Below, in pieces: positions 1 through 64,000 of a stretch of DNA of 64,000 nt. The stretch spans positions 10,912,001 to 10,976,000 of the forward strand of contig NC_042997.1 of NCBI RefSeq assembly GCF_006345805.1, in the 5' to 3' direction. How positions within the stretch are numbered: position 1 is the stretch's first letter; each line of letters starts with the position of its first letter. This stretch comes from Octopus sinensis. Lineage: Eukaryota. Below the pieces are notes generated by a model, which searched no databases, had not been told where the DNA came from, and worked only from the letters and a program-made list of their open reading frames with translations. Both the position numbers and the translations under genes were made by a program.

Positions 1-135
1 CAGCCTGGCTAAATGGTTAAGAAGTTTGCTTAACAATCATGAGGTCCTGGGTTTGATCCCACTGCAGCACCCTAGGCAAGTGTCCTTTTTTATTGCCTCA
101 AGCCAACCCAAGCTTTGGGTAGGCAGAAACTCTGT
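1..135 (+). mobile_element. Degenerate tRNA-derived SINE head
   Basis: TGGTTAAG..GGGTTTGATCCC box-like motifs followed by the GGCAAGTGTC core shared with copies at 41000 and 46230. Confidence 0.6.
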
Positions 136-452
136 GCAAAATCCTGTCGGATAGATTGTACTTGTAATTCAACTATGTTACTCTGATTCTGCCTGAAAAT
201 TACATTAATGCTACATGTTTATTAATTTATATCTTTATCAATTATCTTCATCATCATCACCATCTTTGCTATCAGATATCAGTTTCCAGAACAACATTAG
301 ATCCCAAGAACTTTAAAAGTAGTTTTTCATTTTAGTAAAAATTAGGAATTATATTTTGACATACTTACATAGTTATTCTCTTGAAATATTGTTATATTTT
401 TATATTTTGTCTCACATTTATTGTAATTTAATTATTTGCTTTTTCAAACAAG

Positions 453-583
453 TGGAGAGATCATTGGATGCAAGCCATATATTACCCATCAAAATACATA
501 GCAGTTGAAGCTGGAGAAGAAGTTTCCCTAACCAGTTGCCATGATGAGTACAGCTGGTGGTTTGATGTGTCTACTAAAAAGGA
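453..583 (+). CDS. PRMT7: PRMT7 exon (WRDHWMQAIYYPSKYIAVEAGEEVSLTSCHDEYSWWFDVSTKK)
   Basis: AG at 451-452, GTAAGT at 584; THW-loop-equivalent DHW motif. Confidence 0.92.
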
Positions 584-3500
584 GTAAGTTTTTATCTAAC
601 TTATCTACAAACTTCATCATCATCATCATCATCATCATCGTTAACGTCCGTTTTCCATGCTGGCATGGGTTGGACGGTTCGACTAGGGTCTGGAAAGACA
701 GAAGGCTGCACCAGACTCCAGTCTGATCTGACAATGTTTCTACAGCTGGATGCCCTTCCTAACGCCAACCACACCAAGAGTGTAGTGGGTTCGTTTTATA
801 TGCACCGGCACAGGGGCCAGAGGGTGCTGGCATCGACCATGATCAGATGGTGCTTTTTACGCGCCACCGGCATAGGGACCACAACTACAATTTCCATTTG
901 ATTGTGATTTGATTTCATTTGTTGATGTATTTGACTCAATAGGTCTCTTCAAGCATGGCATGTTGCCCTACGATCCAAGGTATTTTTGAGTTGGCTGGTT
1001 ATGCGACACTGGTGTAGGTTACAGCTGTGATCTCACTTTATTTACCAGGTCTTCTCAGTCATAGCATACCTCCAGAGGTCTCTGTCTTCCGTCATTTCCT
1101 CTGTGAGGCCCAACGTTCGAAGGTCATACTTCACCACTTCATCCCATGTCTTCATGGGTCTCCCTCTACCCCGGATTCCTTCCACTGTTTGGGAGTGATG
1201 CTTCTTCACACAGTTCTCCTCATCCATCTGTAGTACATGACCATACCAACGCAAATGTCTCTCTTGCACACCACATCCAATGCTTCTTTTTTCCAATATT
1301 TCTCTCAGGGCGCTTCCTTTCTTTCAAGCCTACACACATCTTCAGCAGTCACAGCCCATGTTTCACTGCCATGAAGCATAGCAGTTCACACACATGCGTC
1401 AGAGGCCCTTTGTCACCAGTAGGGGTAGAAGCTGTCTGAACTTTGCCCACTTATTCTAGTGATAACACTCTCTGAGCATTCACCCCCACTACTGACTTGG
1501 TCCCCTAGGCAGCAGAAACTATCAACTACTTCTAGTTTCTACCCCTGGCATGTGATGGAATCTATTTTCTGAGCATCTGTGGTGTTTATCGCCCCAGTGC
1601 ATTTCTCACACATGAAAGTTATCTTTCCGGTTAATCCTCCTTTGATGTTGCTGCAACCCTTATGCATCCGTAGCTTACACTGGGTACCTCTTATGGAATT
1701 TCTACCTGCACCTTTTCTACAGATCGAGCAGGGCCATCTACCTGAAGGGGTGTGTGATTTGTTCATCTTCCTACTTACTAGGACTCTGGTCTTTGCAACA
1801 TTAACTCTAAGGCCCTTCGACTCTAAACCTTGCTTCCACACCTGGAATTTCTTTTCTAGTTCTGGTAGTGATTCTGCTTTGAGGGCCAGGTTATCAGCAT
1901 TGAGGAGCTCCCAGGAGCAGCCTGTCTTAAATTCCTCTGTTATTGCCTGGAGGTCTACAATGAATAAGAGGAGGCTGAGGGCTGATCCTTGGTGGTCTCC
2001 TACTTCTACCTGGAATTCATTTAACTTATTTATTTATAAACAGACATAGTTTGTTTATATTTCCTTGTCTTGACATTACATGCTAGTTGTAAATGAGTGT
2101 CACTGTCATACAAGCAGTGTCATTCGTTTCCAATATTCTGCAAAAATGTCTGGCTCAGGTGAAATATAACCTTGCTTGAAAACAGGTGAGGGCTGGCAAC
2201 AGGAAGGGCTATCAGCCATAGAAAATCTGCCTCAACAAACTCCATCAAGCTTAGAAAAATAGATGCTAAAATGATTTAAGAGACTGAAAAGTCTTGGATG
2301 CTTCCTTATTAACAAAACCCATATTCTAAGAAAATTCTAAATCAATTTAAAATATGTTTTCGTTTTTAGTAGTTTTCTTTATTTAATTGATTTATACTTA
2401 TTTTCTATTCTTATGTAATGAGCCATCAAGGATGCCTCTACATGGTAGCTCAATTTGTTAGAAATCGCAGCCAGATCTCCATCAAATTATATCTTTTCTT
2501 AAAATACAGAAGGACGTTATATTATGCAGTCCTAGATACACCATCTGGGGAAAAAATGACACTGTTGACATGGCTAGAATGCCTTTGATAAGATTGCCTC
2601 TAACAAGGTGAGCTGGCAGAAACGTTAGCACGCCGGATGAAATGCTTAGTGGTATTTCGTCTGCCGTTACGTTCTGAGTTCAAATTCCGCCAAGGTTGAC
2701 TTTGCCTTTCATCCTTTCAGGGTCACTAAATTAAGTACCAGTTACACACTGGGGTCAATGTAATTGACTTAATCCCTTTGTCTGTCCTTGTTTGTCCCCT
2801 CTATGTTTAGCCCCTTGTGGGCAATAAAGAAATAAGATTGCCTCTAACAAAACTGACCTGGGTTTAACCAACAACTTTTACACAGATTGTAAAACTAGAT
2901 ATTCATATCATTTATTGAAGCTTTCATTGTACAAATGTAATTCTCTTTTTCAATATGATCCCTTATTTTTGTTAATTTCATGATTTGGTTTCTTTATTTT
3001 AAAATCAGGCCTCAAGTATCCATCAGTGATGTCTTGCCCGTGTGTAGTTGTGGCATACACTTAACTTATGGCAGAAACCGTTTAGGAATGTTGAATGACT
3101 CTGTTCGGAACCAAGTTTACGTCAATGAACTAAAGAAGGTAAAGTTCTGCCAAAGTATTTTTAAAAATCTAGTTTAATAAATTGCATAAAATTTAATAAT
3201 ATTTTGGAATATCTAAAAGTGTGAACAAACACTATATTTCTTGACAATATTCCTGGCGTGTATGTATATTTATGTCTTCATGTTTACATGTGTATATTGC
3301 TGTTTAATCTCAAGCCAGGCCTGATCTTGTAACCAAAGGCATTTAAACTGTGAGCATCTTTGTTTTCTGCTTTATTTTTCAATCCTTCATTTCTTTTTTA
3401 TCATCAAGGACCACATTATTCAATGTACTCTTCCTGTTTCAGAACAGTGTAGTGTGATTTGGGAGAGATTTGGCTCCTATTTCTAACAAGTTGAGTAAAC

Positions 3501-6500
3501 TGAACAGGGCCTCCTTCATTGGGTTGTGTGTCTCCGTGTGTGTGTGTGTGTGTCCGTGCATGTGTGTGTGTCCATGCGTGTAGCTGTGTGTTTTATACTC
3601 CTGTTCGCACTGAGAATTAAGATTATAGTTACAGTACATATTTCATTTCTTTTATTATAGAAATTCACTGAAAATACTGTAGTAGTAAAAAGGTCATTCA
3701 TGGGCATAAAACTATTAATTCAAAAGTATTCAATTACAGAATACAATTTTCGCATTCTCTAACTTTTACCGTCATTGATGTTATGGTTAGTTTAATGACA
3801 AATTATTTTTTTTTTTATCTATGTTTTGCAGGTTATCAATAAGGATACTGTTTGCCTATCTATTGGAGATGGTTCTTTAATTCCTCTTATTGCTGCTAAG
3901 TTAGGAGCCAAAAAGGTATCTGCTTACAACTGGGTTTTTCTAAACCATATAAAGTTTTATTTATGCTTTGTTTTCATTAGGTTGTAGATTGCCAGTGCCG
4001 CCTGACTGGCACCCTTGCCAGTGACATGTAAAAAGCACCATTAGGGTATGGTCGTTGCCAGTGCCACCTGACAGGCTTCCCTGCTGGTGGCACGTAAAAA
4101 GTACCATTCAAGCATAGTCGATGCCAGTAATACCTGACTGGCCCTCGTGCTGGTGGCACATAAAAAGCACCCAAAACTCTCTCGGAGTGGTTGGCGTTAG
4201 GAAGGGCATCCAGCTGTAGAAACTTTGCCAGATCAGATTGGAGTATGGTACAGCCTTCTGGCTTGCCAGTCCTCAGTCAAACCATCCAACCCATGCCAGC
4301 AGGGAAAGCAGACGTTAAATGACGACGATGAGGATGATTTCAGAAAATAACAAGATGTTTGTTATTTTCCTTTAATCTATGAAGCCTCCGTTGTTGCATT
4401 AATAACAACAGTTGACATTATCTCAGTTATTACCTTCTCTCCTTTCTGTGCTCAAACGAGTTCTAGTGACACAACGTTGTATCAGTTTTACAGAGATTAA
4501 GTAATATAACCTCGAGTAATTGAACCTAAGGTTTTTGTGGTTGTATTTCTTTCCTGATTCCTATTTTGTTTTAATTTGTTTGCTTCAGTTTTTTAACTAT
4601 CGCACAACAAATAGGAAGACATCATATTGAGTATCATAACTGATACATAACAAATACATCCTAATCATTTTAATTTCATCATTCATGTTTTATTAATGAA
4701 CTCATAAAATATATTGGTATTAATAATGTCTAATTTCATTATGCTTGACATAAGAATACACACACACACACACGAAACGATTTATTTTATACATTTATAA
4801 TGTATATACAAATGTACAACTGTACAAGCTTTAATGTTATAAACACAAAATCTCTCAAATAAAGTCTGAGACAGATATATTGCAGCTATCACCATTCTAT
4901 GTTTGTATAGAATATAACTTAGATAAGTTTTGGCCAGTATAGGCCCAGACCATGTCTAACTTAAAAGCACCACCTGGTGAAGCCTTTTAGATCATGATTC
5001 ACATCTCAGTTATGTATGGGACACCATGGCCCACTCTAGCAAAGAGTTATTATTGTTGGAGACATATCCAAGTGTAGGGACTTTTTGGAGAAATTTGTCC
5101 AGAGAACATTTGAATTATTTTAATCAATGCTGTTTTGAAGTGCATGTGTTCTTTATTATATTCTCCATTTCACCCCTTCATTATCTCTACCACTACTCAT
5201 AATTCCTGTTTCCCTGCCCCCACGTAAAAAACACCATTCAAGCATGATCGTTACCTGCGTCACCTTACTGGCACTTGTGCTGGTGGCACGTGAAAAAACA
5301 TTCGAGTGAGGTCGTTGCCAGTGCCGCTGGACTTGCTCCTGTGCAGGTGGCACATAAAAGGCACCATTTGAGCGTGGCCATTGCCAGTACTGTCTCACTG
5401 GCCCTCGTCCCAGTGGCACGTAAAAGCACCCACTACACTCACAGAGTGGTTGGTGTTAGGAAGGGCATCCAGCTGTAGAAACTCTGCCAGATCAGATTGG
5501 AGTCTGGTGCAGCCATCTGGTTCACCAGACCTCAGTCAAATCGTTAGGAAGGGCATCCAGCTGTAGAAACTTTGCCAGATCAGATTGGAGCATGGTACAG
5601 CCTTCTGGCTTGCCAGTCCTCAGTCAAACCATCCAACCCATGCCAGCAGGGAAAGCAGACGTTAAAGGCACCATTTGAGCATGGCCATTGCCAGTACTAT
5701 CTCACTGGCCCTCGTCCCAGTGGCACATAAAAGCACCCACTACACTCACGGAGTGGTTGGTGTTAGGAAGGGCATCCAGCTGTAGAAACTCTGCCAGATC
5801 AGATTGGAGTCTGGTGCAGCCATCTGGTTCACCAGACCTCAGTCAAATCGTTCAACCCATGCTGGCATGGAAAACGGACTTTAAACGATGATGATGATGA
5901 TGATATTTATGTACCTATAACTTATTCTATGCTAAGTAATTGACCAAATTTGTTTTGGGGAGAAAAATTAAATTTATGTACATAATATATGAGAACCTGA
6001 ACACTAGGCACTCTGAAGTATCAATGGTAGTACGATTCAAGTCTGTGGGTCTGTTTCTTATTTCTATTTCATTAAGTGTTTATGATGTACAATGTCATTT
6101 TAATTTGAATTTTAACTTCTATTTATATCAGGTTTTTGCTGTTGAAACCCATAAACACAATTATCAAATCATAGAGAGTTTTATTAAAAGTAACAATGCC
6201 GAAGGTGTTATCACATTATTAGACAAAATACCTACAAAGCAGCAGTTTGATTTAATGAAGGTAAAATTATAAATTCTATCATTTTCTCCTTTGATGTTTC
6301 TTCATTATATTTCCTTCTCAGTTTTTATCCTTGTTCACTTTCTCCTCCACAACATCTCACCTTTCTCTATCTCTCTCTCTCCCCATTCACTACACCTGCC
6401 CCTCACTTTTACAACTTACCCAATCATGTCTTCTCTCCCTGTCTTCCTTCTATCCTCTCTGTTTCACTACTTATCTCTCAACACACGTTCTCGATTATAT

Positions 6501-9500
6501 TCCTCTCTCAATCCTTCTCTATCTCTACCAATCTCTTACTTTCCCATACACTCTTGCAATCTCTGCCCACCCACCCACACTTCCTGTTCTCCTGCCCATC
6601 CTCACTTTCACTATTTTTATGGTCTTAAGTCATCTGCAATTCTTTGGTCTCTTATATGTAAGTATATATATCTAAATTTTGTACGACTCTATTGTTCTTT
6701 GTATTCTTTCATCCTTTCCTTCTTTCTTTCAGCCCTTTCACACTTCGTTCATTCCACTCTTCATTCTTTCATTCCTCCTCTCTCACATTTCCTGGCCTTC
6801 TCTTCATGCTCACTTTCCCTCTTTCACTTCACAGGCTTTACTTCCACACACGCCAGCTTAATTTAATTCGTCCTTAGTCAAAAGACACCTGTTATTATGT
6901 CCTGTTATTTATATTTGTGTAATATTTCTGGGGTTTTTTTCGTCCTTGTTTCATATACATTCACTGCTTTCTTCCAAGGAATGTAATGCTCTTAGCTTAT
7001 TTTTCCTTGGGGCTGGCCAGATTGGAGCAGTCTTGAGTATAACCAGCTGAAATTGGAAAGATAATCTGGAACTCGACTGAGGATAGAAAACTCCAAATGA
7101 TCTGTCCTTGTTTTCCTTGTATCGTCTGTCTGGATAGTTTGTTTTCCTTTTTTTGTTTCACCTAACTGTCTGAATGTTTTGTGTTCTTGTCCCATTTTTG
7201 TATGTTATATATATATATATATTTATCAATATAAAAATGGCACAAAAATGCAATAGAGGACGATAAAGCATTCAGACAGATAGACGATACAAAAGCAGAC
7301 AAGAGAAACAACAATTAGAAGGACAGGTATCAGTACCATCGAAGTAGTTGCCTGATGATAAAAGTTAGCTGTTGGAGATAAGTTAAGGACTGATAAAAGG
7401 ATCCAATAGTGTACATAAATGTTTCACAGCATTTATTTTCTCATTCATTTTCTCATAGGTTGATATCGCCATAGGAGAACCAAGTTTTAATTCTTGCCTG
7501 CTACCCTGGCATAATTTGCATTTCTGGTACATTCTCAGCGAATTATCTTCCACACTTACATGTTACCCCAACAAAATGAAAATCTTTGGAATGGCCATGC
7601 AATTTAGAGACCTTTCAAAAATTCGTTCAGCAGTAAAAACATGTGAAGGATTTTGTTTAGAGGAATTTGATTCTATGATTGAGGTAAGAATCTTCTTTTT
7701 TAAAAACCATTTTATGTATGTCATTTTTTATTTTATTATATACCTTGCATCATTATTTATTTTTTGAGGGTTAATTTAGCTTTTACATCAAAGTCACTAC
7801 CATGTATTATTGAAACAATAAACAAAGCACTGAACATAATGTAAAGCAAATAACTCAGCTCTTGCTGATATTAATTGGGAGTTTACTATCCTATTTGTTC
7901 TTCTATAAAGAATGTTGAATATTATAAAAGTGCTTTTGTCATTTAATCACTTGATCCTAAAGGCTGCTACAAAATTTGAATATATCCAAGTTGTTTATAA
8001 TATATGTTGTTTTTATGAAGTTTTACTTCAACATTTATCATATGCCCTTTAAAGAAGCATTTTCATAAGCCAAGAAAAGAATTTTTTATATCTAATAAAT
8101 ATTAACTTTTTTTATGGCTTCTGCTTGTAATTGAAGTGAAGTTAAAATATTGATGGCTATTGATGGTTAAGATGTCCAATATGTAGCTTAAATTCTTATC
8201 CTTAAATATATTAGATATTAATTGAATTCATATTAAATTAAAAGGAAATTTTAATAATAATAATCCTGAGAGGGATGAAAGGCAAAGTCGACCTCAGCAG
8301 AACTTGAACTCAGAACGTAAAGACAGATGAAATGCTCCTAAGCATTTTGTCCAGCATACTAACTATTCTGCCAGCTCACCACCTTTTTGTTGATGGTAGT
8401 GGTGGTGGTGGCGGCAGCGGTTTCTAAAAGTCATGGATGTTGCACTGTTTTTTTGATTTTATAAGTACTGTCCATGAGTGATAGAAATATTGAATTCCAA
8501 AAGGTGGCCAAAGTTATCCTTAGAAAGATGGTTGTTAATCTTGTGGGCGTCTACCAAGTTAACTACTATACATCAAAACTTTAAGCAATACATTCAAGAT
8601 ATGGTAAGTGACTGACAGAGGATATTTGTCTGATTGCACGTCTTTGGACAGTTTCCACATGCATGCATCTTGTATGTCTTTTAATTAACAACTTTGTGTG
8701 AATTATCTTATTTTAATTGTAGGATTCCTCACTCAGAGTTGACCGAAATATTGAAGCTGAAGTACTCTGGGAATATCCAGGCAAAGCACTTTCTGAACCT
8801 CTTGAAATTGCTTCTTTTGATCTTTCTTCCATTTTTGAAGAGAATAAAGTGTATAATGAACACACACTAACATTTACCAGGTGAGTAATTTTCGCCATTA
8901 TATACTGACAATGTTTTCTGTCATTATATAATGATAGGAAACTATCATGCTTATTCATCTTCAAATAGATCACTGAAGAAAATTGAGTAATAAATGGTTT
9001 GTTTGTTTTATATCCATTTTCTCCATGCTAGCATGGACAAGGCAAATATATTATTGAAGCATTATTTTACAGCTGGATGTCCTTCCTGTTGCTAACCTTT
9101 AATCTGTTTATGAAGTAAGAAATCTCTTGTTCACACATTTTCGAAGGCACAAAGCCAGTGGAAGATTTAAGTGAAAATGTGAACACATTCACCTATGTGA
9201 GCCCAGTACCTTAGATAAGTCAAATGAGTCCATATGACTCATCTAATATTTTAACCCCTTAGTTATGAGACCTGCTCATGAACACAATGGAATAATTATA
9301 GTAGAATTTGAACACATGACTGTAGCATCAGTAATACAGCATTTTAACTTCATGTATATGTAAAAATTGTAGCTGCATTTTTTTTTCATATTTATTATAT
9401 TCTTTTTCTTCTGCTTCAGAAATGGAACATGCAATGGTATTGCATTCTGGGTAGAATTCCAATATGGTACCACAACGATTAGTACAGGCATAATAAACTC

Positions 9501-9657
9501 TGAAGAGAAAACATCAGATGGCTATGTTACTTGGGATAAACACACACGCCAAGGAGTTCATTTGCTTAACCAACCTATTGATGCTACCTCTAATGGAAAA
9601 TTTCCTGTCACTTTAACTTATCATCCTAAATCTGGTCAAATCAATATAGAATTTTAA
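453..9657 (+). CDS. PRMT7: Protein arginine N-methyltransferase 7, 3' part (7 coding exons: 453-583, 3009-3138, 3832-3915, 6132-6260, 7459-7683, 8723-8880, 9420-9657); 5' exons lie upstream of the window
   Basis: The spliced translation has PRMT7 motifs WRDHWMQAIYY..HDEYSWWF, PVCSCGIH..RLGMLND, CLSIGDGSL, GEPSFNSCLLPWHNLHFWY, LWEYPG and WDKHTRQGV. All introns are GT-AG with compatible phases (2,0,0,0,0,2). Stop TAA at 9655-9657. Confidence 0.95.
615..2018 (-). mobile_element. 5'-truncated RTE-clade LINE in a PRMT7 intron
   Basis: Decayed RT motifs GDHQGSALS and WELLNADNL (from YADD); C-terminal RLRWYGHV-like..GRGRPMKTW; 3' UTR and (ATG)n tail at 615-639; frameshifted. Confidence 0.9.
2607..2831 (+). 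mobile_element. Nin/Deu-domain-type SINE with 19-bp TSD
   Basis: GACTTTGCCTTTCATCCTTTC..TAAGTACCAG core; direct repeat ATAAGATTGCCTCTAACAA at 2588-2606 and 2832-2850. Confidence 0.85.
3009..3138 (+). CDS. PRMT7: PRMT7 exon (PQVSISDVLPVCSCGIHLTYGRNRLGMLNDSVRNQVYVNELKK)
   Basis: CAG acceptor ending 3008, GTAAAG donor; CxC..H zinc-binding linker between the two PRMT modules. Confidence 0.92.
3832..3915 (+). CDS. PRMT7: PRMT7 exon (VINKDTVCLSIGDGSLIPLIAAKLGAKK)
   Basis: Polypyrimidine tract and TGCAG acceptor, GT donor at 3916; degenerate motif I of the second module. Confidence 0.92.
3985..4337 (+). mobile_element. RTE 3'-end-derived repeat with about 60-bp tandem units
   Basis: GAGTGGTTGGCGTTAGGAAGGGCATCCAGCTGTAGAAAC core and ATG-type tail shared with the LINE at 615. 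Confidence 0.85.
5218..5903 (+). mobile_element. Composite RTE 3'-end repeat with internal duplications
   Basis: Core motif present three times; (ATG)n tail. Confidence 0.85.
6132..6260 (+). CDS. PRMT7: PRMT7 exon (VFAVETHKHNYQIIESFIKSNNAEGVITLLDKIPTKQQFDLMK)
   Basis: CAG acceptor, GTAAAA donor, 129 nt phase 0; VFAVE post-I motif. Confidence 0.9.
7459..7683 (+). CDS. PRMT7: PRMT7 exon (VDIAIGEPSFNSCLLPWHNLHFWY...CEGFCLEEFDSMIE)
   Basis: TAG acceptor, GTAAGA donor, 225 nt; GEP..LLPWHNL motif. Confidence 0.95.
8723..8880 (+). CDS. PRMT7: PRMT7 exon (DSSLRVDRNIEAEVLWEYPGKALSEPLEIASFDL...)
   Basis: TAG acceptor, GTGAGT donor; LWEYP..LSEP motif. Confidence 0.92.
9420..9657 (+). CDS. PRMT7: PRMT7 terminal coding exon (NGTCNGIAFWVEFQY...WDKHTRQGVHLL...GQINIEF*)
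   Basis: CAG acceptor ending 9419, in-frame stop TAA. Confidence 0.92.
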
Positions 9658-10176
9658 CCATTTAAGAACTATGGAAAAATTAAATTGCTTTTATCAAAAA
9701 TACTTCATTGTTATGTTTTACTATGAAAGCTGTTTTTAAAAAAATTTAATTTACATTACATTTTCATTCCAGAAAATTTCTATGTGTATGTAAATTTAAA
9801 ATTATATTCAATGTGGTTGTTTGACATTGGTTGTTTTTATTCAGTATCACTATTTTAATTTTTTTTCCCATAATATGTGTTTACTCTTTAGCTAATATCC
9901 AATTGTTTTCATCCTATATCGTAATTGTTTGTAAGGACTCAGATAGTTAGATCTGACCTCACCATTTCCAATGTATTCCATGATTTCAGACACAAGCACA
10001 ATCCACAGTACAGTCAAAACACAACACTATCAACTAGCTATCATGGTAGTAATGATAGCAAAGAAAATAAACACAATTTTTCAGTGTCTTAGTTTCTTCT
10101 CAAAGGATTTGAATGACTTTAAAACTAGGTTTTTCCCTCTAGAGTTACTAGTCTAAATTGCATGTTTCATTAATTC

Positions 10177-10186
10177 AATAAATAAA
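10177..10186 (+). promoter_or_regulatory. Candidate PRMT7 polyadenylation signal (two overlapping AATAAA)
   Basis: AATAAATAAA about 520 nt after the stop; hexamers are common in AT-rich DNA, so support is weak. Confidence 0.3.
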
Positions 10187-10458
10187 TGTATGACATCAGT
10201 CAGCATTAGATGTATTTAAACTACTTTAAGGAGTAACACTAGACATTTTATTCCCATGTGGTCTCCTAGGCCAAGTTATGCTTAGTTGAAGTATAGATTA
10301 ATATTCAGAAAATGTGGGAAGAAGTTTCATTGATGTCATTCTTTTCTTATGGCAGATTATAAAATTGTTTAATTTAGGACCTTCCAAGAAATGAGAAAGT
10401 AATGGGTGTCAATAAAACAAGTAGGTAGGTGGCATAAGAAAATTCAAATATGTATTAA

Positions 10459-10678
10459 CCCTTTCATTACCAACCGAGCTGAAATCAGCTCTGGCTCTGA
10501 GTACAAATGTCTTGTTTTCATAAGTTTTGAATTAAAATCTTCCACCAAACCTTAGTCGCAATTTATGTTCCTAACACTAGCTGAATGGTAACTAAGTCAC
10601 TTTACTAAATTCTTTGTTATATTTGAAGTAATTGAAAGAAACACAGAACATCTCAAAATAAATACAGTAATGAAAGGG
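10459..10678. mobile_element. piggyBac-type MITE
   Basis: TTAA on both sides; TIR CCCTTTCATTAC/GTAATGAAAGGG; related decayed copies near 16870 and 24510-24730. Confidence 0.85.
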
Positions 10679-11011
10679 TTAATGATAGCTGCCCAATCTT
10701 TGGAGACAGTTGTGTTTTAGTGGTAACAGATGAGATCAGTTAGTAATTAGATGAATCAGACAAGCTATCTTCCATTCAACTGAAGATTATAGGACTGCCT
10801 CTTTAATGTTCACAGTAAAAAGTATTTAAATGTGATGTAAAATAGGTTTACCAAAGATAACAGTAAAGACCCAGAAATGACACAATTCATTTGTCAATTA
10901 TTTGGGCCTACATTAAATTACGAAATCCTCACCAGAGCTCAAAAACCACATGCCAGACATCTGTTGTACGACTGTCAATGAACTGTTAAGATAAGAATTT
11001 TTGCAGTATAA

Positions 11012-11784
11012 TTAATGACCAGTGACCGAGACCTTTGGAAATATTCTGTACGTGAGAAGACCAGGCAGGACAAGTGAGCCCAGCCCACTTATGAATGCCG
11101 TTCCTCCCTTGGACACAAAGACCTGTTGAGGCAAGCGAAGTTGATATAGAACCTCATCCGACGACAGGCACCCATGCCAACCCCCTCTGCTTGCGAAGAC
11201 ATGTTGGGGCAAGCGAAATCGAAAATCAAAACCGAATTGAACCAGCCAGGATCCCTGGTCTGGTGGTACGTAAAAGGCACTATCCGACTCGTGGCCGATG
11301 CCAGCGCCGCTTCCACTGGCTTCCGTGCCGGTGGCACGTAAAATACTCCAATCCGACCGTACGACAGGCACCCATGCCAACCCCCTTTGCTTGTGAAGAC
11401 ATGTTGGGGCAAGCGAAATCGAAATCGAATTGAACCAGCCAGGATCCCTGGTCTGGTGGTACGTAAAAAGCACTATCCGATTCGTGGCCGATGCCAGCAC
11501 CGCCTCGACTGGCTTCCGTGCCGGTGGCACATAAAATACACCAATCCGACCGTGGCCGTTGCCAGCCTCGCCTGGCACCTGTGCAGGTGGCACGTAAAAA
11601 GCACCCACTACACTCACGGAGTGGTTGGCGTTAGGAAGGGCATCCAGCTGTAGAAACATTGCCAGATTAGACTAGAGCCTGGTGCAGCCTTCTGGCTTCC
11701 CAGATCCCCGGTCGAATCGTCCAACCCATGCTAGCATGGAGAACGGACGTTAAACGATGATGATGATGATGATGATGATGATGA
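11012..11784 (+). mobile_element. RTE 3' fragment with a 200-bp internal tandem duplication and (ATG)n tail
   Basis: ACGACAGGCACCCATGCCAACCCC at both 11161 and 11361; core motif and long ATG tail. Confidence 0.85.
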
Positions 11785-12074
11785 ATTAACTTCCAATAGG
11801 GTGGCATTTTGTCTCAAAAGCTCAAAAAGACAATGACTGGAATACTTCTCAAGCTCTATCTCACCACTACATACACAGTCACTATATGCAAAAAAACACC
11901 TTTGATCTCTCCACTTAAACAACATTATGACTACCATTGACGCTTTGAATACGATAGGGTCTTTTGTAATACTGTGAGCTAAAAAGTGCGATTATCAAAC
12001 AATTAGCAGAAAAAAATTTTAAGAGGTGGGGGTTAACCCTACAATGATGAAAAAGGGAGATAACTCCTATAAGA

Positions 12075-12643
12075 CTAGCTAGTAAAATCTCGAGATCATA
12101 GTAGTAACTATGCTGGCCGTTCTATGTTACTACTAGTTTAACCCCAGGCAGATTGTCTGCCAGCTGGTTATCAGGGCAATGCTGCACCCTCTATATACAA
12201 TATATATTGCTAACAGAGGGAGCGAACCCTTACCATCTAGCAGAGTGGTCCACAAAGGTAGTAATGGGGGTCAGTGAACTAAATTCAAAATTTCATATAT
12301 ACACACACGCACACATATCTTCTTGAGATTTTACAACTACCTCTTTTGCTTGTTACAAATCAGAGGCCGATGGTCACTTTGTTTACTATATATTGCTGGC
12401 TGGAGAGGACTCTGGCAGCCAAGTGCTTGCGACTGAGAATGAACCAAAAAACTCGAAACTGAGTCAGTCCCGTGATCCTGTTATCCGCTAGAGGCTGGTA
12501 GGGGTTCGCCTCTTCTTGCTAGCAATACATATTGTATATGGAGGCTGCAGCGTCACGCTAATGACCAGCTGGCGGAAAATCTGCTTGGAGTTAGACTAGT
12601 TGTAACATGGAATAGCGACTTTGATGTGTCGAATGACTTTACT
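12075..12643. mobile_element. Old foldback/Mutator-like MITE with long TIRs
   Basis: Diverged inverted arms about 12117-12240 and 12485-12612; flanking 10-bp direct repeat TCCTATAAGA at 12065-12074 and 12644-12653. Confidence 0.7.
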
Positions 12644-12809
12644 TCCTATAAGAATATTTCATAGAAATTTTGAGGGGAAAAAGAGATGTAGTAAGATGTG
12701 CTCTTTAAGCCAACTGATGAAAGCATTAGATATGTTTCAGTCTTAATACATCTCAGCGAAACAAATTCTACTCAGCTGACAAGACTAAGAGTTATCAATA
12801 TATATAGCC

Positions 12810-12972
12810 ACAGGTGTGGTTGTGTGATTGAGAAGCTTACTTCCAAACCATATGATTACAGGTTCAGTCCCAGTACATGACACCTTGAGCCAGTGTCTTC
12901 TAATATAGCCAAGGCCAACCAAAGCCTTGTGAGTAAATTTAGTAGAAATAAACTGAAAGAAGCTTGTTGTAT
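12810..12972 (+). mobile_element. tRNA-derived SINE
   Basis: GGTTCAGTCCC B-box-like motif and GTGTCTTCT..ATAGCC..CCAAAGCCTTGTGAGT core. Confidence 0.75.
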
Positions 12973-12973
12973 A

Positions 12974-13378
12974 CATCATCATCATTTAACGTCCGTTTTC
13001 TATGCTGGCATGGTTTGGATGGTTTGACTGGGAACTGGCAAGCAAGGAGGTCACAACAGGCTCCAATCTGATTTGGCAGTGTTTCTACAGCTGGATGCCC
13101 TTCCTAACGCTAACCACTCCGAGAGTGTAGTGGGTGCTTTTTATGTGCCACCGGCACGGGAGCCAGTCAGGTGGCACTGGCATCGGCCACGTTCGGATGG
13201 TGCTTTTTTTTACGTGCTACCGGCACAGGAGCCAGTTGGGGCGTGGTGGCTGACATCGACCACGTTCGGATGGTGTTTTTTACGTGTCACCGGCACGGGG
13301 GGCCAGTCAGATGGCACTGACAACGAGCCATGCATGCATGGTGCTTATTGTGTTCCACCAGCACGGGAGCCAGTCAGG
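12974..13378 (-). mobile_element. RTE 3'-end repeat with tandem units
   Basis: (CAT)n followed by reverse core CAGCTGGATGCCCTTCCTAACG; four tandem units. Confidence 0.85.
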
Positions 13379-15136
13379 AAACAATCTAGTATCTCACCAT
13401 CTCTGGTTATAATCTACACACAACGAAAACCCCTAATGTCACTACAAATGCTAGGACTCACTATCTATGAGACCTTTGATGGTGATTGTACACATACAAC
13501 ATCGTCAAAATTGTATCAATTATATCTTTAAAATAAAGAAATACTTCAGATTTAATCAGTTGCTGACCCTCTACAAATCTCAAAGCCTACAGTGAAGACC
13601 TGTTCACATTTATGATACACTGCTACTGTTGCTATACACTCAAACAAAAATCTGCTAGGCTGACTATTCAACCATGTTAAACCACTAATTCAGAAACTAT
13701 TTTCTCAGCCTTATCCATCATAACTATAATGACATCTGAACTAACTAGATGTACACCCTCTCCACCCAGACCTATCCATCTCTCCTTTAATTCTTTTTTT
13801 ATTCCCTGGACCCTGCACGAAGCATTTCATCCAGTTCTTTCTCGATTACAGAATCCCAATCTTCTCTTACAGGTTTCTTGCAAACATTGACATCAACTGC
13901 ATCAAACTTACCGTTATCTAGAAGAAAAACCCCAGGGATTTATTCTGAGTTTCTTTTCTTAAGTAAACAAAAAAAATTGCAAGGAACACATGTCAGATGC
14001 ATTGTTGTTTAGCCTATGGGTTTCACATATCAGATAACACGATGAGGAAACTATGCAGTATAAGAAACCTATTTAACCCCTGACAGCATGAAAACATAAA
14101 CGTTAAAACAACGATGACAAAGATTACGATGGTGTTGATGATCAACATCTTTGTGAATCGCATAGAATATGTTTACCCTGTTTTAGTATCATATATAAGA
14201 TGGTAGCAGACAAATTGTACACAAGGAATAAAGGTTTTAAAATCAAATTGAAAATTGAATAAATTACTTATTTTAATATTCTCTCCAAATCAAGGTATAA
14301 CTAATTTTGAAAATTCTTTCTAGATATCACTATCTAAAACGAGAGTTGAGGGAAGTAGTTCTGAATACAGGTATTCCTGAGAATATTTGATGGTTGCGGC
14401 TGAAAAACTTTGATGAAAGGTTTGTTCAATAAGGTTGATCTGAAGCCGATCAACAAGCGTTAGGATATCAATCAATATTGAACTCCAGTATCGAGGAGAT
14501 GGAGAGCTGGTCCTAAACTCACTTTTCTATAATATATAGAGGATGAGAAATAAATCTGATCCTCATTACGATGATAATCTAATACAAGTAACTTTCCTTA
14601 TTCTAAGCAAGTGTAATTAATTTTCTTCTTCATAAACATCGAACCATCTGCAAGGGTTAAAAGGATAAATGATTAATGAATGCTTCTTTACCTCAATCAC
14701 TATGGAAAGCTTATAATCTGTTGTCAATTAAAACTGAGTTTACTTGCGCTCATTCGTACGATACATTATCATTTAAACTGTCTAGAGTGATTTGATCTGA
14801 GAGAGAGACAGAGACATGTAAACCGTTTCTATGGGTGCTTCCCAGGAAATTGGCAGCGATAGAGAAGTTACCAACATGGTTTTTAAGAGTTAAGACTGAT
14901 ATTTATATTTTAATTCATCATTAAATATTTTTATTCAAATTAATTAAATTAGCATACACCAATATTTTAGCTGTTGTATGAATGTTTAATGTTGAAATAA
15001 TTAACAGAGCTAGTGAATACTATCTTTTGATAAATTACCATAAATTATAAATTACTTAAAACGTTTCGTTTCACTAAAAGTCGTTCGTTCCAGCAAATAA
15101 AGCCAATTTTGAGTTGCACCCCCTTTTCTGACAGCA

Positions 15137-15162
15137 ATGGAGGAGTATGCACGTGATCCATG
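15137..15162 (+). CDS. TIMM17: TIM17 coding exon 1 (MEEYARDP)
   Basis: GCAATGG start context, GTCAGT donor. Confidence 0.93.
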
Positions 15163-18100
15163 GTCAGTAAAATTAGAATTGATTTTTATAATAGTTTATT
15201 AATTACATGGTTTCATTTATCTATAAAATTACATCTAGAAGTCACATATGTTATTTTATTTGTTATTACACTATAAGTTTAATGACGATATAATTTCATT
15301 TGCGTAGTGTTTATGTCGACGACAAGGCATGTTCGGTAATACGTTGTTTTGCTCGAATACGACTTAAATGTTTTGAATCATTTATAAAGATAAAGATTTT
15401 CTATCAATAACAGTTTGTGATTGACTATAAGTAACTCAATACTTTAACATATACCATTTTTCTGGTTTTCTGGTGTGTTTATTATCCTCGTTGATCACAT
15501 ACTATGCACTTCCGTTTACATTTGTTATTACGTAAGCCACACATGTATTTACGAAATATTCATGTCCGTTACTGCTTCATAAACATTTTCATGTTTTCAG
15601 AAGGACCCTCTACTCACACCACACATCTATTTCAAGAGATGTTTTAACTAGCTTTTTGCTGATGCAAGATCATCGCTAGTTTCTTCAAATTATAGTTTAT
15701 CCCCTCCTTTTTATACTTAGGCTATGCTATACATACTATTAAATGCGGTTCAAATAGATTATTTCGTAATTTGAATATACTATTGTAGGAGTTAATAAAA
15801 TGGAAATTGGAAATTGCTTAATATAAGGTTGTCCCAAAAGTTCGTAGAAAGTCTTGGAAAATAATGGTCTTTATTTTGAGGAATAATTTTTGTTGATTTT
15901 GTTAGTACTTGGCGAGTAAAAATTCAATTTTCGCAAGTGTTTACTAACTTTTGGGACAACCTAATATGTAAAAAGAAATTTCTATAAGTTGGGTACTCTT
16001 CTAAAAGCCGGTACTACTGTTCTTAAGTGGTACCCTTAAAGCCAATGTTAGTGGAACGTAACGAATTTTTTTATCAGTGCCTCGCGCTAAATGAGATCAA
16101 GTTCAAACTTTAGGGCCCGGTTCACTCCCTCATTTTCTGTTAGTGTTTTAAGAGATATACATACCGTTTGAACAGCGTTTAATTTTGATTGTTAGCTGAG
16201 ATTTTACAAAAAGTTAGTATCTTTTTTTCATATATTCCATATATTTAAATATGAAAAATGAGCAGGATTGATTCTCAAAAAAAAAAAAAAAAAAAAAAAC
16301 AAACAGAAATGTGGGAGAAAACGGTAACATATATGTCAAAACAGTATCTAGAAAGAAACTCATTTTAAATGTTATATATCTAGTAATGTTCTTGCTGAAA
16401 ATACATTGCATACAATATATATTTCTGTGTAAGTTATGTGTATTTTCCTAACCAAAAACCGAAAGTGTAATAATGTATGAAAAAAAATTTGAACATCTCT
16501 TTTTATTTTACCTTAGAGTTAAACATACAGAAATTATTTATCACATTAATATGAAAATTTATACACGCTTCATTCATCTACGTGCTTTTCCACAAAAATA
16601 TATCTAACTGCTTTTTGACCTTGGCAATTTTATTCTCCCCTTAACCTTCGTTATATCTTCTGCTAACATCCTAGACGGAGGTTACAGTTTTAATATACTG
16701 AATACAATTAAAATTGTATTCACTTGTCATTAAATACTTCTTAATTACGAATGAGAAGTAGAAAGCAGAAATCTATTTGTCACTCTTTCTGATAAACTAA
16801 TGTACTTTTGACGTGCGGTCACAAAATATCGATCTTTTATTCGAAGACTTTTTGCATATCGATCTCAGTTTAACCCTTTTGATACCGCTCTGGTTCTATG
16901 AATCAAAGTTACTGTTTTAAAGTAATCTAAAATAGAATCTTCTACCAAAATTTCCTTAATCTATAACAAACACCAGCTCAATAATAAAGTTATTTTACTA
17001 AATTCCTTATTATTCTAAAAATTGAAACAGGCGATGTATTTCAACCGAAATATGGTAACAGCAATTAAGATTGTCTATACATCCCTCTCTCTCTCCTCTC
17101 TACTTTATATCGTAAGGTTAACCAACAGACATGAAAAAAATATTTTTAAATTCTGTTTTAAAGCATTCAGATCGCTTCTTGTTTGTAGACAAATCATGAA
17201 GCTATTGATAGGTTTAAACTTGTAAACTGCCATGATATTCACAGTTCACCTTTAAATTCAGAGCAAGTTCACCTCGGCAAAGTCGTGCACTTTTAGCTAC
17301 GTAAACTGAGTGAGTGCTGCTAATGAAAACAACGCTGCATTAAATATTTCTTAAAGTGCTCCTAGGCACAAAATTTAACGACAGATTGTACCTTTTTAAA
17401 AAAAAAGCTTGCAATATTGCTGAAATTCAGAATTATTACCTGAGCAAAAAAAAAAAAAATAATAATAATTAGAAGATAATTAATTTTACACATAAGGAAG
17501 AAAACAGGAACGTTCAGTTAATTTCCCAAGCTAATAGATCATCCAGAAACATTTTTTTCATTATTTACAGATAAAGTAACAAAACGAATTTCTAATTTTT
17601 GTCCCGTGTTTTTGTTCAGAATTTCATACATTGATGTCATGAATAAAATACATTTTTAAAATATCAAATTATTTATATTTAAATTAATGCACTTTACTTT
17701 TCAATTTCTTTTTCTTTGCATCTTTTTTTTTTAGTCCTTGGAGAATAGTGGATGATTGTGGTGGTGCCTTTTCTATGGGTGCCATAGGAGGGTCTGTATT
17801 TCATGGAATCAAAGGATTTAGGAATGCACCCAGTGTAAGTTTGTTTGTTGTTTCACTGTTTCAGGATTCTATTACTCTTTTCTTTATAAAACAATGCCTT
17901 GAAATGTATTTTTCCAACCCATTCTAGCAGTAAAAAGCAGACAAAATGAAGGATTTAAGATAGTTTTGAATTGTCTGTAAGCAGTACATAATTTTTAGTT
18001 TACTGTTTCCTGTAGGATTGAGTAGCCACCACTGAGATTAAAGAGACTAGTTATCTCCTTTCAAATTATATTTGATATTGTCTACCCATTGTCTTCATGG

Positions 18101-21100
18101 CAAACTAAAAAATGAGCACCTTCTTTGGGAACAGGGTTTCAGTCATACACTGCAAGTAGCCTCAAACTTATATTAGATTAACCAAAGTAGCCTCTGGGTT
18201 CTTAAAAGCTTTCTATTTGCAAATTTAAAATTACGTTAATCTTGGATAAGAAGCAACACTCATGAATTTTATAGGCCTTCTAGGACTGGTGAGTTCAGTT
18301 TGTATTTCTGTTGGTTAAACATGGACAGTTTTGAGATAAAATGATCCATCACCATCATTTAACATCCGCCGTCTCATTCTAGTATGGGTTGGACAGTTTG
18401 ACAGGAGCCTGCATCAGACTTTTGTGTCTGTTTTGGCAGGATTTTTACAGCTGGATGCCCTTCCTAACACCAACCACCCAGCAGAGACGACAGAGTGCTT
18501 TTTACTTGGCATGAGCACAGGCAAGGTTGCTTTTGCCAAGGTTTTTACTGCTGGATGCCATTCCAAATGCCAACTACTTTACAATGTGGACTGGATGCAT
18601 TTTACGTCCACACTGCTAAGTGGGCAAGCAAAGTATTTATGATATACTCTTGATTGAGACAGTAGATATTATTTGGAAAAGCAAGTGCACCAGCTGATCC
18701 TGAGTGAAAGTATTGCACAGCTGGCTAGTTTGTGTATAAGCTGTTTCAATATGTTGGGGATTGAGTCTTTACTAGTCTGCCAGATGGTATTTGTTTTTGA
18801 ATGCAGTGTCATTATACTTGTAACAGTTGCACTGTCTAAATTTTGTGACCAGGATTCCAATATAAGTCTTACTTGAATACTGTTCAGTATCAGTAACCAA
18901 TAGGGTCTAAAATCTTAGTTTGTTGATAGAATTGTTTGTTATATCTTCATTAGAGAATGTTTTCCCTATCTCTGTTCTTAGAAGCAGTGCATGCCAATTG
19001 TAAGGCACCTGTAGCTCTTCTGGAACCATACTGGTAATTCAAAGAAAATGAATAGTTGCTGATGAAAGAGTTTGTTTACAACTTTTTCAGTCGTCTTTGA
19101 TATGTTGGGAGGGATGGCAGCAGATGACAGTATTTTGCATTAATGTACATTGTCACGTGTTTCTGAAGATTGTATAGAGTAAGAAAGAAATTTGCTTTAC
19201 AACTACATAGTTTCTGGATTCAAATCATTCTATAATACCTTGATAAGTGGTTTCAATGTTCTGTGAGAAGAGTTGTGCCATTCAGATGTTTTTGTTGTTT
19301 TTTTTCCTCAGTACAGTAATACCTCACTTAATGAGGACCTGCTTTATGAGACCCCAGGTTTACGAATTTTAATTTATAATAAATTTTCCAAGCACAAGAT
19401 CCAAATTTTGAATGGCAAAAGTTTCTACTACCATAATAATTGCTTCTGCATGTTACCAAGAAATTTATAGAGAGCAGAAAAAAGCTTCTTCTAAGCAAAC
19501 AACTCTAGTCTGTCTACAAGTGCTTGTGAATTGGCAATTGCATCTACAAGTGATGGTTTGTTTGTATGTGAGTCTAGTGAAATGTATTCAGAATGCAATT
19601 ATAATATTTTTTATTATAAATGAACTTGACATTCTTTATACTTTACATGAAATATTCTTTGCATTCTACTGTTGTTTTATTGCCCTTTATTTACAAGTAT
19701 TATAAATTTTATAGGTAAAATATTTTTCGTAGAATAAATTATGGTTTGTAACATTGCTACTATGGGAAAGTATTGCTCTGCTTTATGAGTTTTCATTTTA
19801 CAAGCGGTCTCTTGGAACAAATTAATTTGTATATCAAGACATACTGTACAATGTAAAAAGCTGGTTATTAAAAAATGCCATTCACATGATATTAGCTCCA
19901 GGTCAACTGTGATCAAAAGGCATTCTGTCAATGATAATCCAACCATTTTTCATGTTCAGTGTATCCAGGGTGACATCCTTTATGGCTTTCTTTTTTGAGA
20001 CAGTGAGGTGTGATGTGAGGGCTATTTGGCTGCTATTTCTGACAGAACAAGCCACTATATATTGATTTTCTCATAATCTAACATTTATTAGTGCATAGAT
20101 TTAAATAGATATTGTTTACAGTGCGAAAAGTATGTGATGTTAGTCTGATTCACAGTTCGACCATTACGTTTTACTTGCAATTTCTAACTGTAGTCATTAT
20201 ATGATTGATGAAGCTTTCACTGGTGACCCATTAACACATTAAGCATTACAAAATGTTTTTTACAGTCAAATATTCCTTAAGTCCTTTTATGAACTCTTTA
20301 TTTATTCAAAAATATTAATCTGATTTCTATGTATTTTTTCCAGGGACATTACAGACGACTAATTGGCAGTTTTGTTTCCATCAAACAGAGAGCTCCTGTT
20401 ACTGGCGGTAAGTGCTCTACATAGCTATATGTACTTATGGTGCCATTTGTTGTTCTCAGGTCATACTCCCATGACAATAGTGTTTGAAAAATTTTGCAAC
20501 ACTTTCTCTCTGACTCCATGTATGTATGCATATCATCATCATCATCATCATCGTCATCATTTAACGTTCGTTTTCTGTGCTGGCATGGGTTGAGTAGCTT
20601 AACAGGAACTAGTAAAGCCAGGAGGCACACCAGGTTCCATCATCTGTTTTGGCTTGATGCCCCTTCTGATGCCAACCACTCTACAGAGTGTACTGGGTGC
20701 TTATTTATGTGGCATCATCACTGGTACTTTTTAAGTGGCATCAGCACCAGTGCTTTTTAAATGGAACCTTGGTTTTAGGATCTCAATTCTGTTGTGGTGG
20801 ATGGGTTTTCTCAAGTACAGCAATGCACCACATATCTTGGTCCTCTGTTATCTCCTTCATATGGTTCAGCATTTTGAGATCAGCCTTCTGTACACATTCA
20901 CAGAGGTTTGCATGTTGATGTTCCATGTTTTTCATCAATTGAGCAAAATAGTGATATTCGTTGTTGACCAGTCTCTCTGAGCTTCCAAAGACACCTGAAA
21001 TAAAATTCCCCCTTTTGAAATAACTCCCCAGCCACGCCTATGCTAGCATAGAATATATATAATTCTAGCTTGACTAAGCTTCATGCACATCAGTTAATGT

Positions 21101-23562
21101 TCTGTATGCTGTTTTAGTAAGAATAATTCCATTCTTATCAGGCTGTGATTGATTGATTTGGTTTTCATACTTGAGGAAGCAGAAACACACAGAAATATGT
21201 CTTGTGATCCAATGATGTCATTCACAAAAATATTTCCACACACGCCTAGGAGAAATTTTTTTTTGAGACTATTTCCACTGCAAGTCTTATCACTTGTTGA
21301 ATGCACTCAAAATGTGTTTAATGTGAATTTACATAAATATATATAGAGAGAGACAGACAGACAGAATCAGATAAAAAAAATCAAAGGCTGTAAATAGTTT
21401 TCAGAACATTTATAAAGAAAAGGTCTTACAGCTGTTTCCGGGATATTTTATATATGCCTTCATCAGAGATGGTGCAAGAAAATGAGTATTAATTATTGTA
21501 GAGAAAATATGAAATACAGAGGGAAGTAACAGAATGAAAATAGAGATACATAAGGATATTGTATTTGCAGTTCCATTATTCAAGTAGAATGGTGTATATA
21601 AGTTGTGAAGAAATTTCTTGTACATTATGTGTGAGTTCCAATGGTAGTTATGTTTTGTCATTCCAAGCATAGAGCCTGTAAACAGTGTTGTTCGTTCGAG
21701 GGGGATTTTTGATGTGAATTAAAATCTGGGAATGTGTTTGTAATATCAATGGATAGATGGAGGGAGGAGAGATTTCTATGATTAGAAAACAGGAAGAAGG
21801 AAAAGGGAGGGTGACAAAAAAAAATGAAGAGGGAACGAAATGAAATGAGAGAGGGTGTGTTAGCTAGTGGTCAAGATAAAATGATAGGAGGAAGGGAGAG
21901 ATGAGAGGGTAAAGAGTAAAAAAGTGTGAGGTATGTGAGCAGAGGTGGTGTGATAGAGCTGCATTAGGGGATGGGTATAGAAAAGGTAGAGAGAAGGTCA
22001 GGGTAGGGTGATGTGTAAGTGGGTATTAGTTTTGGTGGTAAAAATTGAGGCAGAAATAAGTCAAGTTGCTATAAATAGTTGTGTGATAAGTAGGAAAAGA
22101 AAGAAAGAATGTAAGAGTGTATATCTGGAGAGAAAAAAAAGAACGATTTTTTTTGTGGCCGTTGCCAGTACCGCCTTACTGGCCCTCGTGCCGGTGCCAC
22201 GTAAAAGCACCCACTACACTCTCGGAGTGGTTGGCGTTAGGAAGGGCATCCAGCTGTAGAAATCTGCCAGATCAAGATTGGAGCCTGGTGCAGCCATCTG
22301 GTTCGCCAGTCCTCAGTCAAATCGTCCAACCCATGCTAGCATGGAAAGCGGACGTTAAACAATGATGATGATGTATACACACACCCACACATATATAGAC
22401 ATATACTTCAACATAGGCATATGTATACAAACTCATGTATGTTCACACTCATTCACACATATATATGCTTATTCGTATTTATTTTTGTATATATAAATGT
22501 ATGCACGCAAACACACATGCATAATCATATGTATGAATATATACACACTTGCAATCACACACACAGGCACATATGTGTACATATATATACTTACATATAT
22601 CCACATGCAAATCCATATTTAAATAAAATAGCTATACATATACTCATACATACTCGTTTATATGTATACAAACACATACACACACACACATATATATATA
22701 AAGTTAATCCAAACATGAAAACACAACAACGCGAGGACGTGGAACAAATATAGTATTATTGAACGCTCAAGAAGGAAGGGAAGAAGGAGGGTTTTACATT
22801 TCGAGCGGAGCTCTTCGTCAGAAACATAGGAAAAAGAAAGATCCAGAGAAGGGAAGACGGAGGGAAAAAAATCGCCAACGGTACACACGCAGCCACATTT
22901 TGCATATATATATCATCATCTGATGCTTCTTAGGTCCAGCTTTTCTCTCAAGGTACTTACACTCTGCCGAGTATGAGTACTGACATTACACATCCATCGG
23001 AGCATACTGGCTTCATTTCTTGCGAGCTTACGCATATCCTCAGCAGTCACGGCCCATGTTTCACTGCCATGTAGCATGGCTGTTCGTACACACGCATCAT
23101 ACAGTCTGCCTTTTACTCAGAGCGAGAGGCCTTTTGTCACCAGCAGAGATAAGAGCTCTCTGAACTTTGCCCAAGCTATTCTTACTCTAGCAGTTACACT
23201 TTCAGCACACCTGCCCCCGCTGCTGACTTGGTCACCTAGGTAATGGAAGCTATCAACTATTTCTGGAAAGTGACAGAAGTTGATCTCAGAGCATTTTCAG
23301 TGTTTATTGTTCCTGAGCATCTGCCACATACAAAAACCATCTTCCTATTTAGCCTTCCTTTGACATTGCTGCACCTCTTATGTGTCCATAGCTTACACTT
23401 GGTGCATCCTATAGAGTTTCTACCTACACCTTTTCTACAGATTGAGCAGGGCCATCTACCTGAAGGCGTTTGTGATTTGTCTACCTTCCTACTTATTAGG
23501 ACTTTGGTTTTAGCTAGATTGACTCTAAGACCCTTCGATTATGTTCATATATGTATATACAT

Positions 23563-23593
<31 letters not shown>

Positions 23594-26500
23594 ATTAAAT
23601 GATTGTGATCCTAAAGTAAGAATGGGAGTTAGATAAGGATTAGAATTTAAAATGGAGATTCATAAGGTTGTTGGTGATTACCTACGGGGTATTGTGGAAA
23701 TATACTGTGTGGTTATCTAGGCATTTAGATTTGTGGTAGAATTTGAAGGCATGAAAAAAGCAGTGGTTGCATGTGCTTAGGACCTCATGTTTATTTAGTA
23801 GTGTTGAAGAGTTATGCTTTAATATGTGGAGTGCCTCCTTCAAGCAAAGCTTGCAGGTTGAGCATTGACCTTGGTAAGGAAGCCCTGAATAAATATGAAC
23901 CATGACAACGTATAGGGTATATTTGTATTTTTGAGATGATGTATGTGACTGGCTAGTGTTGTAGATTTACTATGTTTATCGTATCTAAAGGAATGGAGGT
24001 GAGCGGCATATCGTTGTTTAAAATTTATGGTTGTTCCTATATATGTGGGTGTAGAATTGTGTAATGTATTAAGGACAGTGCATTTATAAATCATATATAT
24101 ATATATATATTAGCAAAAGCATGGTACAAATTACCTAGTCATACTAACAAGTGACAGCTAAGCTTTCCTTAAATCCTTAAAAGTGTTTCAGCCCGAAAGC
24201 TACGACCATGCTGGGGCACCACTGTTGTGCCCCAGCATGGCCGTTTATATATTATTTCAGTATTTAGTTGTACAAGTTATTTTCAGTTGTCTTTTTGTTT
24301 TCTCACAGGTAATTTTGCAGTTTGGGGAGGCCTGTTTTCAGCTATTGATTGCTCTTTAGTTTACATTCGAAAAAAAGAAGACCCTTGGAATTCAATCACA
24401 AGTGGTGCACTGACAGGAGCCGTGCTCTCTATCCGAAGTAAGTTATCTGTTTTATTTCTAATTTTCTAAGATTAACTCGAACATCTTTTCATTTAGGCTC
24501 CATTGAAAGCTAACCTTTTTACATTTAGATGTCAAATGTAATGCTTATTCAGTTACATTGTTTGAATTAGTCAAGCAGTATCTCATAGTTTTGAGATTTT
24601 GATGATGTGATTGTACAGTTTTAAAATGACATTAAAGGTTAACTGTGATTGTCCAGACCTGGCCACTTTGAACATAAAACAGGTAGAATATTTGGGCCAG
24701 ATATGTCTGATTTAAAAGCTGAAGGGTTAGAATATCTAAAATTTTAATTACACACAAAGCCAATATTGCGTTAATTATAATCTGAAAATAGGTTTTGTCC
24801 TTATTAGTTTTACCTCATTGAGCAATTAGTTTTAATTCATTGGTTAGTACTACTTTTACTTTTATCATCATTTTTTTTTAACATACTTTTTTCCTTGCTT
24901 GCATGTGTTGGATGGAATTTACTGAAGTGAACCTCCTTTGCTAGAAGATGCCCTTATTTCTCCCAACCCTCTATGACAAACACATTTCCATAGAAGATTG
25001 GAAATGAAGGACACTGCTTGCTTGATAGTAACACTTGTTTACAACTATCATGTTATGTCAAGGAAAGGAGACAGTAACACATGCACAGTGGGTTACTTGT
25101 CAGTCTCTGACAAATGCACTCACAAGGAATTTCTTTGAAACAACTTTCCAAATATATTTTAGGCACAAACTTCATACCTTGTTAATCTTACACACAAAAA
25201 ATTTTTAATACTTTAAAGATGTATCAAATTTTGTTATTTAATTGTATAGTTTAGAATTTAACTGTATCTTCTTTAACTTCATAAGAAATTATTTATTGAA
25301 ATATAGACTTTTGCCTACTTTAGTGGTTAGCTGAATAACTGAGCAGTTACTCTTTTACTTGTTTCAGTCATTTGACTGCGGCCATGCTGGAGCACCGCCT
25401 TTAGTCGAGCAAATCGATCCCAGGACTTATTCTTTGTAAGCCCAGTACTTATTCTATCGGTCTCTTTTGCCGAACCGCTAAGTGACGGGGACATAAACAC
25501 AGCAGCATCGGTTGTCAGGCAATGCTAGGGGGACAAACACAGACACACAAGCACACACACATATATATATATATATATACGTATATACGACAGGCTTCTT
25601 TCAGTTTCAGTCTACCAAGGAGTTTACTTCATAATCATGCTTCTGGGTTTGGTTCCATTGCACTGCATTTAGGAGGTCTCTTACCATTGCTTCCAGTTAA
25701 CCCAAACCTTGTGAAACTGTAAGGAAGTCCATCCGTCAGATGAAGTATATGGATGAACTTTGTTTCCCACCTGGTTCAACATCTCCAACTAGTAATTAGA
25801 TATTGTTTACAGAGTTAATACCATTGTAAGATTCTTACCAAGTGTCTTGTTTAAGGGTAACTTAGTAGTGATTATTTCTCTTTTGCTGCATCCAGTCTTG
25901 GAAACATTCTGTAAAGCTCTTGTATATTCTTACTCTTAGCATAAAATGGAGAAAATTGATTTGGAATCTTCTGATGCCTACTTTCATGCTGTGATAAAAC
26001 TTAAGTGTCTTTCTGTTGACTAGTTTTTTTTTAACTCTTTTATTGCAGATGGTGCTGGTGCAATGGTTGGTTCAGCAATAATTGGTAAGTTGATATTCTT
26101 TCATTTGGGCAAATTTACCTTTTTAGATATTATTCCAAATGTAATGGAGAGTGCTTCAGATAATATGCATGAGTGGTGGACCTAGCTTTAATTCTCTAAT
26201 TATAGATCCTTTTTATGTTTTTTTTTAAGATTCCTTAGGTCTAATAATCAGACACAAAAGTATTGACAACCTGTATTGGTTTGTTTATGTCCTGATAACT
26301 TAGCAGTTCAGCAAAAGAGACCTATAGAATAAGTACCAGGCTTAGGAAAAGTACTGGGGTTGATTCATTCAACTAAAAACTCTTCAAGGCAGTGCTCCAG
26401 CTTGGCCACAGTCTAATGACTGAAACAAGTAAATAATAAAAGATATATATATAAAGATAAGCTAAATATAGCTTTATTAACATTCAAGATGTTTCATGAA

Positions 26501-29500
26501 TACTTATCAGATGCGTTTACAGTTTCAGAGTTGATAAGATTAAGGCAGCTTCTTGCACCCTCGGAGAAACTGAGGGTGCATGGAGCTTACCTCAAATTTG
26601 CAAAATTTAAAAGCTATTAACTCTTTATTAATTTATTTATGGCGAAAATGAATTTCAAGGCATTGATTTAGCATATAAAACTATATCATTACACCAAATA
26701 TGAAATCAATTTGAACAGCAATTGAAGAGATTGAAAATTGGGCAGCCAAACAGAAAAGATCCAGTATTTTTGAAGGGGTGTGTCCTATGTAATTATGATC
26801 TGATGGAGCTCTCTGGTTTCTCAACAATCTTAATGTTGAGTTTGAGTTTGATGTCCTTCAGAGCCTTCCTAAATCTATGGGCTAATTTCCCATGAGGTGT
26901 GGCCTCTACGAACATCACTCCTTGATATTTATCAGCCGTGAACCATGTGTTCACTGTTTGCTTTGTCACAAATCCTCTGTATACAACCTTCTTTCTTTCA
27001 TCAGGTGGTGTACTACTTGCATTAATTGAAGGTGTAGGCATATTAATTACTCGGTTTTCTGCAGAACAGTTCAATCCCGGTAAGTTTGACATTTATTTTT
27101 TCTTTTTGTCCAGCTATATTAAACCATAGACATTCCTTTAGAAGTTATGTGCTTTATTTAGATATTTTATTGATAAGCAAAATTTATCAATAAAAGACCA
27201 ACAATGTGTTTCCCTTTTTATTTCTGTATATTTTTTAAACATTGTTTTATATTTTATAGCATTTTTAATACCTTAATACTAATTGTTTTAGGAATGCTTT
27301 TAATCATCATCATCAACATCATTTAATATCTGCTTTCCATGCTGGCATGGGTTGGATGGTTTGACTGAGAACTGGCAAGCTGGGTCCAATCTGATTTGGC
27401 AAGGTTTCTACAGCTGGATGCCCTTCCTGATGCCAACCACTCTAAGAGTGTAGTGGGTGCTTTTATGTACCACTGGCATGGGAGCCAGTCTGGTGGCACT
27501 GACATAATTTCTGAATATACTGTATAGGTCTGACTTTTCCAATGGTACGCAGGTGTCAATGAATGGTTGAATGACCAGATCCAAGCTTCTCTGCTAGTTC
27601 CTCGACGATTACGATGGGATTTTGTTCCACCAGGGTTTGCTGGACATCCTCGTCGAGCTCTACAGTTCTTCCAGAATGAGGCTTGTCTTCTAGGCTGTAG
27701 TTTCCAGCTCGGAATTTCTGGAACCACAGTTGACACTGGCTTATGTACATTGTCCATTCCCCCCATATACTGTATTAATTTTCCTCCCACTTTCCATTGC
27801 ATTGTTGCCTTTATTGAACTCATAAAGCAGAATATGCCAAACATGCTCCTTTGTCATTTCCATTAGCTTTGAAAAAAATAACTGTTAAAATCGAATTGCA
27901 CCCTTCAAAACTTGCACCAAGAATAAGGACAAGGTAACATTACTACCTGCTTTTATAGCAAGTTGATGAAAGTTGCTTATCCCGTCGCGTCTGACTTTTA
28001 GTTCATATAATTGAAAGAACCACTTTATTTATGGGATGACCCAATATATATATAAAAGCATGTGTTTGTGTATGTGTATTTTTGCCAAAGTATATTAGTA
28101 AAGGTTGTTAATAATTACAAGAAAGCCATAAAACCACTCCTCTTTAAATGAAGTTTCTTGCAATATTTGTTCTATGTTGTTAGACATTCCCTTGTCTCTC
28201 TCCTTGTTGGAAATAAGTGAACCAGTGATTGTCCTATTTGAAACCTATAATTGATAACACAGCTGCTCACATTTTCTGATATAAATAAAAATTATCAGAG
28301 CATATATAAATGTTTTGATTATTAAGTAGAAATAATAGTGGCATATTGCCAGAAATGCCTTATTGTATTCAGTTTTTTACACTGCAAGAAATAAATATCA
28401 TTAATACACTAGAGTCAATTCAAGGACTATACTACCAACCATGCAAAACAGTGACTGTGCTTAGCCAAGGGAACATTAGATCATGGCTGTTTCTTATATA
28501 TGTTTGTAAGCAAAGTTGCTGCATTGACCAGCCGTGACATCCCTCTCTCTTGTCCTTCTCCACTGACAACTGTATCATCTTTATTACTCCTACTGCTTTC
28601 CCCCACCCTATCCATTCTGTCAGTCTGGTTGTGTTTTCCATACAGTTTTGCAAACTGATTCTTCAACCCACCTTGTGCCTTGTGGGACCATTGATGTACC
28701 TCACCGCCAATATTTATCTTAACAGCTCCTACTGTTCATTTTCTCTGTCTGTACTCTCCCCCTACTATTGTAGCCAAGCAGATCTTCTACAAGAACCTGC
28801 ACTGCTTCCTGGTTCTCTTAGTTCAATCCCCTTGTCCCTTAGCATGAAGCTACCCCACCATCAGGATTTGTAGTTCTGCAAACTGCATTACAACCTGAAT
28901 AGTGCAGGTAGCATGAAAAAGGTATCCACTCTACATTGAAAATGGTTGGCATTAGAAAGGGCATCCAGCCATAGAAACCTTGCCAAAATGACCTTGGAGT
29001 ATGACACAGTCCTTGGAGACATCAAATCCTGTCAGACCATCCAGCCCATGCCAGCATGGAAAAGTTAAATGATGATGAATGAATATTGTATGTTAACTAT
29101 TTCTGCTTCAGTAAGTATTGAAATAGAGTTGAGATAATTTTAGAAATAAGTTTTAGTTATGGTTGTTATTAACTTAATGTGAATGTGCCATTTTATTTTT
29201 AAAATCACAAAAGAGTCAGAAAAGTGCAAGTAAAAATTAGAAGTATTAGTTAATAACCACAGGATATTTTTTTGAATTCCAGTTTTAATGCAGATATTGA
29301 GTTTAAATTTTCCACTTTTTAAGACTATTTCATGTAGAGGTATTTTATTATTCCTTTTAGAGCTAGAATAATCCGTTAATTCTTAATATCACATCAAATG
29401 TAATATAATATCATAATATTTTTATTACCTTATTTTAGAATTTTATTAAGTATTTCTTAAATAAAAATGTACCATTTTATTACATGCTTGAATTATTTCC

Positions 29501-29700
29501 CTAATTTTCGCAAAAGTTAATAAATTCTGACTGCAATTTCTAAGTGTTTCTGTATCTATATTTATGCAAACACACATCATTCTAGTTATTAAATTGTCTT
29601 TTTTTGTGTTGTTTTTTTAATCCTTGTAGCAAACAGAAGTATGATAGAAGATCCATCGCAGTTACCACCAAAGCCAATTTTTGGAAATTCATACCAATAG
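15137..29700 (+). CDS. TIMM17: Mitochondrial inner-membrane translocase subunit Tim17, complete CDS, 166 aa (exons 15137-15162, 17735-17834, 20344-20407, 24309-24437, 26049-26084, 27005-27079, 29630-29700)
   Basis: Spliced protein [166 protein letters not shown]; 501 nt; all introns GT-AG. Confidence 0.97.
15824..15964. mobile_element. Tc1/mariner-type MITE in TIM17 intron 1
   Basis: TIR AGGTTGTCCCAAAAGTT / AACTTTTGGGACAACCT with TA flanks. Confidence 0.8.
17735..17834 (+). CDS. TIMM17: TIM17 exon 2 ([19 protein letters not shown]...FRNAPS)
   Basis: Poly-T plus TAG acceptor, GTAAGT donor. Confidence 0.96.
20344..20407 (+). CDS. TIMM17: TIM17 exon 3 ([21 protein letters not shown])
   Basis: CAG acceptor, GTAAGT donor. 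Confidence 0.94.
20533..20890 (-). mobile_element. Decayed RTE 3'-end repeat
   Basis: (CAT)n plus diverged core motif. Confidence 0.7.
21424..21469 (-). ncRNA. Minimal type I hammerhead ribozyme motif (Penelope-like)
   Basis: Minus strand reads TCT-CTGATGA-A-GGCATAT(ataaa)ATATCCC-G-GAAA-CAGCTG-TA-AGA; palindromic stem III. Confidence 0.7.
22155..22374 (+). mobile_element. RTE 3'-end repeat
   Basis: Near-consensus core plus ATG tail. Confidence 0.85.
22791..22825 (-). ncRNA. Minimal type I hammerhead ribozyme motif within a Penelope-like terminal repeat (about 22700-22905)
   Basis: Minus strand reads GTTT-CTGACGA-A-GAGC(tcc)GCTC-GAAA-TG-TA-AAAC. Confidence 0.7.
22913..23538 (-). mobile_element. 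RTE LINE internal fragment, same family as 615-2018
   Basis: [51 protein letters not shown]. Confidence 0.88.
23600..24094 (-). mobile_element. Penelope-like element, GIY-YIG endonuclease fragment
   Basis: [31 protein letters not shown], then after a frameshift [16 protein letters not shown]; abuts (TA)n. Confidence 0.88.
24309..24437 (+). CDS. TIMM17: TIM17 exon 4 ([42 protein letters not shown])
   Basis: CAG acceptor, GTAAGT donor; RKKEDPWN signature. Confidence 0.97.
25352..25620 (-). mobile_element. tRNA-SINE family body/tail fragment
   Basis: Reverse of the GGCGGTGCTCCAGCATGGCCGCAGTCAAATGACTGAAACAAGTAAAAGAG tail. Confidence 0.85.
26049..26084 (+). CDS. TIMM17: TIM17 exon 5, 36 nt ([11 protein letters not shown])
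   Basis: TGCAG acceptor, GTAAGT donor; fills the gap in the Tim17 sequence in phase. Confidence 0.93.
26640..27003 (-). mobile_element. Penelope-like (Neptune-type) retroelement fragment, RT-to-GIY-YIG linker
   Basis: [46 protein letters not shown] resembles the VxFVxxTPxxxLA..IKVVE..L.R..PF linker of these elements; recognised by eye. Confidence 0.65.
27005..27079 (+). CDS. TIMM17: TIM17 exon 6 ([24 protein letters not shown])
   Basis: CAG acceptor ending 27004, GTAAGT donor. Confidence 0.95.
27303..27503 (-). mobile_element. RTE 3'-end repeat
   Basis: (CAT)n plus core motif. Confidence 0.8.
27520..28044 (-). mobile_element. Mariner transposon 5' half (pseudogenised)
   Basis: [34 protein letters not shown] region; TIR-like TTGGGTCATCCCATAAATAA next to TA. 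Confidence 0.88.
29630..29700 (+). CDS. TIMM17: TIM17 terminal coding exon ([22 protein letters not shown])
   Basis: TAG acceptor, EDPSQLP motif of metazoan Tim17 C-termini, stop TAG. Confidence 0.93.
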
Positions 29701-31755
29701 CTACCTCTAAACATTCTAGCAACTAGTGTATTCCACCTAACAAGTACCAAACTGAACAATTTTGAACAGTACCACAAAAATACAACAAAAAACTACAGCA
29801 TTCTAGCAACCAAGTATTTCCACTTTGCTGTTGTTATAAACTCACTTGGACTCTGCTGCTGTCTAAACTTTCTGCTGGGGTCTTTGAGTATTTGTGCTAG
29901 TGTGCTGCTGATCCAGGGCAGAAATTACAAGCATCTACCTTTGTCAATTTGAAATTCTTCATTAACAGTTTCTTATAAATCTGAAATTCTTTGATTTTTC
30001 TTTGACTTATTCTAGAAAACAAACATACAAAGGATATATCTATATATATATTCATTGAAGAACTGCCCCTTTTCTTTTTTATAAACATAGTTGCAAATGT
30101 AGAGATGTATTTACAAAAAGATATTTCTCTCTGATAATTATATTTTTTTGCAGCTGACCTATTTAAGGAAGTGTATTTGGATATTTTAACTACACTGGAA
30201 TATTTAAGTAGGTGTTTGTATATAAAAATGTGACTGTGTGTATAACAACAATGTGTTTAATTCTTTAATTCTAAATTTGCTTAAAGACGAAGTTACGCAT
30301 TTGCATCATAATATCTAACTAAATTATATTTCAGTATCTTATACATTAGAGCAGTGGTTCCTAAACATCTTTGTTTTTTCTTTTTGATTATGGCACACTT
30401 TGCAGCAAATAAAAATATTTTCGTACACTTTGTGTATAAAGTCAAGAAATAATTTTAAACTACAAAAAGTTATGTACTTGCTTCTTTATTCAACATATGT
30501 AACATAGCCGTTAGAGAATTTTAGTTTGTATTTTTTTGAACTTTTTATTATTTATATGACCATGGGGCAACTTTTGGTATCCACTGCTTTAAGGTGTTTA
30601 AAAATATCTAGACTTGTTGGGAAAACATGCATTTTGGTAATTAGGTATGTCAGTGTACAGTCTGAACTAAAATCTGTTGACTTAAACAATCATCTTTTTG
30701 GAATTGATGAAAACATTCCAGTACTGGAGCTAATTCAATTGACTGAGCTCCTTATCTGCAAATCTATAGGCTTGTGGTAAGAAATTAGACAATTATTTGT
30801 GGAAAATACACTGTTAATGATTTGTGTTCATATTTTAAGGTTTCTATGTATTCAGTTCATTAGATTTGCTAAATTAATTTAATGAGTGAACTAAGAAATA
30901 GGACCTCTATCCCCAATACAATCAGAACTTAATTTGGAAATGATCAGTTAATTTAGCTTATTTAGAACTGAGATTTTATTAATTGGAAAGATATAATACG
31001 GTTGTCATTTAACCTAACCGAGTTTAAAATGTTGATTTAATTTTTAAATTAACACCTTTATAGTATGGTTGTTACAATATAGGTGTAAATTTACACTATC
31101 TCTATGGATGCTGAATTTGAAATGCATTACTTGTATTAACCACTGATGAAGATATAGTTCCACATTATAACCATTTTGCATTTAAGTGATGGATCATAGT
31201 TATTTGATATAGGCACTAATATTTTTTAACACTATTTAAAATACAAGGAAATCAGTATTTTACTATAGTTAATTGTATTGAATCACTGCCATGATTTATT
31301 TTAAAAAACAAAAATGGTTTCAATTGCATAATTTCTTCCATAACATTTATACTTCATCCTTTTATACAATTCATGACTTACAACTAATTTCTCATATATT
31401 ATGATAACCTATTGGAAAACGAATACTTTGATTAATGTGGAGGTATTGAATGATTATGTGTGGAGCACCTTTGATCAGGACTATCATAGAGCTAAACAAT
31501 GCTTACCAATTTTATGAAGCTGTATTGCTTAGTTTGATGAACTGGTTCATTTGAGAGTTTAGCTGTCTTGGTCATGTGTGTGCACACACAAGCATTCTCA
31601 GCTGTTGATCTGTATTTATTCACTCAAACATCTCCATCTCTACTATACATTATATCTCTTTAGGATAAGTAAAGCTTATTTTGATTGGAAGATATTCTTT
31701 AAAGAGAAATAACTAACTTCAAGTTGTAAGATAACAATTTTTTATTATGAGCCTT

Positions 31756-31945
31756 CATCATCATCATCATCGTTTAACGTCCGTTTTCCATGCTAGCATG
31801 GGTTGGACGGTTCAACTGGGGCCTGGGAAGCCAGAAGGCTGCGCCAGGCCCAGTCTGATCTGGCAGTGTTTCTACAGCTGGATGCCCTTCCTAACGCCAA
31901 CCACTCCGTGAGTGTAGTGGGTGCTTTTTACGTGCCACCTGCACG
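31756..31945 (-). mobile_element. Young RTE 3'-end repeat
   Basis: (CAT)n plus near-consensus core. Confidence 0.85.
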
Positions 31946-33739
31946 TGTTCAATATTTTTTCTTTTATCTTGGTCATACATTTGTTGAGAGCACTTATTAA
32001 AACAGTTATTCCTCAACTGAATAACATAAACGAACACTGGACAAACCTCAAAAATGAAAACTATAATAAAAAAAAAGAGAGAATTGTCTTTTGAAGAGAG
32101 AATGCAGTAACCTATAAATGGAAAACTACAGTTCCTGTGAATCTTCATTTCAATATTATTACAAATACTTTGGTAGTTTACACAGCTATTATCTGTGAGA
32201 AATTTCCTGTATGGTTGTCAAGTTGAATTGATATTAATTAATTTCATCTTTTGGGAGATATTGCTACAGTGATGTTTTCAGATCTACTTCCATTAACATA
32301 TCATTTTTCCAAGTTTGCTCAAGGATTTTTAATCCTAACATGCATTTTAATCTCCACCAATACAAACTTATATTTTAGTTTATATACACCACATTAAAGC
32401 TTATTTCTGTAGCATTGCCAAATGTGTAAAACAATGAAATTTATTTTTTTTCAAATCATAGTAACAGTGGAAAGTAAGTAACCTCTGTGTTGATAGTATT
32501 CAAGAAATTGGTAACCAGCTTGCTATCAGCTTCATTACATAATCTGTACAGATAATCTAATGTTCTGTCATCATCATCATCATTTTAATGTCCACTTTTC
32601 CATGTTTGCATGGGCTAGGCAGGGTGTATTAAGGCATATTTTCTGTAGTCAGACGCCACCAATCCTCTCCTGTTTTTAAGTAGGGTTATATTACCCCGTG
32701 ACCAAACATGTTTTCAAAGAAGACTGGAAATAATAGAAACAATATGACATTTATAGCTATCTTATGATGTCACAAGAAAGAAAGACACCAGCTCACACAC
32801 ATATATCTACATATACATACATACACAACAGGCTGCTTTCTGTTTCCACCTACCAAATCCACTCACAGGGCTTTGGTTGACTCATGGCTTTAATAGACAT
32901 TTGCAAAGGTATCACAGTAGAACTGAACCCCAAACCATATGGTTGGGAAGCAAACTTCTCAATCATACACTAACACCTCCACCTATGTGCATCAGAACCT
33001 CTTAAGTCAGTATATTCAAATTTGAAAATATATGGATAATATAGACAAGTACAGGCATGTCTCTGGTGTGCATATGCGTGAATGTTGATATTCCATGTTT
33101 ATCAATTGTTTGGAAAATGGTGGTGATGACAGTCCTTGTTGACATGACAGATTGCTTTGAACTTATGATGACTTCTGGAGTTAAGAAATTAAAGTCAAAA
33201 ATTCCTTTCCTTGAAAACAGAAGAGATTCCTACCTCAAATAACTTCTTGTTCAAACCCAGGCTAGCAAAGAAAACAAATGTTAAAAGAACAAGTTAGCTT
33301 ACAAATCGATTTGCAGCTATGATAAAAACTCAATTTCTGGGGGTTTTTTAAATTTGTATATTTCCAGTTTCTACATTTTACATATATGAATTAATTTTTT
33401 AAATAGGTAAGCCATGACTAGACTAGGAATCATCACTGGTATGAAAGAGTCAACAAGAAAAAAAAAAGCCCTGGAAGATGGATTACTTAGTGTCTGTACT
33501 GAAAAATACATAGGAAGAGTTGTTCTTCTGGAAGCACTTTAAGAGATAAAATGATGTTTTGCAAGCAGAAATTATCACTTAAATGTGCATAAATAATTAG
33601 ATATTTATGAGGACTGTGTGAAAGAGAAAAAGATCATTCTATCTAGCATGTGTGAAATGTTGCTTAAAAATATTACAATTATTTAAAAGGGCAGATGTAC
33701 AAAGAAGTGGGTCAAAGATAATATTATTGAATTGTTTTG

Positions 33740-34005
33740 TTTGGGCCTCACAGAGGTAATGACCGAGACATTTGGTACTATGTTGTGCTTGAGAAGAAGA
33801 CACATCAAGCCAAGCAAAATCAGTCGTGACAAATACTAATGACATGTAAAAGCACCCATTACACTCTCAGAGTAGTTGGCTTTAGGAAGGGCATCCAGCT
33901 GTAAAAAGCTATGCCAAATCAAACTGGAGTCTGGTGCTGCTTACCAGCACTGGTCAAACCGTCCAACCCATGCCAGCATGGACCACAGATGTTAAATGAT
34001 GATGA
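33740..34005 (+). mobile_element. RTE 3'-end repeat
   Basis: Core motif plus ATG tail. Confidence 0.75.
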
Positions 34006-34963
34006 ATGCAAGTGGAATGAATATGTCTAATCAATTTTTTGAAGTTTAGTTGTATGGCCTAAATACATTTCAAAACTAAATATAACAAGGAGATGGCTTC
34101 CACATAGTTACTTGCATGCTAGAAATAGCAGTCACATTTCCTCTCAAGTCTCACTGCCATTTTAAATAAGACACATTAGAAAGTGTAGTTGTAATATCAC
34201 TAAAAAATAGATGGTCATGCCAAAAAAGACTGAATATAAATCTACTAAACAACATAGTACTATAGACTTCTCTCTTTTTTTTATTTTTTGGCCTGGTATA
34301 AAATACTCAACTTTGGATGGAAAATACAATAAATGCATATGCGCAGATAGTCACAGGCATGGTTTTATGGTTGAGAAGCCTGCATTGCAGTCATATAATT
34401 TTAGGTTTGGTACATCAGTGCAAATGTTTTCTACTATTGCCTCAGACAAGTACTCATCCAAAAAATGGATGAATGCAATAGAAATATTGATTTTTCTCAG
34501 AACTACACAAACAAATGTACTTTTAAAAATCATACTTCACAGCCATGAATATCATAGATATAGCATGGAGATCTGCAATAGGCAATGAGTCACATCTTTG
34601 GCTAACAACAACAACTATGAACATGTTTTTTGTTTTATTCAATACAGGTTTGTTAAAAGAATCATAATTTGCCTTAGGAAGAGCACTACTCTTAATATTT
34701 CACAATTAATGATGATTAAATTTTTCCTTTATAGTTTTATACTGTGCATAGCTACTTATATTAATTTTAGTATACAGATTAGCATTTTGTTAAATTTGCC
34801 ATAAATTCATATGGTAAATATATATACTGACAGGGTTTCAGTTGAACCATCCAAACAACGGGGATAGACACTGCCAATGAGTCAGCAATTAACAGACAAA
34901 ACTAATCTGGACCAGTGGTTTTCCAGCTTTGCTCATGGGGCAGTTATCTCCCCTGTCAATATA

Positions 34964-36366
34964 TCTATATATATAAAACTCTAGTTTTGTGAGTGTCTGT
35001 CCCCTTCGATTTAGATTCCTAACTCCTCCCACATTTTGCGGTGCAGTTTAACCAAATTCGGGTATCTTATAGTCGTGATTCATATCGAGCACGTCTGACT
35101 ATTAGCGCGCGTCAACGATGAGTCTACGATTTTAAAAATAATTTAACATCATTTTTTATTCCATTTTAATGCATAAAATGCATCGTGTGTCGATGGCGGC
35201 GGAGTTGGCGTCCACGCTCACAGCTGCACCTGTTTGCTTCTCCCCCTTCCCTCCCTCGTGAAGCTGTGGGGAAGGAAGTGTAAAGAAATCAACGTCGTAA
35301 TGCGTTGTGAAGGAGACCAGCGTTCTTTTAGAACGACTTCATGGCTTGAAGACACCAAAACAAAAATGGCTAAGAAAGCCCGAATTTATAAGGGAAGTAA
35401 CTCTCTAAAAATGCTTATATAGTTATTTCCCTTACAAACCCGAGCAACGCCGGGCGATACTGCTAGTCTATATATATAAAACTGTAGTTGTGTGAGTGTC
35501 TGTCCCCTTCGATTTAGATTCCTAACTACTCCCACATTTTGCGGTGCAGTTTAACCAAATTCGGGTATCTTATAGTCGTGATTCATATCGAGCCCGTCTG
35601 GCTATTAGCGTGCGTCTACGATGAGTCTACGATTTTAAAAATAATTTAACATCATTTTTTATTCCATTTTAATGCATAATTTTTCGTGTGTCGATGGCGG
35701 CAGAGTTGGTGTCCACGCTCAAACACCTGCACCTGTGTTTGCTTCTCCCCCTTCTTCCCTCCCTCGTGAAGCTGTGGGGAAAGGAGTTTAAGGAAATCAA
35801 CGTCGTAATGCGTTGTCAAGGAGACCAGCGTTCTTTTAGAACAACGACTTCATGGCTTGAAGACACCAAAACAGAAATGGCTAAGAAAGCCCAAATTGGC
35901 ATCTATAAGGGAAGTAACTCTCTAAAAATGCTTATATAGTTACTTCCCTTACAAACCCGAGCAACGCCGGGCGATACTGCTAGTCTTTATATATAAAAGT
36001 AAGGTTGTGTGTCTGTCTCCTACGATTTAGATTCCTAACTACTCCCACATTTTGTGGTGCAGTTTAACCAAAACCGGGTATCTTATAGTCGTGATTCATA
36101 TCGAGCCCTTCTGGGTATTAGCGCGCGTCTACGATTTAAAAAAAAATTTACCATCATTTTTCTCCATTTCGATGCATTTTTTCGCTATTATATAAGGGAA
36201 GTAACTCTCTAAAAATTTGTACGATGAGTCAACGATTTTAAAAAAAATTTACCATAATTTTTTTTTCCATTTTTAATGCATTTTTTGCTATATTTTGGCT
36301 ATAACTCTCTAAAAATGCTTAGTTATTTCCCTTACAAACCCGAGCAACGCCGGGCAATACTGCTAG
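34964..36366 (+). mobile_element. Three head-to-tail non-autonomous Helitrons (34964-35466, 35467-35983, 35984-36366)
   Basis: Each starts with TC and ends with hairpin CCCGAGCAACGCCGGG followed by CTAG; the array sits between A and T with no TSD. Confidence 0.9.
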
Positions 36367-36401
36367 TATATATTAAAAGAAAATGGAGATATCGATCATT
36401 A

Positions 36402-36480
36402 TCCCTTACAACTGTTTCAATTAAGCTCATTGAAGTTAAATATTAGGATTATATTTCTGAGCATAATCTCTTCAGTGGGA
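36402..36480 (-). ncRNA. Hammerhead ribozyme motif with extended stem II
   Basis: Minus strand reads TCCCA-CTGAAGA-GATTATGCTCA...TGAGCTTAATT-GAAA-CAGTTG-TA-AGGGA. Confidence 0.6.
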
Positions 36481-36559
36481 GAGAAAAATATACACTTAGA
36501 TATTTTGTTTGTTAGTTTGTAGAATTATCATGGGTGACTGAATAATACTGTTTATGATT

Positions 36560-36737
36560 GCCAGGCGAAATGCGTACCCGTATTTCATCTGCCGCTACGT
36601 TTCAAGTTCAAATTCCGCCGAGGTCGACTTTGCCTTTCATCCTTTCGAGGTCGATAAATTAAGTACCAGTTACATACTGGGGTAGATGTAATCGCCTTAA
36701 TCCCTTTGTCTGTCCCCTTGTGGGCAATAAAGAAATA
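36560..36737 (+). mobile_element. Nin/Deu-type SINE with 16-bp TSD
   Basis: Core as at 2607; AATACTGTTTATGATT at 36544-36559 and 36738-36753. Confidence 0.85.
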
Positions 36738-37009
36738 AATACTGTTTATGATTAATAATGGTATATGCCCAGGTGAGGGGGTTACAGGTTTGTTGTGGGT
36801 AAGATAAATATAATTAGGGTAATAAAGAGTAAATTACAATGTAAATAAAGTACAATATGAATGAGGTGAGAAAATAAATTACATTTGTAGGTTGTATATA
36901 AAGTTGAGAAAACTTATCATATGTAAATACACACATACATGTTAATGCACAATCACACATTCATCTGTTAATTCAGTATATATATATATATATATATACA
37001 CACAGGGAT

Positions 37010-38543
37010 ATAATAATAATAATAATGAAATTATTGTATACAGTGCTCAGGTGCACCACAACTTGTCAGACAGTGCATATAAAGCACATGCAGTAATGTA
37101 AAAATGTCTGGAAAGCGAACAATGCATGAGTCAGATACATGCTTGTGTGTGTATGGAGGGGAGAAAAATCAGGTGTAGTGTTGGCGAATCTCAGAAAGCA
37201 TGGAAGTTTTGAAGGATGCAGTGCTCCGACAATTAACAACTGATGCCGGCAGTTTGTTCCATGCTTCAGCAACTCTCAGCATGAAAAAATGTTTCATAAA
37301 GTCATGGGAGCTGTGCTGTTTTCTGACTTTATAAATATGTCCACGGGTGTTAGATGGGTGGAGTTTGAAAAGGTGCTCAGAGTTATTGTTTGTATGATGG
37401 TTGATAATTTTATGGGTGTCTGCCAAGTCAGCTGCCAGACGTCGGAGTTTCAATGTGTCCATGCTCAGGGAAGTAAGGCGTTCAGAATATGGCAAATGCC
37501 TGATGGAGGGCATTCTTTTGGTTGCACGTCACTGAACGGCTTCCAGACGATTGATATCCTGGGCAAGATAGGGGTTCCAGACCGGTGATGCAAATTCCAG
37601 GTGAGGTCTTACCATAGCTATATAGAGCCGCAGATAGATAGTCGGAGAGTGGCTCACAAAGGATTTGGTGAGTGATGCCAAGACACCCTCAGCCTTCTTG
37701 ACAATTTTAGCAATGTGTTTTGTCCAACACAAATCACTGTCGACAATAACACCCAGGTCACGTTCACATGAAGACTTTTTGAGACTAGTGTTGTGGAGGG
37801 AGTAGGTGGACGCTGGGTTTCTCCTCCCAAAATGCATGGTGGTACATTTGTCCACAGCCAGCTTGAGTTGCCAGTCCATGATCCACTGCTGCATTGTGTC
37901 CAGGTCTGCTTGCAATAGAGATCTATAGTGTACAGGATCTGACCTCTTTATTTCGAGGTACAGCTTGATGTCATCTGCATATTTCAGCACTGTGGCATTC
38001 TTTAAGTTGACATCTATGTCATTAACATATGCAACAAATAAAAGGGGCCAAGAACAGATCCCTGTGGTACACCAGATGTCATTTCATAGGGCGAAGAGTG
38101 CTGTCCTAGAACTGTGGCAACCTCTTTTCGACCGAAAATAAAGGACTTCAACTAGTTATAGAGTTCGTCTCTTATGCCCAACGCAGAGAGCTTCACCATA
38201 AGTCTTTTGTGGGGCACAGAGTTAAAAGCCTTAGCAAAGTCCAGGTAAACAACATCCACCCAGGATCCGCAATCAGTGATTTGGGTAACGTCCTCAAGAA
38301 ACTCGATGAGTTGATTACAGCAGCTGGAGTTAGGAATAAATCCAAATTGTGACGGCTGGATGAGGCTGTGAGACTTCCAGAGGGTTCCTCTGATACAGGA
38401 TTCCATCAGTTTGGCGATGCAGCTAGTAAGGCGATAGTTGACAGGCGATGTGCGGTCGCCTTTTTTGAACAGAGGGATAACACTGGCAGTTTTCCACTGT
38501 TCTGGAGTAACACCATTGTCAAGACAGAATTGGAAGAATAGAG
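37010..38543 (-). mobile_element. 5'-truncated CR1-clade LINE (RT pseudogene)
   Basis: WKTASVIPLFKKG, QFGF, VYLDFAKAFNSVPH, LKYADDIKLY, ERDLGV, VRPHLEFASPVWNP and TRGH motifs; (TTA)n tail; stops and frameshifts. Confidence 0.93.
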
Positions 38544-38732
38544 AATGCATTTATACATATGTACAAATATCACCATATAATATACACACAATATATCATT
38601 GCACATATGCATATTTATACTTATGCACATGTATATATATGCATAGAAGCATTGTTCAGTATTCAACATTGACATATGCTTCCATTCATAAATACTTGCA
38701 CACACTCTCACATGTATGTATATACATATGTA

Positions 38733-39005
38733 CATCATCATCATCATTTAATGTCCGCTTTCTGTGCTGGCATGGGTTGGACAGTTTGACAGGACTGGCA
38801 AGCCAGGAGGCTGCATCAGGCTCCAATCTGATCTGGCAAGATTTCTACAGCTAGATTTCTACAGCCAACCACTCCAAGAGTGTAGTGGGTGCTTATTACA
38901 TGCCACTGGCACAGGTGACAGTCAGGCAGTACTGGCATTAGTCACGACAACGATTTCACTTGACTCAATAGGTTTTCTGAAGCATAGCCTATCTCCAAAG
39001 GTCAA
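38733..39005 (-). mobile_element. RTE 3'-end repeat
   Basis: (CAT)n plus core motif. Confidence 0.75.
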
Positions 39006-40007
39006 GGTTACATGTTATACATAGATATATATATATGCTGTTACACCACACTCAGCCCTTTGATACCACCACAAACAGCCTGCAGTTTGCTAGCCCAGAA
39101 AACCATGTGCACCAACACTCAGCAAGTCAAACTGCCCAGATTAGAAGAAGCAGCAGTGAAGAAGCCAGAAAAGCCGCCAACAACAAAACAACATTGTTGC
39201 ATATAGTCAAAGTAAAAACATTTTGTTTTAAACATTTAACAACAGAGTTCTTTGGAAAGTTCTTTTTCTTTTAAAACATTTAACAACAGACAGGTATTTC
39301 ATTTACCTCTGCAATGTTCACGTTCCTGGTTGTGTCGTTCTTGCCTGCCACAACCACTTTACAACTGTTGCTCTCTGTTTGTTTGCTTCCTCCTATCAAC
39401 TCTTTTTAGCCCCATTGCATAAATGTACATGTTCCCTGCCACTCAGCTGGTCTGTCTCTGTCCCTCTTTAACTTGAGAGTTACCTGTATACATCTGGCTA
39501 TGCAGCCAGAAAGACAGGTATATCACAGGTAACACAGTGCATGTTTGCCTTCGAAAATGGGTTACTCTGTTGTCATTTTAAACTCTTATGACTGTAGCGG
39601 TCAAGAGATCAAGTACCTACAGTCATAAAAAAACCATGCTTTCTGACAAGACAGTCGAAATCCCACTGGCATGAATAACTGGAGCACCATTTCAAACCCA
39701 GCTAATGGAAAAGGGATATTTCTCAATATCACTCCACTCTGTGTTCAATATGTTTTTCAATGCAAAACCAGAGAGTGATGTTTGTGTCTTGTGAACATGA
39801 AATCATCAGGATATAATTTCTTTTTCCATTCGTAACAATATATATCTGTGTGTGTGTGTGTGTGTGTGTGCTTATGCACTTTTAAGGGTTTTAACTTATT
39901 TCTAACAATTTAGGTGTTATTCAGCACTTAAGTCACAATTAGTGATGATTAAATTTTTCCTTTGTGGTTTTATATTGTGCATAGCTGCTTATATTAATTA
40001 ATTTATT

Positions 40008-40423
40008 GGATCTTTTCGGTTTGAACGGCAGTTTTTTCTAGCGGTGTCATATGAAATTGTCACCCATAATTATGACCCTAGTATTGATCTATTGCATTTC
40101 AATGTGTTTTAGGGTTAGGGTTAGGGGTGGGGGGAAGGGTATCTTTTTTTCTTCACAAATGTAAATAAACCCAATCTGTTTCTTAAACGAGGGACATATT
40201 CATACAGCACAGAATGTTTTCACCTCAATAGGCGGTCATTGATTGTTGAAATTGCAGAAATTGAAGAAAAAAAACAACAAATATCTTATAAACTATAGAA
40301 TTTTCTCAATAAAGCCAAGAGAAAAAGATGTTTTATAAACACATTCTACCAGTATACGAAGTTTAAAATTTTTTAGTTACCTAGAAATTATGTTAAAAAC
40401 TGCCATTCAAACTGAAAAGATCC
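40008..40423. mobile_element. Merlin-like MITE, copy 1
   Basis: TIR GGATCTTTTCGGTTTGAACGGCAGTTTTT; 8-bp TSD AATTTATT; internal TTAGGG repeats. Confidence 0.88.
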
Positions 40424-40999
40424 AATTTATTTTTATAAACACCTATTTATATAAGCATCTAGCACACCCAGTAAAGTAGTTGGCATTAGAAAGGGCATCC
40501 AACCATAGAAATCATACCACAACAGACAATTATTGTCTGGACAGCTCTTGTCAAACTGTCCAACCCATGCCAGCATGGGAAATGGATATCAAACAATGAT
40601 GATGATATATATATCAACTAGCAGTGGAAAGAGGTCAGAGTTGTTTATCTTGGTTCTGCTACACAATATACTCCACTAAAGGTATCCAAGTGCCTGGTGG
40701 TGCTATTAAGTAGAGTCATAGCTTAAATCTACCATTCAGTAACACATTCAGCCCATCAGTTTCTGTTTATCAATTTCACTCACAAGCCCTGGGTCAATCT
40801 GAGGTTATGGTTCAAGACTCTCACCCAAAATTCCACAATGGGATCAAAACCAGAACCACATGATTTGAAAGTAAATTCCCAAACCACATAGCATCCCAGA
40901 GAGACTCACATGAGGAAAGCTCACCAATTTCAAATAGATACTGAACGATGTATAGTTTATTGCTGTAGATAGCAAGATTCGTTTAACAAGTAGGAATGA

Positions 41000-41385
41000 C
41001 TGTGTGATAAGTAGCTTGTTTACCAACTACATGGTTCCAGGTTCAGTCCCACTGCGTGGCACCTTGGGCAAGTGTCTTCTACTATAGCCTCGGGTCGACC
41101 AAAGCCTTCTGAGTGGATTTGGTAGGTGGAAACTGAAAGAAGCCCATCGTATATATGTATATATATGTGTGTGTGTATATGTTTCTGTGTCTGTGTTTGT
41201 CCCCCCAACATCGCTTGACAACCGATGCTGGTGTGTTTACATCACCGTAACATAGCGGTTCAACAAAAGAGACCGATAGAATAAGTACTAGGCTTACAAA
41301 AAAAAAGTCCTAGGGTCAATTTGCTCGACTAAAGGCAGTGCTCCAGCATGGTCACAGTCAAATGACTGAAACAAGTAAAAGAGTA
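41000..41385 (+). mobile_element. Full-length tRNA-derived SINE
   Basis: tRNA-like head, core, (TA)/(TG) spacer and GACTGAAACAAGTAAAAGAG tail. Confidence 0.88.
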
Positions 41386-41676
41386 AGTGTTCATCTTGAA
41401 ATACTGTTTTTAAATCATGATATGAACAAAATCTGTAATAAACTGGTAATCCTATCCAGGGGATGCCTTTACTGCTTAAGTTTAGCAGTAATCCTTTCTA
41501 GTTATAACTATATTGAAGTACTGAAACTGTACCTTAGATTGAAACACCTACTTTGATGAGTCACCAAATTTATAGGAAACCTACCTCGAGTAAAGTTCAT
41601 CCCCAAATCATAAAATGCTCTTCTTTCTACATTATTTACATTCGACGGATATTTGTCCTCATCTTGTTTGTTGTTA

Positions 41677-41720
41677 ACACAACATTTCGGCTGATATACC
41701 CTCCAGCCTTCTTCAGGTGT
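41677..41720 (-). ncRNA. Minimal hammerhead ribozyme motif, left arm
   Basis: ACAC-CTGAAGA-A-GGCTG(loop)CAGCC-GAAA-TGTT-GTGT. Confidence 0.7.
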
Positions 41721-41903
41721 CTTGGGAACATTTCAAACCTGGGTTCTCATTCCAAAGGTATTTTTCTATGTTATTATTATTGTTCAGGTTACTGCTTGGA
41801 ATCGAACTCAGAATCTTGGGGTTAGTAGCCTGCACTCTGAACCATAATAATAACATCGAAAAATACCCTAGAAATGAGAACCCAGGTTCGAAATTTCCAC
41901 AAG

Positions 41904-41947
41904 ACACCTGAAGAAGGCTGGAGGATATATCAGCTGAAACGTTGTGT
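41904..41947 (+). ncRNA. Minimal hammerhead ribozyme motif, right arm
   Basis: ACAC-CTGAAGA-A-GGCTG(loop)CAGCT-GAAA-CGTT-GTGT; palindromic ACGT stem III. Confidence 0.75.
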
Positions 41948-42191
41948 TAACAACAAACAAGATGAGGGCAAATATCCGTCTAATGTAAATAACGTACATA
42001 ATTCCTATCTCTTAAATATAGAACTGCTCTTCTTTCTTACATACAGCTACCTATTACATTGTTGTTGTTGCCTTCAGTGAAGCCTGAAGTATCAGCTAGA
42101 CCTCTACTCTCCTACTATGTACATCTAAGTAAAAATTGAATAAAAAGCACAGGAGTACAAAATCTTTGCTATAAATAATAGTAGCATTATC

Positions 42192-42611
42192 GGATCTTTT
42201 CGGTTTGAACGGCAGTTTTTAAAAATAATTTCCACGTAACTAAACACTTTTAAACTTCGTATACTGGTAGATTGTGTTTATAAAACATCTTTTTCTCTTG
42301 GCTTTATTGAGAAAATTCTATAGTTTATAAGATATTTGTTGTTTTTTTTTCTTAAATTTCTCCAATTTCAACCAATCATTGACGTCTATTGAGGTAAAAA
42401 AAAACATTCTGTGCCGTATGAATATGTCCCTCGTTTAAGGAACAGATTGGGTTTATTTACATTTGTGAAGAAAAAAAGATACCCTTCCCCCATCCCTAAC
42501 CCTAATCCTAAAACAGATTGAAATGCAATAGATCGATACTAGGGTCATAATTATGGGTGACAATTTCATATGACACCGCTAGAAAAACTGCCGTTCAAAC
42601 CGAAAAGATCC
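42192..42611. mobile_element. Merlin-like MITE, copy 2 (inverted relative to copy 1)
   Basis: Same TIR; 8-bp TSD GCATTATC at 42184-42191 and 42612-42619. Confidence 0.9.
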
Positions 42612-43807
42612 GCATTATCATACTACTTATGTTCACTAGATAACATAAATGAACATGGCTGAGCAGATAGTTTGCACCATGTCAGCTGTAGTTCTTTGGA
42701 GCTAAACTGTAAAATTGCTCAGTCCACTTAACCGTAATAGATACTACATGCAGCTATTTATAGTCAACACATAACGTTAAGAATTATTACATTAGCTGTA
42801 GTGCTGAGTCTGAGCCTTTCTGTGGGTACACTTTAAAGAGATATGGGCAAGCACAACCATCTTTATTTACCCTGCATCAGCAGTTATCAAACTGAAAAAT
42901 ATCAGCCCACTCCTACTCCACAAAAAAATATTAAAGAAATTCTATGAGACTTTTTTCTTCAAGACAAAAATAGCTTCCATATAATTCGCCTTCTTTCTTC
43001 ACCATGCCATTGGACTATTTAAAAAGTTGATTGGAAGCTTGCCTAATTTTATTAAAAATGGCAATTTGCCCTCCCAGTTTTCAATCTTATGAAAAACACT
43101 GCCCTAGACTGTTAAGAAGATTAATTTACAGCCACGTGGTTTCAGGTTTGATCCTACAGAATGGCACTTTCGGAAAATGTCTTTTACAATGACCTTGAAT
43201 CAATTAAATCCTTGGGTACGAAATTTGAGGGATAGAATTACATGGAGGTCTGTAGGAAGGACTGTTCTTGTTCTTAAGTAGTAGACTTAATCTGTCACCC
43301 AGTTTAATACCACCACCTGGTCCTTGGTAAAGTACGCTGCTTTAGCTAACTAGTCTCAAAGTAACAGCCTCCTTTGCTTCCACCGATCACTGTAGCCTTA
43401 AAAAGGAGACTTTTCTTTCTTTTCTGACGAAGCTATTAAAATATCCATTTTTAAATCCATACTTCCTAGTGTACTTTACATGTCTTATATGAGAGAAGTT
43501 GTACTTTAGAGTATTAAGCACCGAAGCCTTCAGTGGTATTCGCGCGAAACAAAGTACCTTAGATTAAAGGCATGGATCTTGGGCGAACATAATCTGCAAT
43601 CGATTCACATCACTGTATTAAGAAAAAATGAATATCCACTATTCATCATCAATATTACAAATGTTTATAGCAGTAGATAAATATGTTGCTAAGGAACGAC
43701 TGCCAGTTTTCAAGTAGCAACAGGTTAGACCTGAAAACGAATGAGATAGCCGATCAGTGTTTATTTAGCCCTAGAGTTAATTTCGCTTAACCGGTTCAAT
43801 TATCATT

Positions 43808-43829
43808 ATGTCTGATGCTCCACCCGGAG
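43808..43829 (+). CDS. First coding exon of the death-domain-like gene (MSDAPPG)
   Basis: ATTATGT start, consensus donor GTAAGT at 43830, phase matches the downstream exon; lies in a locally CpG-retaining region. Confidence 0.65.
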
Positions 43830-44566
43830 GTAAGTACTTTCTAATTTGTTTGTTATGTCGTGTAATTGATTTTCTCTTTATCAAACAATAGATTATGCCT
43901 GTATTACTAACTCAGATATAATATTTTGTAAAAAAAAAATCATGTTGCAGATTTCTCTGAAAATAATTTCGTTTACTTTTTAACCAAATAAAATAACCTA
44001 AGTAATAATTTTCGATCCTAATTGGCGTGATGGGATCCAACCAGATAAATGTATTCAATTATTAAATACACTTTCTTAGAGATGTGGGTGTTTTAAATTA
44101 AGAAGTGATATGAATTTTACTAATATCGGGGCTGGATGATATGAAAACAAACGCTTGTTAACAAGTAAATCAGTAAGAGTGTCATGCAAATAGGATAAAT
44201 ATGCTTTTATTGCCCATTCCCTCTTTCATCTAATTGCTGTATATGGTGGGAATTTTGATTCGCGAGTCTGATCAAATTGAGAGGTTTGTTTACAAATGGA
44301 TAATCGATTATTTTCTACTGTTATCGAGAATACGTTTGCAAAATAAACTAATTTTTCAGAACAACTAACTCAATGAAAATAAACGTATTGAAATAATTTT
44401 TATAGCGTTAGATATAATTCTTATGACTTTCGACACAAGTCTTATTGCAAACTTAGCGCGATTTATTGATTATGGTGGTGTGCCCTCAAAGTTAAAACTT
44501 TTTAGTTTCTCTTTCGTGGTGAAACAATTTAATCAAATAAACCTCTATCAGAGCCGTAATTATTAT

Positions 44567-44610
<44 letters not shown>

Positions 44611-47600
44611 CTTTTACTAGTTTGTCATTGGACTGTGGTCATGCTGGAGCACCACCTATTTATATATATATGTGTGTGTTTGCTCCTTCTCGAGCCGCGC
44701 CTGGCTCATAAGGGCCGGTTTCTGCACCTGGATGGAACGCCGGTCCAACGCAGGTGAGTTGCAAGAGCGAAAGTTGTGGCGAAAGAGTCAGCAGAAGTTC
44801 GCCATTACCTTCTGTGGGACCTGCGTGGAGCTTAGGTGTTTCGCTCATAAACACACACATCGCCCGGTCTGAAATTCGAACCCGCGAGTCCGCTGCTCTA
44901 ACTACTAGGCCATGTGCCTCCACACACACACACACCGATTTCATTTTTCTCCAACAGCATGTATACTTTCGTTTTTATCATAGGAAGTTTTGTCTTGCTT
45001 GGAATTATGATGCGTGTTGTAGAAGAATTAAAGTTAGGTCTTTCATTGCAGAATTTTCTAAATCGAAAAAATAAACTAACCCGCTATTTTACTTCACAAC
45101 GGAGTTTCATAAAATAGATGGGGAAAACAAGCAAAATCAGAAAGTGAAACTGATGTAAACTGATGCATTACCATACTTTTGTACTCCAATTTTCATTGAA
45201 AAGATTAATTGTGCTTTTGCAGTAAAGCCTAAAAGTGGATGGCCAAAATATTTTCTCCAACAAAAAAGATTTTTTGATTATTTTATTTGTAAACTCTTCT
45301 AGTGTTAAATGACAACAGAAAAATAGGAGTTTATCAGTATGTTTAGGCAACGTCAAATAGTGAATATATCTATGCCTTTTCTATTTTTTAAAGATCAAAT
45401 ATATTACTTAAATATTTTGCTAATAAAGTTCACCAATAAACAAAGTTATTCTGGTGAATTTTTCATTTCTTTGTATTGATGTTTGAGTTTATAAAACTTA
45501 AAGAAGAAACAATTATTTAAAGAATTTGCTTAAAACGCAAACAAAAATAAGCATATGATCGCTTAAAGTAAAAATACCGTAAAAACTAAATCTTCCGAAA
45601 GAAATATTAAGCATGACTCTTCAAGATTCTATTAAAGCAATATCAAGGTACTCAATTTAGCTTACGGGCACCTGCGATCAGTAATTTTTTCTAGTCAAAA
45701 TAGTTTGTGTGTGTGCCTGTATGTGTTATAATCTCCCCACCCCTACCCATTAACTAAATCCTTGGTGGGTATTAATTCAGTATTAGGATCAAAATATTTA
45801 TCTTCGCTGTAATGAAACGGTTTCAATTGGAAATCGAGAGTAAATTGTTGATTTAATTTACCAATAACTTGACAAATCCTGTTTGATCCTGTGCTAAATG
45901 TGTCCCTTCAGCATCGAACCAGTTAATCAACCATTCTTTCTACTTCACACGTTCAATACTATATGTGTACATACAACACTGGATTTTAAAATATATTTCA
46001 TTTATTTAATAAAACTATGCTCCAAAGTTTCAGTAAACCGGGATATACTTAACATTCATTTTCTATATTGACAAAAGGTTTCAAATTTAGAATGGAAAAG
46101 TGAAATCGTGTAATGGATTTGGTTTTTCTTTGTGATTTGGATTTTTTTAAGCCCGAATAAAGAATAATAATAATATTCCTTAAATTACAAGTTATAACGT
46201 TCGTACTCTTCGAAAATTATTGGCAACATGAATGGCTGTGTGGCTGTGTGGCTGTGTGGTAAGTACATGGTTCTGGTTCAGTCCCACTGCGTGGCATCTT
46301 GGGCAAGTGTCTTCTGCTATAGCCTCGGGCCGACCAATGCCTTGTGAGTGGATTTGGTAGACGGAAACTGAAAGAAGCCTGTCGTATATATGTATATATA
46401 TGTATGTATGTATATGTTTGTATGCTGGTGTGTTTACGTCCCCGTCACTTAGCGGTTCGGCAAAAGAGACCGATAGAATAAGTACTGGGCTTACAAAGAA
46501 TAAGTCCCGGGGTCGATTTGCTCGACTAAAGGCGGTGCTCCAGCATGGCCGCAGTCAAATGACTGAAACAAGTAAAAGAGTATGAATGTAGTAAAAGTGA
46601 CTTAAACTCATTAGCTCATCTCAAAGTTATCTCGTGCACTATAGTGCTCAACAATAAATGTTTAATTCCACTCAGTCCTGATCGTGAAAACGACTTTTGA
46701 TCAAAGGCTTTACAGACGTTACCGTTCTTTTTTTTTTTTTTTCTTTGTCAGACATTGTGTTTTTCGGACTACACTCCCTAGACTCCACACTTGTTTTAGA
46801 CAATAAGGTGTGACTTGAAGGAGATTTTGCCATCATTTTGAGTAGATTACGTGGCTATGTAGAAGATCCCTCGTTGGTTAGGTTCAACAGAATGCTTTGT
46901 ATATATTGGATTGTCAGGTAAATTCGTTCGGTTTTATTCCATGAAGTCCTTATTTTTCATCAATGTTTTAACAAATCAGTCGATAAAAATATTCTCCTTC
47001 ATTGTTCACGATTTCTTGTCAGCGAACAATGAAGGAGAATATTCTGACTGATTTGTTGAAAAATAATTATTAGAATAAATGTGAGGCAAAAAGCGAACGA
47101 ATTTATCGAGCACACCTAGCTCAGAAGTGTTTCCAGCGTGGTCGGCCCATCTTTTTGAATATCAGACTACGTTGTCTTTTGCTTATATTTTTTATGAGAG
47201 AGTGTCATTTGAGGGAAACATTGGCATACGAAAACCCATTTGTAGCGAAGGGATATAGGTTAACTGAATCAAGCCTATTGCACATCCAAGGAGAATGAAA
47301 GGCAAAGTTGACTCCGGCAGAATGTCAGCACAGAATGTAAAGAGACGAATCTAACATCTGTTCTTTTTTTTTTTACAAGACTACTAACATATACATAATG
47401 AAGGAGGTGTCTGGTTCATTCAATTGATACCTGTTTATTATAGTTATTTTATAATTCCCGGAAAGATAAAATGTGAAGTTTGAATATCAAGCATAAAGGT
47501 AACAAAACATCAAATAATATTTTGTCCGGCGCTTTACCGATTCTGCGATTTGCTGCACTTTATGAGATTGAGTATTTATTTCTTTATTGCCCACAGGAGG

Positions 47601-50600
47601 CTAAACAAGGACAGACAAAGGGATTAAGTCGAATACATCGACCCTAGTGCGTAACTGGTACTTATTTAATCGATCCCGAAAGGATGAAAGGCAAAGTCGA
47701 CCTCGGCGGAATTTGAACTCAGAACGTAACGGCAGAGGAAATACCTATTTCTTTACTACCCACAAGGGGCTAAACACAGAGAGGACAAACAAGGACAGAC
47801 AAACGGATTAAGTCGATTATATCGACCCCAGGGCGTAACTGGTACTTATTTAATCGATCCCGAAAGGATGAAAGGCAAAGTCGACCTCGGCGGAATTTGA
47901 ACTCAGAACGTGACAGCAGACGAAATACCGCTAAGCATGCCAGCTCGCCTCTCTCTTAATGTGATTAAGTATTAGTCATATTACATAACGTTGAACTGAA
48001 TTACCCACTTTTAGCAATTCTGTTACCACGTTGGTAAAAATCTATATATATAAAACTCTAGTTGTGTGAGTGTCTGTCCCCTTCGATTTAGATTCCTAAC
48101 TCCTCCCACATTTTGCGGTGCAGTTTAACCAAATTCGGGTATCTTATAGTCGTGATTCATATCGAGCCCGTCTGACTATTAGCGCGCGTCAACGATGAGT
48201 CTACGATTTTAAAAATAATTTAACATCATTTTTTATTCCATTTTAATGCATCGTGTGTCGATGGCGGCGGAGTTGGCGTCCACGCTCACAGCTGCACCTG
48301 TTTGCTTCTCCCCCTTCCCTCCCTCGTGAAGCTGTGGGGAAGGGAGTGTAAAGAAATCAACGTCGTAATGCGTTGTGAAGGAAACCAGCGTTCTTTTAGA
48401 ACAACGACTTCATGGCTTGAAGACACCAAAACAAAAATGGCTAAGAAAGCCCGAATTTATAAGGGAAGTAACTCTCTAAAAATGCTTATATAGTTATTTC
48501 CCTTACAAACCCGAGCAACGCCGGGCGATATTGCTAGTGCTATATAAAGATAATTTGGCAAGACTTCCGCCCTTCCTCCCCCACAAAAAAAAAACACCCT
48601 TAATTTTTTTTTCTTTCGACATAAACACCTCTTTTCGGCTACGGGGAATACGAATCTGCAAAAAAAAAAAAAAAACTGGCAAAAATCGCCATTTCTAAAT
48701 TACCACCCACCCCCATTTCCTTCATTTTAAACTTTTTCCACCATTTTTTTTTTTTGTTCAAAATATGCGGAAAAATACGGACATTATGATTCTGAAAATA
48801 ATTTCCGAAACTCTTTGTTAAATTTAAAAAAAAAAAAATTTTTCTCTAAATATGCGGAAAAATACAGACATCATGATTCGGACAAAAATTTCAAAACATT
48901 TCTGTGCTTACGGTTAGAGTTTTAGGGTTAGGGTGTTAGGATTTTAGGGTTAGTGTTGTGGAAAAAAGTCAAAATTGAAGAGGTTGGAGGGGGTGATTTT
49001 CACAATACCGATTTTTGGCAAAAAAAATTACAAAAATAAACAAATTTCGTAGAAAATGGGGGGTGGGTCGGGGTCGGAAATCTTTCCGATAATTTAAATT
49101 AATTGTTACTAATTTCTTTATTTTAAAACTTTTTTCAGAAATTTTTTTTCAAAATATGTGGAAAAATACGGAGATCATGATTCTGAAAAAAATTCCAAAA
49201 ATTTTTGTAGTTAGGGTTACGGTTAGGGAAAAAAGTGAAAAATGAAGAAAGTGAGGGGGACAAAAATTTCAAAATGCCGATTTTAGGCAATTTTCCGGAA
49301 TCTCCGTATCCGAAAACGGGGTTTTTTTGCAAAAATAATAATAATAATAATAATTTGCGAGAAAAGAGTGAAGGCGGGCGGAAAGAAGTCTTTCTTTTTT
49401 TACTAATCAATAGAAAAGAACAACAGTATGAAATCTAACGGATAAACCGTTATTCATTAGGGTTTGGTTTAGAAGCAGCGTACGTTAATAAAATGGAAAG
49501 CAGATAATATTTGAATACTCAAACTTCTCGATAAAACGCGAAGAAAGGAAAAAATGCGCCGTCCTTCAGAAAATCCTAGTGAATCCGATATAGGTTAGTA
49601 CTGCCAGGTATTTTAATTTTGAACAGTAGGGACAAAGACTAAATAAATAATCCTTTAAGATGCCTTTGATAGAATTAAAGACAAAAACACACTCAAATTT
49701 CTAGTCATGATTATTGTCTAATTTCCACGAAGATTACACTATCTATCAAAAATAAATAATAATAATAATAATAATGATCCTACGAACACCCCTGCAGATT
49801 TCGTTGCAGTTTTCGATTAATGTATAGATATTCTCTGGCCTGCAAAGATCATGAACACTGCCATTTCTTCTTTAAGTTTGGAGTTCTGAATTCAAATATT
49901 TTATAATTGAAGTCAGAACTCCAAACTTAACGGAATTTAACCACAATTTATTTATGTTTTTATGTACAATTTAATGGTTTCATAAATATTTAATTATGCC
50001 TAGTTTTAAATATGCCCTTAATTTAGGGCATTGGACAAAGTGTCAGTAGTCTTCAGTTAACGTTCTGAGTTCAAATTCCCATTGAGGTCAATTTTGCTCT
50101 CCTTCCGGAGTTGATAAAATAAATTATCGGTTAAGTACGACGGTTGATTTAATATTCCTAAAATACGTCTTATATATGAATGAAATTGTTTTCTAATTTT
50201 GGCATAAGGCCTACAGCTTTAAAGGAAAGAGATTAATCGATACCTTCGATCCTAGTGTTTGATTGGTACTTTATTTTATCGACCCCCGAAAGGATGTAAG
50301 ACAGAGCTGACCCCGGCGGGTTTCTCAGAACATAAAGAACTGGATCGATCCGGCTAACGAATAATAATTATATGAGAATATATTTAATCAATAACTTTGA
50401 GTCCTACAAATTATATTTTGTTTCGCATACACTTTGAATAATAAAAAGTTGCTAAAATATATTTTAGCGGCGTAAAATCTTCAGTGTTAGCTTTCTTGAA
50501 ACCCAGCATGTTATGTGTTATTTTATTTGGGAGTAATAACAATGGGCTTCAAATATAAAAATCTGACCGTAAACAAAAATTTGAAAGGTGAGATTGAAGA

Positions 50601-53600
50601 TTTTAACACAACGAAATATGTTATCCCTAAAGTAATGCCATTTCAACAACAAAATAATAACTAAAAGAAATAGCTGATTCAGAATGAAACTCATAAGATA
50701 TAATGGGAAGAAAAATTCATTTTATAGTAGTAACATGTTTAGCCTCAAAATCGAACAAACTATGATCAAAATCATTTTAGCAATGACCATCCTGTCTTCT
50801 ATTTATTATTATTATATATTTTTTTCAAAAATATATCGCAGAACATATTCATTATGCATTTTCTTTATTGACACAGTAAGGTGTCTGAGATAAATTTCTT
50901 GCATTTCGAACAATTTCATAGGTGCTCTCTCATTGGCTTGAATTCATGAGCGAAAATAGCGCCTTTTATACACACACACACACACACACAACTATAATTT
51001 AGGTAAATTCTTAGTTACCATTTCTCGTGAAACGGGTGTAACAGAAAAAAATATTATGTTATATTCCTGCATTTAAATACTTTCCTGGGGTTTAATTAAC
51101 TGCAGATCTAACTCCCTCCCTCACATGTTAGATCATGCAGATTTTTGCCAAACATTGTTCTTTATCATCTTTTGTTTCCTCTTATGAGTTTTGCTAAGTA
51201 TATTTCATATTATTTATCTCCCCTGCTTGCTGTTTTTAGATTTTAAACACGTCGTGCATGGATAATCAATTGATCGAAGCTTTTCAACTTGCTATACACA
51301 GGGTGTTTGGACTAAATTTGACGATTTTTTAATGTCTTCTTTTTCAGGAACAGCTTTATGTATTGGTGAACAATCAATGGCATTGGGGAGTATAAAGATT
51401 AAAATTGGAGTTTTAGAAAAAGTTAGCTGACTGGAAGCTATCTGAACATTGGATAAGAGCTACCTGTATCATTATTATTTCACGCCAGGTATCAAAATGC
51501 TGACATAAGGGTTTCTGCTCTGTGAACAATGTAAAGGCTGTAATATGTGACATGGATAGCTGCAACAAAGTCTATGAAGCCGTGGCCAGCAAGAAGGAAT
51601 GCAGCAGGTTTTCTGACTCATTATGCCACCCCACATCTTTGAATAGGGCCTTAGACTCATTTTAGACAGTTATGTGAAGCTGTTGGAGACTATGGTCAAA
51701 CTCTGTTTGGAGAGGGTTTTTCCTGGAAGATGAGATGTGTAGCAGCAGGATTTGGCTCCCTACCATACCACCAGAGTCAGAAGTGGTTGTTGGAGAATTT
51801 CTATGACTTTACCAGTTCCAGTTTCTGGCTGCCTAATTCCCCCGATTGTAATCCCATGGATTAACTGTGTGAGGTGCTGTTGAGAAAGGCACCAATCACT
51901 CTACCTGCAACCCCAAGGTCAAGGTGGTGTTCGAAGATCTTCCCAGGGGCTGAGTGAGAAACACATGTACCAGGTTACAGAGCGATATTGAGGCCATGGT
52001 GGAAGCTGAAGGTAGTTAATTTAAGTGAACTGTTATTCCCCAGACATAATATAGTTGATATTTTAAAATTATTTAAAATATATTTATTTTTGTATGGTAT
52101 ATTGCGTTTTCTTTTCATTTTATGCAACCTGTCAAATTAGCCTGAACACCCAGTAACATTAATACAATTGTATTTAGTATGTAAAACATGATTCCCTGGG
52201 TTATTTTCCTTCAGCTTTTCTATTGTATTCACTACTCCACTCATTACTTTATGAATATTGCCATACTACATAAACCTCCCGTTCTCACTAACTGCCACCC
52301 AATATATCTTTTTTAACCTAATCGTGATCATTGCCAGTGCCATGCAAATGGTACCCATGAATCGTTGTGGTTACTGCCAGTGCTGTGTAACTGACACCCA
52401 TGCATCTTAGTTGTGGTCGTTGGTGATGCCATGTAAAAAGCACCACCTGTAAATCATCATGGTTGTTGTCAGTGTCATGTAAATGACACCCATGTCAGTG
52501 GCACATAAAAGCACCATTCCTGGAGTGGTTGGCATTAGGAAGGGCATCCAGCTGTAGGAACCATGCCAAATCAGATTGGAACCTGGTGCAGCTCTCCAGC
52601 TCATCAGTTCCAGTCAAACCATCTAACCTATACCAGCATGGACAGCAAACGTTAAATAATGATGCTGGAGCTAACCAATCTCAACACTATAGTCACTCCT
52701 TAATCTAATATACTAAGTAGAGGTAAGAAGTCTTTTAGTAACCCTCAGATGGGAGGGTCAGAATGGTTACAACAGAATAAACTCTGCTAAAGGCTTTTAA
52801 GAGCCAAGCAGTGGTATTATACTGGTAAAATATTTAGTGTACCACCCTATAAAACAAATATTGTCTATCTGACAAGCTTTGACACAGTTCTATCTACCAA
52901 ATTTCTAAAACAACATTAACTTCAGACACAATTCCAGTGAGGTCATTTGTATGTTCACCTACTTAAAGTTACATGAAGATCTTCATACTCAATATGACTA
53001 TAAACATAGGCAAAATCTCATTTAACTATGCTAAAGGAAAACAAAGAATTAATCATTTATACCTGCAACCTATACTAACAAAACACAGTTAGAGAATATG
53101 AGTGGCTCAATATTAATTTGTTAATTGACTTTCTAGTTGTTTATTCAGCCAACTTTGTGTGTGTGTTTCAAGTACATCTGGACATAAAAGGACATAAGTT
53201 GGCCATGGACTTAATATAACAAGGACTGGTGAATCTCACAAGAGTTTGCGCTCTTTATTATAGGAATCAGCAAACTAATTATTTACTGATGACTGCCGAA
53301 CAGATAATGATAACCTACTCTACTGAATAGGATAACGTTAAATGAAGAGACACTCAACAAGATTGAAACACAAAGGTGTCTCAAAATCCCCATACACTGG
53401 TGAACTGCATATTTTACAAACACACATTGTCTAAAGAGAGGTGTTCTCTGATGATGGAAATCAACAGCAATCAGATATCCATGTTTAAGTCTGCCAAAAT
53501 ATATTAAGAATGAATAATAAGAACATTTAGCTAAAATGAGATAGATAGTATTGGAGTAAGTATTCATGGACACATTGAAAAGGATGTTAATTACTAACAA

Positions 53601-54008
53601 TTTGGCTTTTTTCTTCTATATTTTGCAGAAATACCTACTATTGACAGAGCTTATATTGTAAGTGAAAAAAGCTTATCACTGATAGCAAAACACATTAAAA
53701 GCGGTTTGACTGTAATTCGCTTAGGAATGATGTTAAATATTCCCAACACAGTTATTTTACGTTATCTGATGAGTATATGTGGAAAGTATGGTTTAAGAGA
53801 TGCAACTGAAAAAGAAGTTCATCAATTGGGAAAAAACTTACTTATTTATTGGCTCCGTATGAAAGAACACAGCAAACATAAAGAGAAAGCATCTCTTCTT
53901 ACAACAGCACTGGTTGAATGCAGCCTTGAAGGAATTGCAAATATTGTCTTAGAGAACTACAATAACCAAACAGAAATAACTGATGACCAGTTTTTAAGGT
54001 ATCAATAA
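43808..54008 (+). CDS. Small death-domain-fold protein, 133 aa, two coding exons (43808-43829, 53629-54008)
   Basis: ATG exon MSDAPPG with GAG|GTAAGT donor (phase 1) joins in frame to a TTTTGCAG acceptor exon. The product has a death-domain helical pattern: SEKSLSLIAKHI..RLGMMLNIP..I..LLIYW..LTTALVECSLEGIANIV. Confidence 0.75.
44690..44925 (-). mobile_element. tRNA-derived SINE of a second family
   Basis: Minus strand TGGCCTAGTAGTTAGAGC..GGGTTCGAATTTC A/B boxes. Confidence 0.7.
46232..46582 (+). mobile_element. tRNA-derived SINE with a stuttered head (GGCTGTGT)x3
   Basis: Same family as 41000. Confidence 0.88.
46906..47119. mobile_element. Palindromic mariner-derived MITE
   Basis: TIR-like TAAATTCGTTCGGTTTT / AAAAGCGAACGAATTTA; internal inverted AATATTCTCCTTCATTGTTC / GAACAATGAAGGAGAATATT. 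Confidence 0.7.
47575..47950 (-). mobile_element. Dimeric Nin/Deu-type SINE
   Basis: Two tandem GAAAGGATGAAAGGCAAAGTCGACCTCGGCGGAATTTGAACTC units. Confidence 0.85.
48041..48537 (+). mobile_element. Solo non-autonomous Helitron
   Basis: A|TC...hairpin..CTAG|T; nearly identical to 34964-35466. Confidence 0.9.
48557..49087. mobile_element. Merlin-like MITE of a second family, followed by a partial related copy at about 49110-49395
   Basis: Termini GGCAAGACTTCCG / CGGAAATCTTTCC; 8-bp TSD GATAATTT; internal TTAGGG-like tract at 48920-48953. Confidence 0.8.
51299..52153 (+). mobile_element. Decayed Tc1/mariner (DD37D/maT-like) transposon
   Basis: TIRs CAGGGTGTTTGGACTAAATTTGAC / GTCAAATTAGCCTGAACACCCAG; remnants QQDLAPYHT and WLPNSPDCNPMD. 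Confidence 0.82.
52325..52665 (+). mobile_element. RTE 3'-end repeat (old)
   Basis: Core motif with decayed tandem units. Confidence 0.7.
53629..54008 (+). CDS. Main coding exon of the death-domain-like gene
   Basis: Strong acceptor, 380-nt open frame in non-repetitive DNA, stop TAA overlapping AATAAA at 54004-54009. Confidence 0.85.
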
Positions 54009-54424
54009 ATATTCAGTGTTCACTTACAATAGTAGATTGCTTTTAATTATTTTACAGTTCTTAAAAATTAAGCCATTTTGGTTTGTAATTTTCCATTCTT
54101 TTATATTCTGTAAATATAAAAATTTTAACATTCTAATAATTGGTCACCCTTCATTCACTATGCTACAATACCATATAGTTTATGATACTTGGGGTAATTA
54201 TGCACCCAGTTGACCCAGTCTGTTTCTCTCCTGTATAGCACTTATGAAAGCATTTATTTTGTTGCACTCAGAGGAAGTAAAAATGGCAAGTCAAGCTGTT
54301 GTAAACAGAGTCTACTGAGACAGTTACTATAAGGTATTTTTGTTCAATATAATTTTCATTGCCTAGGGTGAAAAGGTTTATATCAGTCTGTGAAAATTCA
54401 CTTGGATCTGAAAAGTCCTTTCTA

Positions 54425-54812
54425 CTACAGACATAAGGCCTGAAATTTGATGGGAGAGAGTTAGTAGTCGATTACAACAACCACAGTGCTTTTCACTAGT
54501 ACTTATTTTATCAACCATGAATGGGTGAAAAGCAAAGTCAACCTTTACAGAATTTGAACTCAGAAAATAAAGATGGATAAAATACCCATAAGAATTTTGT
54601 TCAATTCTTTTTTACTCTAGGCACAAGGCCCGAAAATTTTGGGGAGGGGAGCCAGTCGCCTAGATCAGCCACAGTACACAACTGGTACTTAATTTATCGA
54701 CCCCAAAAGGATGACAGGCAAAGTCAACCTTGGCAGAATTTGAACTCAGACAGACAAAATACTGCTAAGCATTTTACCCGGCATGCTAACAATTTTGCCA
54801 GCTCACTGCCTT
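54425..54812 (-). mobile_element. Two tandem Nin/Deu-type SINE fragments
   Basis: GGCAAAGTCAACC..AGAATTTGAACTCAGA motif twice. Confidence 0.75.
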
Positions 54813-55559
54813 AAAGTGATTGTAAAATGAAATGGCATAGAAGTTGAAAGCCAATGAGTAATATGTTGTTTAGCTTTAGATTGGTCCTGATCAAGCAGAT
54901 CTTTGATTAAAGACATTCTAGCTGTGACCAGCCCATCTTTACTTTACATGCAGGGAACCTAGGACCACATTATCAATAATTCCCTTTTGTAAGCTAGTAG
55001 GCTGTTATTTAAAAGAGATTTTACAGCTGTTTCTGATAGGACAAGTGAACACAGACATTCCTTCATTGGCTTGAGATGCAGTGTTGAAATATTTAAGAAG
55101 AGAATTTAACAGCAATAGTACCTGGAATGAAGAATTTTGTGAAATGTTTAGTTTAAGAATTAAGAAATATTGAGAGACAGTAAAACAGATATAATGAATA
55201 GGTTAGATTGGAGAATGGATGAAGCAAGACCTAAAGTGAATATGTAATGGGAATTCTTTCTATTTTGTTGATAATTAGATTTAGGTTATTTGAAATAGAA
55301 TCAAATTCTGACAACAGGAAAAGAATTTGCCATTTTATAAATTACTAACATTTCAGTTTAAGTGTAATATGCCTTAAGGGGTCAGAAATACATATGTTAA
55401 TTACATTAATCACATATACACAACATACATACACACACACATATTTGTAAATAAGGGAAACATGTAGGTCTATGTAAAGCTGTATATATATATATATATA
55501 TATAAAAAAAGAATTAAAGGTAATGTTATACAACTTCGTTAAAATCCTTATTACTATTA

Positions 55560-55827
55560 TCTATATATATAAAGATGAGAATGTGTGTGTGTTTGAATAG
55601 GTTCTATAAGATTTGGATTTTGGAATCTGGGCATAAAGATGAGTAGTATGGGATAAATGTGTCATGGTTAGGATTTTAATTTAGGGTGTGTAAAGAGAGA
55701 AAGAACCCTCATTAAAATTCTTCATCTGCAATTTTGATGAAATTCGAATCATAAGTATTCCAGTTCATTAAAGAAAATATAAAAGAAAAGTCTATGTGAC
55801 ATGAGCAACGCCAGGTATCTCTGCTAG
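55560..55827 (+). mobile_element. Diverged non-autonomous Helitron
   Basis: A|TCTATATATATAAA start; GAGCAACGCCAGG..CTGCTAG|T end. Confidence 0.7.
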
Positions 55828-55859
55828 TTGTTTATATAACTTTGAGATTCAGTCTCAAC

Positions 55860-56530
55860 TCATGGCTTGCCACTTCATCCTATGTGGATATCCCCTCACC
55901 ATTATCCACACTGCCCTTGCCCAAGCACGATCTGCTCTTTCTCCTCACATCCACCCCACTCTTACCCGTTTCCTTTCACCTACCATCCCTCCAGTACACC
56001 ATTCTCTGAACTTTCCAGTGATTCCAGTCTGAGCTCTCCACCTTGTACATCTTCCTTAACCTACACTTTCCCTCCAAACAAGCCCATAACCTGCATGACC
56101 TGGTCCGCAGTTTCTTCCTACCCCTGCCTCTCAGCCTGACTCCTTCCCCATGCTGTCACACCTGCCCCTACCTCTCCAACACCACCATCCTCACTGGCAC
56201 TTATCACGTCACTGACTTCTTTACCTGCACCTCTAGTAATGTTATTTACTGCATCTCCTGCTCTCTGTCCTTCCCTGTACATTGGTCAAACAGGATGCTG
56301 CTTGGCTGACTGGTTCACGGAACACTTCCGGGACATCAGATTCGGCAATAATGCCCTGGTCTCATTCCACTTCCACTCTACCAGTCATTCACTACAACAT
56401 CTGTCTGTGTTTGGACTGTATCTGGAGAGACGCCACCCAGACTGCCACCTTTGCTGTGAACAAGAATTAATCTTCCCTCTTAATTCCTTTGTGCCATATG
56501 GGTTCAACTTACTACTTTCTCTTTATCTGA
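55860..56530 (+). mobile_element. Penelope-like element 3' fragment (GIY-YIG)
   Basis: FTCTSSNVIYCISCSL / LYIGQTG..LADWFTEH..HFHSTSHS..EQELIF.L...PYGFN; followed by a CA-rich tract. Confidence 0.88.
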
Positions 56531-56974
56531 CACCAACCCCACGGATTCCCACACACCCGCATACCGTCTGCCTCAGTACCCTCACCACACACATACCACT
56601 ATACAAACACCCATACACTGTTCAATTCATTACACACTTCACACTCCATTACACATACACCCACAAACACTAGCACCGAACACATCTCAGCACCCACACA
56701 CAATCTTCAATAGTATCACCTACCACTATACAAGCAGCCACACATTGTTTAACCTGGTACACACACAAGCACATAATACCTGAACACAGACAATATATCA
56801 CACACATGCAACACACCTAGACAAAGATAACTTTTTCCCACAAACATACACTATACACATGCACACTATTTGGCCAGACACACACACACATATACACTCA
56901 CACACACACACACTTGCCCACACATACATACTCACTTGTCCCCATCCACACATGCTTGCACACCTTAGTTTGTT

Positions 56975-57340
56975 GGGGAACCTGTCAGGCAGCACTGGCA
57001 ACAACCACGCTCAAATAGTGCTTTTAATGTGCCACTGGCATGGATGCCAATCAGGCAGTACTGTCATTGGCCACGACAATGATTTCACTTACCTCAACAG
57101 GTCTTCGCAAGCACAGTTTATTGCCCAATGATTGAAGGGTACTCTTAAATGGGCTGGTTATGCTGCACTGACATAGGCCACGGTTATGGTCTCACTTGAC
57201 TTGCCGGGTCTTCTCAAGCACAGTATATCTCCAAAGGTCTTGGTCACTTGTCATTGTCTCAGTGAGGCCCAATGTTCGAAGGCTGTGCTTCACCACCTCA
57301 TCCCAAGTCTTCCTGGGTCTACCGCTTCCACAGGTTCCCT
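56975..57340 (-). mobile_element. RTE fragment (end of ORF and 3' UTR)
   Basis: Homologous to 840-1180. Confidence 0.75.
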
Positions 57341-57478
57341 CATAGTGGATAACTCTCTAATAATTTATGTATAAATTTGTATTTTCTCCGTAGTTTTTTG
57401 TGCTAAGCCACTTGGTGTTAAATTAATGGTATTATTAAATTAATATCGATTTTTCACCCTCATTTATAATTTTATATT

Positions 57479-57510
<32 letters not shown>

Positions 57511-58189
57511 TTTATACATAATATGTATATATTTACACACACATTTAAACATGCATAATCTTAACAAATGAAAAACATCTTTATACTTTTAGCTTACACA
57601 ATTACATTTTGAAAATGATTAATATCTTCAAATTCATAAATTCTTTATTAGCAATTGAATTATTTACAGTATTTGCTCTTTAAATTCTAAACATAAATAT
57701 AAAAATATCTTTGGTCACAGAATTCAGAATACATGTACATCATATAAATATATATATTATATAAATTCATTTTCTCATCAAAGGTAGAGGGTAACTTTAC
57801 AAGATATCTGAGAACTAAATGAAAGTTCACTTTGGAAACAAACATATCTACAGAATTGTTTTCTTTGTGTATTCATGCTTTAAGGATAAATCTTTTAAAA
57901 TGGCACACAAGAAAGGGAATATTTGACTACTGAAGAAATAAAAACCCATTAAGAATTTGGGATTTCAGATTTTCACGTTATTGTTTCTAATTCTCTATTA
58001 CACTCTAATCTTTCATCATCTGACACCAGATCACCTCCTCCAATGCCCCCTCTGTTGTGGCAAGATACCTGTTTCTACCTCTCTGTTTCTGTCACACTCT
58101 GACCTTTCATCCTCTGACACAAGTTCCCTTCAAATGCCCCTGCCCCTCTCAAAATTCCTTGTCTTGCAAGTTACTTGGTGATCCTGCTA

Positions 58190-58456
58190 GTGTTGATGCC
58201 ACATAAAAAGCATATAGTCCACATTGTAAAATGGTATTTGGAAGGGCATCCAGCTGTAGAAATCCTGCCAAAATTAACCTCATCTGTGTTAGAGCTACGT
58301 AAAAAGCACTGAGTCCACTCTGCAGAGCAGTTGGTGTTAGGAAGGGCATCCAGCCATAAAAACCCTGCCGAAACAGACACAGTAGCCTGGGTTAGTCTTC
58401 TACCTGTCAATTATTCTATCCATGTATGCATGGAAAACAGACATATGATGATGATG
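58190..58456 (+). mobile_element. RTE 3'-end repeat (old)
   Basis: GGAAGGGCATCCAGC twice; ATG tail. Confidence 0.7.
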
Positions 58457-60916
58457 TTTCTATGAGTTATAGTTTTGTGATTTGAATGAGTAAATAGGTT
58501 ACATGATTTGTAGTTTCCACAAAAAGATATGAAAGTAGTTTGATCCAAAGAGACAAGTGTAGAGAAGTGTTTTGTAAATAAAAACTATCATTAAATCTAA
58601 ATCAACTGAGAGTAATGATTTTCATTTTAAATTATGTCAAATATTAGGAGGAACAGGCCCATTGACAGGACTCAAACCATATACCTTTTGTTTGCCTGTT
58701 GAGTGCATTCCTGATTATACAACAGTGCCTGTTATTATTGTAGCAATGATATATATATATATATGACAGAAGCAGTGAGCAAAGGTTAGGGAAAGTCAGT
58801 AAGAGGTTAACTGAATTCATCAAAGAAACCAGTAACAGGCAGAAATTATCATCAGACCAGAGTATATTTTCTTTGAAAAGGAACCAATGTTTTCTTGAAG
58901 CCAGCTTGATCATATTGAATAATAGCATTAAAACCAGAATTTGAGAAAAGTGATGGTCTGCATTGGCAACAGTTGATACACAAAGGAGTCTGATAAGCTC
59001 AGCTGCCATAAGGAGTGAAGATTCTAATACACAGGCCCTTGCCCTTTTTCTATGAAGCAACAGGCAAGGAAAAAGTGTTTGCTGCTCACAGTAACTGAGC
59101 TGATCAAACTCACATATTGAATTATGCATGATATTCTAAAAATCATTACAGAATACTTTCAACCTCTGTAAAGTAATTCAATTGAAAATGGTAGTATTTT
59201 GTAGTCTTAACACATAAGCTGATTCTTATACCAGTATATAATGTATGTTAGTTTAATGGAAGACATTTGAATTTGATGATAAAAATAATAGTCAAAATAG
59301 TTGATTAATCAATCAATAAGATTACTATAAAACAAAAACAATACCTATGTATTTACCAAATGAGGTAAACAAACTTAACTCCTATGATCTAGCAGACAAC
59401 AAAGAATCCATTTGTAGCTAAAGGTTTCCTTAAAGGTCTTTTCAAACCATATTCTTAAGTCTAAATTATTGGTCGCCAGTATTAACATTATTTCTGATTA
59501 ATACAATATTGACAAAGGTAAATAGTAAACTAAACCAAGAAATACAGCTCTCCATGTTTAATGTCTGATATACCTCTTTTATCTAAACACTGTTGCATAT
59601 TGAGTCAGCAACACCACAGTGTCAAAAGCTCATGAAAATAAAATTAAGTATATGGTGTATGCAGTGGAAATGAAAGATGAATAATGAAAGACAAAGTTTA
59701 CTGGTTCATAGAATAAGATTATTTCAATATGATCTAATGGATATAGAATTTAAAACCCATAATCAGATCACACGGTAGAAAGCAGCTCACAACTAGAAAC
59801 ATTGGATTCACTAGAGCAAACAGTGTATGATGTAGCTTTGACATACAGATAATGTTTGATGGTAACTAAAGAAGAAGGCTTCAATACACATAATATCACC
59901 AACAGAAGTATAGAGAACTGAAGAAATATGATGATACAAATCTATCTAATCCATGCCAGCATGGAAAAAATAAAGATGTAATTGTATGATGTTTATTAGA
60001 ATTGAAAATTTGTAGAATACATGTGTGGTTTTTCTCTTTTGTGCAAACAAAATACTATTCAGACATTTTCCCCTTCAACATTGCACAAGGGAGAGTCTCC
60101 ATAGAAGTGTGTGGTGAAATAAGGAAACAATTTTTCACTGACTTAAAGAGAGAAGAGCTATAGATGACTATGTATTCATCAAAGGTTATTTGCCATATGA
60201 CATATCACATAGGTAGTGGGGTGTGATCATTTCATAATCATTATTGTGTGTCAGTGTGTACATATATGTATATGAGAGAGAACATAAATCACATATGCAT
60301 ATGTAATATTTATACACATGCAATTATACATGTTATTCCAGTGAAAAGGTTCTTCCCAAGCCATAGGCTCAAGGTTGGTTTCTCATATTCTGTAGCATAT
60401 ATATATCCCCCACTGGTCCATCACAGGATTACTCATTTTTGCCGGCTGTGTGAACTAGAGCAACATGTAATGAACTGTTTTGCTCAAGCTTCCTAGTCCT
60501 GGAATCAAAACCACAATCTTACAATCATGAGTACAACACCCTAACTACTAAGCCACACATTTCCATATTGAATGTCTTTCCTAATGCTGAATATTAATTA
60601 GGCTATATTTTGCCTATAATGCAACAGTTTTAAGATTTTGTTTCACTATTACAATTACACAGCCATTTTGAGATGGTGGACTGTTTGGACAAATTCAGAA
60701 ATATATTAATAAAGAAAGGATCTCAATTGACCCTTAAAACGAGTTATTCACTGTTGTTGTTAAACGTTGTCTCTAAACATTGGACATTTTACTTCTGATG
60801 ATGAAATAAACAACAGTTATGGGGTAATGCAATGGTGAAAGATGTTATTCATTACTGAGGAGGATAAAAAAAATACAAGAGTGAAGAACAATACAATACA
60901 AAAGATGTTTGGTCAG

Positions 60917-62533
60917 TTATAAAGTGAGGGTTAGATGTCTGGTGTCTGAGTCATTAACAGAAAAATCTTCCAAGTTGGCAGAGTTGTCTCGGTTTCTTTG
61001 CTGAAGATTCTTCATATAATTTATAGCATGCATATGTTCTTGCACTTCTTCTTCAAGCCAAACCTGTCAAGAAAAGTAAAAACAAGTATTTAATGAATAT
61101 TCTTATGTATTGTATATGCATGTTTTATTCTTTGTCACGGATAGGAGTTTAATAATATAGATTATTAAATTCTTCATGATTTGCATCTTGCAAACCGCTT
61201 TCAATTTTTAAATCTAGATTCATCATCATCATCATATTAATGCCCACTTTTCTGTGCTTGAATGGGTCAGACAGAATTTATTGAAGCAGATTTTTCATGG
61301 ACATATGCCCTTCCTGGCATCAACCTATACCTATTTCCAAGTAAGTTAATATTTCCTCATGGAGAGACAGGTTTTCACACAATATTAGAAATGAACGACA
61401 TTCATTTACAACAATCATGTAATGTCAAGACAAGGAGATGCAAATATATTCACACTCACAAACATTCCCAAAACCCTACACAACAAATTGAAACCCAAAA
61501 CCATGTGGTTAGGAAGCAAACTTCTTAACCAGACACCCATGTCTGTTGGCCTTTTTTTTTTCACTTACATTATTAACGTTTTGAGAAAAGCATGAATATC
61601 ACACAATCTCATTTATCTTAACAGTAACTTTAAACCCTTGTGACTAAGTAAGATGGCAATTTGGCTTATGTTCCAAGCTACTCACAATATTTGTTCTATT
61701 TTATTGCAAAAGTAAAAGTTAAAAAAACCTCAACAGCTTTACTGGAATATACTGATAAAAGCGTAATAAAAGTATATTTGGCATGGTTACATTCATAACA
61801 ATAATCACTGGTAACATTTCTAAAACAGACATGAGGTCATACGTAACCATAAATAATAGTAATGATCATGATGATGATTTCAAATTTTGGCACAAAGCCA
61901 GTAATTTAAGGACATGAGGTGAGTCAATTACATTGATCCTAGTGCTCAAGTGGTACTTATCAACTCTGAAAGGATGAAAGACAGTCAATCCCAGTGGTAG
62001 TGAAACTCAGAAATGCCACCAAGCATTTTCCTCAGCATGCTAACAATTCTGCTGGACCGCCATCTTTAATAATAATAATGATGATGATAATGGAGAGTGT
62101 CTGTCATCCCAGTAGTTATTTTCTCGATTTAGTGGCATGAGACAATAGGTGTGATTTTTTTCCACGTTTCACCGAGAAGGCTTATCAATGTTTTATCCAT
62201 TTGCATACTTGCCTTTTTCAATTAATTTTTTAATAAACTTTCCGTTATTTTTAAAGACTTTTCATTTTTCTAAAAAGGTCACAGTTTGAGAACGGACCTG
62301 AATGAAATCGGGTCAAAAACTAGTAATAATAATTATAATAATAATAATGAATTAAGTCAATATACAAAATAATACTGATATTTTACAAAGAAAGTATAGA
62401 AAGTAGGCAATTTATGAAAAAATTACTTTATATAATAAATGGAAATTCTTCATACCGTGACTTCATCTTGGTACATTTGCAGACTGAAATCTTCTCGGTT
62501 TTTATGCCGTTCACCTTGATAAATCACTTTGGT
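60917..62533 (-). CDS. Last two coding exons (62533-62456, 61063-60917) of an unidentified gene whose 5' part lies beyond the window
   Basis: Both exons have polypyrimidine plus AG acceptors; the first has a GTATGA donor; phase 0. Translation TKVIYQGERHKNREDFSLQMYQDEVT|VWLEEEVQEHMHAINYMKNLQQRNRDNSANLEDFSVNDSDTRHLTLTL*. Family not recognised. Confidence 0.75.
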
Positions 62534-62576
62534 CTAAGAAAAAAAAATAAAGTATCAAAATAGTAACAACCAATTG

Positions 62577-62577
<1 letters not shown>

Positions 62578-62619
<42 letters not shown>
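62578..62619. repeat. (TA)n microsatellite
   Basis: Perfect dinucleotide run; others at about 44575-44608, 36977-36998 and 57478-57500. Confidence 0.95.
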
Positions 62620-62623
<4 letters not shown>

Positions 62624-62973
62624 CACACTCACACATTTGCAGACACCTAAATCACACAGGAATATGATTGCAGAAATAAATAACAGACTAAACAACAAAA
62701 AGACACCAAAATAAATCATTTTCCCATTATTATTATTTTAACAAGTTATTTTCTATGCCAAAGCAAGCAATCAGTGCTAAGAATCAGCTTTTAATATTTT
62801 TATGTTTGATTTGATTTTATATTGGTAATGGTGAACCATAATATTATTGATTATAGATTAGCACTGACTGCATTTTTGAAGGCAAGAGTGACAAGAGAGT
62901 GTCTGAAAGACAGGGCAAAAGATTTTATTCTCACAAAGTACTTCATTCAAAGATCACCATGCTTTTACCAATA

Positions 62974-63362
62974 CTCTTTTACTTGTTTCGGTCATTTGAC
63001 TGTGGCCATGCTGGAGCACCGCCTTTAGTTGAGCAAATCGACCCCAGGACTTATTCTTTGGAAGCCTAGTACTTATTCTATCGGTCTCTTTTGCCGAACT
63101 GCTAAGTTACGGGGATGTAAACACACTAGCATCAGTTGTCAAGCGATGTTGGGGGGGACTAACACAGACACACACACACATATATATACATGTACATATA
63201 TATGACAGGCTTCTTTCAGTTTCCATCTACCAAATCTATTCGCAAGGCTTTGGTCAGCCCGAGGCTATAGTAGAAGACACTTGCCCAAGGTGGAACGCAG
63301 TGGGACTGAACCCAGAACCATGTGGGCGGTAAGCAAGCTACTTATCACACAGCCACTCCTGT
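62974..63362 (-). mobile_element. Full-length tRNA-derived SINE
   Basis: Reverse complement of the 41000/46232 family. Confidence 0.88.
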
Positions 63363-64000
63363 GCCAATATTTACATTCTTTGACAATAATTAGATACATG
63401 TATATACATGCACACAAACACACACAATAAGCTTCTACACATTTTTAGTCTATCAAATACCATTTACAAGATATTGGTCAACTCAAGTCTATGATAGAAA
63501 AACATTTGCTCAATGTGATACTTAGTGGGATTGAACCCAGAACCATGTGGTTGTAAAGCAAATTTCATAACCACATAGCCATGTCTGCACCATTTCTAAG
63601 AAACCTCTTTAATTCATTCAGCTCAATAAAAAAAAACTCTTGAGTATCAAGCTAACAAGGGAGTCTGGGAGCAGTAGCTTCACTTTTTACAAATAGCAGC
63701 CAAATCTCACTCAAATCAAACCTACTCTATCATCTTAGAAGAGGACACGTTAGTAAATGTAGTAATGGGTACACTATGCGTAGAAAAAAAAACAGGATTG
63801 TTATGACTGGAATACCTTTCACCATAGGTCTGTTTTATCAGAGCTAAACAACAGCAACTTCTATATGTCAAAACATATTATATATCTTCATTTACTTTAG
63901 ACCTTCAAACCTAATTTTAAAAAAAAAATCATTACTGTTCTTAATTCATGTTCTGAATTAAAGTTTAGCTAATAAATTTTGACTCATTAACTATTTAGTG

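What the first reader, a model, noticed from the sequence alone, without database searches (positions are those of the whole stretch)
41629..42024. Palindromic tRNA-headed, twin-hammerhead mobile RNA element (retrozyme/SINE hybrid)
Seen: a 396-bp non-coding insertion with a perfect 13-bp TSD and 160-bp inverted arms. Each arm holds a minimal hammerhead (41677-41720 minus, 41904-41947 plus), so a transcript of either strand contains one ribozyme and its antisense. The 49-bp loop read on the minus strand is tRNA-like (GGTTCAGAGTGCAGGCTACTAACCCCAAGATTCTGAGTTCGATTCC, B box at 41798-41809). The inversion junction falls on a GTTCAG microhomology that truncates the tRNA 5' part. Known: Penelope-like elements have hammerheads and often 5' inverted terminal copies; retrozymes and schistosome Sm-alpha are non-autonomous hammerhead elements. 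Inference: a Pol III-driven SINE mobilised by Penelope RT/GIY-YIG rather than by a LINE, possibly undescribed in cephalopods.
Basis: partly seen in the sequence, partly recalled or inferred. Interest (0 to 1): 0.8.

Follow-up and report, generated by a model that had tools for sequence, protein, structure and literature searches.

The report
Penelope retrotransposon with tRNA-derived promoter
This 396-base palindrome is two head-to-head end pieces of an abundant Penelope jumping gene, a known kind of insertion, but this family's end repeat begins with a tRNA-like segment where most copies start, so it is likely switched on by a borrowed tRNA-type (RNA polymerase III) promoter.

Summary
In detail: 13-bp target-site duplication (TSD), 160-bp inverted arms, a minimal hammerhead in each arm and a tRNA-like loop. 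It is not a separate SINE/retrozyme hybrid. Head plus arm are the pseudo-LTR (pLTR) of an autonomous Penelope-like element (RT + C-terminal GIY-YIG) with roughly 27,000 arms in this genome. The arms carry the first ~50 codons of its ORF. Inverted pLTR + tail + TSD + hammerhead is known Penelope anatomy, and a second family in the window does the same without a tRNA head.

What I did not find in print is the tRNA-derived A/B-box segment at the 5' edge of the pLTR. Of 90 copies anchored on it, 76 begin within 28 nt upstream of the anchor, 16 of them at one base. Of 37 3'-anchored arms that reach it, 27 stop there. The ~2.6-kb unit has no shared TTTT terminator on its sense strand (1 of 29 relatives is also free of them). 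Best reading: a captured Pol III promoter sets the RNA start, and short insertions are by-products of twin priming. Pol III use and cleavage are untested; the RNA-seq laid here shows only read-through.

The parts
41616..41628 (.). left copy of 13-bp target-site duplication
   Evidence: family-wide TSD of 9 bp or more in 59 of 146 insertions vs 7 of 730 control pairings
41629..41844 (-). left cDNA: Penelope pLTR copy without tail (3' end at the first of two fixed family ends), running from inside the A box through the hammerhead
41677..41720 (-). minimal type I hammerhead motif, left arm (helix III palindrome has one C-to-T change)
   Evidence: activity untested
41629..41750 (-). first ~41 codons of the Penelope ORF (ATG at 41750; one in-frame stop in this copy)
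   Evidence: same frame runs into the RT ORF in L080, L081 and aligns with the N-terminus of P0008
41782..41844 (-). tRNA-derived head of the pLTR, 5'-truncated inside the A box; B-box-like motif at 41809-41798
41837..41844 (.). inversion junction; imperfect microhomology between the antisense A-box region and the 3' end of the head
41837..42024 (+). right cDNA: Penelope pLTR copy with tail (3' end at the second fixed family end), 5'-truncated at the head's last bases and (AAT)n run
41874..42024 (+). first ~50 codons of the Penelope ORF
41904..41947 (+). minimal type I hammerhead motif, right arm; palindromic helix III; predicted cleavage after GUU 41941-41943
   Evidence: activity untested
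41997..42024 (+). Penelope 'tail': extension present on one arm only
   Evidence: matches the tail between two RT start sites in PMC11167929
42025..42037 (.). right copy of 13-bp target-site duplication

Best explanation
The 396-bp stretch is a short inverted insertion of an autonomous Penelope-like retrotransposon, made of two head-to-head copies of its pseudo-LTR, and the tRNA-derived segment that opens this pseudo-LTR is likely an internal RNA polymerase III promoter that sets the start of the element's RNA. SHOWN: head, (AAT)n, hammerhead and tail lie directly behind the RT/GIY-YIG ORF and also directly in front of it. Copies have two fixed 3' ends about 28 nt apart. Inverted insertions nearly always pair one of each. 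The two arms of one insertion tend to share source variants. 5' ends pile up about 13 nt upstream of the A box. The whole unit lacks shared TTTT runs. INFERRED: the RT/endonuclease nicks both target strands 9-15 nt apart and primes one cDNA on each strand, one from each of two start sites in the first ~150 nt of the ORF (as shown in vitro for the Anolis element). A cDNA started at the 5' pLTR runs off the RNA's 5' end after ~270 nt, at the head, and may fold back on the small terminal palindrome. The two cDNAs join through a few matching bases, giving the palindrome and the TSD. Short copies end at the RT start sites, so they probably lack the downstream protein-binding region and are mostly dead ends, not a SINE lineage. 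The hammerhead probably needs a dimer or the protein and is not needed to explain the insertion.
For: Autonomous element: GIY-YIG C-terminus upstream of the head in all 30 loci; RT motifs and Pfam RVT_1 E=1e-9; 40% identity (RT part) and 30% (C-terminal part) to an 836-aa Anolis carolinensis protein; 5' pLTRs that start at the head and run into the ORF in L075, L081, L086. Two ends: 69 tail/no-tail pairs, 9 no-tail/no-tail, 0 tail/tail among 78 classified pairs, 15 tail/tail expected. Same source: 54 of 64 pairs agree at the CUGA[U/A]GA site; shared variants 0.075 vs 0.041 +/- 0.006 in 500 shuffles. 5' pile-up: 76 of 90 within 28 nt, 16 at -21; 27 of 37 arms stop there against 8.5% expected from the core drop-off rate, p=2e-21. 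Fold-back of 4 nt or more without a partner head in 12 of 30 copies with an intact start; none of the 30 ORF-linked copies has it. Terminators: no T4 run shared among 10 long copies, 6 of 10 with none, 1.8-5.5 expected per copy; synonymous-shuffle P 0.007-0.06 for those six; 1 of 29 relatives has a T4-free unit. Literature: PMC11167929 (two RT start sites define the tail, both strands cleaved and extended, hammerhead overlapping the ORF start and not needed in vitro); PMC3846280 and PMC8557442 (inverted pLTR, optional tail, TSD, 5' palindromes).
Against: No direct sign of Pol III use. In two RNA-seq runs of a related organism, reads lay on both strands about equally, 73-76% ran on into unrelated flank, and no start pile-up was found; that looks like read-through of genomic copies. 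The T4 test rests on about one master lineage, so it is one observation at P about 0.03; L362 has a T4-free ORF yet a T-rich pLTR without a head. A Pol II start at the same place would give the same pile-up; the Drosophila Penelope has a LINE-like internal promoter (PMC2377424, abstract). An uncapped Pol III RNA must still be translated, and hammerhead cleavage would remove the first ATG. Junction overlaps of 3 nt or more were seen in only 20 of 93 inversions by BLAST edges, with gaps in 52, so microhomology is not general. 10 of 64 arm pairs disagree at the diagnostic site. The parent tRNA is unresolved.
Confidence: 0.7

Rival explanations
1. One reading: a separate Pol III SINE (tRNA head + hammerhead) that borrows Penelope enzymes and has its own source genes.
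For: 35 solo head-to-end monomers among the sampled insertions, 10 with a TSD of 9 bp or more; short copies outnumber ORF-bearing ones (10 of 69 arms reach the ORF); two tandem pLTR dimers, L181 and L182; non-autonomous Penelope derivatives are known (PMC8557442 passages; bioRxiv 10.64898/2026.07.22.740005).
Against: No letters separate 98 short from 54 ORF-linked copies beyond what the search patterns impose, and both carry the same T/A subfamily split (56/26 vs 26/16). The head is an integral part of the autonomous element. Short copies stop at the RT start sites, whereas the Anolis enzyme needed template some 50 nt beyond them (PMC11167929).
Confidence: 0.12
2. The tRNA-like segment is a relic (a tRNA pseudogene or SINE head with an (AAT)n tail that landed in the master's 3' UTR). 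Transcription is by Pol II from a start at the same place, or the small GCCC-AC-GGGC hairpin simply stops or captures the cDNA there.
For: (AAT)n tails are typical of other retroposons in this genome, which also insert into this run; the cloverleaf is lost; known Penelope promoters are Pol II-like (PMC2377424 abstract; PMC8557442 and PMC3846280 passages); the hairpin does promote fold-back.
Against: The boundary lies at tRNA-gene distance from an intact A box; A and B boxes are kept in register; the whole unit lacks TTTT, unlike 28 of 29 relatives and unlike the second hammerhead family in this genome; a 4-bp hairpin is a weak block for a 15-fold rise in drop-off (inference).
Confidence: 0.3
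3. A functional palindromic ribozyme RNA or retrozyme that is transcribed from either strand, self-cleaves and circularises.
For: Hammerhead motifs on both strands; the whole insertion folds into one long hairpin (-234.5 kcal/mol); animal retrozymes derive from pLTRs (bioRxiv 10.64898/2026.07.22.740005).
Against: Arms are 9% diverged, as expected for independent decay of copies 5-7% from the family's commonest letters; the core is intact in only 53 of 122 copies; the hairpin would bury the ribozyme; copies are dispersed, not tandem arrays; no pile-up of 5' ends at the cleavage site (3 of 69 arms within 107-111).
Confidence: 0.04

Closest known systems
Penelope/Poseidon-clade Penelope-like elements (PAc of Anolis carolinensis, Pen2a of Adineta vaga, Penelope of Drosophila virilis)
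   Same: Single ORF with RT then C-terminal GIY-YIG; pLTR overlapping the ORF start; minimal type I hammerhead in the pLTR; heavy 5' truncation; inverted 5' pLTR; ~30-nt tail on one end; 9-15-bp TSD; palindrome at the pLTR 5' end (PMC11167929 parts 1-2; PMC3846280, PMC8557442, PMC4209133 passages).
   Different: The pLTR opens with a tRNA-derived A/B-box segment and the unit lacks TTTT; described promoters are TATA/Inr-like or LINE-like Pol II promoters, some with an intron. No such head reached significance in 29 relatives with a locatable pLTR.
Schistosome Sm-alpha / Sj-alpha SINE-like hammerhead repeats
   Same: Pol III promoter next to a type I hammerhead (PMC6765202 passages; primary paper PMC108972 not held).
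   Different: Those are non-autonomous tandem repeats that need multimer cleavage; here the promoter-like head belongs to a protein-coding element, copies are dispersed and templates appear uncleaved.
Animal non-LTR retrozymes
   Same: Short pLTR-related units with a type I hammerhead, thought to use Penelope enzymes (PMC7229834 passages; bioRxiv 10.64898/2026.07.22.740005 parts 1-2).
   Different: Retrozymes are head-to-tail tandem repeats giving circular RNA; only 2 of 88 head-anchored insertions were tandem dimers and no circle was looked for.
tRNA-derived SINEs
   Same: tRNA-like head with A and B boxes, simple-repeat run, TSD-flanked short copies starting at the head.
   Different: No own lineage; the 3' part is the 5' coding end of the autonomous element; the head is not close to the other 23 tRNA-like repeats found in 400 kb of this genome (score at most 44 vs 144 for a family copy).

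Membership tests
EN+ Penelope-like element (Penelope/Poseidon type) | one ORF with PLE-type RT and C-terminal GIY-YIG endonuclease | tested here: met
   all long copies seen are broken by stops or frameshifts, so the domain order is read from pieces of natural copies (L064, L065)
EN+ Penelope-like element (Penelope/Poseidon type) | pseudo-LTR before and after the ORF | tested here: met
   3' pLTR in the 30 loci; 5' pLTR running into the ORF in L075, L080, L081, L086, L098
EN+ Penelope-like element (Penelope/Poseidon type) | minimal type I hammerhead in the pLTR | tested here: met
   motif present, core intact in 53 of 122 copies; Rfam does not score it
EN+ Penelope-like element (Penelope/Poseidon type) | inverted 5' copy, optional 30-40-bp tail, TSD | tested here: met
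EN+ Penelope-like element (Penelope/Poseidon type) | RT tree placement inside the Penelope/Poseidon clade | tested here: inconclusive
   groups with P0006, P0007, P0008 (100/99); base unresolved; no reference members of other clades were included
EN+ Penelope-like element (Penelope/Poseidon type) | ribozyme cleavage and target-primed reverse transcription | not testable with these tools
   bench work
tRNA-derived SINE | tRNA-related head with A and B boxes | tested here: met
tRNA-derived SINE | non-coding, non-autonomous lineage separate from its partner | tested here: not met
   arm encodes the ORF start; no diagnostic variants of short copies
tRNA-derived SINE | Pol III transcription | not testable with these tools
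   indirect signs only; the laid RNA-seq is uninformative
non-LTR retrozyme | head-to-tail tandem units each with an intact hammerhead | tested here: not met
   2 tandem dimers among 88 head-anchored insertions; the window copy is inverted
non-LTR retrozyme | circular RNA intermediate | not tested
   no suitable library was laid

The most novel reading that the evidence does not exclude
An autonomous, protein-coding Penelope retrotransposon has captured a tRNA promoter and is transcribed end to end by RNA polymerase III (hence no TTTT in 2.6 kb), so one element makes both its mRNA and tens of thousands of SINE-like short copies. This would be a living intermediate between Penelope elements and Pol III hammerhead SINEs such as schistosome Sm-alpha, with cap-independent translation.
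Probability: 0.4. Interest if true: 0.78.

Novelty: new variant of a known kind. Interest (0 to 1): 0.52.

Why it matters
The palindrome itself is ordinary Penelope anatomy, and automatic pipelines could easily file such copies as SINEs or MITEs. The family matters for two reasons. First, if the head is a working Pol III promoter, this is a protein-coding retroelement run by the tRNA polymerase, which raises the question of how its uncapped RNA is translated, and it offers a route by which Pol III hammerhead SINEs could arise from pLTRs. Second, thousands of copies with two fixed 3' ends, a fixed 5' edge and a near-strict tail/no-tail pairing give a genome-scale test bed for the still open question of how Penelope elements build inverted insertions.

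Tried and rejected
Rfam and ARAGORN at default score: no tRNA or hammerhead hit, so the head is not an intact tRNA gene.

Parent tRNA: among 41 distinct tRNAs of this genome, Arg(TCT) scored best for 3 of 5 heads, with Ser, Thr, Ile and Lys close; unresolved. A recalled tRNA-Ile motif found 0 matches.

Monomer folding of the hammerheads is no better than shuffles (z -1.2), and cofolding two copies did not single out a helix III dimer: inconclusive.

Pile-up of 5' ends at the hammerhead cleavage site: not seen.

Expression: no RNA holder listed on record. The two raw RNA runs laid showed read-through on both strands and no start pile-up; this says nothing for or against Pol III.

A second tRNA-headed Penelope: L336 has A/B-box-like motifs between stop and hammerhead, but 4 of 60 shuffles score as well; kept as a hint only.

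Pfam gave nothing for the GIY-YIG part. Viral contigs held no relative. Earlier scan findings: none returned. Phe codon bias TTC over TTT was not significant (p=0.057). The script failed after printing the numbers used; its last control (random arm identity) was not obtained.

Full report
OBSERVATION. The insertion 41629-42024 is flanked by a perfect 13-bp duplication. It has 160-nt inverted arms, 91% complementary, with 49 nt between. Each arm has a minimal type I hammerhead motif. The loop read on the minus strand aligns collinearly with this genome's tRNAs from the A box to the T loop. An HMM of 27 genomic tRNAs hits it at E=0.0069 and hits 66 of 91 family sequences at E<0.01, with no hit in shuffles. 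It is no cloverleaf for ARAGORN or Rfam.

A LARGE FAMILY. The right arm found 4,429 candidates, of which 40 were scored. Exact patterns matched 1,593 times (head) and 6,658 times (3' part), with 0 for reversed controls. Calibrating on copies not chosen by each pattern (3 of 51 and 22 of 93 exact) gives about 27,000-28,000 arms. Forty evenly spaced 10-kb stretches held 2 insertions, i.e. about 13,600 in the genome, range 1,600-49,000. Copies differ from the column-commonest letters by a median 5-7%. The ORF-head-hammerhead link is also in reads or contigs of coded organisms A, C and E.

IT IS A PENELOPE pLTR. Upstream of the head, L028, L029 and L013 carry the end of a GIY-YIG domain. Searching with that piece gave 2,240 candidates; in all 30 fetched loci the ORF end is followed by head sequence (29 by BLAST, L057 without a head hit), and all 30 hold arm sequence. 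Longer copies hold RT motifs, and L064 is near full length. The ORF 5' part found 245 candidates. In L075, L081 and L086 a pLTR that starts at the head runs straight into the ORF. The ORF starts inside the arm: L080 and L081 read through from the arm's ATG, and this N-terminus aligns with relative P0008. In the window the ATGs are at 41874 and 41750. The protein is 40% and 30% identical (RT part, C-terminal part) to an 836-aa Anolis carolinensis protein; that this is PAc is my inference from size and host. The tree places the family with P0006-P0008 and leaves the base open.

HOW THE PALINDROME FORMS. Set A is 90 head-anchored loci: 90 of the 100 listed matches, leaving out one already held, one second arm and the last eight; they represent 88 insertions. 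Set B is 70 loci anchored on the 3' pattern, covering the first 72 of 100 listed matches; L329 was dropped as a duplicate of L328. Both sets are from contig C1 and favour less-diverged copies. Arms end either at arm position ~155-168 or at ~186-194. Inverted insertions gave 69 mixed pairs, 9 short/short and 0 long/long. Nine pairs with an unclassifiable or missing end were left out, and one insertion is in both sets; 15 long/long pairs were expected. TSDs of 9 bp or more flank 59 of 146 insertions against 7 of 730 control pairings. The two arms agree at a subfamily site in 54 of 64 pairs, while CpG sites vary independently. This fits the in vitro work on the Anolis element, where both strands are cut and extended, two RT start sites define the tail, and the hammerhead overlaps the ORF start and is dispensable (PMC11167929, parts 1-2 of 4 read). 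It also fits the inverted pLTR + tail + TSD + 5' palindrome described in rotifers (PMC3846280, passages) and reviewed in PMC8557442 (passages). Twin priming here is inferred, not shown. A second hammerhead repeat in the window (21385-21500) also makes head-to-head pairs, has a T-rich body and has no tRNA-like head, so the palindrome needs no tRNA. Against a general microhomology rule: only 20 of 93 junctions overlap by 3 nt or more and 52 show gaps.

WHAT IS UNUSUAL. Counting from the GTGG of the A box, 76 of 90 set A copies begin between 0 and -28, 16 of them at -21, and 14 run on into the ORF. In set B, 18 of 69 arms stop in the core, 12 in the AAT run, 2 in the head body, 27 at 0 to -26, and 10 reach the ORF. 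The drop-off at the head's 5' edge is about 15 times that in the core. Twelve of 30 copies with an intact start carry a fold-back extension of the terminal palindrome with no partner head, and 6 of 30 have the loop flipped; the ORF-linked copies show neither. That is what a free cDNA end at the RNA's 5' terminus would do (inference). The edge lies about 13 nt before the A box, as for tRNA genes (recalled knowledge). Ten long copies (two of them near-identical) share no T4 run on the sense strand. Synonymous shuffles expect 2-4. Among 29 related elements with ORF and hammerhead, 1 has none. The caveats are real. This is roughly one master lineage. Two of 45 relatives have T4-free ORFs. A Pol II start would give the same pile-up. 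The RNA-seq laid showed only read-through. Translation of an uncapped RNA is unexplained; self-cleaving ribozymes can start cap-independent translation in RNA viruses (PMC13725137, abstract only), but here cleavage would cut off the first ATG.

NOT A SEPARATE SINE. Thirty-five sampled insertions are solo head-to-end monomers, 10 with a TSD, so SINE-like copies exist. But 98 short and 54 ORF-linked copies show no diagnostic difference beyond pattern ascertainment and share the same subfamily split. Seven of 88 heads had no arm within 1.3 kb: three are interrupted by other retroposons and four are unexplained. The head is not close to the common tRNA-like repeats of this genome.

KNOWN VERSUS NEW. 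Ten full-text searches returned no paper describing a tRNA-derived or Pol III promoter in a Penelope pLTR. 'tRNA' occurs 0 times in PMC3846280, PMC4209133 and bioRxiv 10.64898/2026.07.22.740005 and once, on selenocysteine, in PMC8557442. Seen as passages only: PMC6765202 (Pol III hammerhead SINEs of schistosomes), PMC7229834, PMC6962438, PMC8490949, PMC8967140, and PMC13282606 with its one supplement searched (190 Penelope-like consensus families listed, none described). Seen as abstract only: PMC2377424. The bioRxiv preprint was read in parts 1-2 of 5 and its supplements are closed. PMC108972 is not held. Repbase, Dfam and most subscription journals could not be searched, so the family may be catalogued.

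VERDICT. A new variant of a known kind. Penelope origin of the insertion: about 0.95. The head works as a Pol III promoter that sets the RNA start: about 0.6-0.7. Pol III makes the full-length coding RNA: about 0.4. Interest 0.52.

Noticed in passing
window 21385-21500, minus strand: A second hammerhead-bearing repeat family (1,845 candidates, 40 scored) with palindromic helix III, T-rich body, no tRNA-like head and head-to-head inverted pairs in 3 or more of 10 loci; probably another Penelope pLTR, ORF not found.
   Followed up: partly
window 42191-42612: MITE-like element with 30-bp perfect terminal inverted repeats, 170 bp downstream of the finding.
   Followed up: no
L336:2810-2905 and 5600-5700: Tandem Penelope with an intact 901-codon frame from a metagenome contig; A/B-box-like motifs, loosely collinear with intron-containing tRNA-Tyr, lie between the stop codon and the hammerhead, with only 2 T4 runs per 2.8-kb unit. 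Not significant against shuffles (4 of 60) and not sister to this family.
   Followed up: partly
L005, L006, L050, L065, L124, L167, L202, L212: Other retroposons with (AAT)n ends often insert into the (AAT)n run of the pLTR and split head from hammerhead.
   Followed up: partly
L181, L182: Head-to-tail pLTR dimers joined where the tail and the antisense head share CTCTTAA; possible seeds of retrozyme-like arrays.
   Followed up: no
L117, L126, L177, L217: Head followed by flank or a short AAT run with no arm within 1.3 kb; no clear TSD seen by eye; could be deletions or head-only retroposition.
   Followed up: partly
L064, L071, L072, L073: The same near full-length insertion with identical flanks on one chromosome-scale contig and three small contigs (98% alike): duplicated segment or alternative haplotypes.
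   Followed up: no
window 37169-38550, 1539-2033, 56140-56673: Fragments of other retroelements; the frame at 56140-56673 looks like the antisense or a shifted frame of another Penelope-type element (impression, not tested).
   Followed up: no
window 53598-54008, plus strand: A 136-residue open frame that reads like a host exon with a death-domain-like pattern (recalled resemblance, not searched).
   Followed up: no
G000 C4:115.57-115.62 Mb, C3:67.26-67.30 Mb, C7:93.04-93.07 Mb: Tandem clusters of tRNA-Ile(AAT) and tRNA-Ser(GCT) genes.
   Followed up: no
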